Assembly (NCBI GenBank): GCA_034522695.1
Contig: JAXHLB010000038.1
Span: 104,382 to 168,381 of the forward strand
DNA length: 64,000 nucleotides
Reading direction: 5' to 3'
Source of the DNA: Ignavibacteriaceae bacterium
Lineage (GTDB): Bacteria > Bacteroidota > Ignavibacteria > Ignavibacteriales > Ignavibacteriaceae
The notes below the pieces were generated by a model, which saw only the letters and a program-made list of their open reading frames with translations, did not search any database and was not told where the DNA came from. The first letter of the stretch is position 1. The number at the start of each line of letters is the position of its first letter. Of this stretch, positions 1 through 64,000 are shown in pieces. Both the position numbers and the translations under genes were made by a program.

Positions 1-551
1 CCGTAAGTAACAACCGGACGCCAGGTTAAGTAACCGTTAAATATCAACGTAAAAATAACAATAAGCAGAAGGTAAAAGTAGAATCGTTTATCAAAAAGCA
101 AATTTGTTTTCAGAAACTGATCAACGAGATTAGCGATAAATAAGAAGCTCAAAGTCAAACCGGTGTACTGTTTTCCGATTGAAAAGAAATAAATCCCAGC
201 AGGCAAAGCAAGATAAAGAAGAAGTCGAAGCCCGTGCATATCAATCTGTTTTTCTTTTACTCTTCTGATGATCATCTCCCACGTAAACAAGCAGGCAAAA
301 GGAACAGTAATAAAAAATAAAATTTCTTCGATGGGAAGATTTATGATTTTTATTCCCGAAACATATTCAGGATTAAAATGCCAGTGAGTTCCCGTAACAA
401 ATGTATCCCACAATAAAAAAGGGATCGCCGGAAGGGCGATTGCAATTAACATCGGCTTCAGATGATTCCAGATGTAACAGCATTTTAGCGAACCGAAAAA
501 TGCCGGACCGCTGATGACAACGGCGTTAAATATGAAATATTCGAAATTCAT
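1..551 (-). CDS. Lycopene cyclase-domain membrane protein (CrtYc/Yd-like); C-terminus lies beyond the window edge
   Basis: Not in the ORF track because it is open at the edge. Reverse translation from ATG at 549-551 gives MNFEYFIFNAVVISGPAFFGS...KIINLPIEEILFFITVPFACLF... It is polytopic and carries a PxEExxFF-type motif typical of the lycopene cyclase domain family. It is the last gene of the crt operon. Confidence 0.6.
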   Translation of the reverse strand, partial: MNFEYFIFNAVVISGPAFFGSLKCCYIWNHLKPMLIAIALPAIPFLLWDTFVTGTHWHFNPEYVSGIKIINLPIEEILFFITVPFACLFTWEMIIRRVKEKQIDMHGLRLLLYLALPAGIYFFSIGKQYTGLTLSFLFIANLVDQFLKTNLLFDKRFYFYLLLIVIFTLIFNGYLTWRPVVTY

Positions 552-574
552 TTAGAAAAGAAATTATTACTAAA

Positions 575-1219
575 TCAGAAAATTAAATATAGTGCTACGA
601 AAAATAAGAACTGCGCTATAAAATAGTATTTTGGGACTTCGTTATTGACATTAACCCTCATTAAAGAAAAGAGTACGGCTGAAATCGTTCCAATTACAAA
701 CCATGCAATATAATTTTGAACAGGAATGTTTCCACCCTCCCAATTCCAATAATTTAGTTTGATAGCAACAGGTTCTAAAACAATATCAAAAGTAACAGCG
801 AATAATCCAGCGAGCAGAGGCATTAGAATTTTATTTTTAGTCAGCTTTGCTGATATAAGAATTGCACCTATAATGATTAATGCCCAATTTATCCCTATAA
901 GTACAGGAACATCCAGCAGGTGAGGACCCAGTACATTTCCGTAGGTATAGCTGCCGAATATAAGCCCGGTTTTAACACCAACAACTTCCAATATAAAGGT
1001 TGAAACAAATGTCAGGAAAAACCAATAGAAAAAGTTTTTGTTTACACGATGAAAAAATGTAAAGAAGACAGCAAACGAAGTAATGATTAAAGTGAATGGA
1101 GTCAGAAACAGCATAATCTCCCGTGTATAAGAAAATGTGTGACCGATGATTCCAACGGCAAAAATAAGAATCAGTAAAATGATTACTGATTTTTCTTTTA
1201 AATAGATCTTCCCTTCCAT
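575..1219 (-). CDS. Carotenoid biosynthesis membrane protein (PF04240 / CruF-like; candidate carotenoid 1',2'-hydratase)
   Basis: 214-aa polytopic membrane ORF whose start overlaps the stop of the upstream GT2 gene. The composition and length fit the 'carotenoid biosynthesis protein' family found in crt clusters. Family assignment is from memory, not from a search. Confidence 0.5.
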   Translation of the reverse strand: MEGKIYLKEKSVIILLILIFAVGIIGHTFSYTREIMLFLTPFTLIITSFAVFFTFFHRVNKNFFYWFFLTFVSTFILEVVGVKTGLIFGSYTYGNVLGPHLLDVPVLIGINWALIIIGAILISAKLTKNKILMPLLAGLFAVTFDIVLEPVAIKLNYWNWEGGNIPVQNYIAWFVIGTISAVLFSLMRVNVNNEVPKYYFIAQFLFFVALYLIF

Positions 1220-2316
1220 TTCAATTTCTTTGTTTTTGTCCTGTAAACTGAGTTTACCCCGATAGTTATCATTATAAGCATTTGGACGGGGTGTAATAGA
1301 ATGTTAACTAAAATATTTTGTCTGCTGGAGACTGATATGGCTAGTCTTCCCAATAGAATAATCAAAACAATTAAAACGAAGGATGAGTTCATAAAAATCA
1401 TTAAAAAGGGAAGGAAATATGTAGTAAATAAAAAAGCCAGAAAGAGAAAGAAGATAATGGGCGAGGTATTAAATCCCGGAAAATAATTTTTACTGAAACC
1501 ATTAAAAGCAAGCCTGAATCCATCATACATTCTGCAGCTAACAGAATCCGCACCTAAAAATGTCATCATATTAAAGCCGGATTTTTTAACCTGTCGGGCA
1601 ATCTCCATATCTTCAACCACTCTTTCTTTGAATGTCAAATGTCCCCCGATTTTTTCATAGGCAGATTTGGCTATAAACAAAAATTGTCCGTTAGCCGCAA
1701 TGAATGATTTGTTGGCTGATGAATAAACTTTTTTTAAAGGTAAAAAAGCAAGCAAAAGAAAGTTCATTAATGGAACAATCAGCCACTCGCCAAATGAATT
1801 TATAATTTGAGTTGGGAAGGAAGAAATCATTTCCAATTTATACTTGTCTTTGTAAAAGAGACACGATTCAACAACACCCGAACTTAATCTTACATCAGCA
1901 TCAATAAAAAGAAGATATTCTCCATTTGCTTCTTTTGAAAGCTGGTGACAAGCCCAGTTTTTTCCGAGCCAGCCATTCGGAAGCGGCTTTCCCGAAATCA
2001 ATTTTATTTTGTTGTTAGAATTGTATTCTGATATTTTATCAGAAATGATTTCTGCTGTTCTATCTTCAGATTCATCATCAAGAATTATTAACTCGAAGTT
2101 TTTGTATGATTGACTTAGAACCACGTCAATACAATTCCCGATATTTTTCTCTTCGTTTCTTGCAGGAACCAGCACAGAGACTAATTGATCTTGCACGGAA
2201 TTACACTCTATTTTTTCGAGTCTCGGGGCTGTGACTAAATTGTAAATTGCAACCAGGGTAGAGATAGAAGCAAAAATGAGCGTAGAGTAGAAAATAAATT
2301 CAGTAACCATTATCAT
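1198..2316 (-). CDS. Family 2 glycosyltransferase (carotenoid glycosyltransferase candidate, CruC/CrtX-like role)
   Basis: VSVLVPARNEEKNI, ILDDESEDRT and FIDADV motifs (GT-A DxD fold) plus C-terminal TM helices. It is translationally coupled within the crt operon. Confidence 0.7.
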   Translation of the reverse strand: MIMVTEFIFYSTLIFASISTLVAIYNLVTAPRLEKIECNSVQDQLVSVLVPARNEEKNIGNCIDVVLSQSYKNFELIILDDESEDRTAEIISDKISEYNSNNKIKLISGKPLPNGWLGKNWACHQLSKEANGEYLLFIDADVRLSSGVVESCLFYKDKYKLEMISSFPTQIINSFGEWLIVPLMNFLLLAFLPLKKVYSSANKSFIAANGQFLFIAKSAYEKIGGHLTFKERVVEDMEIARQVKKSGFNMMTFLGADSVSCRMYDGFRLAFNGFSKNYFPGFNTSPIIFFLFLAFLFTTYFLPFLMIFMNSSFVLIVLIILLGRLAISVSSRQNILVNILLHPVQMLIMITIGVNSVYRTKTKKLKWKGRSI

Positions 2317-2978
2317 TTCCCTGCGAAAAGATCCACAGCAAAATTTTTGCTGGATGCAGATTCATTTAACGCATCAAGGTTAGCGACAAATTCACTTTCC
2401 AATACATTAAAATCATTGAGTATTTCATCTGCATTGATAATCCTGCCGGAACGGAAAATAATTGCCGGATATTTTTCATTATAGTAATGAATCTTGAAAG
2501 CAACCGGCAAAACAACACATTCATTTTTAATGTTTCTTAAAAATAGCCGAAGTCCCTTTTTCAGGTTAAGAGGTCTTTGGTCGAATGGTTCAATTTCCCC
2601 CTGCGGATAAAAAGCAACTGCATTTTTATGATTAACTAATATTGTGTTCGTGTATCTTATTGTTTCTGAAATACTTTTGGGATTATCGGGTTGAATAGAA
2701 TAAGCCCCGATGTACTTGAAAAACCAGAATCGCTCAAGCTGCTTTCTGAGCATCATAAAGTATAGATTCCTCTTTAAAATTTCTCTGTTTACCTTATGGA
2801 TGAAAAAACCATCCCACCAGCTCATATGATTAGGTGTTATTATGACAGATTTATTTTTTGGCAGTTCAGGCGGAAGGTTAACAAGAAAGAAGTTAGAGAA
2901 ATTTTTTCTCAATAATCTGTTGATGTAAATATTAAAAACAAGAAGAGCAGCCTTATTGTGTTTTGCTTCAATTATCAT
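2313..2978 (-). CDS. PlsC-family acyltransferase (carotenoid glycoside acyltransferase candidate, CruD-like role)
   Basis: HxxxxD acyltransferase motif (NHMSWWD). It has 4-bp overlaps with both neighbouring crt genes. Confidence 0.55.
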   Translation of the reverse strand: MIIEAKHNKAALLVFNIYINRLLRKNFSNFFLVNLPPELPKNKSVIITPNHMSWWDGFFIHKVNREILKRNLYFMMLRKQLERFWFFKYIGAYSIQPDNPKSISETIRYTNTILVNHKNAVAFYPQGEIEPFDQRPLNLKKGLRLFLRNIKNECVVLPVAFKIHYYNEKYPAIIFRSGRIINADEILNDFNVLESEFVANLDALNESASSKNFAVDLFAGK

Positions 2979-4471
2979 TTTTCATATCTGCATATTAGTT
3001 CTGAAGCAAGTTTGCCAGAAAGCATTACAAGTGGAATACCCCCGCCCGGATGAGCACTTCCACCACAGAAATATAGACCCTTATATTTTTTTGATTTATT
3101 CTGCTGTCTTAGAAAAGCAGCCGTTCTGGAATTTGATGAAATTCCGTAAATGCTTCCAAGTCTGCTGCCGGTTTGCGATTCGATTTTTTCGGGAGTTAAA
3201 ACTTCTTCCTCAACAATAAGCTGGTCAAGGTTAATTCTTAACACCGCCTTAATTTTTTTTATAACTCTTTCTCTTGTTAATCTTATTTCTTCCTTCCAGT
3301 CCTGACCCGAAATATAGGGTGCGTTAACCAGAACAAACCAGTTTTCAAAGCCATCCGGTGCATCACTCTTGTTAAACTTTGATGAAATGTAGATATAGAT
3401 GGTTGGATCCGAAGGACATTTTTTCAATTCAAATATTTCATTAAACTCTTTTTTATAGTCAGTAGAAAATAAAATGTTATGAGTTTCAAGTTTCGGATAA
3501 TTTCCCTTTACACCCCAATAAAAAACTATTGCTGATAAGGATGGTTCAAGAGATTCATACCGCTTTGCCGGTTTTGATGAAGTGTCATTTAATAACTTTT
3601 TATAGGTTGTGTTTACATCGGCATTCGAAATTACGAGATCAAAATTCTCAATAACGTTTCTGCCATCTTCGGCCGTGTATTCAATACCCGATACACTGTT
3701 TCCATTTAAAATAATTTTCTTAACTGCTGAATTAAATTGAAATTGCACACCATTTTCTTTGCATAGATTGAAAAGCACTTCAACTATTTTGTAAACGCCG
3801 CCCTCGCAAATATAACTTCCCAGACCGTACTCAACGTGCTGAATAGTGTTTAATGTTGCCGGGGCGCTGTAAGGATTCGAACCGCTGTAGGTTGCATAAC
3901 GATTGAATAATTGTAAGGTCTTTGCATCTTTGAAAAAAGATTTATTTGCCTTATCAACAGTTCTGAATACATCTATGCTCTTGAAATTAAGCAATGATTT
4001 AAATGATTTTGCACTTAGCAGGTTTTTTATGCTTGTCGGTGAATTGAGGAGGAAAATATCTGTTGTCAGATCGTATATTTTTTTGCAGTACTGAAGATAT
4101 TTTTTTATTGAAGATGAAGTGTCGGTTGTTTTATTTTCAATCTCTTCTGCGAATTTTTCTAAATTACCAAAAGCATTGATTACAGTTCCATCCGCATAAA
4201 AATATTTACAAATTATATCCAGCTTAATCAATTTCAGATAATCGGAAAGTTTATAGCCGGCTTCTTTAAATATTTCCTCCAGAACAAAAGGCATTGTTAT
4301 AAGTGAAGGCCCGGTATCAAATCTGAAGTTATTTAAGCGAAGTGAATTTGCTTTGCCGCCTGGCTTACTGTTCGTTTCAAAAACTTTAACATCGAATTCT
4401 TTTTTGGAAAGTAGAAGTGCAGACGTCAGTCCACCGAGTCCGGCTCCAATAACTGCAACTCTCTTTTTCAT
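2975..4471 (-). CDS. CrtI-family FAD-dependent carotenoid desaturase (CrtD-like candidate)
   Basis: N-terminal Rossmann motif VAVIGAGLGGLTSAL. C-terminal GGSAHPGGGIPLVMLSG signature of phytoene-desaturase family enzymes. Confidence 0.8.
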   Translation of the reverse strand: MKKRVAVIGAGLGGLTSALLLSKKEFDVKVFETNSKPGGKANSLRLNNFRFDTGPSLITMPFVLEEIFKEAGYKLSDYLKLIKLDIICKYFYADGTVINAFGNLEKFAEEIENKTTDTSSSIKKYLQYCKKIYDLTTDIFLLNSPTSIKNLLSAKSFKSLLNFKSIDVFRTVDKANKSFFKDAKTLQLFNRYATYSGSNPYSAPATLNTIQHVEYGLGSYICEGGVYKIVEVLFNLCKENGVQFQFNSAVKKIILNGNSVSGIEYTAEDGRNVIENFDLVISNADVNTTYKKLLNDTSSKPAKRYESLEPSLSAIVFYWGVKGNYPKLETHNILFSTDYKKEFNEIFELKKCPSDPTIYIYISSKFNKSDAPDGFENWFVLVNAPYISGQDWKEEIRLTRERVIKKIKAVLRINLDQLIVEEEVLTPEKIESQTGSRLGSIYGISSNSRTAAFLRQQNKSKKYKGLYFCGGSAHPGGGIPLVMLSGKLASELICRYEK

Positions 4472-4522
4472 ATCGACCCCAATTTATAGAAGAATAATTT
4501 TATTCCTCAAAACGAGTTTAAA

Positions 4523-5368
4523 TTAAGTTGACTTGAAAACTTTTACTTCGAAATATGATTTGAGCAACAGATACAATTTATATCCGTTAGATATTCTAAC
4601 TCTTTTACTTTTTAACTGCTCAACATCCAGGCGCTTAATTTTTTTGAAAAGCATCAGGTAGTAAAGATATGCAGAGTAAACACCCAGCTTAACCGAAATA
4701 GGTAATCGAACTATTCCCCAGAATGCCTCTTTAAATTCAGCCTCGACTTCCTTTTCAAGCATAGCTTTGTTGTGGTCATCAACGTAATCAAGGTGATTAA
4801 CACCCGGGAGATAAATTCTTCCCCGGTCATTCAAATCACTCTGGATGTCTCTAAGAAAATTCACTTTCTGAAATGCAGCGCCAAGCATTCGTGCTGAATG
4901 TTCCAGCTCTTTGTATTTCTTTTCATCACCATCAACAAAAACTTTCAGGCACATTAAGCCAACAACTTCCGCCGAGCCATAAATATATTCATCATAGTTT
5001 TCTCTATTGTAAGATGAATTTGAAAGATCCATCTCCATACTTTTCAGGAAAGCAGAAATCAGCTTGCGGTCAATTCCGTAATTGTTCACAACTTTCTGGA
5101 ATGCGTGAAGAACCGGGTTTGTGGAAATACCGGTGTTTATTGCTTCCCACGTGTCGTTTGTAAATTTATTAAGAAGATACTCCTTATCGTATGAATGAAA
5201 TGTATCTACAATTTCATCAGCAACACGAACGAATCCGTAGATTGCAAAAATCGGATCGCGGTATTCCGGCTTGAATACTTTTATCCCGAGACTGAAAGAA
5301 GTGCTGTAAGCCGTTGTTAACTTTTTGCTCAGCTTGTAGCTGGTATTAGTGTAGTGTTCTAAAGTCAT
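4523..5368 (-). CDS. crtB: Phytoene synthase
   Basis: YGFVRVADEIVD and AFQKVNFLRDIQSDLNDRGRIYLP motifs (squalene/phytoene synthase family). Located in the crt operon. Confidence 0.85.
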   Translation of the reverse strand: MTLEHYTNTSYKLSKKLTTAYSTSFSLGIKVFKPEYRDPIFAIYGFVRVADEIVDTFHSYDKEYLLNKFTNDTWEAINTGISTNPVLHAFQKVVNNYGIDRKLISAFLKSMEMDLSNSSYNRENYDEYIYGSAEVVGLMCLKVFVDGDEKKYKELEHSARMLGAAFQKVNFLRDIQSDLNDRGRIYLPGVNHLDYVDDHNKAMLEKEVEAEFKEAFWGIVRLPISVKLGVYSAYLYYLMLFKKIKRLDVEQLKSKRVRISNGYKLYLLLKSYFEVKVFKST

Positions 5369-6829
5369 TTTCTATTCTCTCCATTACTAATTTTGAACTT
5401 ATTATTACCATTGGCAAACCAGTACCGGGCGTTGTCGATGCGCCAACATAATACAAGTTAGAAAGTTTTTCGTCTTTGTTTTTTGGTCTGAATGCACCAA
5501 CCTGGTTAATGTCGTGTGCAAGACCAAGTCCCGACCCTTTGTAAAGGTTGAGCATATTTGCCCAGTCATCGGGAGCTAATATTTTTTTTGTTATGATGTT
5601 ATTTTGAATATCAAAACCAACTCTGTTTGAAAGATCGTCAATAATATTTTGTGCAAGCTCTTCTTTGTCTTCCCACGATTTTTTGTATCGAAGATCAGGA
5701 ACCGGACAAAGAATAAATAAATTTTCGCATCCTTCCGGAGCGCAATTAGTTTCTGATTTTGAAAGGGCATTTACATAATAATAAGGCTTCTGTGGACTAA
5801 TCGAAGAAGTAAATATGGTATCAGCATATCCTCTGAAGTTGCTTCCAAGAAAATAATTGTGATGATTTAGCTTATCTATTTTTCCTTTCACACCGAGATA
5901 GATTGTAAACGGTGCAAGTGTCCAGTGCATTTTGTCAAGCTTTTCATCACTGAATTTTTCACGGTTCAAAATCTTTCCTCTGAATGAAGCGGCATCAGAA
6001 TTTGAAATGAAAATATCGGCACTCCATTTTTTCCCATTTTGATCAACTAATTCGTAAAGCTTGCCGTTATTGTTACCAACACTTACTATCTCCGTGTTAT
6101 AAATAATTTTCACGCCATTTTCATTCAGTATCTTAACTAATTCTTCAACCAGACGATACATTCCACCCTTAACTTTCCAGTAACCGTTGTGCTTCATCTC
6201 TGTATAATTCAGCAAAGAATAAATTGCCGGTGTCTGAAATGGTGTCGAACCGAGAAAGAAAGCAACAAGAGAGAAAATCACCTTTACTTCTTCAGATGTG
6301 AAATGTTTTTCAACCTCGCCCCACATATTTCTCTGAAGATATGGAAGATGCTTCAACGGAACGCGGCTTAGTTTCAAAACGTAATCAAGTTTATTGCTGA
6401 AGTTTGTCTTTACAACTTTGTCAACAGTATCATGAAAGAATTGTCCTGCACGCTTAAGATATTTTTCAGCATTCTCTTCAAGGTTGGGTTCAATATCTTT
6501 AAACTCTTCAGCAAGTTTCTTTAAGATCCTTGTAGATAAGTCGTGGTTTATCCTGTCCTTCAAAAAATACCTGGTATAGCGGATCGAGTTCTTCCAGTTC
6601 AATTGGAACTTTCATCCCGACACTATTCAAATAATTCATCAAGCTCATAAGTCATACTCATAAAAGACGGACCCATATCAAAGCGAAAACCATCCTGTTC
6701 AATAACATTCAGTCTTCCGCCGGGAGTTGAATGCTTTTCAAGAATAGTTACATCGTAACCCTTCTTGGAAAGTCTTAAAGCGGTTGATAAACCGCCAAGT
6801 CCTGATCCTATGATAACTGCTTTTTTCAT
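5346..6829 (-). pseudogene. crtI: Phytoene desaturase, interrupted by at least two frame changes near codons 68-100
   Basis: The N-terminal 68 aa (6623-6829, MKKAVIIGSGLGGL...GPSFMSMTYELDELFE*) and the C-terminal 418 aa (5346-6602, ...YYVGASTTPGTGLPMVIISSKL) belong to the same protein family. A third frame between them reads VGMKVPIELEELDPLYQVFFEGQDKPRLIYKDLK. Confidence 0.75.
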
Positions 6830-6903
6830 TTTTAAATTTTATGATTAATGAGGTAGCTATAAGATAATGTTTTTAGAATTTAGATTCTGTTACTTTTATA
6901 TTA

Positions 6904-7012
6904 AATGAGGAAACCACTTGTTTTGCTTGGTTCAAATATGTCATTACTTCAAAATCGTGTCAGAGTTAACATTTGAATAATACAACTCTTAATACAAGTG
7001 GTATTCCTCATT
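6904..7012. promoter_or_regulatory. Long-range inverted repeat between the DUF4397 gene stop and the crt operon start
   Basis: AATGAGGAAACCACTTGT (6904-6921) matches ACAAGTGGTATTCCTCATT (6994-7012) at 18 of 19 bp, with arms about 72 bp apart. Confidence 0.3.
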
Positions 7013-7023
7013 ACTTATTCTAT

Positions 7024-9435
7024 TTATTTAAGAAGATTCATTTTCTTGATTTCTCTGAAGTTTCCGGCCTTCAACTCATACAAATAAACACCAGAAGCCA
7101 GGTTTAATGCATCAAAGTTAAATTTGTACGAACCTGCAGAAAGATTTTCGTTCACCAAGGTTGCAACTTCGCTTCCGAGAATATTATACACTTTCAACGT
7201 TACAAAATCGCTATTCGGGATTGTAAAATTGATATTTGTGCTCGGGTTAAACGGATTCGGATAATTCTGTGAAAGAGAATAATTGCTGGGGGTTACACCA
7301 GAAATATTTTCAACACTTGCAACACCCTCTGGAAATTGTCCAACTGTTCCATCAGCTAATACAAAGAATAAACCAAACGCTTCACCATTCTGGTTAGCAG
7401 AAGGATCCAGGAAACCTGAAGCAAATACAACTGCACTTCCACCACCAAGCGTTCTTAGGTCAGCAACGTATGACTGTACCAAAGTTGTGCCGTCAGCCAG
7501 TGTCAGATCGAGAGTATAGTTTCCCGCAGGAACCGGGATGTAACTAGTAATATCACCATAAGCAGCGTTGTCAACTAATGTTGCAACACCTCTAGCAATC
7601 ACATCAACGGTTGGAGCGTCAGTTGAACCGTGCAACACAAAGAAGTCAACATCACTACCGGTTCCTGATTCCCGAGCCATAGTCTTGATAAACAAAGTGA
7701 AAGCAGTGCTTCTTCCATCAGGATTTGAAGCATATTGAGATGGATTAAGAACACCGTTAGCTATTGCTACATAGGTCTCACCGTTTTCCAGTGTGACTTG
7801 AAAATTCTTTAACGTATCATTAACAGAGCCGCTGTTGCCCGGTGCAACGCCAATATTTAATTGAACACCAGCAGGTGCATCTATGAAAGGCGTAGCTGCT
7901 CTGAAACCAAAATCATTTAATAATAAAGTTCCATTTAAATAAATGTCCACAGGATCAGCTGCGATATCTGCAGCATTATGAATAACTTGTAATCTTGCTA
8001 ACTGAACAGAAGGAAATTCTACTACAGTTCCATTTGGTAATGCAGCGAAGATTCCAAAAGCCTCTCCATTTTGATTTGAAGATGGATCCAAGAATCCCGA
8101 AGCAAATACTACTGCAGCACCTCCGCCTAATCCACTTAAGTCAGCTTCGAAAGAAGCAACTATGGTTGAATTATTATTACCTGGTGTAACATCGAGGACG
8201 TATGATGCAGGTGGAACGGGGATATAAGAAGTGATATCACCATAAGCAGCATTGTCAACTAAAGTAGCAACACCTCTAGCAATTACATCAACAGTTGGAG
8301 CGTCAGTTGAACCGTGCAACACAAAGAAGTCAACATCACTACCGGTTCCTGATTCCCGAGCCATAGTCTTAATAAACAAAGTGAAAGCAGTGCTTCTTCC
8401 ATCAGGATTTGAAGCATAAGAATTAGGATCGAGTACACCGTTAGCTATTGCTACATAGGTCTCACCGTTTTCCAGTGTGACTTGAAAATTCTTTAACGTA
8501 TCATTAACAGAGCCGCTGTTGCCCGGTGCAACGCCAATATTTAATTGAACACCAGCAGGTGCATCTATGAAAGGCGTAGCTGCTCTGAAACCAAAATCAT
8601 TTAATAATAAAGTTCCATTTAAATAAATGTCCACAGGATCAGCTGCGATATCTGCAGCATTATGGATAACTTGTAATCTTGCCAATTGAATAGAAGGAAA
8701 TTCTACTACAGTTCCATTTGGTAATGCAGCAAAGATTCCAAAAGCCTCTCCATTTTGATTTGAAGATGGATCCAAGAATCCCGAAGCAAATACTGCAGCA
8801 GCACCGCCACCCAATCCACTTAAATCGGCTTGGAAGGATGCAACTATTGATGGATTATCACCAGTAGTAGCTATGTCAAGAATATATGACGCTGGTGGAA
8901 CAGGGATATAACCAGTGATATCACCATAAGCAGCGTTATCAACTAATGTTGCAACACCTCTAGCAATCACATCAACAGTTGGAGCGTCGGTAGATCCGTG
9001 CAACACAAAGAAGTCAACATCACTACCGGTTCCTGATTCCCGAGCCATAGTCTTGATAAACAAAGTGAAAGCAGTGCTTCTGCCATCAGGATTTGAAGCA
9101 AAAGAACCCGGACTTAAAACTCCATTTGCAATTGCTACGTATTTTTCATTTGCTGTTAGAGTGACATTAAAGTTTTTAATTGTATCAGCAGCAGAAGTGC
9201 TGTTAGGACCAGCAACACCGATATTAATTGGCGTGCCTGCTGGTGCATCGATAAAGGGTGTAGCTTCTCTGAAGCCGAAGTTGTCAAGTAATAAAGTACC
9301 GTTAAGATAAATATCTACTGCCACAGCACCCGGATCGGCAGCGTTGTGAATTACCTGCAATCTTGCAGTCTGAGCGAAAGTAAAATTTAGCCCCGTTATT
9401 AGAATTGCGGCTAAAAGAATTTTGAAAGTTTTCAT
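7024..9435 (-). CDS. Secreted repeat protein: three 228-aa units of paired DUF4397-like domains plus a T9SS C-terminal sorting domain
   Basis: Signal peptide MKTFKILLAAILITGLNFTFAQ. ARLQVIHNAAD...VDIYLNG and FFVLHGSTDAPTVDV modules are repeated three times. The C-terminus NYPNPFNPSTNINFTIP...LKVYNILGSEVATL...GVYLYELKAGNF is typical of Por/T9SS CTDs. Confidence 0.8.
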   Translation of the reverse strand: MKTFKILLAAILITGLNFTFAQTARLQVIHNAADPGAVAVDIYLNGTLLLDNFGFREATPFIDAPAGTPINIGVAGPNSTSAADTIKNFNVTLTANEKYVAIANGVLSPGSFASNPDGRSTAFTLFIKTMARESGTGSDVDFFVLHGSTDAPTVDVIARGVATLVDNAAYGDITGYIPVPPASYILDIATTGDNPSIVASFQADLSGLGGGAAAVFASGFLDPSSNQNGEAFGIFAALPNGTVVEFPSIQLARLQVIHNAADIAADPVDIYLNGTLLLNDFGFRAATPFIDAPAGVQLNIGVAPGNSGSVNDTLKNFQVTLENGETYVAIANGVLDPNSYASNPDGRSTAFTLFIKTMARESGTGSDVDFFVLHGSTDAPTVDVIARGVATLVDNAAYGDITSYIPVPPASYVLDVTPGNNNSTIVASFEADLSGLGGGAAVVFASGFLDPSSNQNGEAFGIFAALPNGTVVEFPSVQLARLQVIHNAADIAADPVDIYLNGTLLLNDFGFRAATPFIDAPAGVQLNIGVAPGNSGSVNDTLKNFQVTLENGETYVAIANGVLNPSQYASNPDGRSTAFTLFIKTMARESGTGSDVDFFVLHGSTDAPTVDVIARGVATLVDNAAYGDITSYIPVPAGNYTLDLTLADGTTLVQSYVADLRTLGGGSAVVFASGFLDPSANQNGEAFGLFFVLADGTVGQFPEGVASVENISGVTPSNYSLSQNYPNPFNPSTNINFTIPNSDFVTLKVYNILGSEVATLVNENLSAGSYKFNFDALNLASGVYLYELKAGNFREIKKMNLLK
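7315..9366. repeat. Three tandem 684-bp intragenic repeats; copies 2 and 3 are almost identical at DNA level over several hundred bp
   Basis: For example ATAGGTCTCACCGTTTTCCAGTGTGACTTGAAAATTC... begins at 7771 and again at 8455 (offset 684). The protein repeat starts at residues 24, 252 and 480. Confidence 0.9.
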
Positions 9436-9465
9436 TTTGTATCTCCTTGATTTATTGTTAGTGAA

Positions 9466-10056
9466 TTAGTTTAAAAAGCCTTTTTCTTTTGCGTAGTCCG
9501 TTAAAGTTTCCTGAAGCATATGCCGTGCACGATGCAATCTTGATCTTACTGTTCCAACCGGGCAGCCAACAAGCTCTGCAGTTTCTTCATAACTGTTTCC
9601 ATCCAGATCGCAAAGAAGAAATACTTCTCTCATCTTTGTGGGCAGCTGATCAATTGCTTCGGTCAGCTCGTCGTCCAAAAGATCATTATAAAATTCCTTG
9701 TCAAGATTATTTTCCTGAGCGCGGTCTGATTTTACATTTTCATAAAAGTTTTGTATCTGCTCATAGTCAAGTTTATAGGGTTCGCGTTTTGATTTTCTAT
9801 AGTCATTGATGAAAGAATTTTTTAAGATCATAAACATCCAGGCTTTGCTATTTGTACCTGTTTGAAATTTATCGAAGTGTCTGTATGCTTTGTAATAAGT
9901 TTCCTGAACCAGGTCCTGAGCATCGTCTGAGTTGCCCGAAATTTTTAATGCATAATTATAAAGTGCATCTTCGTGAGGTAATGCCTCTTTAATAAACTCA
10001 TCTTCCCTGATATTGTTAACTATTATGCTGTCTTCATTATTTTTTAAGTTGTTCAT
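9466..10056 (-). CDS. ECF-type RNA polymerase sigma factor (sigma-70 family, regions 2 and 4)
   Basis: Region 2 DLVQETYYKAYRHFDKF. Region 4 HTH ETAELVGCPVGTVRSRLHRARHML. Only 30 bp separate it from the downstream DUF4397 gene. Confidence 0.85.
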   Translation of the reverse strand: MNNLKNNEDSIIVNNIREDEFIKEALPHEDALYNYALKISGNSDDAQDLVQETYYKAYRHFDKFQTGTNSKAWMFMILKNSFINDYRKSKREPYKLDYEQIQNFYENVKSDRAQENNLDKEFYNDLLDDELTEAIDQLPTKMREVFLLCDLDGNSYEETAELVGCPVGTVRSRLHRARHMLQETLTDYAKEKGFLN

Positions 10057-10085
10057 TTTTGCCTCAATTTTTGTTTGTTTATAAA

Positions 10086-10137
10086 TTGTCTAATGTTTCT
10101 AGACAAACATAATATATTGTCGAGTGTTTGTCAAGTA
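10086..10137 (-). promoter_or_regulatory. Putative sigma-factor promoter overlapped by operator-like repeats
   Basis: The minus strand reads TTGACA-N17-TATGTT, which can also be read as TTG-N20-TATGTTTG. The palindrome TTGTCTA-N7-TAGACAA (10086-10106) overlaps the -10/-7 box. GACAA repeats lie 11 bp apart on the minus strand. Confidence 0.35.
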
Positions 10138-10281
10138 TTATTTTAGATAATTTTATAAATACTTTGTTTTGGAACTATAAATATTAAAAATTCGTTAAAT
10201 TCATTCATATTGAGGTTTTTTAAAAACAAAGAAATAAATCATTTAATTTGGACAAATACTAGACATTTAATAAGTTTGAAT

Positions 10282-11229
10282 ATGGCAAATAATTACAAAT
10301 ATCCAATAAAAGTCGTCAGTCAGATGACTGGACTTAGTGTACATGTTATTAGGGCGTGGGAAAAAAGGTATGGTGTTGTTGAACCCGACAGAACAGATAC
10401 TAACCGACGACTTTATTCTGAAGAGGATATAGAGAAGCTAAAATTACTTAATGATGCTTTACATCTTGGTCATCATATTGGTGGTATAGCAAATCTATCC
10501 TTGCCTGAATTGAAGAAGCTAATACCGAAAGAAAATCATAATCCATCATATATCAAGAATGGTTTGGCCCCTGTAAACTCAGTAAACCTTGTTGAAGAAA
10601 TACTTTCTGATAGCATGCAAGCAATAAAAAATTATGATTCAAAAAAGCTTGAATCTATTTTGTTGAATGCTTCTGCAAAACTAACCCAACCAATATTAAT
10701 AGAAGAGTTAATAATTCCATTGGTATATAAAGTTGGAGATCTTTGGCACTCAGGAGATATAAGAGTGGCAAATGAACATCTTGCGAGTTCCGTTATCAGA
10801 GGTTTTCTTTTTAATTTGTTAGAATCTTATTCTTTAAATGATTCGGCTCCGGTAATGGTAACTGCAACACCACGCGGACAAGAACACGAGCTGGGTGCTT
10901 TAATTGCTGGAGTTGTTGCAGCTTCTTCGGGGTGGAAGGTAATTTATCTTGGTTCCAATCTGCCGGCGGAGGAAATTGGAGCAGTTGTTTCCCACCTTAA
11001 AGCGAGAGTTGTGGCGCTTAGTATTGTCTATCCCAATGATGACCTGCATTTGAAACAGGAATTGAAAAAGTTTAAACATTTATTACCTGAAGGCGTATCT
11101 ATTATTGTTGGTGGCCGTGCAGCGAATGGTTATTATGATGTGTTAGATGAAATAAGTGCTATCGTGGTTAAAGATTCAAGACAACTTAGATTGGAACTGG
11201 AAGCAATTCGAGAAAACAAATACAACTAA
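10282..11229 (+). CDS. MerR-family, cobalamin-binding light-sensing transcriptional regulator (CarH/LitR type)
   Basis: N-terminal MerR HTH (YPIKVVSQMTGLSVHVIRAWEKRYG). Wx9EH motif (WHSGDIRVANEH, W at 10744-10746). B12-binding ExHxxG motif (QEHELGA, His at 10885-10887). The ATG at 10282 is preferred over the upstream track start at 10210. Confidence 0.8.
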   Translation: MANNYKYPIKVVSQMTGLSVHVIRAWEKRYGVVEPDRTDTNRRLYSEEDIEKLKLLNDALHLGHHIGGIANLSLPELKKLIPKENHNPSYIKNGLAPVNSVNLVEEILSDSMQAIKNYDSKKLESILLNASAKLTQPILIEELIIPLVYKVGDLWHSGDIRVANEHLASSVIRGFLFNLLESYSLNDSAPVMVTATPRGQEHELGALIAGVVAASSGWKVIYLGSNLPAEEIGAVVSHLKARVVALSIVYPNDDLHLKQELKKFKHLLPEGVSIIVGGRAANGYYDVLDEISAIVVKDSRQLRLELEAIRENKYN

Positions 11230-11239
11230 ATTATTTTTG

Positions 11240-11623
11240 CTACATTGTAGCTTCGTCGTACTGAATTCCCTCATAATCGTAACCTGGATTTGATGCTGTT
11301 GTCTCAACTCCCCTTGTATTAAATTCAACCTGTTGGCCCGGTGCAAGATCAAAGATTGTGGCGCTGGTTTGTTGTCCCCCAATAGTATATCTTATAAAAA
11401 TATTTTCCAGCGGTCTGTTTGTGTTATTTTTTACTTTACCCTTCACTACCGCCATAAATAACGGGTCAGAAGTTTGTGAAACGCTGATTTCATTAGTGTG
11501 CTGCTTTGAAATCTGAATTTTACCTGTAACTTCTACCTTATCTACAGTTTTAGAAAAAAGCAGATAATATGCGCCGCCACCAATGACGCAGAGAAATATT
11601 ATAGCCGCTAATAATTTTACCAT
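11240..11623 (-). CDS. Small membrane-anchored hypothetical protein
   Basis: 127-aa ORF with an N-terminal TM anchor (MVKLLAAIIFLCVIGGGAYYLLF). No recognisable family. Confidence 0.5.
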   Translation of the reverse strand: MVKLLAAIIFLCVIGGGAYYLLFSKTVDKVEVTGKIQISKQHTNEISVSQTSDPLFMAVVKGKVKNNTNRPLENIFIRYTIGGQQTSATIFDLAPGQQVEFNTRGVETTASNPGYDYEGIQYDEATM

Positions 11624-11771
11624 TTTTTAGCCAAGTAAGCTTTATTTGTTTCTCTTTATTAAACAAATATTGTTCCCTTACTGGCACAGGCAATCCTCTC
11701 AATTTGTTTCGATAAACGACTTTTTTTATTTCGATAGAAATTACTGCGTTGAAAGCAAGTAATATTTTACG

Positions 11772-12878
11772 TCATCTATAAATTATTTGCCTGATTTCAT
11801 CAACACTATTAAAAGTTTTTGGGGGATTAAGATACTTTTCCAGGAATTTGTAAATCTTCAGCCTGATCGAGAGTGCGAGCTTTGTATCCTGCCTGTCGAA
11901 TGAATGACCACCAGGTAAATCCTGAAAGATTTCATATTCAAAATCTTTGTTCAAAGTTTTAAGCGTATCGATGAGCATCTTAACTTCAATTACATTTACG
12001 TCTTCATCATTAGTGTTAGTGTGAATAAGTAATGGTGTCTGAAGCTTGTATGCATTGTGAACCGGAGATCTTCTTTTATATTCTTCGGGATTTTCTTCAA
12101 CCGTTTGACCGATATGATAATCAGCAGAATAGAGTTCGAGATAATCTTTTTCCATATAACCCAATCTTGTAATCAAGTCGCTTACAGGAACTCCAGCAAA
12201 AGCAACCTTATAATTTTCCGGATATTTGAAAACATTCATCAGTGCTATAAGCCCGCCGTGACTCCATCCGACAATACCAACTCTATCCGGATCTACAAAA
12301 TCATAATTATCAAGCATAAACTTTCTGCTTGAATCAACATCTTCAACTTCCAGACCGCCGTAATCTATTTTTTCATAATGTGATTTACCATAGCCGGTGC
12401 TGCCGCGGTAATCTGCTGCCACAACTATGTATTGCTGATACATCAACTCTTTAATTATATGCGTGTGATAAGTTGTAAAATTGGCGTGCACACCTCCGTG
12501 CGGTAAAACTATCAGCGGATATTTTTTGTTGTAGTCAATATCCTTCGGAATGAAAACATACGACCAGAACTTAACTGGATTGCCAGCGCCCGGTGCTGTT
12601 GTATCAAGCTCTTTCCACTTTGGCGGACCCGTCATAAAAACCTTATCAATAAATGCAACATCACCAACTCTCTGAAACCACAAGACATCATCAATATTTT
12701 TCTCGAGCACATCAAGTCTGTGCTCTAGGTTTTCGTTGTACTTTATTAGCGAATCAAGTTTTGATATGATTATTGAATCAATTTGTGAAACTTGCCCGAC
12801 GGCAGTCAGGTTCGTAACAGCCGAAAATAATGTAGTTAGAATTATAGTAAAGATGAAAGTAAAATTATCTTTTTTCAT
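11772..12878 (-). CDS. S9-family serine peptidase / alpha-beta hydrolase (prolyl oligopeptidase-like)
   Basis: Signal peptide, GxSxG nucleophile elbow (GWSHGG), and an ADYRGSTGYG motif. Confidence 0.75.
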   Translation of the reverse strand: MKKDNFTFIFTIILTTLFSAVTNLTAVGQVSQIDSIIISKLDSLIKYNENLEHRLDVLEKNIDDVLWFQRVGDVAFIDKVFMTGPPKWKELDTTAPGAGNPVKFWSYVFIPKDIDYNKKYPLIVLPHGGVHANFTTYHTHIIKELMYQQYIVVAADYRGSTGYGKSHYEKIDYGGLEVEDVDSSRKFMLDNYDFVDPDRVGIVGWSHGGLIALMNVFKYPENYKVAFAGVPVSDLITRLGYMEKDYLELYSADYHIGQTVEENPEEYKRRSPVHNAYKLQTPLLIHTNTNDEDVNVIEVKMLIDTLKTLNKDFEYEIFQDLPGGHSFDRQDTKLALSIRLKIYKFLEKYLNPPKTFNSVDEIRQIIYR

Positions 12879-12959
12879 TTTATTACCCCGATGAAAAGTG
12901 ATTTGATATTGTTCGGATATTTAATAGTCATAAAGCCCTTTCTGTTAGATCTTGCCTTC

Positions 12960-13110
12960 CAGATGAGAGTGCAAAAGTTCCGAAAGAAAAATTCTTCTTT
13001 GTGGTTCTCTGTGTTTACTTTGTGAAACTCCGTGTAATTTCTGAAGAATAAATACTTACACAGAGAGCCACAGAGATCACACTAAGTTCCACAGAGTATT
13101 AAATAGTCTG
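12960..13110. repeat. REP-like 'CACAGAG' repeat element
   Basis: CTCTGTG...CACAGAGAGCCACAGAG...CCACAGAG units in an intergenic region. Confidence 0.4.
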
Positions 13111-13148
13111 TGAACCGTCCCGGCAGACATGGATGATTGGGAGGGGCT

Positions 13149-14822
13149 TTACTCTCCACCCATCGTAATCCACTTATCCGGATCAATTACCGGCTCAACT
13201 CCTTCGGGAATTTTAAGCGAGCCGGCACCTTCACGCATTTCTACTTTTATAATTTCATCGCCCAATTTTACTTCAACAGGAACGGAGAACGGAAGATCGT
13301 TTTCAATTTTCCATTCGAGATAAAGAAAACCGTTTTCAATTTTTGTTTTAAGAACAGGTAATGCTGCCTGCCTGAAATAAACTTCCCAGAACCAATCAAG
13401 TTCACGACCCGAAACTCTCTCTGCTATTTCAAGGAACTCATCTGTGGTTGCAAAACGGCACTGACTTCCATCTGTTACCTTTTCCATTTCAGGATCAGGA
13501 TAAGCCCATCTTCTCAAAATCATTTTGAATGTTTCATCACCAACATAATATCTGAGAGTGTGCAGAACATAAGATCCTTTTGAATACATATCGTTTGTGT
13601 AAGCTTCGTCGCTGGTCATTTCTTTTCTTGGTGCAATCGGTTGTTCGTTTTTCCAGAGCTTCCAGTTCATCATAAATGCAGAAGGACTTCTGTCCGGTAA
13701 TTTTTCTTCGATGTAAAGTGTCTGCATATAACCGCAAATTGCTTCGTGAATCCAGAAATCACTCCAGTCTTTTGCGGTTACCATATTCCCCCACCACTCG
13801 TGTCCAAGTTCGTGATGATGAAGCCAGTCAAATCCAAACTGATCATCTCTGTAACCGTAACCATTTGCAATTATTGTTTGATGTTCCATTCCAAGGTAAG
13901 GAGTTTCTGCAACACCATATTTATCTGCACGGAAAGGATACGGACCAAGAAGCTCTTCATAAAATCTTAAGTGATCTAAAAACTCGGGACAGTGTTCTCT
14001 TGCCTTCTCCATATTTTCAGGAAGAACCCATATTGTTACAGGAATTTCTTCTCCCGTTACGCTTGTGTATTTGTATTGAATTGTATCATAAGGTGCAGCG
14101 TGAATTGAAATGCCATAATTATTAATTGGAGTGGAAACAAACCAGCAGAAAGTTTTTGTTCCTTCTTTGTTGTCGAGAATATATCTCAGCTTTCCGTTTG
14201 ATGCACAGATTAAATTTCCGGGAACAGTCCAGTTGAGCAAAACAGAATCAGGTTCATCGGATGGATGATCTTTGCATGGCCACCAGGTGTCAGCTCCGCC
14301 GCCCTGGCAGGTAACTCCAATCCAGTGTTCTCCGCTCGTAGAGTCTTCCCAGTCTACGACTTTTCATCTCGACCAGATGAACCCATCATCCCACGGTGGA
14401 TTTTCTGCAACTCTTGGTTTTCCGTTGTAGTAAATTTTTACTGTTAATGAATTTCCTTTTATTATTTCTTCCGGTAGTTGGATTTTTATTTTTCCATTTT
14501 CGTGTTTGAATGAAAGTTCTTTGTACTCGGTCGGCAAATCCGAATCCGCCTCCGGCGGACAAACAATTCTGGTAATTCTATAGCGATCATCAAGATCAAG
14601 AACAAATTCTTTCATATTGGTGACAGCTTCTGCAGTTACTCCAACCCAGCCGTTTATTGTTTGTTTATCAGGATTTATGTTGAGATTGATGTTGTAAAAC
14701 TTAACATCATACGCAGACCATTCGGGAGTGAGCGGTCCGCCGGAATCCTGTGAGCCGAATTGTGGAAAAAGCTGAACGGATAAGAAGAGTATTATAATTA
14801 GCGAAACAATTATGTGTTTCAT
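13149..14822 (-). pseudogene. M1-family zinc aminopeptidase split by one frameshift near 14345-14365
   Basis: The N-terminal fragment (14364-14822) has a signal peptide. The C-terminal fragment (13149-14240) has HELGHEWWGN (HExxH). The alternative frame across the gap reads VDWEDSTSGEHWIGVTCQGGGADTWWPCKDHPSDEPD and joins the two parts. Confidence 0.8.
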
Positions 14823-15000
14823 TATTGATAAATCTTTTTGCTGTTACTGTCAAAAATATAGATTTAGGGTGATAGTTGTTCGGCATAAATTAAGATTTTA
14901 TTCCTTTGACGATCATTTTAAATGATATGAAAAACGGATTGGTTTTCCTTCATATAAGTGGTATAATTCCACCCAATTTTAAAAAATAAATGGAGTAAAG

Positions 15001-15489
15001 ATGGCTTTACAAGCAAACAAAGTTGTAACATTTAACTATACATTAAAAGATGAAAATGGCGAAATGCTGGATTCAACCGAGAAGGGCGGACCGTTTACTT
15101 TTATCACTGGTAATATGCAGGTTTTGCCCGGACTCGAAGAAGCTCTCGGCAGCATGATCATCGGAAGTAAAAAGAATATTAAGCTTGCAGCAGCAGATGC
15201 CTATGGTGAATTTGATGAAGGGGCTATACAGAAAGTCAAACGAAACATATTTCCTGAAGAAGCAGAACTGGAAATCGGGTTGACTTATTTTGCACACTCA
15301 CCTGAAGGTCAGCATCTTCAGTTTGTAATTACAGAAATGGAGAACGATGACATAACTGTAAACTTTAATCACCCGCTTGCAGGGAAAAATCTTGAGTTTG
15401 ATGTCCACCTTCTTGATGTGAGGGATGCAACTCCCGAAGAAATTTCTCATGGCCACGTTCACGGTCCCGGCGGGCATCATCATCATTAA
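15001..15489 (+). CDS. slyD: FKBP-type peptidyl-prolyl isomerase with His-rich tail
   Basis: VVTFNYTLKDENGEMLDST...FITGNMQVLPGLEEAL...HPLAGKNLEFDV with C-terminal HGHVHGPGGHHHH. Confidence 0.85.
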   Translation: MALQANKVVTFNYTLKDENGEMLDSTEKGGPFTFITGNMQVLPGLEEALGSMIIGSKKNIKLAAADAYGEFDEGAIQKVKRNIFPEEAELEIGLTYFAHSPEGQHLQFVITEMENDDITVNFNHPLAGKNLEFDVHLLDVRDATPEEISHGHVHGPGGHHHH

Positions 15490-15505
15490 ACACATCGAAT
15501 TTCTC

Positions 15506-15537
15506 GTAGCACAGATTACTAATCTGTGCTACATTTT
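15506..15537. terminator. Bidirectional hairpin terminator between slyD and the VOC gene
   Basis: GTAGCACAGATT-ACT-AATCTGTGCTAC followed by a T-run. Confidence 0.7.
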
Positions 15538-15927
15538 TCACATAGCTTCAAACAAAGTGCAGACTGCACCGGCAGGATCTTCAATCACACAAAATTTTCC
15601 GTAGCCAGCCATTTCTTTTGGTCCGGATAAAACTTTTCCGCCGCTTTCTTTACAGTGCTTTGCACTCTCATCAATATTTTTTACAGTGATGTAAATCATC
15701 CACTGTGATGGAAGATGTGCATTGCCTCCGCGTTTGTGACAGATACCAGCGTTTGTTTTTCCGCTTTCAGGTGAGTTCATATTGTAGTCGTTGTAATCTC
15801 CCATAGATACAGGTGCAGCTTTCCATCCAACTACTTTGCTGTAGAAATCTTTTACTTTTTCTGCATCGGGCACGGTTAAATCAAACCAGGTGATTGACCC
15901 AATTTCGGGTTTTTCTTTTTCACTCAT
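15538..15927 (-). CDS. VOC/glyoxalase-family protein
   Basis: 129 aa. The ITWFDLTVPDAEKVKDFY...GYGKFCVIEDPAGAV pattern is typical of the glyoxalase/bleomycin-resistance fold. Confidence 0.65.
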   Translation of the reverse strand: MSEKEKPEIGSITWFDLTVPDAEKVKDFYSKVVGWKAAPVSMGDYNDYNMNSPESGKTNAGICHKRGGNAHLPSQWMIYITVKNIDESAKHCKESGGKVLSGPKEMAGYGKFCVIEDPAGAVCTLFEAM

Positions 15928-16015
15928 AATTTACTTCGATAAAAAGATTAAAAAATTAAAAGATTCATCTCTATGCATAAAGTTAAAACAAATCTTTCAA
16001 TCTTGTAATTAAAAC

Positions 16016-16888
16016 TTACCCGTAACTCTCTCTTTTAATTTTATTCTTCGGAACACCAAGCTCTTCCAAATATGAAACAACACTTCCCATAAACGATGGC
16101 TTTAACTCTTCACCTTTTTCTTTTGCTGCTTTCCTCTGATGAACTGTGTGATCGGGTCCGCAAACAAAAACAGCTGTTGAATTAAAATCAGGAACAGTTT
16201 CAGATATTATTTCTTTTGATACTCTTCCCCTTTGTGCTTTAACGTCGAAAGAGAAATTGCCGGGCTCTCTTGTCAAAGTGTGAACGACTTTAAATCTTTC
16301 GGGGAACTCTTCTTCAAGTTTCCTCAACTGGGAATAGAAAATTATATCCTCAAAATTTTTATTGCTGTAAATAAGTGTGTGTTTGTGCTTTGAGAAATAT
16401 CTCAGATCATATTTGATAATGCTGTAAGTTGGAACAATTCCACTTCCGGCACAAATGTGCAGAACATTTTCTGAATCTCTGCGGACTTCTTCATTAAAAG
16501 TAAACGGACCGGTAAAACCAGTTATAACCATTCTTTGTCCGCGTGCTGTTCTTCTTGCAAGTATCGGAGACAAAAGCGGAGGGAAGGGTGTAACACCAGA
16601 AATGTATCTTTCCTCTTTTATAGTTATTGCGAGATATTTTTCATCGGGAGAGCTTGTTAGTGAATAAGCCCGGGGAGGTTCTTTTTTTCCTTTCAGGTCT
16701 TCAAGATAGCTCACCCATCTTTCCAGCGCGGGAAACTGGTGAGGTGAAATTGTTAAGAAATGTCCAGGTTCATAATTAAGTTTATCATTCCCGGTAAATA
16801 GGATAAGGGTTACAGTATCAGGTGCTTCCTGAATTACATCCGCAACCATCACCTCAAGTTCTTTTATTTTTTCTCGTTTTTCGGTCAT
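16016..16888 (-). CDS. Ferredoxin-NADP reductase-like FAD/NAD(P)-binding oxidoreductase
   Basis: RAYSLTS (RxYS FAD motif) and GSGIVP (NAD(P)-binding) motifs. Confidence 0.7.
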   Translation of the reverse strand: MTEKREKIKELEVMVADVIQEAPDTVTLILFTGNDKLNYEPGHFLTISPHQFPALERWVSYLEDLKGKKEPPRAYSLTSSPDEKYLAITIKEERYISGVTPFPPLLSPILARRTARGQRMVITGFTGPFTFNEEVRRDSENVLHICAGSGIVPTYSIIKYDLRYFSKHKHTLIYSNKNFEDIIFYSQLRKLEEEFPERFKVVHTLTREPGNFSFDVKAQRGRVSKEIISETVPDFNSTAVFVCGPDHTVHQRKAAKEKGEELKPSFMGSVVSYLEELGVPKNKIKRESYG

Positions 16889-17054
16889 AATGTTCCTTGT
16901 TTAATAGTGATTAGTGAATTGAAAGGCACAAAAGGGACAGCATAAGAAAAAATATAATTTTATTTAGGTCACATATTGATTTATAAATCTCAATTCTTCA
17001 TTTTACAGTTGCTAACTAAAAACTATTTCAATCAACAATTTTAAGGAGGCACTA

Positions 17055-17580
17055 ATGCAAAAACTTTTCGCAATCCTATTCGCTTTATTGTTCGCAGCTT
17101 CACTTGTGAATGCACAGGACACAGCCGAGCTTAATGAAAAAAATTCAGGCGATGAACGATAAAGCTGCAGAAATGATGGTTTCCAATGATGAAGCAGGTA
17201 TGTGGGCAAATTATTCTGACGATGTCATTTCGATGCCAAGCTATGAACCAATGATGAAAGGTATCGAAGCTTGCAAGGAATCCTACAAAAAAATGAATGA
17301 GTCAGGGATGAAAATGACTGCGTTCAAGTCAACAGTTACAGATGTAATGCAGTCAGGTAATTTAGTGGTTGATATCGGGACTTACGAAATTACGATGAGC
17401 GTACCTCAAATGGGTGATATGCCGTGGGATGATCATGGAAAGTATATGACCATCTGGGAAAAACAGGATGACGGTTCATTGAAAGTAAAAGTTGAAACCT
17501 GGAATACAGATGTTAATCCCTGGGAAGAAATGCAGAAGATGCAGGCTCCTGAAGCAGGTCACGAAGGTCATCAGCATTAA
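17055..17580 (+). pseudogene. Secreted SnoaL/DUF4440-like protein; signal peptide is out of frame because of an A7 run
   Basis: ATG at 17055 encodes MQKLFAILFALLFAASLVNAQDTAELNEK and then a stop. Removing one A from A7 (17137-17143) fuses it to ...IQAMNDKAAEMMVSNDEAGMW (track ORF 17110-17580). Confidence 0.7.
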
Positions 17581-17589
17581 TTTTTGCTT

Positions 17590-17688
17590 GTCATTGCGAG
17601 GAATCCGGCGTTTGCCGGATGACGAAGCAATCCGAGATATTAATTTGGAGATTGCTTCATCCCGATAGAAATCGGGATTCGCAATGAC
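17590..17688. repeat. Long palindromic REP-like element (GTCATTGCGAG...CTCGCAATGAC family)
   Basis: The outer arms GTCATTGCGAGGAATC / GATTCGCAATGAC enclose inner hairpins (CCGGCgtttGCCGG, TCCCGATagaaATCGGGA). Confidence 0.7.
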
Positions 17689-17704
17689 ACGAGTGAAATT
17701 AAAA

Positions 17705-17733
17705 AGGCGAACCAAATCAGTTCGCCTTTTTGT
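17705..17733. terminator. Bidirectional terminator hairpin
   Basis: AAAAA-GGCGAAC-caaatca-GTTCGCC-TTTTT, between convergent genes. Confidence 0.7.
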
Positions 17734-17755
17734 TTAGAAAGATTTTTGCGTGGAG

Positions 17756-19834
17756 TTACTTCACATCGAGTCCTATTGATTTAAAGAACGCATCCTGGTT
17801 CGGTTGTCTTCCGAGAAACTCAACAACCATTTCAAGCTCATCTCTTGAACTTCCGTTTGCAAGAATAATATCCCGGTATCTAAGCCCGGTTGTTTTATCC
17901 ATTAATCCATTCTTATCAAAGATTGAAAACATATCATCTGCATAAACCAGCGCCCAGAGATAGCTGTAATAACCTGCAGCATAACCCATCAGATGTCCGA
18001 ATGCTGCAAACATTTGTGTCCCTTCAAGATATGGGTACAAAGTAATTTTATTCTGAAGTTCTTTCATAACCTCAACAACAGGCTGGCTGCTGGTTGGATC
18101 ATATTTATCGTGAAGTGTGAAATCAAGTATTCCGTAATAAACCTGTTGTGTAAATGCAAGTCCTGAGCCAACATTCTTTGCTGCAAGCATCTTGTCAAAC
18201 AATTCCTTTGGAAGAACTTCACCGGTTTTGTAGTGCTTTGCGAAAAGTTTCAGTGATTCGTAATTCCATGTCCAGTTCTCAAAAATCTGTGATGGTGCTT
18301 CGACAAAATCTCTTGATACAGATGTGCCTGACTGAGAAGATAATTTTGTTTTCGTTAGTACACTGTGCAGAACGTGTCCGAACTCGTGGAAGAAAGTTTC
18401 AACATCGCCGTGCGGAAGAAGAGAAGGCATATCTGCAGTCGGTGCCGGGAAGTTGCAGACCAGCGTAGCTGTCGGAAGCTGAGGACCGTTTTCTGTTTCT
18501 TTACTCCCGATCATCGGGAAGCAGGCAGCATGTGAATATTTATTTGGTCTTGGATACAGATCAATGTAAAATCTTGAAATAATTTTTCCATCCTGTTTTA
18601 CGTTGAATAGTCTTACATCTTTGTGCCAAACAGAAGGATCTTTCACTTCTTCATAATCAACACCGAAAAGATTTTGTGTTATCTGAAATAATCCATCAAT
18701 CACATTGTTCGTTTCAAAATATTCTTTAACAAGATTCTGATCGAGCTCATATTTTTCTTTGAGAAGGATATTGTTGTAGTAGCCGGATTCCCATGGCTGA
18801 ATAACATCAATTGTTTCATCGCCAAGTTTTGCTTTCTTAACAGTTAGAAGCTCATCATAATCTATACGTGCTTTTTCTTTAAGCTTATCGACAAGGTTGT
18901 TTTCAAAATCCCAGACCGTCTGCGGAGTTTTTGCCATTCTGTCGCCGGTTCTGTATTCAGCATAAGTTTTAAATCCTAAAAGCTCTGCCATCTGCTGACG
19001 AAGTATCAATACTTTTATCAGCACCTCAGGATTTTTTGCTGACGCCCTGTTATTATATAAAGTATAAAGTTTTTTACGTGCTGATTCGGAGTTGGAGAAT
19101 TTCATAAAAGGAATGTATGACGGATAAGTAAGATCAATTTTGTATGTGCCGTCTTCCTGTCTTCTTGCATTTTTATAATCTTCCTGCAAGCCGTCAATTT
19201 CAGTTTCATCAACAAGAAGGTAATCGCTTACTTCTGCAATATTTTTTTGGAAGAGAATACTCAGGTCGGAAAGCTTATCATTAATTGCTTTCAGTTCATC
19301 TCTTTTCTCTTTTGGAAGAGCAAAGCCATTTCGCTCAAAATCTTCAACTGTCTTTTGAGTGAACCTTGCTTTGTAACCGGTTAAACTTTTTGCTTCGGCT
19401 GTTTCAGAATAATCTTTCACTGCGCGGTAAAGATTTTCATCCAGAGAAATCTCGTTAAAAAATTTTGCGAACTCGGCGTTACTTTCTTCAGCCATATTTC
19501 TTGCCGCATCATCGGGATGAGTGCTGTTCATCAGGTAAACGCAGCCGTAAACATTCCCCGCTTTGTTGTAAATGTTATCGAGCTCGAGCATTGTGTTGTC
19601 GAAAGTTCTCTGCTCTTTAGGAGTCGTGTAAAGTTTTGCAAGTGATTCTCTCGCTTCCTTAATGGAAACATCTGTTGCTTCTTTGATTTGCTCGGCGGTT
19701 AAATCCGAGAACTGAATTATTTCGTTGAACTTTCCGAGCAGCGGATTATTTGAAGATGAATTCTTATCCGCGGCAAGTGAGGGTAGTGTTAGTACAAAAC
19801 AAAAAAGTAAAATGGTGGTTAGTTTGTGTTTCAT
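17756..19834 (-). CDS. M3-family zinc oligopeptidase (Dcp/thimet-like), secreted
   Basis: Signal peptide, the HEFGH motif, and a length of 692 aa typical of M3 peptidases. Confidence 0.85.
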   Translation of the reverse strand: MKHKLTTILLFCFVLTLPSLAADKNSSSNNPLLGKFNEIIQFSDLTAEQIKEATDVSIKEARESLAKLYTTPKEQRTFDNTMLELDNIYNKAGNVYGCVYLMNSTHPDDAARNMAEESNAEFAKFFNEISLDENLYRAVKDYSETAEAKSLTGYKARFTQKTVEDFERNGFALPKEKRDELKAINDKLSDLSILFQKNIAEVSDYLLVDETEIDGLQEDYKNARRQEDGTYKIDLTYPSYIPFMKFSNSESARKKLYTLYNNRASAKNPEVLIKVLILRQQMAELLGFKTYAEYRTGDRMAKTPQTVWDFENNLVDKLKEKARIDYDELLTVKKAKLGDETIDVIQPWESGYYNNILLKEKYELDQNLVKEYFETNNVIDGLFQITQNLFGVDYEEVKDPSVWHKDVRLFNVKQDGKIISRFYIDLYPRPNKYSHAACFPMIGSKETENGPQLPTATLVCNFPAPTADMPSLLPHGDVETFFHEFGHVLHSVLTKTKLSSQSGTSVSRDFVEAPSQIFENWTWNYESLKLFAKHYKTGEVLPKELFDKMLAAKNVGSGLAFTQQVYYGILDFTLHDKYDPTSSQPVVEVMKELQNKITLYPYLEGTQMFAAFGHLMGYAAGYYSYLWALVYADDMFSIFDKNGLMDKTTGLRYRDIILANGSSRDELEMVVEFLGRQPNQDAFFKSIGLDVK

Positions 19835-19962
19835 TTCTTCTCCGGTTTATTCTTAAAAATGATGACAAATTTAAGCATATAAGCGTGAAAGAATGTATTA
19901 AAAAGTGATGATTGGTTATTAGGTTATTTTAAGGCTTCGCAACGAAGAATTTAGTTGTCCTT

Positions 19963-20070
19963 GTCATTGCGAGGAATCCGGCAGCTGCCGGATGACGAAG
20001 CAATCTTTGGTATCAGCGGGGATATTGCTTCGCGGAGTTTATCCCGTTAAATGACGGTACTCGCAATGAC
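19963..20070. repeat. Second copy of the GTCATTGCGAG palindromic REP-like element
   Basis: GTCATTGCGAGGAATCCGGCAGCTGCCGGATGACGAAGCAATC...CTCGCAATGAC. It overlaps the last codons of ORF 20047-20526. Confidence 0.7.
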
Positions 20071-20526
20071 AGACCGAAACAACTCTTCAAGTTTCTTTTC
20101 CCTGAAGCTGAAAATTTCTTTTACTTTCTTTTCAACCAGAAGTGAATTAATCGGTCTGCTCAACGGATCAAACGGAAGTGCGTAGCTGACAATATCTGTC
20201 ATCTCAACTCCGCTTTCTGTTTCTTTAAAATGATGCTGGTGATGCCAGAATTTATACGGACCAAATCTCTGCTCGTCAACAAAATAAAACGGCTCTTTAA
20301 CGTGAGTGATTTCCGTTACCCACGTGTTTGGTATTCCAAGCACCGGATGAACTTTGTAGGCGATTATCATTCCCGCATACATTTTATCCGGAAGCTTGCT
20401 GGTTACTTTAAAGTTAAGCCACTCAGGAGTAATGACTGAAAGATTATTCGGATTAGAGAAAAACTCCCACGCTTCATCAATCCCGATTGGTAAATTCTGA
20501 ACTGTTTTTAATTGATAGATTTTCAT
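20047..20526 (-). CDS. SRPBCC-superfamily (START-like) ligand-binding protein
   Basis: 159 aa with WEFFSNPNNL...ITPEWL...FVDEQRFGPYKFWHHQHHF, characteristic of this small SRPBCC family. Confidence 0.65.
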   Translation of the reverse strand: MKIYQLKTVQNLPIGIDEAWEFFSNPNNLSVITPEWLNFKVTSKLPDKMYAGMIIAYKVHPVLGIPNTWVTEITHVKEPFYFVDEQRFGPYKFWHHQHHFKETESGVEMTDIVSYALPFDPLSRPINSLLVEKKVKEIFSFREKKLEELFRSVIASTVI

Positions 20527-20540
20527 AATTGTGTAAACAA
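20450..20540. repeat. Direct repeat copy A (5' end plus leader of the SRPBCC gene)
   Basis: GGATTAGAGAAAAACTCCCACGCTTCATCAATCCCGATTGGTAAATTCTGAACTGTTTTTAATTGATAGATTTTCATAATTGTGTAAACAAA. By eye about 90% identical to 21430-21520. Confidence 0.85.
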
Positions 20541-20650
20541 AGGATGGAGGGAAATAATTCCGTATCTGAATCGCAGGAATTTGCCAGATCGAATTTATAA
20601 AAAAATAGAAAGAGTGAGTGTTTAATTCGATTTTACTGAACAGGTGGTTA

Positions 20651-21000
20651 TTACTGATTCAGGTTCCGGATTAATTTTTGAATTTTTTCTTTTAATTCCG
20701 GTAAATCTTTTTTTGCTGTTTCCCAGACTACACGGATATTTACTCCAAAATAGTCATGAATCACAAGTCTCTCATTCCACTAATTTCCCGCCACGGGATT
20801 TCTTTAGCTTGATTTTTAATTTCGGCAGGTATTTTCTTGCTTGCTTCCCCAATGATTTCAATTACCCTGATTAATGCGAATTGTGTTTTTTCATCTTTGC
20901 TAAAATCTTCAAATGATATTTCATCTGTGAAGCTGATACCTTTATTTATAGAATCATAAATATCATTCAGATAATCCGAATAATCTCTTTGGCTTTTCAT
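20651..21000 (-). pseudogene. hepT: HepT (DUF86/HEPN) toxin, frameshifted inside the Rx4H motif
   Basis: The track ORF 20761-21000 ends ...ISGMRDL*. The next frame continues (V)IHDYFGVNIRVVWETAKKDLPELKEKIQKLIRNLNQ* to 20651. Confidence 0.7.
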
Positions 21001-21293
21001 ACGGAAATGGATTCATTCAAAATATTCTTGCCAATTTCCGGTCTCAATGAATCTTTCATCACCAGATCAACGTTGAGCTGCAGTGTATCGGAGAGATAAT
21101 TTTTCAATTCCATAAACTTTAATAGCGAGGGTACCTTTGAAAAGGTTATAAGCAAATCCAGGTCGCTATCGATATTTTGCTGCTTTTTGACATAAGAACC
21201 AAACACCTCTATTGAAGAAACCTCATACTTTTTACTGATGTATGGAAGCACTTTCCGAAGTGCTGATAATATTTCATTCAAATCTTTTTTCAT
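20997..21293 (-). CDS. mntA: MntA-type nucleotidyltransferase antitoxin
   Basis: FGSYVKKQQNIDSDLDLLI (GSx10-12SDxD nucleotidyltransferase motif). It has a 4-bp overlap with hepT. Confidence 0.8.
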   Translation of the reverse strand: MKKDLNEILSALRKVLPYISKKYEVSSIEVFGSYVKKQQNIDSDLDLLITFSKVPSLLKFMELKNYLSDTLQLNVDLVMKDSLRPEIGKNILNESISV

Positions 21294-21429
21294 AGATTAA
21301 AAATGCCACATTTAAGTTAATTATTCAACAGTTTAAAACTTATAAAATACTTGCATTTAACCACCACCTCGCTTTACTCTGTAAATTCCAAAAGATATAA
21401 TAGGGAAATGTATTTACCGAAGGTTGTTT

Positions 21430-21520
21430 GGATTAGAGAAAAACTCCCACGCTTCCTCAATCCCAATTGGTAAATTCTGAACTGTTTTTAACTGATAAAT
21501 TTTCATAATGGTTTAAACAA
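21430..21520. repeat. Direct repeat copy B (orphan duplicate of the SRPBCC 5' end)
   Basis: GGATTAGAGAAAAACTCCCACGCTTCCTCAATCCCAATTGGTAAATTCTGAACTGTTTTTAACTGATAAATTTTCATAATGGTTTAAACAAA. Confidence 0.85.
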
Positions 21521-21730
21521 ACCAGCTTGTCAAACAATTCCTTTTCTTCAGGATTCTATAAAATTGCAAGCAAGAAAAATTAACTTCCTGTATTATAACT
21601 GTGTCTCTTTAGCAAAAAAGCCAGTTATTTAGCGACTTTTTGTCAAAAAGCTTTCATTTCTGTAAAAATTTTATTATCTACAAAAACAATTTAAACACGA
21701 TAACCTATAAAACAGGAAAAACGGCGAAAA

Positions 21731-22620
21731 ATGAAAAAAATAGCAGCTTTTGGTGAAATACTGTTCGATATTTACCCGGAATCGAAGAATCTGGGCGGCG
21801 CACCGCTCAATTTCATATACCATATTAATAAGCTGACCGGAAACGGGAGAATAATAAGTCGGGTTGGAAACGATCTGCTAGGACGAGAAGCGATTAAATT
21901 CCTGAGTTCGCAGGGGCTTTCAACCGAAACAATTCAGACCGACACAAAACATCTTACCGGCGCTGCGATGGTTTTGTTAAATGAAAACGGAGTTCCTTCA
22001 TTTACCATTGAAGAGAACCGTGCGTTTGATTTTATTTCTGTTGATGATGATGTAATTAATCTTGTTGAGAATGAAACTGAGTGTTTGTATTTCGGAACGC
22101 TTGCGCAGCGGAACAAGGTCAGCAGAACAACTCTTCAATCTCTTTTAAACAAAGAAATAAAATATTTTTATGATGTGAACATCCGGCAGAATTTTTACAC
22201 CGAAGAAATCCTTTTTCAGTCATTAAAGAATGCAAACGTAGTAAAGCTTAATCTTGATGAATTGAAATTGCTTCACAAAATATTTTTAGATGGAGATTAT
22301 GATATTCACACTCATCATCAAAATTGCTGATGAAAAAATTCGGGATAGATATTCTCGCGGTTACAAAAGGTGCCGCCGGTTCTGTTTTGTTCAAAGGAGA
22401 AGAAACAGATGAGTATAAAACCGAAGTGCAGAATGTAATTGATACTGTCGGCGCAGGCGATGCATTCGCTTCAATATTTTGTATCGGTTATCTAAATAAC
22501 TGGGAGCTGAAAAGAATCAACAGGCTTGCAAACGAATTTGCTTCGGAGATTTGTTTGATAAACGGCGCACTGCCAAAAGATGATAAAATTTATGAGAGAT
22601 ATAAAAAAGAAATTGAGTGA
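21731..22620 (+). pseudogene. PfkB-family fructokinase split by a frameshift at about 22300-22324
   Basis: The N-terminal part reads FGEILFDIYPESKNLGGAPLNF. The C-terminal part reads ILAVTKGAAGS...DTVGAGDAFASIF. The two track ORFs (21731-22330 and 22324-22620) are adjacent frames of one gene. Confidence 0.8.
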
Positions 22621-22639
22621 TGCTAAATAGGTGGGAAAT

Positions 22640-23600
22640 GACTTAGTGTCTCGTATGTTAATAGAAATTAAAATTACAATTTATGTTTACTAATTTTGTT
22701 CATAGTTAAAATGGCTTAAGGAATGGTAGAGCGGTTTGTGTCTAGATACAGCAAACTGATATCGCCACAAAGAAAATACTCACCATTCCTGAAAGCTTCT
22801 TAAAAACTGAACAGTACTTAGAGATTCCATTTACTGGAAATCCCGAATAACAATACGAGAAAAGTTTCCAAAGAAGCGTAAAGCCACAATTTCTAAAAAA
22901 CAATTAAAGGAACTCTTAAATGGAAATCATAAAACAAGTCGTTGGAATAGATGTATCAAAGGATACATTAGCGGTAAGTTACGGTACGGTTAACTTAAAC
23001 CAGGAACATCAAATTACTAAACCAATAACTGTTGATAATAACCAAAAAGGGTTCAAAGAACTTATTTCGTTTGCTAAAAAGAACAAAGCAACATCAAAAG
23101 CACCTCTATATTTTGTTATGGAAGCCACGGGAGTTTATTATGAAAACCTTGCTTACTTTCTAACTGAAAAACACCAGAAAGTAATCGTGGTCCTACCAAA
23201 CAAAACTAAGAACTTTTCAAAAACTCTGGACATCAAATCAAAAACAGATAATCTTGATGCCCAAATGATCACCCAGTTTGCTCTTGAAAGACAAATGCAG
23301 CTTTGGCAACTTCCAAGCCCCGTAATGAAGGCTCTAAAAGCTCTTAGCAGAGAACACCAATCAATTAAAAGTATGGAGCAAGGTAAAGAAAACAAAAGAA
23401 TATAAACCAAAAACAACAGACCAGAACCTACCAAAGAAATAAAAGAAATGAAAAAAATAAAGAATGTAAAGAAAACCGATTTTTGAAAAACAAAATTGAC
23501 AAGATAGAAGGTGTGGGATAGTCTATATTCAAAAATTTTATTCGAAAAACAAAACAACTTGCTAGTTATGATTAGATTGTCAATATCTGAGAAAAATTAT
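22640..23600 (+). mobile_element. IS110-family insertion sequence remnant (truncated transposase plus 5' non-coding region)
   Basis: ORF 22920-23405 has the DEDD/RuvC-like N-terminal domain (VVGIDVSKDTL, FVMEATGVYYENL, KTDNLDAQMI). Downstream frames keep only scraps of the C-terminal domain (IEGVG..., KQLASYD*). The catalytic C-terminal domain is absent. Confidence 0.75.
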
Positions 23601-23858
23601 AAAAAGAAGAATTGTTATATATTAAAAAAAATATAACTTAAGAAGACTTTTTTAAGATACTTATTTATTTAACAATATTTAAGAAGAATATTGATTATAT
23701 ACCAAATTACAATCCGGCTTACGCCGATAACATACGTTGAGTTTTTATTTATAAAATATTTTAATAATACTATTGATTTTAAAGCTTGTGCCATATAACT
23801 GACGGAAGCCATAAGACACAAAGACTCGAAGAATCACCAAGATTAATTCTTAACAAAT

Positions 23859-26021
23859 ATGGAAAATCTACAAAACAAAAAAGGACTCTACATTCAGCTT
23901 TACAGCATTCACGGGCTGATTAGAGGGCACAACCTCGAGCTTGGTCGTGATGCTGATACAGGCGGACAGACAAAGTACGTTCTCGAACTTGCAAAAACAT
24001 TAAGCGAAGATGAACGTGTTGAAAGAGTTGAGCTTGTTACAAGAGAAATAAAAGATAAATCTGTCTCAGCAGATTATTCAGTTCCCGAAGAAAAAATAAA
24101 TGATAAGTTTAGCATCATCAGGGTCAGATGCGGCGGAGGAAAATACATTCGCAAAGAATTGCTATGGAATCATCTTAATGAGTTTGTGGATAAGAGTATC
24201 AAGTATATCAAATCTGTAAAAAGACTCCCCGATATTATCCACAGCCATTATGCCGATGCAGGATATGTTTGCACAGAACTCACGCAGTTTTTTGGAATTC
24301 CGTTTGTGCACACAGGACATTCACTCGGAAGAGATAAGCTGAGAAAACTTTTAAGCGATGGTATGGATCCGGAGGATATTGAAAAGAGATATAAACTAAA
24401 TCACCGAATTGAAGTTGAAGAAAGCATTATCTACCTGGCCAATCTCATTGTAACAAGCACCAAGCAGGAAATAAAAAATCAATACGGTGATTACAAAAAT
24501 TCATCCGAAGAAAAATTCAGAGTTATTCCTCCCGGCGTTGATATTGAGAGATTCTATGCATACAACGAACGTGTTCCGCTTGATGAAGAAAATGCGGAGC
24601 TGATTAAAACGATAAGCAAGAAGCTGCTGAATTTCTTTGTCCATATTGATAAGCCGCTGATACTTACTGTATGCAGACCGGACAAAAGAAAAAATATTTC
24701 CGGATTGATCACTGCTTATGGTGAAGACAAAGAGTTACAGAAGAAAGCTAACCTCGCAATCTTTGCAGGAATAAGAACGGACATTCAGACAATGCCGGAT
24801 AATGAAAGAGAAGTACTCACAGAAATTCTTCTGCTGATGGATAAATATAATCTTTACGGCAAGATGGCAATTCCCAAAAGACATGATACACACACAGAAG
24901 TGCCTGAGCTTTACAGAATTGCCGCAGATACAAAAGGAGTTTTTGTAAACGCAGCACTTACCGAACCTTTCGGGTTAACTTTAATTGAAGCCGCTGCCTG
25001 CGGTGTTCCTGTTGTTGCAACCGATGACGGAGGTCCGAGAGATATTATTAAGAATTGTCAAAATGGATTACTCGTGGATGTAACCGAGACAAAAAATATT
25101 TCTGAGGCGATAAATAAAATTATTGATGATCAAAACCTGTGGAAACAATTTTCGGAGAACGGAATGAAAAACGTGAGAAAACATTATACCTGGAATGCGC
25201 ACGTTGAAACTTACATAGAAGAAATCGGACAGATTGCCGGGACAAGAAAAGATGAAGAAAAAGTTTTTGCTCCTGTCGGCAGAAAACTGCTCAATGCGGA
25301 AAAATTAATTGTGTCGGATATTGACCACACTCTGCTCGGTGATGATAACGCATTAAAAGAATTCATTAAAATTTTGGAGAAGACGGATTCGAAGGTTGGT
25401 TTTGCGGTTGCAACAGGCAGAACAGTTGATTCAGCTTTTTCTGTTCTTAAAGAAAACAAAGTTCCTTACCCGGACATAATTATTTCATCTGTTGGTGCGG
25501 AGATTTATTACAATTACCAGGGCAAACTTATTAATTCAACAGGATGGGACGCTCACATAAAACATCAATGGAACAGGGAAAAAATCAAAAAACTTCTTGA
25601 GGAATTTGATTTCCTACAGTATCAGGAAGAAAGCACACAAAGAAAATTTAAGATAAGCTATTACACATCCGATGTGCCGGAGAATATTCAAAAGGTTAAA
25701 TCCACATTGATAAAAAGCAAAACAAAAGCGAATGTAATTTTCAGTCACGGACAGTATCTTGATATTCTTCCGTACCGTGCATCGAAAGGAAAAGCAATCC
25801 GTTATCTTGCTTACAGGTGGAACATCCCTTATGAAAATATTCTGGTCGCAGGTGATTCCGGCAACGACAGCGAAATGCTCAAGGGTGATCTGCTCGGTGT
25901 TGTGGTTGCCAATTACAGCCCCGAACTGGAGGAGCTGAAAGGACAAAACAGGGTTTACTTCGCGAAAAGAAATTATGCGGGGGGAATTATTGACGGAATT
26001 AAACACTATAATTTTTTATGA
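23859..26021 (+). CDS. sps: Sucrose-phosphate synthase (GT4 domain fused to an SPP-like HAD domain)
   Basis: GLIRGHNLELGRDADTGGQTKYVLELA, EPFGLTLIEAAACGVPVVAT, and a C-terminal HAD-like LIVSDIDHTL...GDSGNDSEML. Confidence 0.85.
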   Translation: MENLQNKKGLYIQLYSIHGLIRGHNLELGRDADTGGQTKYVLELAKTLSEDERVERVELVTREIKDKSVSADYSVPEEKINDKFSIIRVRCGGGKYIRKELLWNHLNEFVDKSIKYIKSVKRLPDIIHSHYADAGYVCTELTQFFGIPFVHTGHSLGRDKLRKLLSDGMDPEDIEKRYKLNHRIEVEESIIYLANLIVTSTKQEIKNQYGDYKNSSEEKFRVIPPGVDIERFYAYNERVPLDEENAELIKTISKKLLNFFVHIDKPLILTVCRPDKRKNISGLITAYGEDKELQKKANLAIFAGIRTDIQTMPDNEREVLTEILLLMDKYNLYGKMAIPKRHDTHTEVPELYRIAADTKGVFVNAALTEPFGLTLIEAAACGVPVVATDDGGPRDIIKNCQNGLLVDVTETKNISEAINKIIDDQNLWKQFSENGMKNVRKHYTWNAHVETYIEEIGQIAGTRKDEEKVFAPVGRKLLNAEKLIVSDIDHTLLGDDNALKEFIKILEKTDSKVGFAVATGRTVDSAFSVLKENKVPYPDIIISSVGAEIYYNYQGKLINSTGWDAHIKHQWNREKIKKLLEEFDFLQYQEESTQRKFKISYYTSDVPENIQKVKSTLIKSKTKANVIFSHGQYLDILPYRASKGKAIRYLAYRWNIPYENILVAGDSGNDSEMLKGDLLGVVVANYSPELEELKGQNRVYFAKRNYAGGIIDGIKHYNFL

Positions 26022-26037
26022 ATAACAGGACAGAGCA

Positions 26038-28425
26038 ATGAGTAAAAAAATCGAAGCGTTATTAAAAGAAAAGAAAAAAGTATTCTGCAGGTATTTAACA
26101 AACGTTGCCTCAGTTGAAAGAAAACTACTAGTTAAAGGAGATCTTCTTGAAATACTCCGCAAGATGGAAAAGAAAAACGGAAAAAGTTTTGATGAGATAA
26201 GAGATGTCGTAAGTAAAATTATGGAATCTGTTTCTGTAGGAAGTTCTCTTTTTTTTGAGATGAGAGAAAAAATCGGGCTATCAAGTTTTCATCAATTCAA
26301 TACTGAAGACTGCAGCTATGAAAGAATAGGTTCTGTTGAATATCTTAAGGCAAAAGAGAGATACAAAGATCCGAAGCACACGAACGATCTGCTTACTTTG
26401 AACTTTCACGCTTTCTATGAGCAATTTCCAAGCATACATGAATCAAAAAATATTGGAAGAGGCGTGGAGTATCTTAACAGGTATCTCTCAAGCAAGCTGT
26501 TCACAAATACGGAAAAGATGAGTGAAGCGCTGTTCAATTTTCTTTTTGTACACAAACATAATTCAGAACAGCTTGTTCTGAACGACAGGATTAAAGACAC
26601 AGAAGGACTCACTTCATCAATTAACAAAGGCATCAGGCTTCTTTCTGAATACGAACTGGAAGAACCGTATAACAATATTAAACATAAACTGCAGGAACTT
26701 GGATTTGAACCCGGTCTTGGAAACACTGCCGGCACAATTAAAGAAGGACTTGAACAGCTCGACGCACTTATTAATACTCCCGATCACGAAGTGCTTAAAA
26801 GTTTTCTCTCACGCATCCCGATGATCTTTAACATTGCCATCATTACTCCGCACGGCTACTTTGCACAGGAAGATGTTCTCGGCAAACCGGATACCGGAGG
26901 GCAGATTGTTTACATACTTGACCAGGTTAAAGCGCTTGAAAAAAATATGAACAAGTCATTGGAAGATGCGGGGATTGAAACAAGTCCGAAAATAATTATC
27001 CTCACAAGATTGATTCCGAATTCAGATGGAACATCCTGCAATCAGAGAATGGAGAAAGTCCACAACACAAAGAATGTATGGATACTCCGCGTGCCTTTCA
27101 GAGATCATAATAAAAAAGTAACCGACAACTGGATTTCACGTTTTGAAATCTGGCCTTACCTCGAAGAGTTTGCTGAAGATTCATACAAAGAACTTCTTGT
27201 TGAATTCGGAACGAGACCGGATTTGGTTATCGGAAATTATTCTGATGGCAATCTTGTGGCATCGATACTTACAAAAAGATTTGGAGTTACTCAATGCAAC
27301 GTTGCACACGCACTCGAGAAAAGTAAATATCTTTACAGCGGACTTTACTGGAAGGAAATGGAAGAGCAGTATCACTTCTCAACTCAGTTCACTGCAGATC
27401 TTCTGGCAATGAACGCTGCCGATTTCATTATAACATCAACTTACCAGGAAATTGCAGGACGCGAAGACAGCATCGGGCAGTATGAATCTTATGTGAACTT
27501 TACTATGCCCGGACTTTACCGCGTCTCCGGCGGAGTAAATATTTTTAATCCAAAGTTCAACATACTTCCTCCCGGAGTTAATGCAGAAGTTTTCTTTCCT
27601 TATCATCAGCAGGAAAACAGAGTTAAGGAAATGACGGAAGAAGTAGCTCAAAAACTTTTTATAACTAATTCGGAGAGAATTATCGGTGAACTGAAAAATC
27701 CCGATCTGCCGCCGATATTTTCTATGGCAAGACTGGATAAGATTAAAAACCTTACTTCGCTGGTTAAATGGTTTGGTGAAAGCGAAGAACTCCAGTCGCT
27801 TGCTAATCTTATAATTGTTGCGGGAAAAATTAATGCAGAACACTCGACGGACTCCGAAGAAAAAGAACAGGTTCGCCTGATGCACGAATACATTAACAAG
27901 TATAACCTGAAAGATAAAATAAGATGGATACAGGGAGATGCCGACCGGCAGCGTGTTCCTGAATTTTACAGGTTGATAGCAGATAAGCGAGGAGTTTTTG
28001 TTCAGCCGGCTTTGTTTGAAGGATTTGGTCTGACGGTAATTGAAGCAATGCGTTCCGGTCTGCCGACGTTTGCAACTCAGTACGGCGGACCGCTTGAAAT
28101 TATTGAGAACAAAGTCTCCGGTTTTCATATTGACCCAATAAACGGAAATGAAACAACCGAAAAGCTGGTTAACTTTTTTAAGCGCTGCAAAGAAGAAGAA
28201 AATTACTGGAAGAAAATCTCCGATGCAGGAATTACACGCGTTGATAAATCTTTTAACTGGGAACTTTACTCGCAGAATCTTCTGTCGCTTGCAAAGATTT
28301 ACGGCTTCTGGCGTTACACAACAAACCTTGAGATGACGGAGCTTAACGCTTATCTCGATTTAATGTATCACACGTTGTATAAACCAAGAGCGGAAAAAAT
28401 ATTGGAGATGCACGCAGGCAAGTAA
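26038..28425 (+). CDS. susA: Sucrose synthase
   Basis: 795 aa with GKPDTGGQIVYILDQVKALE and EGFGLTVIEAMRSGLPTFATQYGGPLEII. The length and motifs are typical of SuSy. Confidence 0.85.
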   Translation: MSKKIEALLKEKKKVFCRYLTNVASVERKLLVKGDLLEILRKMEKKNGKSFDEIRDVVSKIMESVSVGSSLFFEMREKIGLSSFHQFNTEDCSYERIGSVEYLKAKERYKDPKHTNDLLTLNFHAFYEQFPSIHESKNIGRGVEYLNRYLSSKLFTNTEKMSEALFNFLFVHKHNSEQLVLNDRIKDTEGLTSSINKGIRLLSEYELEEPYNNIKHKLQELGFEPGLGNTAGTIKEGLEQLDALINTPDHEVLKSFLSRIPMIFNIAIITPHGYFAQEDVLGKPDTGGQIVYILDQVKALEKNMNKSLEDAGIETSPKIIILTRLIPNSDGTSCNQRMEKVHNTKNVWILRVPFRDHNKKVTDNWISRFEIWPYLEEFAEDSYKELLVEFGTRPDLVIGNYSDGNLVASILTKRFGVTQCNVAHALEKSKYLYSGLYWKEMEEQYHFSTQFTADLLAMNAADFIITSTYQEIAGREDSIGQYESYVNFTMPGLYRVSGGVNIFNPKFNILPPGVNAEVFFPYHQQENRVKEMTEEVAQKLFITNSERIIGELKNPDLPPIFSMARLDKIKNLTSLVKWFGESEELQSLANLIIVAGKINAEHSTDSEEKEQVRLMHEYINKYNLKDKIRWIQGDADRQRVPEFYRLIADKRGVFVQPALFEGFGLTVIEAMRSGLPTFATQYGGPLEIIENKVSGFHIDPINGNETTEKLVNFFKRCKEEENYWKKISDAGITRVDKSFNWELYSQNLLSLAKIYGFWRYTTNLEMTELNAYLDLMYHTLYKPRAEKILEMHAGK

Positions 28426-28429
28426 GTTC

Positions 28430-28505
28430 ATTCCGTCCCGACTTTATCGGGATCGGAATCTTTATGCTTGATTCTGAGTTGGGAGAAGAACCTGAAACGA
28501 GTTCA
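28430..28505. repeat. REP-like hairpin element immediately after the susA stop
   Basis: ATTCCGTCCCGActttatTCGGGATCGGAAT hairpin. A related element (GTCATTCCGGACTTGATC...) interrupts the third susA-tail copy at about 29390-29510. Confidence 0.5.
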
Positions 28506-28515
28506 GGTTGAAAAT

Positions 28516-28609
28516 AGATGACGGAGCTTAATGCTTATCTCGATTTAATGTATCATACATTGTATAAACCAAGAGCAAAAACTATTCTTGAAATACATCA
28601 AAGCAGATG
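28516..28609 (+). repeat. Diverged duplicate of the last ~30 codons of susA (tail copy 2)
   Basis: AGATGACGGAGCTTAATGCTTATCTCGATTTAATGTATCATACATTGTATAAACCAAGAGC... encodes MTELNAYLDLMYHTLYKPRAKTILEIHQSR*. The native tail at 28330-28425 encodes ...RAEKILEMHAGK*. Confidence 0.85.
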
Positions 28610-28617
28610 AGTTAACA

Positions 28618-28650
28618 AGATATGCCAGATTTCAAAAATCTGGCATATCT
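28618..28650. other. Perfect 15-bp stem hairpin following tail copy 2
   Basis: AGATATGCCAGATTT-caa-AAATCTGGCATATCT. A degenerate copy lies at about 29618-29647. Confidence 0.6.
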
Positions 28651-28721
28651 AAATACAAACCGGGAGAGTAAAAGATATTTGAGATGCGGGAGAGATAATG
28701 AAGGAGTTCAACAATTATCGG

Positions 28722-29009
28722 TTATCTATCTAGCCAGTAGTTTGGTTTTCTGTGCTGATGTGCGATGGCAATTACCTGAATATAATCATTATGAATTGTG
28801 TATACAATATTGTAAGGAAAAACATTAACAACCGCCTTCCTTGTGTGTTTTGTGTATTCTGAATAACCTACAGAGTTATTTTTTATTATTGACAATGTCT
28901 TATCTATTTCTGTTGCAAACTTGTTTAACGATCCTACACTTTGCAAATTATAGAAATCAATGGTCTACCGATATTCGATAAGGGCAGGTTCGAGAAATTC
29001 GACTGTCAT
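28722..29009 (-). pseudogene. RelE/ParE-family toxin with an in-frame stop
   Basis: ATG at 29007-29009 gives MTVEFLEPALIEYR*TIDFYNLQSVG...VFPYNIVYTIHNDYIQVIAIAHQHRKPNYWLDR. The C-terminal pattern is typical of ParE/RelE toxins. Confidence 0.6.
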
Positions 29010-29209
29010 TTATTTATGATATCTTCGAGTAGGGATAGCTTTAATTTTTCCTTTTGATAAAACAGTTCATATCTTCTTTCGACTTCCTCTTCCAGAAGTT
29101 GTCTATCTCTTTATCTGGCTGCTTATAGACTTTTTGAAAAGCACAATGATAAAGGTTGTTCTGCGGATTCAGACTCAAAGCGTTTTGAGTTATATTTCTT
29201 AGTGTCCAT
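29006..29209 (-). pseudogene. Addiction-module antitoxin remnant (frameshifted), ATGA-coupled to the toxin
   Basis: MDTKKYNSKRFESE... with frame changes, then ...LEEEVERRYELFYQKEKLKLSLLEDIINK*. It is homologous to the second copy at 29739-29937. Confidence 0.45.
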
Positions 29210-29299
29210 CTATTCTCCAATATTTTTGTACTTACTATAATGGAAAAGCGCTAGTCAGAAATTCAAGTGAGAAACTTCCGATTGACCTTGTTAAACACG

Positions 29300-29608
29300 T
29301 TTATTCAAAAGACCTTCTATCGCTTGCAAAGATTACGGTTTCTGGAAGTTCACGACTTAACCTGAGATGACTCAGCTTAATGCGCCCCTGTCATTCCGGA
29401 CTTGATCAAGAATCTTAAATGTTTGATCCTGAGTTAGAAGAAGAACCCTCCAAAGGACTCCTTCGGAGAAACAATCCGTGAATCAAGTTCAGGACAAGGT
29501 TCAGGTTGAAAAACAGATAACGGAACTGAATGTCTATCTCGATTTAATGTATCACACGTTGTATAAGCCGAGAGCAAAAACTATTCTGGAAATGCATCAG
29601 AGAAGGTG
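29300..29608 (+). repeat. Third, longer and interrupted copy of the susA 3' end (tail copy 3)
   Basis: CTTCTATCGCTTGCAAAGATTACGGTTTCTGGAAG... is homologous to native 28270-28350. A REP insertion follows, then ACGGAACTGAATGTCTATCTCGATTTAATGTATCACACGTTGTATAAGCCGAGAGC... encoding ...RAKTILEMHQRR*. Confidence 0.8.
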
Positions 29609-29738
29609 AGTTAGCAAGATATGCAGATTTTTGAAATCTGACATATCTAAATACAAACCGGGAGCGGAGAGAATTCTTGAGGTGCATGAGAGAAGATAGA
29701 GAAGCCGCAAGCCAAACTATATTTTGAATGATTATCTT

Positions 29739-29937
29739 TTAACCAGTAGTTTGGTTTTCTGTGCTGATGTGCGTGACGTAGGGGATAGTTTTTATTTTTC
29801 CGTTGACGAACTGTTCATATCTTCTTTCAACTTCCTCTTTCCAGTACCTTGTCTTTGACTTTATCAGGCTCGCTTAAACTTTTTGAAAGAGTCTCTATAA
29901 TAAAATCATTAAGAGATTTAACTTCTGGTTTAGTCAT
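29739..29937 (-). pseudogene. Second antitoxin copy fused to the last ~35 bp of a deleted RelE/ParE toxin
   Basis: MTKPEVKSLNDFIIETLSKSLSEPDKVKDK... (frameshift) ...EEVERRYEQFVNGKIKTIP. It then runs directly into CGCACATCAGCACAGAAAACCAAACTACTGGTTAA, which matches the toxin end at 28732-28760. Confidence 0.5.
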
Positions 29938-30660
29938 AATGAAAACAGGTATTCACTATAATAACAAAAATTTGTCTTTGATATTCCATTTCAGTTCTTG
30001 CTTTACCGCCGCTTACGGGTGCCAGGTAATATTCAATACAGAATATTGGGGTTTCTATTTCATCACTATAGTGATATTTTTCTGTTGTAAAAGGAAAACC
30101 TTCCTCAAACACAGCAAACGAACAATCTTGCAGGAGAATTAAAGAATCTTCATCATAATGTCTACCAACTACGAAATATAATTTGTAATTACCATCTTTA
30201 ATTTTTCTAATTGTAAAATTAGAATTACTTGTAACATAAATAGTGAGAACAAGAATTTATTAATTGCGGCCGCAACTAATTTAACAACCGACTCATTGCT
30301 GGTTCCATTTTTAAATTGTTAATTCGCCAAGTCCATCAAATAGCTTCATCTTTCTTATTAAATATATTTTTCCATTAGGCTCCTCTATTTCGGAAATGTT
30401 GCCATAGTCAATTGTTTTTTTATTTTCTGATTTGAAAACATATGATTTGCAGGACTTATTTCCTTTTAAATTTGGATTGGTTTATCCTCCTCAATAAGCT
30501 TATCATATATCCGATTTCTGTATCGTTAATGGCGTTGGGATGATTGTATTTTCAAGGTCATAATTATACACAGTTTTATTAGGGTCCAATATTTCTATAC
30601 TTTGTATAAAATAGAAAACATGTGTTATTGTTATAAAGAAAAAAGGGACCAATCCTTTTT
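29930..30660 (-). pseudogene. Hypothetical small protein remnant, several frame changes
   Basis: Fragments read ...DYGNISEIEEPNGKIYLIRKMKLFDGLGELTI / KNGTSNESVVKLVAAAINKF / TIYVTSNSNFTIRKIKDGNYKLYFVVGRHYDEDS...FPFTTEKYHYSDE. No family assigned. Confidence 0.3.
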
Positions 30661-30920
30661 TTCATTTTATAAATCCGAAAATTTCAGATAGGTAAACTTT
30701 TATTGAAAAGTTATATGTGTTATACTGGTGTTTCTCGCTACTCTTATTTGGGTTTGTCTCTTTGGTTGGAAATATTCTTCATCATTAATCATCAAATCGT
30801 TCAATTAATGTATATTGCGAAATGGACACTTTTCAGATTTAGCGAAAGTGATTCTTACAAAACGGACAGGTTTTTATTGATGATAAACATCAGGTTGGCA
30901 TCGTTTTCATCATATATAAA

Positions 30921-31360
30921 TCAGCAATAAAAAAGCGAAAAACCTTTCAACTGATTTTCTGTAAAAACTACTTCAAAATCAATTTCTTTAATATGTTTAT
31001 TAAAGATTTTAACGCTCTTAAAACTTCCTTCAAAATTAAATTGGTATTATATGTTGATGAGCTAATCCGTTACGTAATTTTTTTAAAAAGTGTTCAAGTG
31101 TTCTTGGGTAATAGATGGTTTTCTTCTTTATTATTTTGGACTGGATTGAGTGCAATATCGTCAAATTTTGGTAAAGAATCAATTTAGGCGATATCTTTTT
31201 TCCAAATATTCGTTGTAGAAATATTTTCATAAGGTATAATGGATTTAAACCTAATGAGCAATTCAAAAGATTACTAAAAGTATGTTCTCCTTTATAATCT
31301 AGAAGAATTTCTTTTGTCCTTTCTTACAAACTCTATTTCAAATTTTCTTATTTCTGCCAT
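30921..31360 (-). pseudogene. HEPN-domain protein remnant (RNxxAH motif), frameshifted
   Basis: MAEIRKFEIEFVRKDK... / ...PRTLEHFLKKLRNGLAHQHIIPI* then, shifted by one T, NFEGSFKSVKIFNKHIKEIDFEVVFTENQLKGFSLF. The R-N-G-L-A-H motif is at 31057-31074. Confidence 0.5.
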
Positions 31361-31839
31361 TATTTGTTGTATTTATTTTTAATGGTATTAAAAATTGCTC
31401 ACCAACAAACCAGGGACAACATTCACCCAACTTTTTATCATTGCTACTTTCCCAAATACTGTTTATTAGAACATTTTCCTTTGTTATCGTATTCTACTAC
31501 TTGCAATAAACTCGATCTATTATTTGAAAAATCAAATTCTTCAGTGAAAGAGTATAGCTTCGTTATCCCTTCAACCAGTATTTCATTAATTCTCCTATTA
31601 ACTGCTTCAATCATTCCCGAAAGATTTTATCCCAATCATCTATCTCATCTGCTTTCGTCCCAATACCATTTTAGCCAAATTTTTATTTTATCTTTAGCAA
31701 TCCTATTGATAGTATTTTTATTATAATAAATATTATCATAACCAGATTGTATAATATAAATCAGTCCTTCCTTTACAAATTTGAATTCTTCTGGTATATC
31801 ATAAAGATCAGTGTTTGTTTCTTAAATCGAAATAATTTA

Positions 31840-32181
31840 AAAGCTGTTTGTAATCCTCTAGAAAACCATATAAAATTGCCAATTAACCAATAAACTCTGC
31901 CTTTTTCCCCAATCTGCCAGTTCGTTTGTAGCCTTTTTGCCGAATTTTAAAGCTTCTTGGTAGTTCCCTAGTATTTTATTACAACCCGGCTTCTCGTGGC
32001 TTCCTTTATTTTAGGTTCTTATATTTTATTCGCGATACAAAATTATTTAAAAGCTTCTTCATAATTTTCTCTTGCCGTAATAAACCTAAAGAATAATATA
32101 AAGAACCCTGAACTTCTTGTGGTAGAATTATTCTCGAAATGAGTGAGAAGAAAAGGAAAACAATAAATATTTTTTTATCAT
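31840..32181 (-). pseudogene. TPR-like small protein remnant (cassette 1 downstream of repeat copy 1)
   Basis: RBS AGGAGA plus ATG at 32179-32181 gives MIKKYLLFSFSS... TPR-like fragments follow (ARENYEEAFKYF, GNYQEALKFGKKA) in shifting frames. Confidence 0.3.
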
Positions 32182-32242
32182 AATTATCTCCTAATGATAA
32201 GCTTTAATTATCGTGCCAAATATCTAAACTAGATTTTTTTCG

Positions 32243-32363
32243 TATCTCGTTGCAGTCCTTCCTGTTAAGGGGTTAACATTTTTCCCCAAAGGTCAGTCGC
32301 AGTAAGCGGGGCAAGCAAATAAAGTCAAAGCAAACTTATGTAGGGTTTATTTTAATTTCAATT
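32243..32363 (-). repeat. 121-bp promoter/leader-like repeat, copy 1
   Basis: The minus strand reads AATTGAAATTAAAATAAACCCTACATAAGTTTG...GCTTGCCCCGCTTACTGCGACTGACCTTTGGGGAAAAATGTTAACCCCTTAACAGGAAGGA...GAGATA. It overlaps the stop codon of 32362-32952. Confidence 0.85.
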
Positions 32364-32952
32364 AATTATTCTCAAAATCTAAGTTTATTGGTTGAGATGG
32401 TAATTTGCTCTCTTTTGTAAGATTTGTTACCGGAACATTTTTATCAACTTCTTTCAATTCAAAATTATCAAACCATACCTCACCGTCACCGCCTAACAAA
32501 ACTCCGTAATTAATCGTTGTGCTGTTTGCAGGAATGTCCAGGACAATTTCATACTTCTTCCAATCTGTCGTTCCTTTTATTACCTTGTCTTGCATATTGT
32601 CAAATCCTAATTGCTGGTTACTTTCCCCATCAATTCTCATCCACATTCCACTCCATCCTTTAACATCTTCGCTTTTTATATAACCGGATAACATCAATCT
32701 TTTCCCCAAATAGTTTTCTGCATTGATCGTCTGCATCAAAGTTCCAAACTGATTTTCTTTTGGAGATTTAGATTTTATAAATGCGCACGCCTGTCCATTT
32801 TGAAAGATTGAATTATCAATCCCCATTTCATATTCGGAAGGATTACTCCCGGCGGGGAACCATCCGTCTGGAATTTTATTATTGTTGTTTGCAATTATCA
32901 GAACGGTAATAAGAATGGCGATTACGAATAAAGCCGCAATTATTTTTTTCAT
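32362..32952 (-). CDS. Membrane-anchored/secreted beta-sandwich-like protein of unknown function (cassette 2; intact)
   Basis: 196-aa intact ORF with an N-terminal anchor (MKKIIAALFVIAILITVLII). It reads GWSGMWMRIDGE...FDNMQDKVIKGTTDWKKYEIVLDIP...VWFDNFELKEV. RBS GGGAG lies upstream. Confidence 0.6.
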   Translation of the reverse strand: MKKIIAALFVIAILITVLIIANNNNKIPDGWFPAGSNPSEYEMGIDNSIFQNGQACAFIKSKSPKENQFGTLMQTINAENYLGKRLMLSGYIKSEDVKGWSGMWMRIDGESNQQLGFDNMQDKVIKGTTDWKKYEIVLDIPANSTTINYGVLLGGDGEVWFDNFELKEVDKNVPVTNLTKESKLPSQPINLDFENN

Positions 32953-32993
32953 AACTGACTCCCATTAAATTTTTCATTAAGCATTTTTATTGC

Positions 32994-33114
32994 TATCTCA
33001 TCCAATCCTTCCCTGTTAAGCGGTTAACATTTTTCCCCAAAGGACAGTTGCAGTAAGCGGGGCAAGCAAATAAAGTCAGGACAAACTTATGCAGGGTTTG
33101 CTTTAATATCAATT
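32994..33114 (-). repeat. 121-bp promoter/leader-like repeat, copy 2
   Basis: The minus strand reads AATTGATATTAAAGCAAACCCTGCATAAGTTTGTCCTGACTTTATTTGCTTGCCCCGCTTACTGCAACTGTCCTTTGGGGAAAAATGTTAACCGCTTAACAGGGAAGGATTGGATGAGATA. Confidence 0.85.
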
Positions 33115-33129
33115 AAAAGCTTTGGAATT

Positions 33130-33417
33130 TATTTGGGAGGGTCTTTTCTCAGGAATTTTGCCATCCTAATAATTCACATCCCGTAACTTCAACCTCGGTC
33201 TTATCCGAGTTGCCGGAAACAACTGTGAAATCTTCTTCCCGAAAACGAAATGTCTGGCAATATTACTCCCAACAGCGTCAAGGGAAACTGCAAAAACTTT
33301 GCAAATGCTTCCTCAACTATAGCTGCCCCGGAAGCTTGCCAAAAGCAGCACCGAAACCGGCAAAAAATACATAAGATCGTTTCACTTTTTTAGCGTTGGT
33401 TTTATTGGATTTCCCAT
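33130..33417 (-). pseudogene. Small Gly/Ala-rich hypothetical protein remnant (cassette 3)
   Basis: ATG at 33415-33417 gives MGNPIKPTLKK*, then a shifted frame reads KRSYVFFAGFGAAFGKLPG...IVEEAFAKFLQFPLTLLGVILPD. Confidence 0.25.
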
Positions 33418-33490
33418 CTATAAGTTGTACTTTAGAAATTAAAATTCCAGAAGTTTGTCCTAAGTACTGAATTATATTCCCAATATTCGT

Positions 33491-33611
33491 TGTCTCATCT
33501 GGTCCTTCCCTGTTAAGCGGTTAACATTTTTCCCCAAAGGACAGTTGCAGTAAGCGGGGTAAGCAAATAAAGTCATAACAAACTTAAAAATGTTTGGCGG
33601 GTTTATCAATT
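33491..33611 (-). repeat. 121-bp promoter/leader-like repeat, copy 3
   Basis: The minus strand reads AATTGATAAACCCGCCAAACATTTTTAAGTTTGTTATGACTTTATTTGCTTACCCCGCTTACTGCAACTGTCCTTTGGGGAAAAATGTTAACCGCTTAACAGGGAAGGACCAGATGAGACA. Confidence 0.85.
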
Positions 33612-33639
33612 GGGTAGCCCTTCGTTATTTAAACTCACC

Positions 33640-33850
33640 CATATCCCTGCCTTTTACGGAAGGCAGGGCTCTCTTACGTGTTTGTTAGAAAATTGCCACG
33701 AGCTTTAGCTCGTGGTTTATGGAATAAGAAATTTTTTACGGCTTTAACCAAAGCCCTTTTGGGCTGAAGCCCGAAGTTAATTTAATTCCATTAGGATCAA
33801 CGACTTCAAAAGTCGTGGCAATTATAATTTTTCACGCAGTCTAATTAAGA
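33640..33850. repeat. Cluster of unrelated short REP-like hairpins
   Basis: CCCTGCCttttacggaaGGCAGGG, CCACGAGCtttaGCTCGTGG and CAACGACTTcaaaAGTCGTGG. A related cluster lies at about 38440-38760 and shares TTTTCAC(G/A)CAGTCT. Confidence 0.6.
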
Positions 33851-33949
33851 GCAAGTCGCCAGACTCCGAATGAGTGTGCTTGTTCCGGTAGAACGGAGGT
33901 CTAACAGAATTGGACTTTGACGAGGTTTGGTAGAGTTCCCGTGAAGATT

Positions 33950-34150
33950 TTCTATTTCGTCCATACGGGACTTAAATTATCTATTCTTATTATTTTATTC
34001 TAAAAATATGTTGTCCCATACGGGACAAAATTTTTCCGGAAGAGGTTTAGGTCGTTAGGAAGACGTTAACTAAAAGACTGTCCCGTAGGGACGAGAATAT
34101 TTATAGATAAATAGAAGTACATAAAAAGTCAAGTCCTGTCATGGGACGAT
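33950..34150. repeat. GTCCC-N4-5-GGGAC hairpin array, set A (4 hairpins)
   Basis: Hairpins cgTCCatacGGGAc, tGTCCCatacGGGACa, tGTCCCgtaGGGACg and aGTCCtgtcatGGGACg, spaced about 55-65 bp. The whole ~200-bp block is homologous to set B. Confidence 0.8.
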
Positions 34151-34173
34151 ATATGTACAGTCGCTATTTTATC

Positions 34174-34575
34174 TTAGCAGCCGTATTGAATCAATTTTTC
34201 CAGAACCTTCACATCAACATCATCCAGCTTATTAAATATACAGGCATCCAACGCCGGTTTTGTGCTTGCCGAGCTTTTCCAGCTAAGCGGCGTGCGTTTT
34301 CATATCCAGCACAAGATACAATGAAATGTTTGCCTTCCTCGGAGAGGAACCTATCTTGAACCATTCGACTTCTCTTCCCGTAGCGGGACTTTTGTAGATT
34401 TTATTTCCAAACCCGATCATTGAACTGCCCCACATTTTGGGTTTTTCTTTTGAAGCCTTCTGCATCAGCTTGAGTATTGTGAAACTGTCTTTACGCTTGC
34501 TTCATCTTTAACGGAGTTGATGAAGTCCTCAACGCTTGCGCTGGTTTCTTTTGTTTTTATTTCTGCGTTACTCAT
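34174..34575 (-). pseudogene. DUF1801 (YdhG-like) domain protein, frameshifted
   Basis: MSNAEIKTKETSASVEDFINSVKDEA / KRKDSFTILKLMQKASKEKPKMWGSSMIGFGNKIYKSPATGREVEWFKIGSSPRKANISLYL / ...KLDDVDVKVLEKLIQYGC*. One shift fits a lost A in GCAAAGCG (about 34490-34505). Confidence 0.6.
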
Positions 34576-34614
34576 AGTGAATTATTTTTTGTTTTGATTT
34601 TGATTTATTTCTTT

Positions 34615-34830
34615 TTTCTATATCGTCCCATACGGGACTTCAAATTCTTTTTGAAATTTTTTCTCTAAAATATCTTGTCCCTCTGGGACAAAATGTATCC
34701 TGAAAATTTATGGATGTTCAGAAAACGGTTTTATAATTAACTGTCCCGCTAGGGACAAAATATCGTGTAGCCAGTTGTAAAGTCCAAAGAGAGTCTCGTA
34801 GCTGCCCGTAGTCAGGGACAACATAGCAAT
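34615..34830. repeat. GTCCC-N4-5-GGGAC hairpin array, set B (4 hairpins)
   Basis: Hairpins cGTCCCatacGGGACt, tGTCCCtctGGGACa, tGTCCCgctaGGGACa and a degenerate fourth. It is in direct orientation relative to set A. Confidence 0.8.
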
Positions 34831-34906
34831 TCCCGAAAATATGTTTCATCGCTGCTTACACGTGATCTGTCAGACGTTTCATTGCTTTCATTTCAATCTT
34901 ACCAAT

Positions 34907-35285
34907 TTACCTTTTCGCTTTAATAATGTTCTTATAATCCCACTGGATATTTTTAGATTTTTTTAACCAGCGGGCCAAATCCCTTTTATTAATTTGTTCA
35001 ACGGAAGTGTAAAGTATTGAAGCGTCTTTAAATTTTCCGGTACCGGGTCGCAAATTTTCTTCGTTAAAACCTCCGCACCACTCCAAAACATCAGACGGAT
35101 GCCTGCTTTCAATTTACTGTATCCAACGATCGGGTTGCCCTTCCAAAAACCATACGGGATGAGCGTGCCAGATTTTATTTTCTGCTTCCGGCAAACCGCG
35201 GTCAATTTCTGCCGCAAGAGATATTGCAAATCTTTTTGTCTTCAGGAGTTTGTTTGTTGTTATATGCTATTATTTCTTTATTCAT
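34907..35285 (-). pseudogene. Second DUF1801-family protein, frameshifted
   Basis: MNKEIIAYNNKQTPEDKKICNLL / ...GNPIVGYSKLKAGIRLMFWSGA / FNEENLRPGTGKFKDASILYTSVEQINKRDLARWLKKSKNIQWDYKNIIKAKR* in shifting frames. Confidence 0.55.
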
Positions 35286-35363
35286 AGACAATCTTAATTA
35301 TTTATTACTCACCGAGACGAGAGAGATTTGGAGAGTAAATTATTTTCCAGTCGACGTCAAACT

Positions 35364-35959
35364 TCAAACCTTCAGCACACCGCAGAAACCCCGGGCAGCA
35401 TAGTATGATCCGCCCCCCCCCCCCGCCCCGACGCCCCCCCGGCCTCAGCCCCGTTGTGATACGTAAAAACTTTTTCGTACCGTCGATCGCAAAAAATAGC
35501 TCCTCCAAGTTTTCTGATATCAGCCGGTGTCTTCACCCAGCTCGATGTTTTCAAATCGAAGTTACCAAGTTTCTGCAATTCACGGTATTGTTCTTCAGTT
35601 AACAATTCAATACCCATTGCAGTTGCCATATTAATAGCGCTGTCTTTTGGTTTATTTTCTTTTCTTGATGCCAGTGCTTCAGCGTCGTAACAAAGACTTC
35701 TGCGACCACCTGGACTCTCAGTTGAACAATCATAAAAAATGTATTCATCCGTCTTTGCATTGTGTCCAACAACATCCGGTTCACCGCCGGTTCTTTCCAT
35801 TTCATTAAGCGACCATAGTCTTTCGTTATTTTTTTTCAGCTTTGTTTCAACTTTAGCCCACTCAATATTCTTGTGGCGATTCATATTTTTCTCGAATCGT
35901 GTTTTTAATGTTTTGAGAAGTTCTTCACTCTGTTTTGGCGATAATATTTTTTTCGGCAT
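35364..35959 (-). pseudogene. DUF4256-family protein disrupted by a 35-nt C-rich insertion
   Basis: MPKKILSPKQSEELLKTLKTRFEKNMNRH...GGAIFCDRRYEKVFTYHNGAE, then the insertion at 35409-35443, then (shifted frame) SYYAARGFCGVLKV* with the stop at 35364-35366. Confidence 0.65.
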
Positions 35960-36077
35960 ATTTTTTAAATATAGATTTTTTACGAAACAATTATTTGTCA
36001 GATTCCCGATGATTCGTCTTCGGCTTATCTCCGGAATGACAAGCGAATTAAAAAGTTCTCAAAACCACTTCTTCTTT

Positions 36078-37194
36078 CTAAAATAATAAATCATAAAAAG
36101 AACAACCCGATATCATCACTCCCCACAAAGCAAAGTATGCCCACGGCCATTTCATCTCCGGCATATTGGAGAAGTTCATTCCGTAAATGCCGACAATAAA
36201 AGTCAACGGAATAAATATTGTAGCGATGACAGTAAGCACCTTCATCACTTCGTTCATTTTATAGCTCATCATAGAAAGGTGAGTTTCCATTAATCCGTTT
36301 GTTATTTCCCGCTGAAGCTCGATAGTTTCGGTAATTTGGATTGTGTGGTCAAGAAGATCTCTTAAGTAGGGCACTATTTTTTTATTAATCAGTTTGGATT
36401 CTTCCCTTATCAGCCGGGTAAAAAGTTCTCTTAATGGCCAGAGAGACCGGCGAGTCAGAAGCAATTTATTTTTAAGATTGTAAATTTTTTCAATCTGTGA
36501 TCTGTCGGCATTTGTTATCACCTCATCATCAAGCGACTCAATATTTTGTTTAATCTGTTCCAAGCAAAAGAAGCATTGATCAACCACAACGTCCATCAAC
36601 GCATAAAATAAATAATCCGATGCTCCTGCTTTGATTACTCTTCCGTAATTGTTTGTAGTTCGGATCTTTAATAGGATTAAAAAGTGCTGTCGGACTTTTC
36701 AAGAAAGCTCAACACAAAACTGTTTCCAAGAATAAAGCTTACCTGCTCGGTATCAATCTGGTCTTCGCTTGGATTATATGTGAGCATTTTCATTGCAATG
36801 AAAATATAATCGTCGGCCATTTCAATCTTGGGTCGTGTTTCAGTGTTGAGGATATCTTCCAGCACCAATGGATGAATGTGAACTTCTCCCCGATTTGTTT
36901 AATCAGTTCTGTATCATGCAGTCCGCTAACGTTTACCCAGGTTACTTGCGGTGTGTCAGTGTTCCGGATCAATTTCTTCAACAGAATTTATTTCGCAGGT
37001 TTCAACGTTCTTCTCATCGTACTCAGTCAAAGTGATTTTTACTTTTTCGATTTTTTGTTCACCAACGTGGAAAATCGAGCCCGGCGGCAAACCAACTTTA
37101 GCAGAAGTCTTCTTTTTAATTTTGGGAGTGAACTGCTTTATCAGGTTTACAGGAACATCTAATATATTTTGGGAAGTTCAGAGTTTATTTTCAT
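36078..37194 (-). pseudogene. corA: CorA-family magnesium transporter, multiple frame changes
   Basis: The C-terminal fragment has the YGMNF motif and two TM helices. N-terminal fragments read ...HPLVLEDILNTETRPKIEMADDYIFIAMKML and VTWVNVSGLHDTELIKQIGEKF. The start ATG is at 37192-37194. Confidence 0.75.
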
Positions 37195-37283
37195 TTTGAT
37201 TCTTAATTGTTAGTGATATCAGTCAGTTAAAAATATAAAAAATCCCACTGTTAAACATTCCTGCTTTGCTATCTTTCAAATCA

Positions 37284-38424
37284 ATGAATAGAATATTTTT
37301 TTATCTCATCATCTTACTGGGCTTTCAATTGATTACTTCCTGTGAGTTTTTTGAGAGTTCATCGCATATAGATCCAGACGATCCCAGCATTGAGTATATC
37401 GGAAGGTTTGATTTCTCAAATCCTAAAAGCGTCAGATTCGATTGGCCGGGCGCTGCAGATACGAACAAAGTTCGAAGGAACTTCCTGTTCCATAAAATTG
37501 AAAGATGGAAATAATGATTATAATGTTTTTATAGATGGAAGACTTCACAAAATAATCAGAACAACTGCTGACACAATTTATGTGCTTGCTAACGGTCTCA
37601 AAAATAAAGTTCATACATTATTGAATAAAGAAACGTACAGAAGCACTGTTTGGCACTGAGTGCATTTGAAGGATTTATTCTTGACGGAGGCAAAGATCTT
37701 GTTAAATCAATTCGATATACTAAAAAGAAAAAGAAAAATAGAATTCGTCGGTGATTCATACTTTACCGGATTCGAAAGTAAAGGTGATTCACCTGATGGT
37801 ATGTTTCAGCCGCGAAACCGAAATAGTTATTCATCATTCGGTCCTCAGCTTGCACGAAAATTAGATGCCGATTATTCCTATTGTTGCAATTTCAGGATCA
37901 GGCGTTACGAAAAATTTATGGTGATTCACTTCGCACCTCGCGGAATTCCCGCTTCTTGAATCTATTCTGAACAGAGCTGTATGAATGATTCTTTACCGTG
38001 GGATCTTCAATCGCTGGCAGCCTGATGCAGTTGGTTCGTTCGGCTCGGCAGAAATGATTTCTGGCAGAAGCCCATCCCAAAAGAGAAATGTTCAGAAACA
38101 GCGTACTTAGGAAGCTTACTAAATGATAATTAAGAAAACATTACTCCTAATGCACATCATCTTTGCTTTGTGCAGCCCGCTGTCGAAGGATCCTTCATTG
38201 CGACTACATCAGCTAGTGTTGTTAAGTGAATTAAATGGAAAGAATAAAGACAAGAAAATTCATTTCGATTCAAACTTGATGTTAAATTAACCAGCAGAGA
38301 GGAATTTGGGCTGTGAAAAACATCCGAACACATTTGGCCAAAAAAAATTGTCCGGAGTTTCTCGAGCCGATAATCAGAAAGGAAATGAAATGGGAATCAA
38401 TTTTGAAACGGATGATTCCCATCT
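37284..38424 (+). pseudogene. SGNH/GDSL esterase (CE2-like) lipoprotein, heavily fragmented
   Basis: Signal/lipobox MNRIFFYLIILLGFQLITSC. An N-terminal beta-sandwich-like fragment (KFEGTSCSIKLKDGNNDYNVFIDG). A block-I-like IEFVGDSYFTGF. Many stops follow. The 3' end coordinate is approximate. Confidence 0.5.
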
Positions 38425-38439
38425 GAATCCCTCTGGCAA

Positions 38440-38760
38440 AAATATCAGTTTTATCTGATAGTGGTTACGTTGAGTATTTGGCAGAGGGGAAACCGTTAAA
38501 ACGGTTTGATAAAGTATTACTTTCGTATTGGCTGACTAAAAAGTCGGATGTTCCACGAGTGAAACGAAGGGAATCTCTTTTTTAATTAAAATCAAAAGAT
38601 TACTTTGGGGCTAATCGCCATCGCAATGACCCATAAATTTACTTTAGTCAGCCCTTTAATAATTTTCACACAGTCTCAGTCATAGGGCTAATAAATAACG
38701 CCTAACTAAAACTGTTTTAACAGTTTCTTTTCGATAGTGTGGAATTTCACGCAAATGTTT
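38440..38760. repeat. REP-like hairpin cluster
   Basis: AAACCGTTaaaACGGTTT, GCTGACTaaaaAGTCGG(A)T, and a GTCATTGCGA-type arm (CATCGCAATGAC). Confidence 0.45.
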
Positions 38761-39172
38761 TATGCTTTTTCCTCTTTTTGTTCCAATATAAAGTTTCCGT
38801 TCGATATGCAAACTCAATTCCTATTTTTGAATTCACGATAAAACCTTAAAGTTAACATCTTGCTGTATATCCATATACCAATTGTAATCATTACTCACAA
38901 CAAAAAACACAAATTGTTAATAGAGGCTGAAAGCGCCGATTCTAACAATTTGTCCGCGGTCATATGTTTACATCCATCATTCTCTAATAATTTCTTTTAA
39001 CTATCTCAACAGCTTCCTCAAGTTTTTCTGAAGACGTTTGATCGATAAGACCAATTTAAAATAATACCTTCTTCTTTTTTCCATTGCGTTAAAATTCTAA
39101 AATTTGTTGAACTTGTTAAGTCTCAAGTTTTAGAGAACAAGCTGCTCGCCACTCGGGAAATATTAGGGTATT

Positions 39173-39900
39173 TTAAATTCCTATGTGTTCCGATACTTCC
39201 CTTGAAACTCTCCGATGACGTCTAAAGTCGCCTATCTCAAATGGTCTGTCAAAGAAAATTACAGCAAGTCGCTGAAGAGATCGCCAAGTATAGCTTGTGC
39301 AGCGAAGCAATGTTAAGGGCGAGACCACCAATTTGCAAGCCCGGCAATTACTATGACGTAAACTCAAATACAAAGATACTCCAGCAAAAAAACAAATCCA
39401 ATAACCCATATGAAAAAATCTTGCTATCACAGTTGCTCCCATTTTCTGCTTAATTCTTCTACCGCGTCCTCCTCTGCTTCAGCTTTATTTTATATAGAAT
39501 GCAATCCGAACCTGAATGCCGAAGTTATAATTTTTATTATAAAGAAGGTGACAAGAATAACAGAGATGACATCAATACTACTTTTGAATTTTAGAATAGA
39601 GGAAGTTTAAGTGTTTTTACGGATAAGTCGAAAGCAAGAACATTATAAAATCGGGATGAGTGATTTCTCCAATCCGCGTAAGAGAAAATCATCTATCTTT
39701 GTTTCCGTATTCTTAGCCCACTTCTTAAGTCTGGCAAGAACAACTTTATTAAATCATCTGTAATAATAATTGCCGGGCCGCCGCTAAAAAATCAAACCGA
39801 GTGCGTTTATGACATCTAATAGTGTATTGCCAAAAAGTAGGATTGGTTTCAGACTTTCTTGCATAATTTTCCGGCTCCTATTTCCCTTAATCTCGATTTT
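39173..39900 (-). pseudogene. MscS-family mechanosensitive channel remnant (frameshifted and 3'-truncated)
   Basis: Fragments read KVVLARLKKWAKNTETKIDDFLLRGLEKSLIPIL, VIGFVFLLEYL... and FFDRPFEIGDF (MscS signature). Confidence 0.55.
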
Positions 39901-40024
39901 TGCTAAAAAAAAAATTTATTCTTGATTTACAATTTAATAATTCTTTAAGGGCTTGATTTTTTGTTCAATTGTTTTTACTTTTGTTCTCCCGTTGTCCCAA
40001 ATTTTTCGAGCGATATATCAAGAA

Positions 40025-42055
40025 ATGGCAATTTTTGAAGGATAATGCTCCGTTCAAAGCCAGGATCAAACAAAGAGGACACCTTTCGGGAAAATCAGGA
40101 GGCCAGTGAGGGATATTTTCAAAGCTTCCGAATGAATTTAAAGGAGCGCACATTTTTCTTCTTTCAGCCAATATACCAAACGTTTATGAATTTTAGTGGC
40201 TGACAAAGGGAAGATTTTGAAGACAGGTGAAGCAAGAGAACTCCATTGGTTCGGTTGCTGGAAAGAAGTAAAGCAGGGAAAAGCCTTTAACTCAAAATGG
40301 TTTGTCAGCTTAAAAAAGCAACCTAACTTACAACTGAAAAGGCCGACATCTGTAACGAAAAAAGAAATAAGGCTGCCATCATCTGGGAAAGTGAATGGGA
40401 GATAGCAAAATACTTAACCTGTGCAGCTACTACTCACCCAGGCTTGTAGAAAGTGGCCAACGTTCTGGAAGAAGCTCGGTGTTAGGAAAAGAGACTATGT
40501 TATTATTTATATGGGCGTAATTCCCGAAGCGGTTATCGCAATGCTTGCGTGCAGCAGGATTGGCGCAAGTGAGTTCAGTTGTTTACAGTGAGTTAAGCAG
40601 TCACGCTCTTGCAGAAAGGATAAACAATCTATCTTGCAAATATTTGAATCACTCAGGGATTATGTTCTTAAAAAAGGAAATCAGGTTAATCTTAAAAGTA
40701 AAGTTGATAGTTGTTTTACGGAATTGAGACGTGTACTTGAAGAAGTAATTCTCTTTAAAAGGTCAAAAGAGGAGGTGGAAACAGACTCCGGAAAAGAGAT
40801 TATCTGGCCAAATGAAATTGATAAAGTTTCGGATGACTGTGAAGCTGTCCCACTCCTTATCCCAACATCCTCTCTTCAGCATGTTCGCCAATAGTCCGAA
40901 AGGAGATATGATAAACATACTTCACCTGACTTTGGTCGTTTTATGGTTCAATCGTATCTTACTCCAAATAGAACTTTTGATCTTCAAGGGAAACGATATC
41001 ATAAAGACTGTTTCTGATATTAGCTGGATACCCGGACACACGTACAGTATCTATGGGTCCACTTAGGAATGGAGTGACTACATTTCTTTATCAGGGAGTT
41101 CCAATTTATCCTGAACCTGACAGGTCCTGGCAATTAATTTCAAAGTATAGAGTTAATATCTTTATATAAATCCAACAACTATCCGTGCATTGTTAAAGCT
41201 TGGTAATGAATGGGTGTTCAAGCATGATATTTCAAGCCTGAGGTTATTAGGAATAAAAAGGTAAAACAATTGAACGAGATACCTGGCTTTGGTTCTATGA
41301 AAATGTTGGAAAGCGAAAATGTCCGATTGTCAATTGCATGGTTTCAAACAGAAACCGGTTCGATGATAGTTTCGCCGTTTCCGGGAGCTTCTGAATTTAA
41401 GCCGGGTTATCTTGGCTGTCCTTTTAGCGGAATTGAAATTGATATTGTTGATCTGGAAGGCAGTTTAGGTAAAGAAGGTGAAGGTGGTTATTTGATAGTA
41501 AAAGATAGCTGGCCTTCAATGTTCACGGCGGCCAAAGAAGAAAAGGAAGAAACCAACCTCAATTGCTGGAAACAATTTAAAGGGAGCTACTTTACCCGTG
41601 ATGCTGCAATAAGGCTGAAATGTAATTTTATAAAAATATTCGGCAGGGTTGATGATGTAATTGAATCTTGCCGGAAACAGAGTCGGTGGATCTGAAATAG
41701 AAAAAGTTTTAGCAGCACATCCTTCAGTTAATGAAGCAGCAGTTCGTAAAAAGATCTGATGAAATTTATTGAGAATGCAATCGTTGCTTTTGTTACACTA
41801 AACAATGCAGAAGGCACACCGCTTCTCAAAGAAGAGTTGAGAAATTTTATTTCTGAAAAGATAGGTTCAATGGCAAAACCAGATGAGATGATATTTACTA
41901 CTGAACTGCCCAAATTAGAAGACGGAAAAATAGATCGTGGCACATTAAGGGGGAAAGCCAAAGAAGGCTTAAAGGAACTTTCAGGCGAAGAAGCCGAACA
42001 TCAATTAAACTCTGAAAAACTCAGAGGGGATTACCAGAAATTATACTTTGAGTAG
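40025..42055 (+). pseudogene. acs: Acetyl-CoA synthetase, at least six fragments
   Basis: Fragments read [75 protein letters not shown] and C-terminal IAFVTLNNAEGTPLLKEELRNFISEKIGSMAKPDEMIFTTELPK...GKIDR in different frames. Confidence 0.75.
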
Positions 42056-42220
42056 TTGATACATTAATATCGGCTACAACAAATGTTAGCTACAACAATT
42101 CTTAACCCTGTTCGATAAATCCTGATGAAAAAATTGGTTGCTATTTGTTTATTAATTAATCTTTCACAATTTTACAACAAGTCAATTCAATTTATTAACG
42201 TAATTCTTAAGGAGACTATT

Positions 42221-42682
42221 TTGAAAAATCTTATTGGTATTTCTATATCCACTCTTTTACTATTTCTTTTTGTCGCTAATGTTTCAGCTCAACAGTGGTC
42301 TGATGAGCAGAAGGCTGTCTGGGCTGGTGTTGAAGCATATTGGGCAGCAAGCGCTTCAGGCAATCCGATGTCGTTTTTAGACTACTTCGATGAATCATAT
42401 CTTGGTTGGTCTTATGACAATGAAACTCCCAGCGGCAAAAGTGATGCTGTAAAATCTTTAGGCTACTGGTTCACACGGCAAAATGCAGTATACTATTCAT
42501 CGGATCCTACAAAAATCTGGGTTAATGGTAACTTCGCCTATGTTCATTATTATTATACACAGGTTAGTGAAAGTAATGATGGAAAACCAACTACTGAAAG
42601 AGGACGCTGGACAGATATCCTGATGAAGAAAGGCGACAAGTGGATGCTCGTTGGCGATCACGGCGGCGAAATTAAAAATTAA
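42221..42682 (+). CDS. Secreted SnoaL/DUF4440-like (NTF2-fold) protein; intact
   Basis: Signal peptide (LKNLIGISISTLLLFLFVANVSAQ from a TTG start at 42221), then QQWSDEQKAVWAGVEAYW...RGRWTDILMKKGDKWMLVGDHGG. The start choice is uncertain (the track starts at 42125). Confidence 0.6.
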   Translation: MKNLIGISISTLLLFLFVANVSAQQWSDEQKAVWAGVEAYWAASASGNPMSFLDYFDESYLGWSYDNETPSGKSDAVKSLGYWFTRQNAVYYSSDPTKIWVNGNFAYVHYYYTQVSESNDGKPTTERGRWTDILMKKGDKWMLVGDHGGEIKN

Positions 42683-42883
42683 TGATTAGTAGTTCGGATT
42701 AATCAAAACGGGGGGCGGAATTCTCTTGCCCCTTATATTATTTTAGAATTGGTATCCCGTCATTTCTCGCCACCGATTCTGTTAGCCAGAAAAATCCTTA
42801 AGCACTTCCGTTTATTACTTAAAAAGTTTTACCTTGCTTGATTTTAGTAATTGACAAAAAATCTATCATAAAAAAGGTACAAA

Positions 42884-43520
42884 ATGAAAAAACTCAGCAC
42901 TTCAATATTCGCATTAGCAATAATCCTATTTTTTTGGGGATTAGTTTCTTCCCGAACCACGCATGATGTTACGGTTACCAATTTTCTCGTTTTCCCCGGA
43001 GAGTTGACGATTGCAGTTGGTGATGCTGTCAGATGGACAAATGTTCTTGGTATGTACAATGTGGTTGCAGATGACAACAGCTTCACAAGCGGTCCGGCAG
43101 CACCGGCACCGTGGGAATTTACACATACTTTTACTACGGTTGGTCTTCATCCTTACTATTGTGAACCACATGGTGGGCCGGGTGGCTCGGGACTGGCGGC
43201 TGTAGTCATTGTTACAAAGTCCGGTTACGTGTTGATGATGAAAAATTAATAGCAGATAAGTTTGAGCTCCTCGGCAGAACTTATCCTAATCCATTTAACC
43301 CGAGCACCAATATCGGATTTCGGATTTCGGATCGCGGATTTGTTTCTTTAAAGGTTTACAATATTCTCGGTGATGAAATTGCTACACTAATAAATGAAGA
43401 GAACAAGCGAGCTTTTACGATATAACTTTTTGATGCAACAGGTTTATCCAGCGGAATGTATTTGTATGAACTTACAGGCGGGCAGTTCGTGGAGACGAAG
43501 AAGATGATCTTACTCACGAT
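42884..43520 (+). pseudogene. Cupredoxin (plastocyanin-like) protein with a frameshifted T9SS C-terminal domain
   Basis: HDVTVTNFLVFPGELTIAVGDAVRWTN...YYCEPHGGPGGSG. After the track stop at 43249, other frames read YPNPFNPSTNIGF...LKVYNILGDEIATLINEE...GMYLYELTGGQFVETKKMILL. Confidence 0.6.
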
Positions 43521-44169
43521 AAGTATGATTGTAGTGAGAAAAAGAACCTGTAGGGCGATTCAATGAATCGCTCTCTTTTCTTCAAAGATTATTTTTGAGT
43601 ATGAGCTAATTGACAATTTATTTTTTTTATAAAGGTTACCATTTCACCTTCAGATCTTCAACCCACATTGCTTCAAGGGTTTCAAAGCTCGGTTCGTAAT
43701 TCTCTATAGGTCTCTTGGCCTTTAATCTTCATGGATCCTGCTCAAAGAATAATAATATTCCCAAATTGGAATTCATTGCCATAGCTGGTTGTAATCTTCG
43801 AGTTCAAGCTCGATAGTGCGTGCTTCTAGTGTTTAGCTTGCAAGTGAAGCGACGTACCCTTAGAGTTTTTGATCAGTTTTGCTGATGGGTACAACCCATG
43901 AATTTTTTAGTATATTATTCTTCGTTTTGAATTTAATTACTTAAGTGAATACAACTCAGCATATATTTTCGACTTTATTTTGACTAAAAATTAGCTCATT
44001 AACAAGGAATTTTTTTAAACACATACAAGTTGCTGTAAGAGAATTAACGATGACCGAACAGCTATTTATCCAGATAAACTTTCTGTAAGGTTACTACTTC
44101 AGGCATCTCCTTCCTTGACTCTTGTAGTTCTATCTATTTTGCTCAGACATAAAGACGAGATTTTAATAA

Positions 44170-45960
44170 ATGAGTAACGAAGTAAACAAAATTATTTACT
44201 CGCCAATGTGTAGTACACCCTTAAAGGTGTGCTACACTTTATTTATTTTCGCACATCAAAAAAAGACAGATTAAATGATGTAACGAAACCAAACAAAATT
44301 ATTTTCTATGGTTGGGGTAAGTAAATTCTACAAAAACAAACCAATTCTCAAAGATATTTATCTGTCATATTTCTACGGAGCTAAAATTGGTGTAATCGGA
44401 TTAAACGGTCTCCGGCAAGTCATCACTCTAAAAATTTTTAGGCGTTGATAAAAACGTAATGAGGAAACTGTGTCATTTCTTCCGGTTTACAATCGGCTAT
44501 CTTGAACAGGAACCACAGCTTGATGATTCAAAAACAGTAGCGAGAAATTGTTCAGGAAGGTGTTCAATCCATTGTTGAGCATTCTAAAAGAGTTTGATGA
44601 AATAAATGCAAAATTCGCCGGGCCGATGGATGATGATGAAATGACAAAGCTTCTTGGAAAGACGGAGTAAGTTCAGAAAAATTGAAGCAATGGGCGGATG
44701 GATTTGGATGCGAGACTTGAAATGGCAATGGATGCTTTACGATGTCCTCCGCTCGGATACTTTCGTGTAAGGTTCTTTCCGGCGGAGAAGACGAAGAGTT
44801 GCACTGTGCAGACTGCTTCTTCAAAAGCCTAATATCCTTCTGCTTGACGAACCAACAAACCATCTTGATGCCGAGCAGTTGCCTGTTAGAACATCATTTA
44901 CAAAAGTATGAGAGGAACCGCATTATCGCAATCGATGTTACTGATGATGATTTTCCTTCGGATGCCGACCTCTTCGAAGCTTGATCGTGGTGAAGGAATT
45001 CCCGTGGAAAGGAGAATTATTCATCATGGTTGGAACAAAACAAGAGCGATTACGTGTTGAAGAAAAACGTGAAAGCGAAAGACAGAAAACATTACAGCGC
45101 GAACTAGTGGATAAGAATGACTCCAAAAGCCCGTAATGTCAAAATCAAAATCCAGAATCACTTCTTATGAAAGTCTTCAAAGAAGAAAAAGAAAGTCAGA
45201 AAGAGCTTGAGCTATACATTCCTGTTGCAGAACGACTTGGAGACATTGTTAATGCAAACTGAAAATCTTAGCAAAGCATACGGTGACAATATTTTGATTG
45301 ATGGTTTAACATTTTCAATTCCTACCGGGCGCTGTTGTTGGAATTATCGGAGCTAACGGTGCGGTAAAACAACTTTGTTCAAGAATGATAACCGGTCGGA
45401 AAAACCTGATTCCGGAAATTTAAAAGTCGGCTCCACTGTCAAATGTTCTTATGTTGATGGATCAAGATGCACTAAATCCAAAAAAAGTATCTGGCACTAA
45501 TCTTCCGGAGGCGAAGACACAATCGTGCGGGGCAGCAGACAGGTCAATTCACGTGCATATGTTGCACAGTTTAATTTTTCCGGCGCAGATCAACAGAAAA
45601 AGTTAACTTGCTTTCCGGTGGAGAAAGAAACCGTGTCCATCTTGCAATGATGTTGAAGCAGGGCGCTAACGTCTTGCTGCTCAATAAACCGACAAATGAT
45701 CTTGATGTAAATACATTACGTGCACTTGAAGAAGGAATTGAAAAATTTGCCGGATGTGTTCTTGTATTTAGTCACGACAGGTGGTTTTTGGATAAAATCA
45801 GCAACTCACATTTTAGCTTTTGAAGGAGATAGTAAAGTAATCTGGTTTGATGGCAATTATACAGAGTATGAAGAAAAGCGTAAAGAACAATTGGGCGTCT
45901 GGAGCGATCAGGCCGCATAGAATCACGTACAGGCATTTAACGCAAAATTTACACAGTTAA
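44170..45960 (+). pseudogene. ettA: ABC-F translational throttle ATPase (EttA-like), shattered into short frames
   Basis: Fragments are collinear with EttA: [141 protein letters not shown] and [22 protein letters not shown]. No open stretch exceeds about 80 codons. Confidence 0.8.
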
Positions 45961-46025
45961 TCAGAGTTTCATTATCCTCTAAAAAATATCAATATTTCAC
46001 AAAACAAAAGGTTCGAATAAACACT

Positions 46026-46655
46026 ATGAAAAAATTATTATCATTTATTTTTGTATTAACAGTTCTCATCGCCTGCTCAAAAATCTGAAGAAAAAAAGTT
46101 GAGATCAATCAGGAAACCGTCAACACTTCATGAACCTCAGCAACCGGTTGTTAGCCGTAGGTATGAAATAAAATCTGGCGTAGTATTTTATTGATGCACG
46201 GCAATAGGTACAAAACAAAGATTTATATTTTGATGATTACGGTGCTAAAGAATTATTTATAACTTCAGTGAGATCTTGGTATTTCCGAATCGAAATCTAT
46301 AGAAATCAAAAAAAGATGGTTTTAGTTACTCTTATGAAGAAGGGAAAACTTGAAGGAACTAAAAAGCATGGTATGCTTCAGCCAGTTACAACTATTCAAA
46401 AGCCGATCCTAAACACTTGAGCGTATAAAGTGAAGGATCTTCAGGACAAAGCTAATTGGTGGTAAGATGTAAAGAGTCAGCGCTGAGTTTGGCATTTCAC
46501 GAATTCTAACCTGGTCCTGGAATAATATTATGGATAAAATCAATTACTAAAATGGGGGGAAATGATTTTATAATCGAAGCGACAAAAATTCAGGATACTT
46601 CTGTGGATCCTAAAATGTTTGAACTTGCCCAATGGTATAACTTTTAAAGGAATGT
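46026..46655 (+). pseudogene. Lipoprotein remnant of unknown function
   Basis: MKKLLSFIFVLTVLIACSK (lipobox) followed by many stops and frame changes. Confidence 0.35.
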
Positions 46656-46915
46656 AATTTTATAAAACTTCTTGCATCTTAGGCATCCCTGCCTTTGGCC
46701 GGCAGGGACGCTAAGTCACTAGATTAGGAATTCCTCAAACTTACTTCCCAGTTCATTCTATACTTAATTTATAGAATCAATGCTGATTTTGGTGATTAGG
46801 GGTTGTAAATTTAGGTTTTAAAAGACACATTTAATACTATACCTTGTTGGGGAAATAAAAGAGAATTGAACTAAATTCACAGTGATGCAAAATTTGATTA
46901 TAAGGAGAAACATAT

Positions 46916-47325
46916 ATGCTCAAAAGCAATTCATATGACGGAAGAAGAACAGAGGAGGCTACTGTAATCAGCAGAGGCGTTAAGATTGAAGGAAAGCTTA
47001 GTTGCAGCGGGAAGTATCAGATTAGACGGTGAGGTACAGGACGTCATTTCAGCAAAGCACGGTAATTGTTGGAGAAAATGGAAAAGTGAACGGACAAATT
47101 AATGCAGAGAGCATTACTACTGGCGGGAAGGGTTACCGGAACAGTAAAAGCAAAAGAAAAGGTTATGCTGGAGTCAAAGGGAAATCTAAAAGGACATATT
47201 ATCACAAAAATACTAGCGGTTGAATGCCGGAGCTGTTTTTAACGGTAATATGAAATGGGAGACTCAGGAAATCTCGGAGCGCCTACGGAGACCTCCAAAC
47301 CAGCGGACACTTCAGCGAAATAGTC
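46916..47325 (+). pseudogene. Bactofilin-family cytoskeletal protein, frameshifted
   Basis: TVISRGVKIEGKLSCSG... / STVIVGENGKVNGQINAESITTGGK / VKAKEKVMLESKGNLKGHIITK... The repetitive beta-helix pattern is typical of bactofilins. Confidence 0.6.
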
Positions 47326-47382
47326 CATACAGAACTGTTTTGCTTAAAGAATTTTGTTAAGCCAGGACCAAAACAATTAAAA

Positions 47383-47404
47383 GGCGAGCCCACAGCTCGC
47401 CTTT
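47383..47404 (+). terminator. Hairpin terminator candidate
   Basis: GGCGAGC-ccaca-GCTCGCC followed by TTT. Confidence 0.4.
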
Positions 47405-47863
47405 ACTACAGACTCAAAATTTTTTTCCCACAGTGAAATTAATTTAGTACCTTACAACATCATCTTACCCGTAATCGCCCTTTTCGGTTTGTAAACAAGC
47501 AAAAAAAAAATATTTTGATTAATCATCAGCAACAATCCCTAATCAACAAGAATAGTTGCTTATATCAATTAAACCTATAACTTTGCTAATGAAATTATGC
47601 TTTACTCCGAGAGGGCACGAGTACAGGCACTAGTAACTTACCTAAGATTGTACACGTGATTCTCTCCCGAAGTAAAATTTCCAGAAACTAATACCTTTTC
47701 GAATAGGGGCTATTGTGCAAGTTTTAGTAAAGTTTTTACTTCCCAGAGATTTACTTTTCAGAATTTCAGTTTATTCAGAGAACGAAGCCGGTTCAACGTT
47801 CAACAGAAATATTTTATCAAAATCTAATTAACTAATTATTCAACAATAAAAAGGTGGCTATTA

Positions 47864-49195
47864 TGCCAAACTATACTTCAAAGCAACCATAATATTATGC
47901 GTTGCATTTTTTTCTTTACTATTCATAGTAGGTTGCGAGGAAGACTCACCTAGTGAACCCAAAACGGTGACAAGCCAGATTGTTTCATTCACTGCGAATC
48001 CTTAACTGTCCTGGCAGAGCGTGTGATTCAGTGACTTTAAGCTGGGTGACCCAACCAACGATTAGCAGTATTGGGACGTCTCCAATAACAGTGATAAATA
48101 ATGGGGACAGTTACTGCCAGATGTAATGTTACTGCAGCAGATAGCATAACTGGATATGTAAAAGTATTGATGGTGATCTAACCAAAGCGATTTAAAGGAT
48201 AAAGCTCCCACAACTACAGGTGCTAGTGGTAACTTTAGTGTTTGAACGTAACAGTCAACAAAATTAGACTTATCATAGTGGTTTTCATATCTGCGGTATC
48301 TATCAAGGTTTAACGCGTTCAGATGCAACTTTATTTTATCTTGACCTCTTACTAACACCTGGTAAGTCAGCGACCATCAGTGGGATCGGTTCCACCTAGC
48401 AGCCGGGAAAACAGACCATGAGTTTTATTTGCTAGTGGTACTAATGGCTTGGTCGAGGTAGCAAATGCCGATCAAATGGAACATGGACTCCATTTTTTGA
48501 ACATTGATTGGAAAGGCTCAAGTGCAAGTTCTATACTCTGGTAATCTCCAGGTTCATTCGCTGGACACCTAAATCCAAGTGGGTTGCCCAACCAATATGA
48601 TGCCTATGGTTTAGAGAACAATCTTACAGTGAGTAATGGTGGAGCATTTACTAACAACAATTTGTGCAGCAGGTGATCTTCTAGATCCTGCTGAACAAAA
48701 TATCACTGGATTGAATCTGTTACGCCCTTCATCAGCTATCCAATAGTAAAGTAAAAACCTCTATCTGAATTTTGGGAATGCATATATATCTCTTTGGTGA
48801 AGCGTGGAGCGGGTGCTTATCAGAATAGTTTTAGTTAGTGTTGTCCATCTGATAAGCTGGCGCCACATTTACAGATCAATGTCAGTGAAGTAGTTATACG
48901 GCCATACCGAACTGACGTATAACTCTTTATGCTAAAAGAGGAAATTACGGGTGGATCGAGTAGGATTTTCAATAGACCTTGCGAGTGACACCTCAGCTCA
49001 ATCTCCTGCGAACAATGGAGTAAGGCATAAGATACAACAAGTCACGTTCCTACTGGACGAAAGGAAGCAGGAGCAGGTATATGATTACTTTCATTATCGT
49101 CAGATGTCGGGAACCAGGGACCAACGCAATACTACATCTACACAATGGAACAGCACTAGGACTTCAAATACCAAATCTAACTCCTTCAAGGAGTA
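47864..49195 (+). pseudogene. Lipoprotein / Ig-like repeat protein remnant, unassigned
   Basis: A lipobox fragment LLFIVGCEEDSPSEP near the start. Scattered fragments include VTLSWVTQ..TISSIG, MSFI.ASGTNGLVEVANADQMEHGLHFLNIDW and GLENNLTVSNGGAFTNNN. Boundaries are approximate. Confidence 0.25.
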
Positions 49196-49604
49196 GGGTT
49201 TACCTTCAAATGTATCTTATACAGTGGTAGCACGCTAGAAAGTCTCCCCATATCGTCGATAGATGCATGCGTGCAAGCTCTATTTTTTATTTCAGCTGGA
49301 TTAATGGTTATTGGCGGTGAGATAGAAGAGGATATTCTGAAACTTTAATTTTACATCAAATACTCCTCCGCGTAGTTCGATGTTGACGAACTGGATTTGA
49401 TTCTATAGAATAAATTTACAAAGGGGGATCGTACCGCCTCTTGCTGCCACTGCTTGATCCTAGATTTTTGATTTTCTTCTACGCTTCTAGGAAAATGGTT
49501 TCTAGAAAAATGGCAACAGAACATCCGTTTTTGTTTGCTAATTGTTAATTGACATTGGCAATTGGAATTTTTCAAGTTTATCCTAAACAAAAAAAGGAGG
49601 AGTC

Positions 49605-50797
49605 ATGAAACACTTACTAACAATCGTATGTGTTCTTATCTATTCGATTGATTCACACGCACAGCAATTACCAAATCTACCAATACCTATTGGCGCAGGA
49701 AATGCTGAAGTTTGGAATGACGCAATTATCTTTTAGGAGGCTCTGATGACTGGTCAGGTCCAACAATTTATCAGCGTGTTTATAAGTTCGACGGTCACTA
49801 GCTGGACTTACCACGATACTATCCCGGATGATATGGTATGGGATGTTGAAACTGTACTCGCCGGTGATTTACGTTTATTTATTAGGAGGATGGTATGGAG
49901 GGGAATACTTAAACAGAAGGTATAATTTAAAATACACGGCGAATGGGCTTACCTTCAAATAGTCCAAAACACCTATCAGGATTGGGGTCTTACTTCAGAA
50001 TTACTGAGCGGAATTATTTATTTGTTCAATGCTTACGGGGAAGTATTTGCTTACAACATTGCTACAATACCTGGGGCAGCAAAGTACCTCCGGTACAGCT
50101 TCAGGAACCTGGGATATGAGTTCAATCTTATACCAAAATGCAGTGTACATTATCGGATGGGACAACTGTTAGTTCTATAAAATATTCTCCCGCCACCGAC
50201 CAGTGGAGCCAGCTTGCAAGTTCACCTTATCAGGTTGGTGCTTGTGCCTTCGGAATTATAAATAATCTGATCTATTGCATTGGAGGAAATATTGCTGGAA
50301 AATACAGAAACCGATTATAAAAGCATTATCTGTTTATGATATCACGAACCGATTCCTGGGCACTCGATACTTTGGAGATAAGTTTCTGAGCGGCACTGGA
50401 TGGCAACTGCTCGAGTACAGAGGAGGTTTATATGTGGTTGGTGGTATGAGATGAATTTGCAAATGCTGTTAATATCGTTGAACAAATTGTTCCTCAAGGT
50501 ACAGCCGAAGTTAATCCAGAAATTGAAATGCCGGAGGGATATCTCTTTATCAAAATTATCCCAACCCATTTAATCCAATTACAAAATCAAGTTATTCAAT
50601 TCCAGGAAATATCTTTCGTAACATTGAAAGTGTATGATGTTCTTGGAAATGAAATAGCAGTTTTAGTGGAGGAAGAAAAACCTGCGGGCAATTACTCAAC
50701 CAATTTTAATGGCGGAGGCATTACCAAGCGGAACTTATTTCTATAAACTAACAGCAGGTAATTTTTCTGAGACAAAGAAGATGATACTCCTGCGTTA
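49605..50797 (+). pseudogene. Kelch-repeat protein with T9SS C-terminal domain, heavily frameshifted
   Basis: Signal peptide MKHLLTIVCVLIYSIDSHAQ. Kelch-like fragments (IYKFDG..W, LIYCIGGN, LYVVGG). CTD fragments (YPNPFNPITK, VTLKVYDVLGNEIAVLVEEEKPAGNYS, GTYFYKLTAGNFSETKKMILLR). Confidence 0.6.
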
Positions 50798-50879
50798 ACA
50801 AAACAGCGGATAGGTTTTTTTGAAGTGATTTTTCGTGTAACCTTTCTCGACAAGTCAAGACGGAATTACAGATTCAAAA

Positions 50880-50910
50880 GGGCGAGTCATGAACTCGCCC
50901 TTAATTTTTT
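50880..50910 (+). terminator. Rho-independent terminator
   Basis: GGGCGAGT-catga-ACTCGCCC followed by TTAATTTTTT. Confidence 0.65.
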
Positions 50911-51104
50911 AGCTATAAATATTTAATATTTCCCTGATTATTAGAGTTTCTGATCAAAACTAAAGATTAGTTTGGCAATTGGCAAATGGACACCGGTGCA
51001 TTTTTAATTCTTTAGGATTCGGAAATAAGAAATGTAAAAAAGAAAAATGGTTGCTAATATTTTTGACCCCTTTTATTGCTGCGTCTATACGGGTATGAAT
51101 TTAT

Positions 51105-51185
51105 GTTCTATTTCGTCCCGATGGGACTTTGATTTATGTCGGTGTATTTTTTACTATAAAGATTTAGTCCCTAACGGGACTTGGC
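51105..51185. repeat. GTCCC-N-GGGAC hairpin pair, set C
   Basis: cGTCCCgatGGGACt and aGTCCCtaacGGGACt. The lead-in (TTCTATTTCGTCCC) is the same as in sets A and B. Confidence 0.7.
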
Positions 51186-51416
51186 TTTGTTAATCCGGTA
51201 TGAACTAAATATTTAATAGAGCCTTTTATATTTAACGAATAAAAATTTTGCCGGCTAAAAAGGCAGTCGGGTAAAAAGTTATTTTTCAAAATACTTTACT
51301 TATCTGCAAATAAAAAAGCAACTTGCTTTCGTTTCATTCCTGTTGGAAGATTTAGAAAATGACGTGCAGGTTGACAATTGGCAGGAAATACAGAGCGCAG
51401 ATTTAATTAACAGGGG

Positions 51417-51878
51417 TTATACTTTATTTACCGGAGGACCCTCGAGGTGAATCTTCAGGTTGTTTAGTGTCTTCTCAAGCTTTCGCTGCCAACTTGGTTT
51501 CAGTATAAAAAAATCCAGCAAAGGCCCGATTAAAAAAAGGGGAGGACTGAATTCAATGGTATAAGTAACTTTTGTTTTACTCACTTTATTTTCAAATACC
51601 CACTGCATCTTGTGTGGAAATCCTTTGTTTACTATCCCCTGCCACCCTACATTTTCTTTGAAATAATGAATCTCTGTCTCAAGATTAAATTTCATACCTG
51701 CAACTAATACTTTATACGCATATCGTGCGTTGTTGCCCCTTTCGATCTTTGTGGTTGGCTTAAGGTCGGATACACCTTCCCGCCATTCTTCCCAATGCCG
51801 CCAATCGGATGCGTATGCAAATACATCTCTAACCGGCTTATTGATTTCTACACTTGCTTCGACCTTAGTCATTTTCAT
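51417..51878 (-). CDS. SRPBCC-family (polyketide cyclase/dehydrase-like) protein
   Basis: 153 aa beginning MKMTKVEASVEINKPVRDVFAYASDWRHWEEW, typical of this fold. Confidence 0.6.
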   Translation of the reverse strand: MKMTKVEASVEINKPVRDVFAYASDWRHWEEWREGVSDLKPTTKIERGNNARYAYKVLVAGMKFNLETEIHYFKENVGWQGIVNKGFPHKMQWVFENKVSKTKVTYTIEFSPPLFLIGPLLDFFILKPSWQRKLEKTLNNLKIHLEGPPVNKV

Positions 51879-51985
51879 AACAACTCATTGTTCATTTTTT
51901 TCTTTTAGATGAATACCTATTAATGTTGTCTTCTTTGTAAGAAGCAGCAATAATTTATAGAGCAAAAAGAATGTGCAAAATTTTT

Positions 51986-52232
51986 CTACTTTTTCTTGAA
52001 CATTCTGTAGACTGCCAGAAGAATGATGGCGCCAATTACTGCACCAATAAAACCGGCAGCTCCGCCTTCCTGATATATTCCCAGAAATTTTCCTAAGTAC
52101 AGTAAAAATGAAAGAGCCTGCAATACCAATAAGTATTGTTATTATAATTCCTCCCGGATCTTTGCCGGGCATAATAAATTTTGCCACAGCACCAGCAACC
52201 AAACCGATGAGAATTGTCCAAACTATATTCAT
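51986..52232 (-). pseudogene. GlsB/YeaQ/YmgE-family small membrane stress protein, one frameshift
   Basis: MNIVWTILIGLVAGAVAKFIMPGKDPGGIIITILIGIAGSFIF, then a shifted frame reads ...GGAAGFIGAVIGAIILLAVYRMFKKK* with the stop at 51986-51988. Confidence 0.7.
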
Positions 52233-52357
52233 TTTACCCTCCGTGTGTGATGAATTATGAATAAAGAAATTTATGGCGAAAAAATCTAAAACAACTTAGT
52301 TCATATTTTTTCAAGAATCAACTGCCTGTGCTAAGTAAAAATTTATTTTTTCTGAGT

Positions 52358-52935
52358 TCATCCCTTAAATCTTTTTCGAGCGAGTGAATAAATTATGCTG
52401 TCAAGAAACTTCATTGTTGAATAAATAGTTCTCTCTGAAATAAGCTTCCTTTTTAAAGCCGATTTTCTCCAATACTCTTTTAGATTTTTCGTTATCGGGA
52501 TTTACGTTTGCTTCAACGCTGTGGAGATTCATTTCATCAAAACCGAATCTTACCATACGATTTATAGTCTCGGACATGTATCCTTTGCCCCAGTAATCGG
52601 GTTTAAGTGCATATCCCGATTTCAGGCTCTACAATGTTCGGGAAATGTATCTAATGAACCCAATGTAACCGATAAAACTATTCGACTGTTTTTCTATAAT
52701 TGCCCAATCTATTCCCGTTTCCTTTGTATAAGATTCTTCAATTACTTGAATCAGTTTTTCTGAGTCGCTGATAGAATGATGCCGGGGCACATCCATAAAT
52801 TTCATAACGTCATCATCAGATCTGATGAGAAGTAAATCCTTTTGCATCGCTCATAAAAATTTTACGGAACAGAAGTCTTTCGCTCTCAAATTCGGGGAAT
52901 GACTTAAAAAAACTTTTATTTATTTCTGTAATCAT
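52358..52935 (-). pseudogene. GNAT N-acetyltransferase (RimJ/RimL-like), several frameshifts
   Basis: MITEINKSFFKSFPEFESERLLFRKI / LLLIRSDDDVMKFMDV...IDWAIIEKQSNSFIGYIGF / GYALKPDYWGKGYMSETINRMVRFGFDEMNLHSVEANVNPDNEKSKRVLEKIGFKKE / FLDSIIYSL. Confidence 0.7.
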
Positions 52936-52998
52936 TTTGTATATAGTTCATTAATTCTGACGTTCTTTATCTAAATCGATTTCAAAAACAAAAAACCA

Positions 52999-53670
52999 TC
53001 AAACATCCTCAAACGAAGCGGCGATTACTTCGCACCCATCAGCTTCAAGGTAATAATCATTTAGGGGATGAATATTATAATCCGGATGGTTAGAGTTAAG
53101 GCTGTTAAACTCACTGCTAACACCAATAAAATAAACACCCGCAGCTTTTGCCATTTCGTAGTCGGCGGAAGAATCACCAATATAAATTGCTTCGCCTTGG
53201 TTGCTTGTCCAGGTTTCGCAAAGCTATTTCCAAACCTTCGGGTGAGGGTTTTGGTGTTTGAATATCATCACCCGTTACGATGGTTTTAAAAATGTATTAA
53301 TGCTGGTTGCCATCATATCTCTTTCAACCCTGGATTTTGAACCCGAAGTAACCAGACCGAGCGTAAAATGTTTTTCAAGTTTTAAAAGTCTTTCTTTAAC
53401 TCCGGGAAAAAGTCGGGCATTTATTTTCTCGGCTTCCTTTAGCCAGAAAGAGTCTGCTGCTTCCCAATCCTCTTTCTTAAGCCCAAACGCTTCGTAGGTT
53501 TCATACCAGTTTGGCGAGTAGGTTTTGAGAAATTCTTCTTCTGATAAATGAATACCAAACTTTGCGAAGGTCGTTTTAAATATTTCTAAGTGAACCGAGA
53601 AAGAATCAAGCAGAGTTCCATCGAGATCGAAGAGCAAAGTGTTTATGTTCTGAAAAGTTTTGTTATTCAT
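52999..53670 (-). pseudogene. HAD-superfamily phosphatase, frameshifted in its C-terminal third
   Basis: LLFDLDGTLLDS (motif I) and LGLVTSGS (motif II). Later frames read TGDDIQTPKPSPEGL and IYIGDSSADYEMAKAAGV. Confidence 0.7.
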
Positions 53671-53806
53671 AATATTTTTTATTCGAAATCCTCTTTCAAA
53701 AACTTCTGAACATCATTAAGAGAAAAAGTATTCTTTTCGAAGAGAATCATAGCTGCCAAGAGCTGAGATATCTCATCAACAATATCCGAAAACTTTTCGA
53801 GCCGTG

Positions 53807-54859
53807 TTAAACATCAGCAATACTCTTCAGTCCGAATATTTTTACTTTCTTTTCCTTCCCCTTCAACTGTAATTCACCAACAAACTCAGAGCGGAGATAT
53901 TCCGGCAGCTCAACATTTTGCAGCATATACTCGCTTATTAAAAACTTCTGATTATACTTGTTGCATTCTTCCTGTATCCTTGCTGCTGTGTTGAGTACGT
54001 CGCCATGATAAACTATTTCTTTTTTAATAGTTCCAATCCAGGTTACCGAAACTCTTCCGGCATGAAGAGCAGCTTTAAATTCCGGATGAACACCGTACTT
54101 TTTAAGATACTTTTCTTTATTCCATTCGATTGAAGTGAGGATATCAAAAAAACTATTAATGCAGCGGGCATCTTTAATCCCGCTCTTGAAATTCCAGGTT
54201 AGAATTATTTCGTCGCCGATGTATTGATAAATTTCAGCTTTTGACATGAGTATTGCGCCGGTCATATCGTGGAAGTAGTCAATCAGAAATGAGCTGTATT
54301 TTGTATTGCCAAGTTTTTCCGCTGTTGCCGTTGATGATTTCAAATCAATGAAAAGAAAAATTTTATTTACCTCCTCGGGAAGATGATACCTGCCGGTAAC
54401 ATATTTAATCAGGTCTCCCGGTCTGTGCAGCCTTCTTATTTGGAGGAATGCAATTGAAATCACAGAAACGATAGCAATGATGGTAAGGTCGCGAGGAAAA
54501 TTTTGTCTATAAACTGCAGCATAAATGGACTCACCGATTGATAAATCCTTTGTTAAAAAATTGCTTGCAGAATTAATTAGCAGTTCGTGAAAAGCAATGA
54601 CTGTAGAATAAACTATTGTTCTGAACAAAAGAAGAAAGAAATAAGATTTGCGTCTGAATCTCTCTAAAAACAAAAACTCTTCACAAAGTCCGATTGAAGT
54701 TCCAACAAGAAATCCGATAAAAAATCCTCTAAAGGTCGGTCCGGCAACATCAATCTTATCAATGTAATGGAGAAGGTAACCGATCACCGTGCCGGCGATG
54801 GTTCCCATAATAGTGTAAATTAAAACGTGTTGTAGTTTATAGTTTCTTGTTAAGAACAT
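53807..54859 (-). CDS. Membrane-anchored class III adenylate/guanylate cyclase
   Basis: N-terminal TM helices. Cyclase core reads IFLFIDLKSSTATAEKLG...YQYIGDEIILTW...GDVLNTAARIQE. Confidence 0.8.
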   Translation of the reverse strand: MFLTRNYKLQHVLIYTIMGTIAGTVIGYLLHYIDKIDVAGPTFRGFFIGFLVGTSIGLCEEFLFLERFRRKSYFFLLLFRTIVYSTVIAFHELLINSASNFLTKDLSIGESIYAAVYRQNFPRDLTIIAIVSVISIAFLQIRRLHRPGDLIKYVTGRYHLPEEVNKIFLFIDLKSSTATAEKLGNTKYSSFLIDYFHDMTGAILMSKAEIYQYIGDEIILTWNFKSGIKDARCINSFFDILTSIEWNKEKYLKKYGVHPEFKAALHAGRVSVTWIGTIKKEIVYHGDVLNTAARIQEECNKYNQKFLISEYMLQNVELPEYLRSEFVGELQLKGKEKKVKIFGLKSIADV

Positions 54860-54984
54860 TTATTAAAAGCAGATGGTTGATGACTATGCGTAATAAATAA
54901 ATTACAGTAAAAGTAAATTAACCAAAAATACAAAATAGTTGAATAGATTATTGATGAGTGGATAGAGACAATTAGGAATGGATA

Positions 54985-55377
54985 CTACTTTATTATTTTG
55001 CCATTGATAAGCGGTGCAGCAATGTTGTTGATTAAAACCAGTACCCACAACCTTCCATTTAACAAATTGTAATCAGCAAAAAGTTTCTGCCACGGGTGAC
55101 CCATCACATAATGCCCGAAAACAAACTCAAAAATTACGGTGATAACAATCCAGAAAAATCCAATTCCTAAAAGAGTCTTAACATCTTTTATTCTCATCTT
55201 CCGGATGAACAAATAGATGATGATGAATTGAACAATCAAATAAAGTATGGTTCCGAGTTGGTGTGCTGTCTGCTCACCGAATGGAGGAAGCAGAACACCA
55301 ACTCTGAAGGTTGCAACAACAATCGCACTAACTGCAAGGATAAACCAAATGCCTAATGCTTTAATATATATAATCAT
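54985..55377 (-). CDS. Small polytopic membrane protein, unknown function
   Basis: 130-aa ORF with four predicted TM segments. Confidence 0.45.
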   Translation of the reverse strand: MIIYIKALGIWFILAVSAIVVATFRVGVLLPPFGEQTAHQLGTILYLIVQFIIIYLFIRKMRIKDVKTLLGIGFFWIVITVIFEFVFGHYVMGHPWQKLFADYNLLNGRLWVLVLINNIAAPLINGKIIK

Positions 55378-55395
55378 GATTTCATGTATTACGGA

Positions 55396-55806
55396 TTAGG
55401 TTTCCTGAATATTTTTTGAAAACAGAATTATGATTATCAAATACGAGATTAGAATTCCAAGTATGCTAAACAGAACATCAAGATAATCAAATGTATAAAC
55501 CACATACGACAAAATACCGGGACGCGGCAGCAATTGAATCAGTTCAATTAAAACTGAGATAGCGATTGCAATAAATACACTTTGTACTACAGTCAGTTTT
55601 GAAAGCTTCCCTTTATTTGAAAGTAGGACGAGAAACAATCCGGCGGAACCTAAAAAACTCGGTAGATTGTCATTTAGTATTTCGAATATTCTCAAATCAA
55701 AATACCTGTTTAGTTTAATGGGAATTATTAATAACCATAATGTTAATCCGATATATTTGAAAAGCTTTTTTGCTCTCTGTGAACTTATAGTAAAATTTAA
55801 AATCAT
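55396..55806 (-). CDS. Small polytopic membrane protein (VanZ-like, tentative)
   Basis: 136 aa with four TM segments. The ELIQLL...DYLDVL pattern is reminiscent of the VanZ family. Confidence 0.35.
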   Translation of the reverse strand: MILNFTISSQRAKKLFKYIGLTLWLLIIPIKLNRYFDLRIFEILNDNLPSFLGSAGLFLVLLSNKGKLSKLTVVQSVFIAIAISVLIELIQLLPRPGILSYVVYTFDYLDVLFSILGILISYLIIIILFSKNIQET

Positions 55807-55827
55807 AACATAAGATTATTTATTAAC

Positions 55828-57537
55828 CTATTTCCCCTTTTCTCTAGCCACTACCGGAATAAAATCAACAGGTCTTCCAAGTTTCGGCAAACCAAGAATT
55901 TCTCTTGCCCTATCAAGCGCATCATCAATATTTCCGTGAATGTTTTCTTCACCGAATAAATCAAATATTCCAGCTTGAGTCATTGCATACAAAGGCTGTG
56001 TATGAACTCCCGAAAGAACCATGTGCGTTTTATGTTTTTTTGCATCATAGAAAAAATCTTTTAGTGTCTGCAAACCTGTTGCGTCTATTGCAGGAACATT
56101 TCTCATTCGGATAATTCTTACTTTAGGCGGTTTTTCTATAACTGCCATTTCGTCTTTAAACTTTTTCGCAGCACCAAAGAAGAAAGGTCCGTTAATTTCA
56201 AATACTTCAACTCCCTCAGGGATTTGTTTCTTATCAATTGAATTTGGATCAAGCTGATCTTCTGAATCTTCAAGTTCACGGGTTATAACACTTACATTAG
56301 AAACTTCAGACATACGTTTCATAAATAATAAAACAGCGAGTACCATTCCAATTTCAATTGCGATAGTTAAATCAAAAATTACTGTCAGGAAGAAAGTTGT
56401 GAGCAAAACAGCAATATCGCTTTTGGGACTTTTTAGTAAAGATTTGAATGCACGCCACTCACTCATATTATAAGCAACGATAACGAGTATCGCCGCTAAT
56501 GTTGCCATCGGGATAAGCTTGGCATAACTTCCAAAGAAAAGCATGATCAATAAAAGAGTTATTGCGTGGATGATTCCGGCCACAGGAGTTCTTCCGCCAT
56601 TCTTGATATTAGTTGCAGTTCTTGCAATAGCACCCGTTGCAGGAATTCCACCGAATATTGGCGTGATGATGTTAGCTAAACCTTGTGCAACTAATTCCAT
56701 GTTGCTTCTGTGTTTGCCGCCAATCATACCATCTGCAACAACCGCAGAGAGAAGTGATTCAATGGCGGCAAGAATTGCAATTACAGTTGCCGGACCAATA
56801 AGATTTCGAATTACACTTAAATTAATTTCATATAAACTTGGTGAAGGAAGTTCTGAAGGAATTTCACCAAACCTGCTGCCAATTGTATCAACAGGAAGTT
56901 TGAATACAATCACAATAACCGTTGTAACAATAATCGCAATTAATGAGCCGGGAATTCTATGCGTAACCCTCGGCCAGAAAATCATTATCAACAATGCCAG
57001 CACAGCAATTCCAAGCACGTTAAAATTCACAGTGGAGAAAGACATAAAGTAAGTAATCCATTTTTCGTGAAACTCTGCAGGCACTTTTGCTAATTGCAAT
57101 CCAAAAAAATCTTTTATCTGTGTAGAAAAAATCAACAGAGCAATTCCGCTTGTAAATCCAACAACAACTGGATAAGGGATAAATTTTATCAGCGAACCAA
57201 ACTTAACCAGTCCCATTATAACTAAAATAATCCCAGCCATAATTGTAGCAATAGCAAGTCCGGTTGTTCCGTACTGCTGGACAATTCCGTAAACAATAAT
57301 TATAAAAGCGCCGGTAGGTCCGCCGATTTGAACACGGCTTCCGCCGAAAAAAGAAATTACAAAACCTGCAATGATCGCAGTGATAATTCCTTTTTCAGGA
57401 GTAACCCCGCTTGCAATACCAAATGCAATTGCGAGAGGAAGAGCAACTATACCAACAATTACTCCTGCTGTTAGATCTGCTGTGAATTGTTTTTTTGAGT
57501 AGTCTTTGAGAGTGGTGAACAGTTTCGGTTTTAACAT
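55828..57537 (-). CDS. SulP-family anion transporter with C-terminal STAS domain
   Basis: 569 aa. [24 protein letters not shown] and GGPTGAF motifs, with a STAS-like C-terminus ([16 protein letters not shown]). Confidence 0.85.
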
Positions 57538-57669
57538 TTACGAGGAATATTCGTCCTTATATTTTTTACTAAAAGTTGCGCAAAGATAAGTTGAATTTAT
57601 ATCTTCATCAAAAAGATGTTTGTGATTGGTTTGATGATTTGAAAGATTAGCTTGTAGATAAGAGTAATG

Positions 57670-58113
57670 TCAAATCCACCGCCCGACTTTTTTCTTATAA
57701 GCCAGATACTCTTCACCAAATTGCTCCTGCATAGAATGTTCTTCCTTAGTTATAAATGCAATCTCCATTGCAATGATAAATAATATGAATCCAACAAATG
57801 AAATAATTGAACCAAGAATGAATCCAATGCCGATTAATAATATTGTCATTCCCAGATACATAGGATTACGTGAAATTCTAAATGGTCCTGTCTGAATAAA
57901 TACAGAGGGCTTTTCCAGTGGCTTTACAGTTGTTTTGTTTTTCTTGAATAGCTGGTCTGTCCAAATGTTTAATATTCCCCCAATCACAAAGAATAAAAAT
58001 CCCAGAAGATTAATTGGGTAATAAATAATTTGTTTTATTGGTAAAAGAAAGTGCAGAACCGCTGCAATTATCAGACAGGTAGCAAAATAAGTTGGTGGAA
58101 GTATCTTGTTCAA
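57670..58113 (-). CDS. ICMT/PEMT-family membrane methyltransferase
   Basis: GPFRISRNPMYLGMTILLIG motif, with four TM segments. Confidence 0.65.
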   Translation of the reverse strand: MNKILPPTYFATCLIIAAVLHFLLPIKQIIYYPINLLGFLFFVIGGILNIWTDQLFKKNKTTVKPLEKPSVFIQTGPFRISRNPMYLGMTILLIGIGFILGSIISFVGFILFIIAMEIAFITKEEHSMQEQFGEEYLAYKKKVGRWI

Positions 58114-58155
58114 ATTATTTCCCTCAGAAATTTAGGCTAATTCTAAATTACCCGA

Positions 58156-58833
58156 TTATTTTACGGCAGTAAAATCAACAACCCACTTGCCGGATTCTGA
58201 CTCACCATTAAACGGAACATCGATTTCAAAATCTTCTCCCTTACCAACTTTTTTTAGCGGAAGGGAAAAAATGAATGAATAATTTTCAATATAACCCTTT
58301 GCAATGTGCGATTCGAATTCAAGTGTATGAAATCCAAAGTTAGTATTGAATCTTATATATGCGGTTTCTACCAAAGGAACAATTCCTGATGTATCTATAG
58401 CAGTGGATTCGAGCTGCATCTCTAAGTATGGAGAAAATTCATTAGGCCCGGCAGTTACCTTATTATCCCACTTATCCTTTTCTGTTTCCCAGTCGGGACA
58501 GATATTAAACTCCATTAGTTTACCAACACCATGAACTTGACGTCCACCGATTTTATAGTTACTATCTTTTACTCCGAACATAGCGGCATAACCTTTTGCA
58601 TAAGAACCTACAAACTTAAAGTCAGAAAACTGTGCAGTAAATGAAAGACTTCTGAAGGTAGCCCCAGTATACGGATTGCAATCCCCGGTTGATTGAAAAT
58701 AAACATTAACGATGTACTCGGGTGAAGAAACGAATACAACTTTCTGCTGTGGAAAAGAAGCTGATGAAAAAAGAATTATAACAGATAACAGAGTTATTGC
58801 GTGCAACTTTGAAAAGAAATTATTATTTAACAT
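58156..58833 (-). CDS. Secreted hypothetical protein
   Basis: 225-aa ORF with a signal peptide. No family recognised. Confidence 0.5.
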   Translation of the reverse strand: MLNNNFFSKLHAITLLSVIILFSSASFPQQKVVFVSSPEYIVNVYFQSTGDCNPYTGATFRSLSFTAQFSDFKFVGSYAKGYAAMFGVKDSNYKIGGRQVHGVGKLMEFNICPDWETEKDKWDNKVTAGPNEFSPYLEMQLESTAIDTSGIVPLVETAYIRFNTNFGFHTLEFESHIAKGYIENYSFIFSLPLKKVGKGEDFEIDVPFNGESESGKWVVDFTAVK

Positions 58834-58979
58834 TTCGCCTCCCTGAATTGATAATTTAAGAAATAGTTATTTCCATTTTAGGTTAACATAATAGAAAAAT
58901 TTAAAAAGGTCAATTAACAATTAGCAAGGTTTAGGCATTTTTGCGTATGTTCTCTCAACCAAAAAAGGAAATTATTTTT

Positions 58980-59594
58980 ATGAAATCAATTCTAGCCTTC
59001 TTCCTTGCCACAATTCTTTTGACCGGTTGCAGCAGTTCAAACAAAATTTCAAATAGCTGGAAAAATCCTGAAGCGACTCAGGAATCAGCAAAGTTTCAGA
59101 CAGTTGCTGTGTTTGCTATGGTAAAAAATCCGGATATGCGAATGGATGTTGAAGAATCAATCGCGAGCCAAATGCCGAATACCATTGCCGTCCCTTCATA
59201 TAAAATGATAACGAATGAAGAGCTTGCCGATTTGAATGCTGTCAAGAAGAAACTTAATGAAAGAGGAATGGAAGGAGCGCTTGTTTTATCTGTAAGAAAT
59301 GTTGATCAAAAAACCAGCTACTATTCTTCCGGAATGTATCCTTCGACCTATTATAGTTTTGGCGGATATTATAACTATGCGTGGAATTATATGTATGATC
59401 CGTATGCTTATTCAAGTACTAATGTTTATGTCGATCTGGAAATTCTTATATATTCGTTGAAAGATGATAAGCTTGTTTGGTATGGAGAAAGTACCTCAGT
59501 AAATCCGGAAGGTATTCAGCAAACTATTTCAGAGTTGGCTGTATCAGTAAAGAATCAGTTAATTGAAGATGGATTGTTGAGTCAGGGACAATGA
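58980..59594 (+). CDS. Lipoprotein of unknown function
   Basis: MKSILAFFLATILLTGCSSS lipobox. The ATG at 58980 is preferred over the track start. Confidence 0.55.
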   Translation: MKSILAFFLATILLTGCSSSNKISNSWKNPEATQESAKFQTVAVFAMVKNPDMRMDVEESIASQMPNTIAVPSYKMITNEELADLNAVKKKLNERGMEGALVLSVRNVDQKTSYYSSGMYPSTYYSFGGYYNYAWNYMYDPYAYSSTNVYVDLEILIYSLKDDKLVWYGESTSVNPEGIQQTISELAVSVKNQLIEDGLLSQGQ

Positions 59595-60721
59595 CAAAAA
59601 TTTTATCAACGATCCTTCTGTTTTAGTCCTTCTTGCTCAGGATAATATTTGGAACAATCTGGATAAAGGGAATTATGAAGTTGGATTTAAAGTTCTCTCG
59701 CTTTATGATTCTACCAGAACAATGAATAAACAAAAAAACTACAGACCAATTCAGTTGAGTATTTGGTACCCAGCTATGGTTTCCCAAAATCCTGAACCTA
59801 TGATATATAAAGATTATTTTTTATTAAGCGCTGCCGAAATCGATTTTGAAGTTTCCGATGCATTAAAGGACAGCTCGATAGCAGAATATAAAAGCCTGCT
59901 TTTACAAAACGGTGTGAATGGTAATTCATTTGATAAATGGTTTAACACACAAGATGATTGCCGATAAAAATGCAGTTCCTGTCAAGAATAAATTTCCTTT
60001 GATTGTGGTCGCTCAGGGCAACTATCAATCTGCTCATCATCAATCTTTTTTGTGCGAATTCATTGCGAGTAATGGATATGTTGTCGTTACCACTCCATCT
60101 CAAACGAGGATATCAGGGCTAATGACAGACGATTCTCAAGCAGTTGAAAGCGCTGAAGATCAGGTAAATGATATGAAATTTGCAATCCGCTCATTATGGA
60201 ATTTTGATAATATAGATTTTAATAACATCGCATTGATAGGACACAGTTTTGGCGGAAGATCAATTCTGCTGCTGCAAATGCAAGATGAAAATGTTAAATG
60301 TTTGATAAGTCTTGATGGAGGCCTGGGACTTAATACAGCAATTGATGATATTAAAAAATCACCAGAATTTAATTCTGAAAAAATGAATGTTCCCCTGCTT
60401 CACATTTATGAAGATAGTGAAGAGTTTATCAAACCAGACTTTACCCTAATTAACAGCTTCAATCAATCAGAAATATTTTTAATTAAAATTAAAGATATGC
60501 ATCATTTTTATTTCACGAGTCTTGGATTTGTTTCAGGAACAATAGAAGGGTTTTCTCCATTATCTGAAGATCTTGCTGCTAAATACAAATTGATTTGTGA
60601 TTTAACAAGAGATTTTCTTAATGCGGTGTTTGAACAGAATACCAATGCGATGAACAATTTAAAGGAAGAATTCTCTTCAATAGCTGACACTACTAATTTT
60701 ATCACATATCAGTATAAGTAG
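59591..60721 (+). pseudogene. Alpha/beta hydrolase (PAF-acetylhydrolase/dienelactone hydrolase-like), two frameshifts
   Basis: The ATG at 59591 overlaps the previous stop (ATGA). Fragments read MTKILSTILLF / ...NKQKNYRPIQLSIWYP... / ...FPLIVVAQGN...GHSFGG (GxSxG). Confidence 0.7.
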
Positions 60722-60929
60722 CGCAGGGTTTTATGGGATACAATTTTTTGATAAAACTAACGAAGCTGCTCTCCTTCAAATCTTCCCCAGTTTATTTCGG
60801 AAGCAAAGTTTTGAAGAGCCATGTCTATAATCTTTTTTGTGTTTTGAATCTCGCCTATTTCAGTTAACAAGAATGCAAGGAACACACGTGTAAAAAATTA
60901 ATACTGCCCGGATCAGAGGATCGATGCAT

Positions 60930-61499
60930 TTATTCTTCCGGGAACGGAAAGTATCCTCTTCGCCCAAAGTAAAAAAGAAGATGACCAAACCCGGCAGCAA
61001 AGATTATCACAAGCACTAACAGAATGGATTTGTTGATTGAAGTATCAAAAAATAAAGAAACAATTCCGCCAAACATTCCAAACAGCCAGCCCATAACAGC
61101 AAATATTTTGGTTGATTTTTGAGAAGCCAGGAAAAGATCCAGAACTTTTTCTTCAGGGAAGGAAAGATCATTTATGAATCCCGCCTCATTTTTTGTGAGA
61201 ATATTGGAAACACCTTTCAGTATTGTTTTTTTGAATGCATTGAGAATTTTCAATTTCATCCAGCCAATCCAGATTGAATAACCAAGCATGAAAATTATTA
61301 TAAACACAAAATATAAAACGCCAGTTGCAAGCTCAGATAAATCTCCCGGGATGCTGCTGATAATAAATCCCAATAATATTGCTGCGAAGAACGAAGCAAC
61401 AAGCGTTATAATTTGTTTGCCTTTTGGGGGCATTGGGTATACATATCCCTTTTCAGTTTTCATTCCACCGGCAGGTATGTTTAGTTTATTGTTTTTCAT
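60930..61499 (-). CDS. Polytopic membrane protein, unknown function
   Basis: ORF with four TM segments. The internal start MKNNKLNIPAGG is preferred. Confidence 0.45.
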   Translation of the reverse strand: MKNNKLNIPAGGMKTEKGYVYPMPPKGKQIITLVASFFAAILLGFIISSIPGDLSELATGVLYFVFIIIFMLGYSIWIGWMKLKILNAFKKTILKGVSNILTKNEAGFINDLSFPEEKVLDLFLASQKSTKIFAVMGWLFGMFGGIVSLFFDTSINKSILLVLVIIFAAGFGHLLFYFGRRGYFPFPEE

Positions 61500-61666
61500 A
61501 ATTACTTTTTTAAGTGAAAAATAGTTACGCATCAATATGCAAGGCAAACACATTTAAAAAAATAATCGTCTCTCATCTTGTTATTGCTTTATAACTACGG
61601 GGGAAGATTATTTATTCTCTTGCGTAGTATTCGTAAATTTCAACCAGTAAATAAGGAGCACTTATT

Positions 61667-62323
61667 ATGAAACAGAAAATTCAGTGGAAAAATCATTTTA
61701 TAGAACTGCTTGTTGTTGTAATTGGAATTACAATCGCTTTTATGCTGGAGAACTGGAGGCAGGAAAATGCCAATAAGGAACTTGAACAGAAATATTTAAG
61801 TAGCTTAAAAAGTGATTTGACATCTGATAAAAAACTTTTGGGCTCTACCATCTCTTCTGTTGAAAAACAAAGCTCAATCCTTGGGGAATTTGTTGCAGAA
61901 ATAGGAATAGGAAATGTCAGTAAACAAAAAGCAGAAGAAATGATTCCTCAAGTTTTGATTAGCCATGGATTTGCACCAAAGCAGGCAACGTACCAATCCA
62001 TTACTAACAGTGGCAATTTGAATATTATTAATGACTATAAACTGATAGAATCTCTTGCTTCTTATTACAATTCCTATGATGAACTTTCTATAAAAGAAAA
62101 AGTGCTGTATGATTATCAGTTGAAATTTGTTTTACCGTTTGTTTATGAAAATGTAGATTTTTTGTCGGGCGAGATAGTGAATAAATCAGCAATTAATGGA
62201 TTCGAATTTAAAAACATAGTAACAGGTTATTACACACTGCTCCGTCAAAACCTTGAGGTCTATAAAAATTATGAGCAAGCAAACAAAGAACTTTTAGAAA
62301 TCATAAATAAATACCTGAATTAA
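61667..62323 (+). CDS. N-terminally anchored hypothetical protein (DUF6090-like)
   Basis: HFIELLVVVIGITIAFMLENWRQ anchor followed by a helical domain. Family assignment is from memory. Confidence 0.5.
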   Translation: MKQKIQWKNHFIELLVVVIGITIAFMLENWRQENANKELEQKYLSSLKSDLTSDKKLLGSTISSVEKQSSILGEFVAEIGIGNVSKQKAEEMIPQVLISHGFAPKQATYQSITNSGNLNIINDYKLIESLASYYNSYDELSIKEKVLYDYQLKFVLPFVYENVDFLSGEIVNKSAINGFEFKNIVTGYYTLLRQNLEVYKNYEQANKELLEIINKYLN

Positions 62324-62324
62324 A

Positions 62325-62360
62325 AAGCCGCAACAATTAAATTGCGGCTTTGGATTTTTT
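62325..62360. terminator. Bidirectional terminator
   Basis: AAGCCGCAA-caattaaa-TTGCGGCTT followed by TGGATTTTTT, between convergent genes. Confidence 0.7.
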
Positions 62361-62374
62361 AATTTTGAGTTTAC

Positions 62375-63094
62375 CTACTTTTTGTTTAGCACTTTCTTAA
62401 ATACTTCTTCTTTTGCAATTGGTTTTGTGCAGAAGAACCAATCGTGACAGGTTACATCTTTTTCTTTTCCGTCCATTCGATCTTTTGCTGTTCCGCAGGA
62501 ACCAGCGGGAGGAACAATTACATCATCACCAGGTCTCCAGTCAGCAGGAGTTGCAATACCAAATTCATCTGCTGTTTGAAGAGCGATTATAACTCTGTAA
62601 AGCTCATCAAAGTTTCTGCCGAGACTTAATGGATAATAAATTATGGTTCTGATTATTCCCTTCGGATCAATGAAGAAAACTGCTCGAACTGCTTTTGTTG
62701 AGCTTTCGCCCGGTTGAAGCATTCCATAAGTTTTTGCAACATTCATTGTGATATCTTCAATCAAAGGGAAATTTACTTCAACATTTTTCATTCCCTTGTA
62801 TTCAATTTTTTCTTTGATGGTTCTCAGCCAGGCAATGTGGCTGTATAAACCATCAACAGAAAGTCCAACAAGCTTACAGTTGGCTTCTTCAAATTGTTTT
62901 TCCATTGTAGCAAAAGTCATAAACTCAGAAGTGCAAACCGGAGTAAAATCTGCGGGATGACTAAAAAGAATTACCCATTTGCCAACATAATCTTCGGGAA
63001 AATTTATTTCACCTTGTGTTGTTACTGCTTTGAATGATGGTGCTTTATCGCCAATACGCGGCATTGATACTACATTTTGAATTGTTTGTTCCAT
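62375..63094 (-). CDS. 1-Cys peroxiredoxin (Prx6-type)
   Basis: WVILFSHPADFTPVCTSEF peroxidatic-Cys motif. No resolving Cys appears in the usual position. Confidence 0.85.
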   Translation of the reverse strand: MEQTIQNVVSMPRIGDKAPSFKAVTTQGEINFPEDYVGKWVILFSHPADFTPVCTSEFMTFATMEKQFEEANCKLVGLSVDGLYSHIAWLRTIKEKIEYKGMKNVEVNFPLIEDITMNVAKTYGMLQPGESSTKAVRAVFFIDPKGIIRTIIYYPLSLGRNFDELYRVIIALQTADEFGIATPADWRPGDDVIVPPAGSCGTAKDRMDGKEKDVTCHDWFFCTKPIAKEEVFKKVLNKK

Positions 63095-63292
63095 TGATAT
63101 GTCTCCACTGTTTTAAATAATAGTTATTTATTTGCAACAGTAAAATGGTAAGGATTTAAATTAGATTCTACACCATTTCAAAAACGCTTTTGCCACGGCA
63201 ACAATGTTGACAGCGAGCAACTCTTCCGAGGAAGAAAAGATTATTTAATCATCCCTAGACAGCTATCAACCATTTCACTAACGATACCTCAG

Positions 63293-64000
63293 TTATCTCT
63301 GCCCCGTTATTAGTTTGATAGTATTTTTCTTTAAATCATCATATGCCCCATTATCCTGGTTTGAGAATATGACAAACGTAATATCGGAATTTGGAAAATA
63401 TCGAAATTCAAAGTTTACACCCTTTGCTGTGCCGCCGTGTCCGTAGCTTAATTCGTTATGCAAACTTCTGTAAAATAAATCCATAGCCATAATCTTCGGT
63501 TACAACCATATTATTGTTTTTAACAGCGATCATATTTTTAAGAGTTTCTTTTGAAACAATTATATTATTTCTTAATGCATCAGAAAATTTTAACATATCA
63601 CTAACATTGGAATAAGCACCACCAGCAGAACTGCCTTTACCTTTTCCTCTTTCAACCTCAACCCATTTATCATCATTTTCTGTTCGGATCAAAGGAGAGA
63701 CTGTATTATTTGCCCCAGTTGTAAAATAACCGCTGTTATTCATTCCCACCTTATCAAGAATAATATTTTGGACAAAAGTAAAGTAATCCATCCTTGAAAC
63801 TTTTTCTACTATCGCACCCAGCAGAATATAATTTGAATTATTATACTCGTATTCTTTTCCAGCATCATTTATAAATCCAACCTCTAAAACCATTTTTAAG
63901 TGATCGTTAATAGTAAGAGCATTGTTGAAAGCTTCGCTTTTTTGTCCCCACCAATAATGTTCTACCCCCGATGTGTGAGTAAGTAAATGGTGTATTGTAA
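63293..64000 (-). pseudogene. Beta-lactamase-family serine hydrolase; frameshift near 63470-63490 and N-terminus beyond the window
   Basis: Fragments read LLTHTSG (edge of window), YNNSNYILLGAIVEKVSRMDYF and GHGGTAKGVNFEFRYFPNSDITFVIFSNQD. Confidence 0.65.

Follow-up and report, generated by a model that had tools for sequence, protein, structure and literature searches.

Displaced sucrose synthase gene ends bordering a hypervariable region: a probable record of recombination with DNA from related species

Strings of orphaned 3′ gene regions are known from T6SS and rhs loci, where homology-facilitated illegitimate recombination is invoked to explain them (PMC5361080). In the C-terminal displacement that builds orphan-module arrays at rhs, CDI and T6SS effector–immunity loci (Jackson et al. 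2009; Kirchberger et al. 2017, PMC5361080), a conserved gene upstream serves as anchor for homologous pairing, a new 3′ end and the genes downstream of it arrive on the incoming DNA, and the previous 3′ end moves downstream with its partner genes, as orphans that match functional versions in other strains. The proposed mechanism involves no integrase, and once the composite arrays exist, homologous recombination exchanges them. Restriction–modification units with long target duplications (Nobusato et al. 2000; Furuta et al. 2010, PMC2853133) offer a second precedent: small and selfish, and without mobility genes, they lie between direct repeats of 46–423 bp. Where the site is empty the genome has one copy of the repeat, which often overlaps a gene 3′ end; the paired repeats can drive amplification and loss. 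The published repeats are near-identical (e.g. 44/46, 417/423) and were read as in-situ duplications (PMC2853133).

The locus described here, downstream of the sucrose synthase gene susA, resembles the first group in all of these features, and the second in its small units between direct repeats, its lack of mobility genes and the capacity of such repeats for amplification and loss. It lies in a 64,000-nucleotide stretch of Ignavibacteriaceae DNA ('the window'). We think, with moderate confidence, that it is a trail of displaced gene ends bordering a hypervariable region, and that it arose, without a recombinase, through repeated recombination events with related species' DNA.

Gene ends, hairpins and cassettes downstream of susA

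The ORF list gives susA (26038..28425, + strand) as a sucrose synthase of 795 aa, with orthologues at 64–96% identity. The gene is conserved genus-wide; the DNA 3′ of its stop codon is not. Its final 96 nt form the resident, functional tail, T1 (28330-28425, + strand, ending YKPRAEKILEMHAGK and a stop). Beyond T1 the window contains five further susA 3′-end pieces, all on the + strand (28516-28610, 28651-28701, ~29300-29386, 29511-29609 and 29649-29700); nhmmer E-values for the displaced copies run from 5e-8 to 2e-12, well above chance similarity, and the 3.64-Mb genome holds no other copy of the susA end except on the homologous contig C6. The first-pass annotation had reported several diverged susA ends interleaved with hairpins and cassettes, and these are real, lying where it placed them or a few bases away; the 'longer tail copy' it gave at 29300-29608 is two pieces, 29300-29386 and 29511-29609, with a hairpin-doublet spacer between.

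The displaced tails are in various states of repair. T2A (28516..28610, + strand; susA-end positions 67-163, from the ORF list and nhmmer) remains an unbroken ORF of 30 codons, MTELNAYLDLMYHTLYKPRAKTILEIHQSR, and ends in its own stop; identity to T1 is 95% in the core and just 55% over the last 33 nt. The repeat units of C6 behave similarly (95% identity over the first ~143 nt, then ~60%), and such sharp drops are as expected for exchange tracts. The remnant T3A (28651..28701, + strand), aligned with an orphan tail in the relative G007, reads YKPGE, an internal stop, then KIFEMRER and a final stop; it derives from a joint between the hairpin REP2 and position 52, followed by an internal deletion of ~60 bp between AAACC repeats. 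In the second half of the array, the long piece (29265..29386, + strand; nhmmer match 29302-29386, E = 5e-8) covers positions 3-88 with certainty from 29300, and weak similarity may extend back to ~29265. This piece carries a frameshift and is missing positions 89-163, a truncated form found in G017 as well. T2B (29511..29609, + strand; positions 67-163, ITELNVYLDLMYHTLYKPRAKTILEMHQRR and a stop) has lost its ATG and kept its frame and stop. T3B (29649..29700, + strand; KYKPGAERILEVHERR and a stop) is a remnant that matches the native tail of G016 with 94% identity across 35 nt.

Two kinds of hairpin separate the tails. A REPIN-like doublet (28426..28515, + strand; fold -29.3 kcal) has its first hairpin, 28429-28460, immediately 3′ of the susA stop codon and its second, AACCTGAA-N5-TTCAGGTT, at 28489-28509; its 3′ end abuts T2A, forming what we call the REPIN-67 joint. 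The corresponding doublet in unit B (29387..29510, + strand) has a degenerate first hairpin and an expanded loop in the second. REP2, found by repeat search (28611..28650, no strand assigned; fold -20.9 kcal), is a perfect 15-bp stem, 28618-28632/28636-28650, with GTTAACA as left flank, and its unit-B equivalent (29616..29648, no strand assigned; -13.8 kcal) is a degenerate hairpin with one bulge. The doublet has ~23 dispersed copies in the genome; REP2-family members, dispersed in congeners too, flank a frameshifted RAYT (Y1_Tnp) gene on contig C20. The hairpins between the tails are thus ordinary genome-wide REP/REPIN repeats sitting 3′ of stop codons, and not the bodies of the 'small elements' that had been envisaged.

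The cassettes are passengers, decayed in this genome, and both window copies are frameshifted or deleted. Cassette A (28722..29262, - strand; six-frame reading) comprises a ParE-like toxin without its N-terminus (28725-28964) and an Unstab_antitox antitoxin spread over three frames (29009-29250), with the promoter region reaching ~29262. The toxin–antitoxin pair noted earlier as 'RelE/ParE' is indeed present, and is refined here to ParE_toxin plus Unstab_antitox, Pfam assignments made on the intact orthologue in G010. Cassette B (29740..29937, - strand) ends the array as proposed: a frameshifted antitoxin, extending to 29937, joined to the last ~12 codons of a deleted toxin, a stub (29740-29773) 97% identical to 28731-28764.

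Taken together, the three-tail composite (28265-28705 plus the cassette) recurs once, in diverged form, at 75–86% identity, the register offset from unit A to unit B passing from +1035 to +998 to +750. This bears out the view that the whole unit repeats, and it does not support five independent integrations: the pieces come down to roughly three historical joints—REPIN-67, REP2-52 with its later 60-bp internal deletion, and cassette promoter to position ~3—and one additional event that moved or duplicated the whole composite. Joint boundaries vary, falling at susA-end positions 3, 12, 52/57, 67, 100 and 112, and some carry short microhomologies (ATTTAAT in metagenome contig L031; ACAA(ACC) in G016 and G007). 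A weakness of the case for displacement is that no event was seen between near-identical genomes that would let a joint be set beside its true donor and recipient, so that microhomology at the joints is weakly tested.

The same site in relatives

Comparable arrays follow susA in several relatives. The order is T1-REPIN-T2-intact ParE/Unstab_antitox-REPIN-T3 in G010; T1-REPIN-T2-cassette-X260-T3-ParE/Phd-X260-T4 in G011, on a 363-kb contig; T1-Phd/ParE-long tail-REPIN-T2 in G017; T1-YHS lipoprotein and OMP barrel-terminator-short tail in L031; and T1-REPIN (with a MITE)-T2, and so on, in C6, where the cassette is absent. The REPIN-67 joint recurs in C6, G010 (twice), G011 and G017. Elsewhere a single tail is followed by unrelated DNA (G004, G016, G017:C7, G019, G002, G026, G029, G030), and one congener without susA retains an orphan tail alone. 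The susA 3′ end is an insertion hotspot, then, as was suggested: relatives show empty sites there, or other cargo, and the recurrence of one architecture with other cargo supports displacement. The opposite flank bears a mirror footprint, also in favour of displacement, the 5′ end of an SRPBCC gene being duplicated around a cassette; orphan susA tails adjoin the SRPBCC gene in G007 and G016.

Displacement and its alternatives

Displacement would proceed in two steps. In the first, DNA from a related lineage would pair within susA, the homologous anchor, and bring its own susA end along with whatever followed it; at its far end an illegitimate joint would form, within the recipient's susA end or ahead of it. 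This would leave the gene intact and push part of the old end rightward, along with the old downstream cargo. In the second step, which best explains the sequence statistics, the tail–insert–tail so formed, homologous on both sides to any susA, could spread by RecA-type recombination, or be lost, converted, or duplicated by unequal exchange; with every spread, the tail then working in the recipient would become a displaced one. 

Movement of cargo between species is suggested by its similarity. Cassette A is 79–81% identical in nucleotide sequence to the cassettes of G010 and G011, and the antitoxin DNA of cassette B is 89.6% identical to that of G011, 86% to that of G010 and just 81% to that of cassette A; the body of susA, at 71.5%, falls below both ranges (79–81%, 86–90%), and the REPIN inter-hairpin spacer is 90–92% identical between the window and G010. 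Two observations sit less comfortably with displacement. A hairpin abuts the 5′ side of every displaced tail, which the model does not predict and which counts against it; and T1 is typical of its clade (AEKILEMHAGK, as in G003, G016 and C6) while T2 is atypical, the reverse of the simplest version, in which the newest end is on the gene, so that a later exchange within T1 is required.

The principal alternative, which we regard as unlikely, is that each cassette, or even a bare REP, entered by some dedicated or cassette-linked mechanism and 50–440 bp of target were copied in situ, to diverge later. Cargo between direct repeats that occur once where the site is empty, with no mobility gene, is the pattern by which such duplications have been recognized (PMC2853133); the most recent pair, T2 and T3 around the cassette in G011, is 94% identical; and in another family (G049) a 53-nt repeat, unrelated in sequence, stands on either side of a related cassette, a hint of cassette-linked insertion that tells against displacement. 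Spare copies decaying in place, however, should show pN/pS of ~0.5–1. Displaced tails compared with their own native tails give pS 0.50, pN 0.027 and pN/pS ~0.05 (20 conserved codons), native tails compared between species give pS 0.55 and pN/pS 0.09, and copy comparisons overall span 0.05–0.11, all on 20–30 codons and non-independent pairs. Several tails, moreover, are cross-clade mosaics, some closer to other clades than to their own genome: the displaced tail of G017 joins a window-clade core to a G019-type end, and T2 of G010 is the reverse. These figures agree with the earlier description of the tails as alleles from different lineages. The REPIN-67 joint, too, is identical where the susA genes are just 71% alike, and so was inherited or transferred, not re-made.

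Site-specific integration of small elements carrying a replacement susA end (attP), the integrase being encoded elsewhere or lost and elements accreting in tandem, seems to us very unlikely. It would account for gene 3′-end direct repeats around cargo, an intact target, empty sites, stacking, and the one exact boundary common to the class-67 copies. That boundary, however, is always paired with the same REPIN sequence, as one historical joint would be and a recurrent core would not, and the others differ. Tyrosine recombinases (PF00589) gave no match on the contig (C38) nor, in seven genomes, close to any array, and no recombinase or transposase domain was found among pieces 72 aa or longer from 28.4–53.3 kb, nor any such domain in the array ORFs of relatives, the search for serine recombinases covering these last two regions. 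The remark that no integrase is visible therefore holds for contig, block, cargo and arrays alike; and of the 'Campbell-type or site-specific' integration proposed with it, the Campbell-type half, acting through gene-end homology, fits, and the site-specific half lacks both recombinase and constant core.

A purely local history is a shade less probable again. A susA end and terminator region duplicated in tandem long ago, then enlarged by unequal crossing-over in a single lineage with no transfer between lineages, would suit the repetition of one composite as units A and B, the 95%-identical heads of the C6 units, and the finding that within-genome core similarity is highest for WIN_A2, C6_2 and G011_2/3, as local conversion would give. 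It is at odds with the affinity of the cassette B antitoxin for G011 over cassette A, which conflicts with susA identity, with cargo that varies from genome to genome, with tails that match other clades above their own, and with the synonymous character of the divergence. No more probable is an assembly artefact, whether a false tandem made from two strains in one bin, with unit A taken from one and unit B from the other, or repeats mis-joined: bin contamination is 6.1%, C6 is a second collinear contig, C13 carries a second DprA, poly-G-type errors and indels occur, and contigs of G006 and G003 break at the susA end (that of G003 within the doublet), but exact matches between copies reach no more than a few tens of bases, the A/B junction lies outside shared repeat, and independent assemblies, the long G011 contig among them, contain equivalent arrays.

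Comparison with described systems

Like tRNA and tmRNA islands, and SCC at the rlmH 3′ end, the susA array keeps its target intact by means of an incoming gene end, displays attL/attR-like direct repeats, and has inserts in series with decayed inner copies; unlike them it lacks a recombinase and any constant core or boundary, and some of its 'bodies' are just REP hairpins. It shares with REP/REPIN-RAYT systems, reportedly the subject of Bertels and Rainey in 2011, two dispersed palindromic hairpin types, one of which flanks a RAYT-like Y1 transposase gene, and REPs placed exactly at joints; REP sequences are said to have been seen at tandem-duplication join points by Shyamala et al. in 1990. 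IS200-type transposition, however, is not known to produce long duplications, and the evidence here lends no support to a role for the RAYT in making the susA joints.

Restriction–modification units differ in that most susA copies are as diverged as those of different species, biased to synonymous changes and mosaic, that the cargo is toxin–antitoxin or other genes, and that events are stacked several deep. The footprint shared with the published T6SS/rhs model (PMC5361080) supports displacement at susA. In the rhs, CDI and T6SS arrays the displaced ends are toxin tips under diversifying selection and the payloads are effector–immunity pairs; here the anchor is a metabolic enzyme, the displaced ends are functionally equivalent and short, 50–160 nt, and the payload is toxin–antitoxin cassettes and miscellaneous small genes, instead.

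The composite behind susA

The fused sucrose-phosphate synthase/phosphatase gene (23859-26021) and the sucrose synthase gene, susA (26038-28425), are both intact; few long ORFs lie between 28.4 and about 51.4 kb. The resident tail of susA, T1 (28330-28425), has a hairpin directly behind its stop codon, and then a spacer. Next come T2A, an intact 30-codon copy of the gene's end (28516-28610); a perfect hairpin with a 15-bp stem (28618-28650); T3A, a short copy that contains a stop (28651-28701); and, on the minus strand, a toxin-antitoxin (TA) remnant, TA_A (28722-29250). The second series begins with susA-end positions 3-88 (29300-29386; positions are numbered along the gene's 3' end, up to 163), and continues with a spacer of the type that follows T1 (29387-29510), T2B (29511-29609), a degenerate hairpin (29616-29648) and T3B (29649-29700), beyond which lie a 34-nt toxin stub and a broken antitoxin (TA_B). 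Every tail, hairpin and TA remnant listed in the first-pass annotation is thus present, and nhmmer recovers all of the tails, at E = 5e-8 to 2e-12. A profile search of the genome found no further tail copy except on contig C6. The register offsets between the two series—+1035, +998 and +750—make units A and B a single composite, repeated once, with deletions of 75 nt and ~260 nt in B.

What separates the tails is intergenic repeat of an ordinary kind rather than an element's body, because the 15-bp hairpin (REP2) is dispersed and the doublet behind T1 is generic. REP2 has 53 arm matches in the genome, and two copies lie on each side of a frameshifted IS200-type Y1_Tnp (RAYT-like) gene (C20:36530-37276): dispersed palindromes with copies flanking a Y1 transposase gene, as expected of REP/REPIN-RAYT systems. 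It is a true REP. The REPIN-like doublet comprises a variable hairpin right behind the stop codon, ~30 nt, and then GAyCCTGAAACrAGTTCAGGrT. It occurs in ~23 copies, and none of the three others examined (on C28, C31 and C51) is accompanied by a gene-end duplicate, so we reject the idea that this spacer is a special, susA-linked element. Every displaced tail adjoins a hairpin.

Two other repeats occur in this company. One is a ~350-bp MITE with the terminal inverted repeat CATAGGCGTCAAC, present on C6 (reverse complement, 6088-6432 and ~6700-7078) and also on C17 and C21; it inserts in REP hairpin loops with a target duplication of ~10-11 bp, and appears to target REP hairpins specifically. The other, X260, is a hairpin-rich repeat of ~280 nt without an Rfam match. 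Its two copies in relative G011 (locus L014, 3712-3990 and 4835-5113) are 95.7% identical and precede two long tails; parts of it also occur downstream of susA in G009, G019 and G017, and on contig C22 of the source bin. Rfam scans of the window from 27 to 53 kb, and of the G011 array, found no relevant RNA family.

The source bin, in which the window is C38:104382-168381, is 3.64 Mb in 51 contigs, 98% complete with 6.1% contamination. Contig C6 (38.8 kb) is collinear with the window from 21.4 to 53.7 kb at 84-96% identity. Because a second DprA gene is present on C13 (C13:9283-9907) and C6 ends within a repeat, C6 is probably a contig of a co-binned relative, and a second, related population has probably contributed contigs to the bin. 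C6 and the window differ by eight indels in the SPS/susA stretch (window 23859-28425), and each of these lies in a G run or creates one; together with a C-rich tract at 35409-35443, they point to errors of the poly-G type in sequencing or assembly, and so some of the frameshifts and 'decay' in the degraded block may be artefact rather than biology. An exact-protein look-up found no independent assembly of the same locus on record.

Arrays in relatives, and their joints

In the window, C6, G010, G011, G017 and a metagenome contig, L031, the conserved anchor gene has displaced 3' ends strung out behind it. On C6, whose susA is 96.8% identical to that of the window, the array differs: T1, a REPIN split by the 350-bp MITE, T2, a second REP1 with a second MITE, and a very decayed third tail. 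It has no TA cassette, and its two units are 95% identical over ~143 nt and then ~60%. G010 has T1, REPIN, T2, an intact ParE_toxin/Unstab_antitox pair, REPIN and T3. G011 has T1, REPIN, T2, a TA cassette of the G010 family, X260, a long T3, a ParE/PhdYeFM pair, X260 again and a long T4. On contig C15 of G017 the order is T1, PhdYeFM/ParE, a long tail cut at position ~91, REPIN and T2. In L031, genes for a YHS lipoprotein and an OMP beta-barrel protein follow T1, and then a terminator and a short tail that starts at position ~100. Eight other loci (G004, G016, G017:C7, G019, G002, G026, G029 and G030) have a single tail, with mutually unrelated DNA within a few bases of the stop. Direct repeats of the susA end thus bracket variable cargo, and empty sites occur in relatives. 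Scans of two collections with the susA C-terminus yielded only three useful loci from genomes (L027-L029, duplicates of G006, G003 and G017:C7) and one, L031, from metagenomes. Since structure and cargo differ so widely across the genus, the array is not one ancient, non-mobile duplication with unvarying contents, the outcome that the first-pass annotation had set against its own reading.

Displaced ends also occur as orphans. G007 (C216, reverse complement 4915-5071) is syntenic on both sides and has no frk-SPS-susA cluster; in its place are REP2 and a susA tail, from position 52, that carries a premature stop. In G016 (L018, C1 at ~127.2 kb), a tail from position 57 adjoins an SRPBCC gene upstream of the intact sucrose cluster. 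The window has a mirror image of the susA trail on the cluster's opposite flank: two copies of the 5' end of the minus-strand SRPBCC gene (20459-20541 and 21439-21521) enclose a small cassette.

The 5' boundaries of the copies fall at susA-end positions 3, 12, 52/57, 67, 100 and 112, and because these classes differ, the joints have no constant core. Boundary 67 is recurrent—both window units, C6, G010 (twice), G011 and G017—but the REPIN that flanks it does not change, so these are instances of a single joint. G007 has the joint of REP2 to position 52. T3A and T3B align with this joint if 60 nt between AAACC repeats are taken as deleted, and we therefore reject the reading that T3 began as a separate joint at position 112. 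The remaining joints are hairpin to 12 (G011, twice, and G017), TA promoter to ~3 (window unit B) and terminator to 100 (L031, with a 7-nt ATTTAAT overlap). The five or six pieces in the window go back to about three old joints and one event involving the whole composite. Candidate microhomologies at an illegitimate far joint are ATTTAAT in L031 and ACAA(ACC) in G016 and G007, with AAACC at the internal deletion.

Origin of the displaced ends

The displaced pieces look like functional ends of other lineages. Over 20 conserved codons—short sequences for statistics of this kind—a displaced tail compared with the functional tail of its own genome gives pS 0.50 and pN 0.027, a ratio of 0.05; between species, functional tails give pS 0.55 and a ratio of 0.09. 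The seven tails that start at position 67 have 2, 3 and 15 variable sites at the three codon positions (P = 1.7e-4) and neither indels nor internal stops, a pattern unlike that of a spare copy decaying in place. The displaced 30-codon ORFs (window 28518-28610, C6, G010, G011 and G017) keep frame, stop and mostly ATG, and vary mainly at third positions despite sharing one joint. Several tails are mosaic between the two clades of susA. In G017 the displaced tail joins a core of the window's clade to an end of the G019 type, and in T2 of G010 the arrangement is the reverse. In the window, T2A matches T1 at 95% in the core and 55% over the last 33 nt. Here T1 is typical of its clade and T2 atypical, so a later exchange within T1 is needed.

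The cargo, too, has crossed between species. TA_A is 79-81% identical to the cassettes of G010 and G011, and the TA_B antitoxin is closer to theirs (86-90%) than to TA_A (81%). Between window and G010, the unconstrained REPIN spacer reaches 90-92% identity; the susA body of the window is 71.5% identical to that of G010/G011. The intact G010 pair matches PF05016 (29.5 bits) and PF09720 (47.5 bits), both above cut-off, and is a type II ParE_toxin/Unstab_antitox system. The window copies are broken and homologous to those of G010 and G011 at the DNA level; the window's toxin fragment has no Pfam match.

The data—structure, variability, ancestry and the lack of a recombinase, all directly observed—fit anchored recombination, which we infer to proceed as follows. 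DNA from another lineage would pair within conserved susA and deliver its own gene end and downstream cargo; its far end would then be joined illegitimately, pushing a piece of the old end downstream together with the old cargo. Later, the tail-insert-tail structure, flanked on both sides by homology to any susA, could spread by plain homologous recombination, each transfer making the recipient's working tail the displaced one. Such spread would account for the shared joints with lineage-specific, coding-like tails, for the sharp steps in identity, and for unequal-exchange products like units A and B. ComEC and DprA are present, but at least 10 of 14 control genomes have them too, and they are hence little informative.

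Site-specific integration at the gene's 3' end, one of two routes suggested in the first-pass annotation, fits the bracketing repeats and empty sites, but no recombinase was found and there is no constant att core. As that annotation had also remarked, no integrase is visible: among seven genomes, tyrosine recombinase PF00589 has no match on the window's contig or near any susA array, and no recombinase domain occurs in pieces of at least 72 aa between 28.4 and 53.3 kb of the window (only DUF4256, CorA, CE2_N, AMP-binding fragments, HEPN, GNAT, HAD, SRPBCC, DUF4440 and EttA fragments), or in the relatives' cargo ORFs (TA proteins, a methyltransferase, DinB, a trypsin-like protease, DUF2971 and unknowns). 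A recent tandem duplication in situ is rejected as the origin of units A and B, TA_B being nearer to G011 than to TA_A. An integron/attC array is rejected, there being no IntI nearby and the cassette borders being susA ends and REP/REPIN repeats, and so, by eye, is a diversity-generating retroelement or template-variable repeat, for the differences are not adenine-specific; no reverse-transcriptase domain was found in the block.

In another family, genome G049 (locus L039, contig C7) carries ParE/Unstab_antitox as an intact cassette beside an Rhs-like C-terminal gene; its DNA is 73% identical to that of the G010 cassette. It is bracketed by a 53-nt, hairpin-containing direct repeat of unrelated sequence (1324-1376 and 2130-2182, 77% identical), and because of this repeat a mode of insertion linked to the cassette itself may also exist.

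Known systems of displaced gene ends

What lies behind susA is a real, well-supported array of recombination scars, and a variant of known phenomena of gene-end displacement and long target duplication. It offers a well-resolved natural case, in several related genomes, of how accessory cassettes, TA pairs among them, are exchanged beside a core gene with no dedicated recombinase. For annotators, tail fragments of this kind and their intervening REP hairpins are recombination scars, neither elements nor genes. We also entertain, as a rather doubtful extension, that copies of the end of a conserved gene serve as homology arms that can be carried between genomes. A cassette with a susA end on each side would then be mobile without a recombinase, entering any susA-bearing genome by way of the host's RecA, leaving by recombination between its arms, and crossing species within the genus; the displaced 30-codon ends, which stay open and evolve as coding sequence does, would cycle through the functional position or, on a bolder view, be expressed alone. 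Were this general, it would account for the spread of bare TA modules and other small cassettes without transposases.

Orphaned 3' regions are known from T6SS and rhs loci, for which an anchored illegitimate-joining route has been proposed (PMC5361080). Those arrays are alike in having a conserved anchor, a string of displaced ends, and pieces that resemble the functional ends of other lineages. They differ in that here there is no variable toxic C-terminal tip with its immunity gene, and the anchor is a sucrose synthase; the displaced susA ends encode the same conserved helix, and the cargo is ParE-type TA systems or unrelated small genes.

The footprint finds its nearest formal description in the insertion with long target duplication described for restriction-modification (RM) units: an insert of <20 kb, flanking direct repeats of >30 bp, present once in the empty genome, and no mobility gene (PMC2853133). 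All of these hold at susA. The RM-unit repeats, however, are near-identical and were read as duplications made in situ (PMC2853133), whereas near-identical copies of the recipient's target are the exception at susA. In the variable end, most pairs share 55-91% identity and show a between-species synonymous pattern; only T2/T3 of G011 (94%) and T1/T2 of C6 (91%) are close. Coding-type divergence of the displaced end is a simple test of whether an end was imported or its target duplicated in situ, and could serve for the many reported cassettes with long flanking target duplications.
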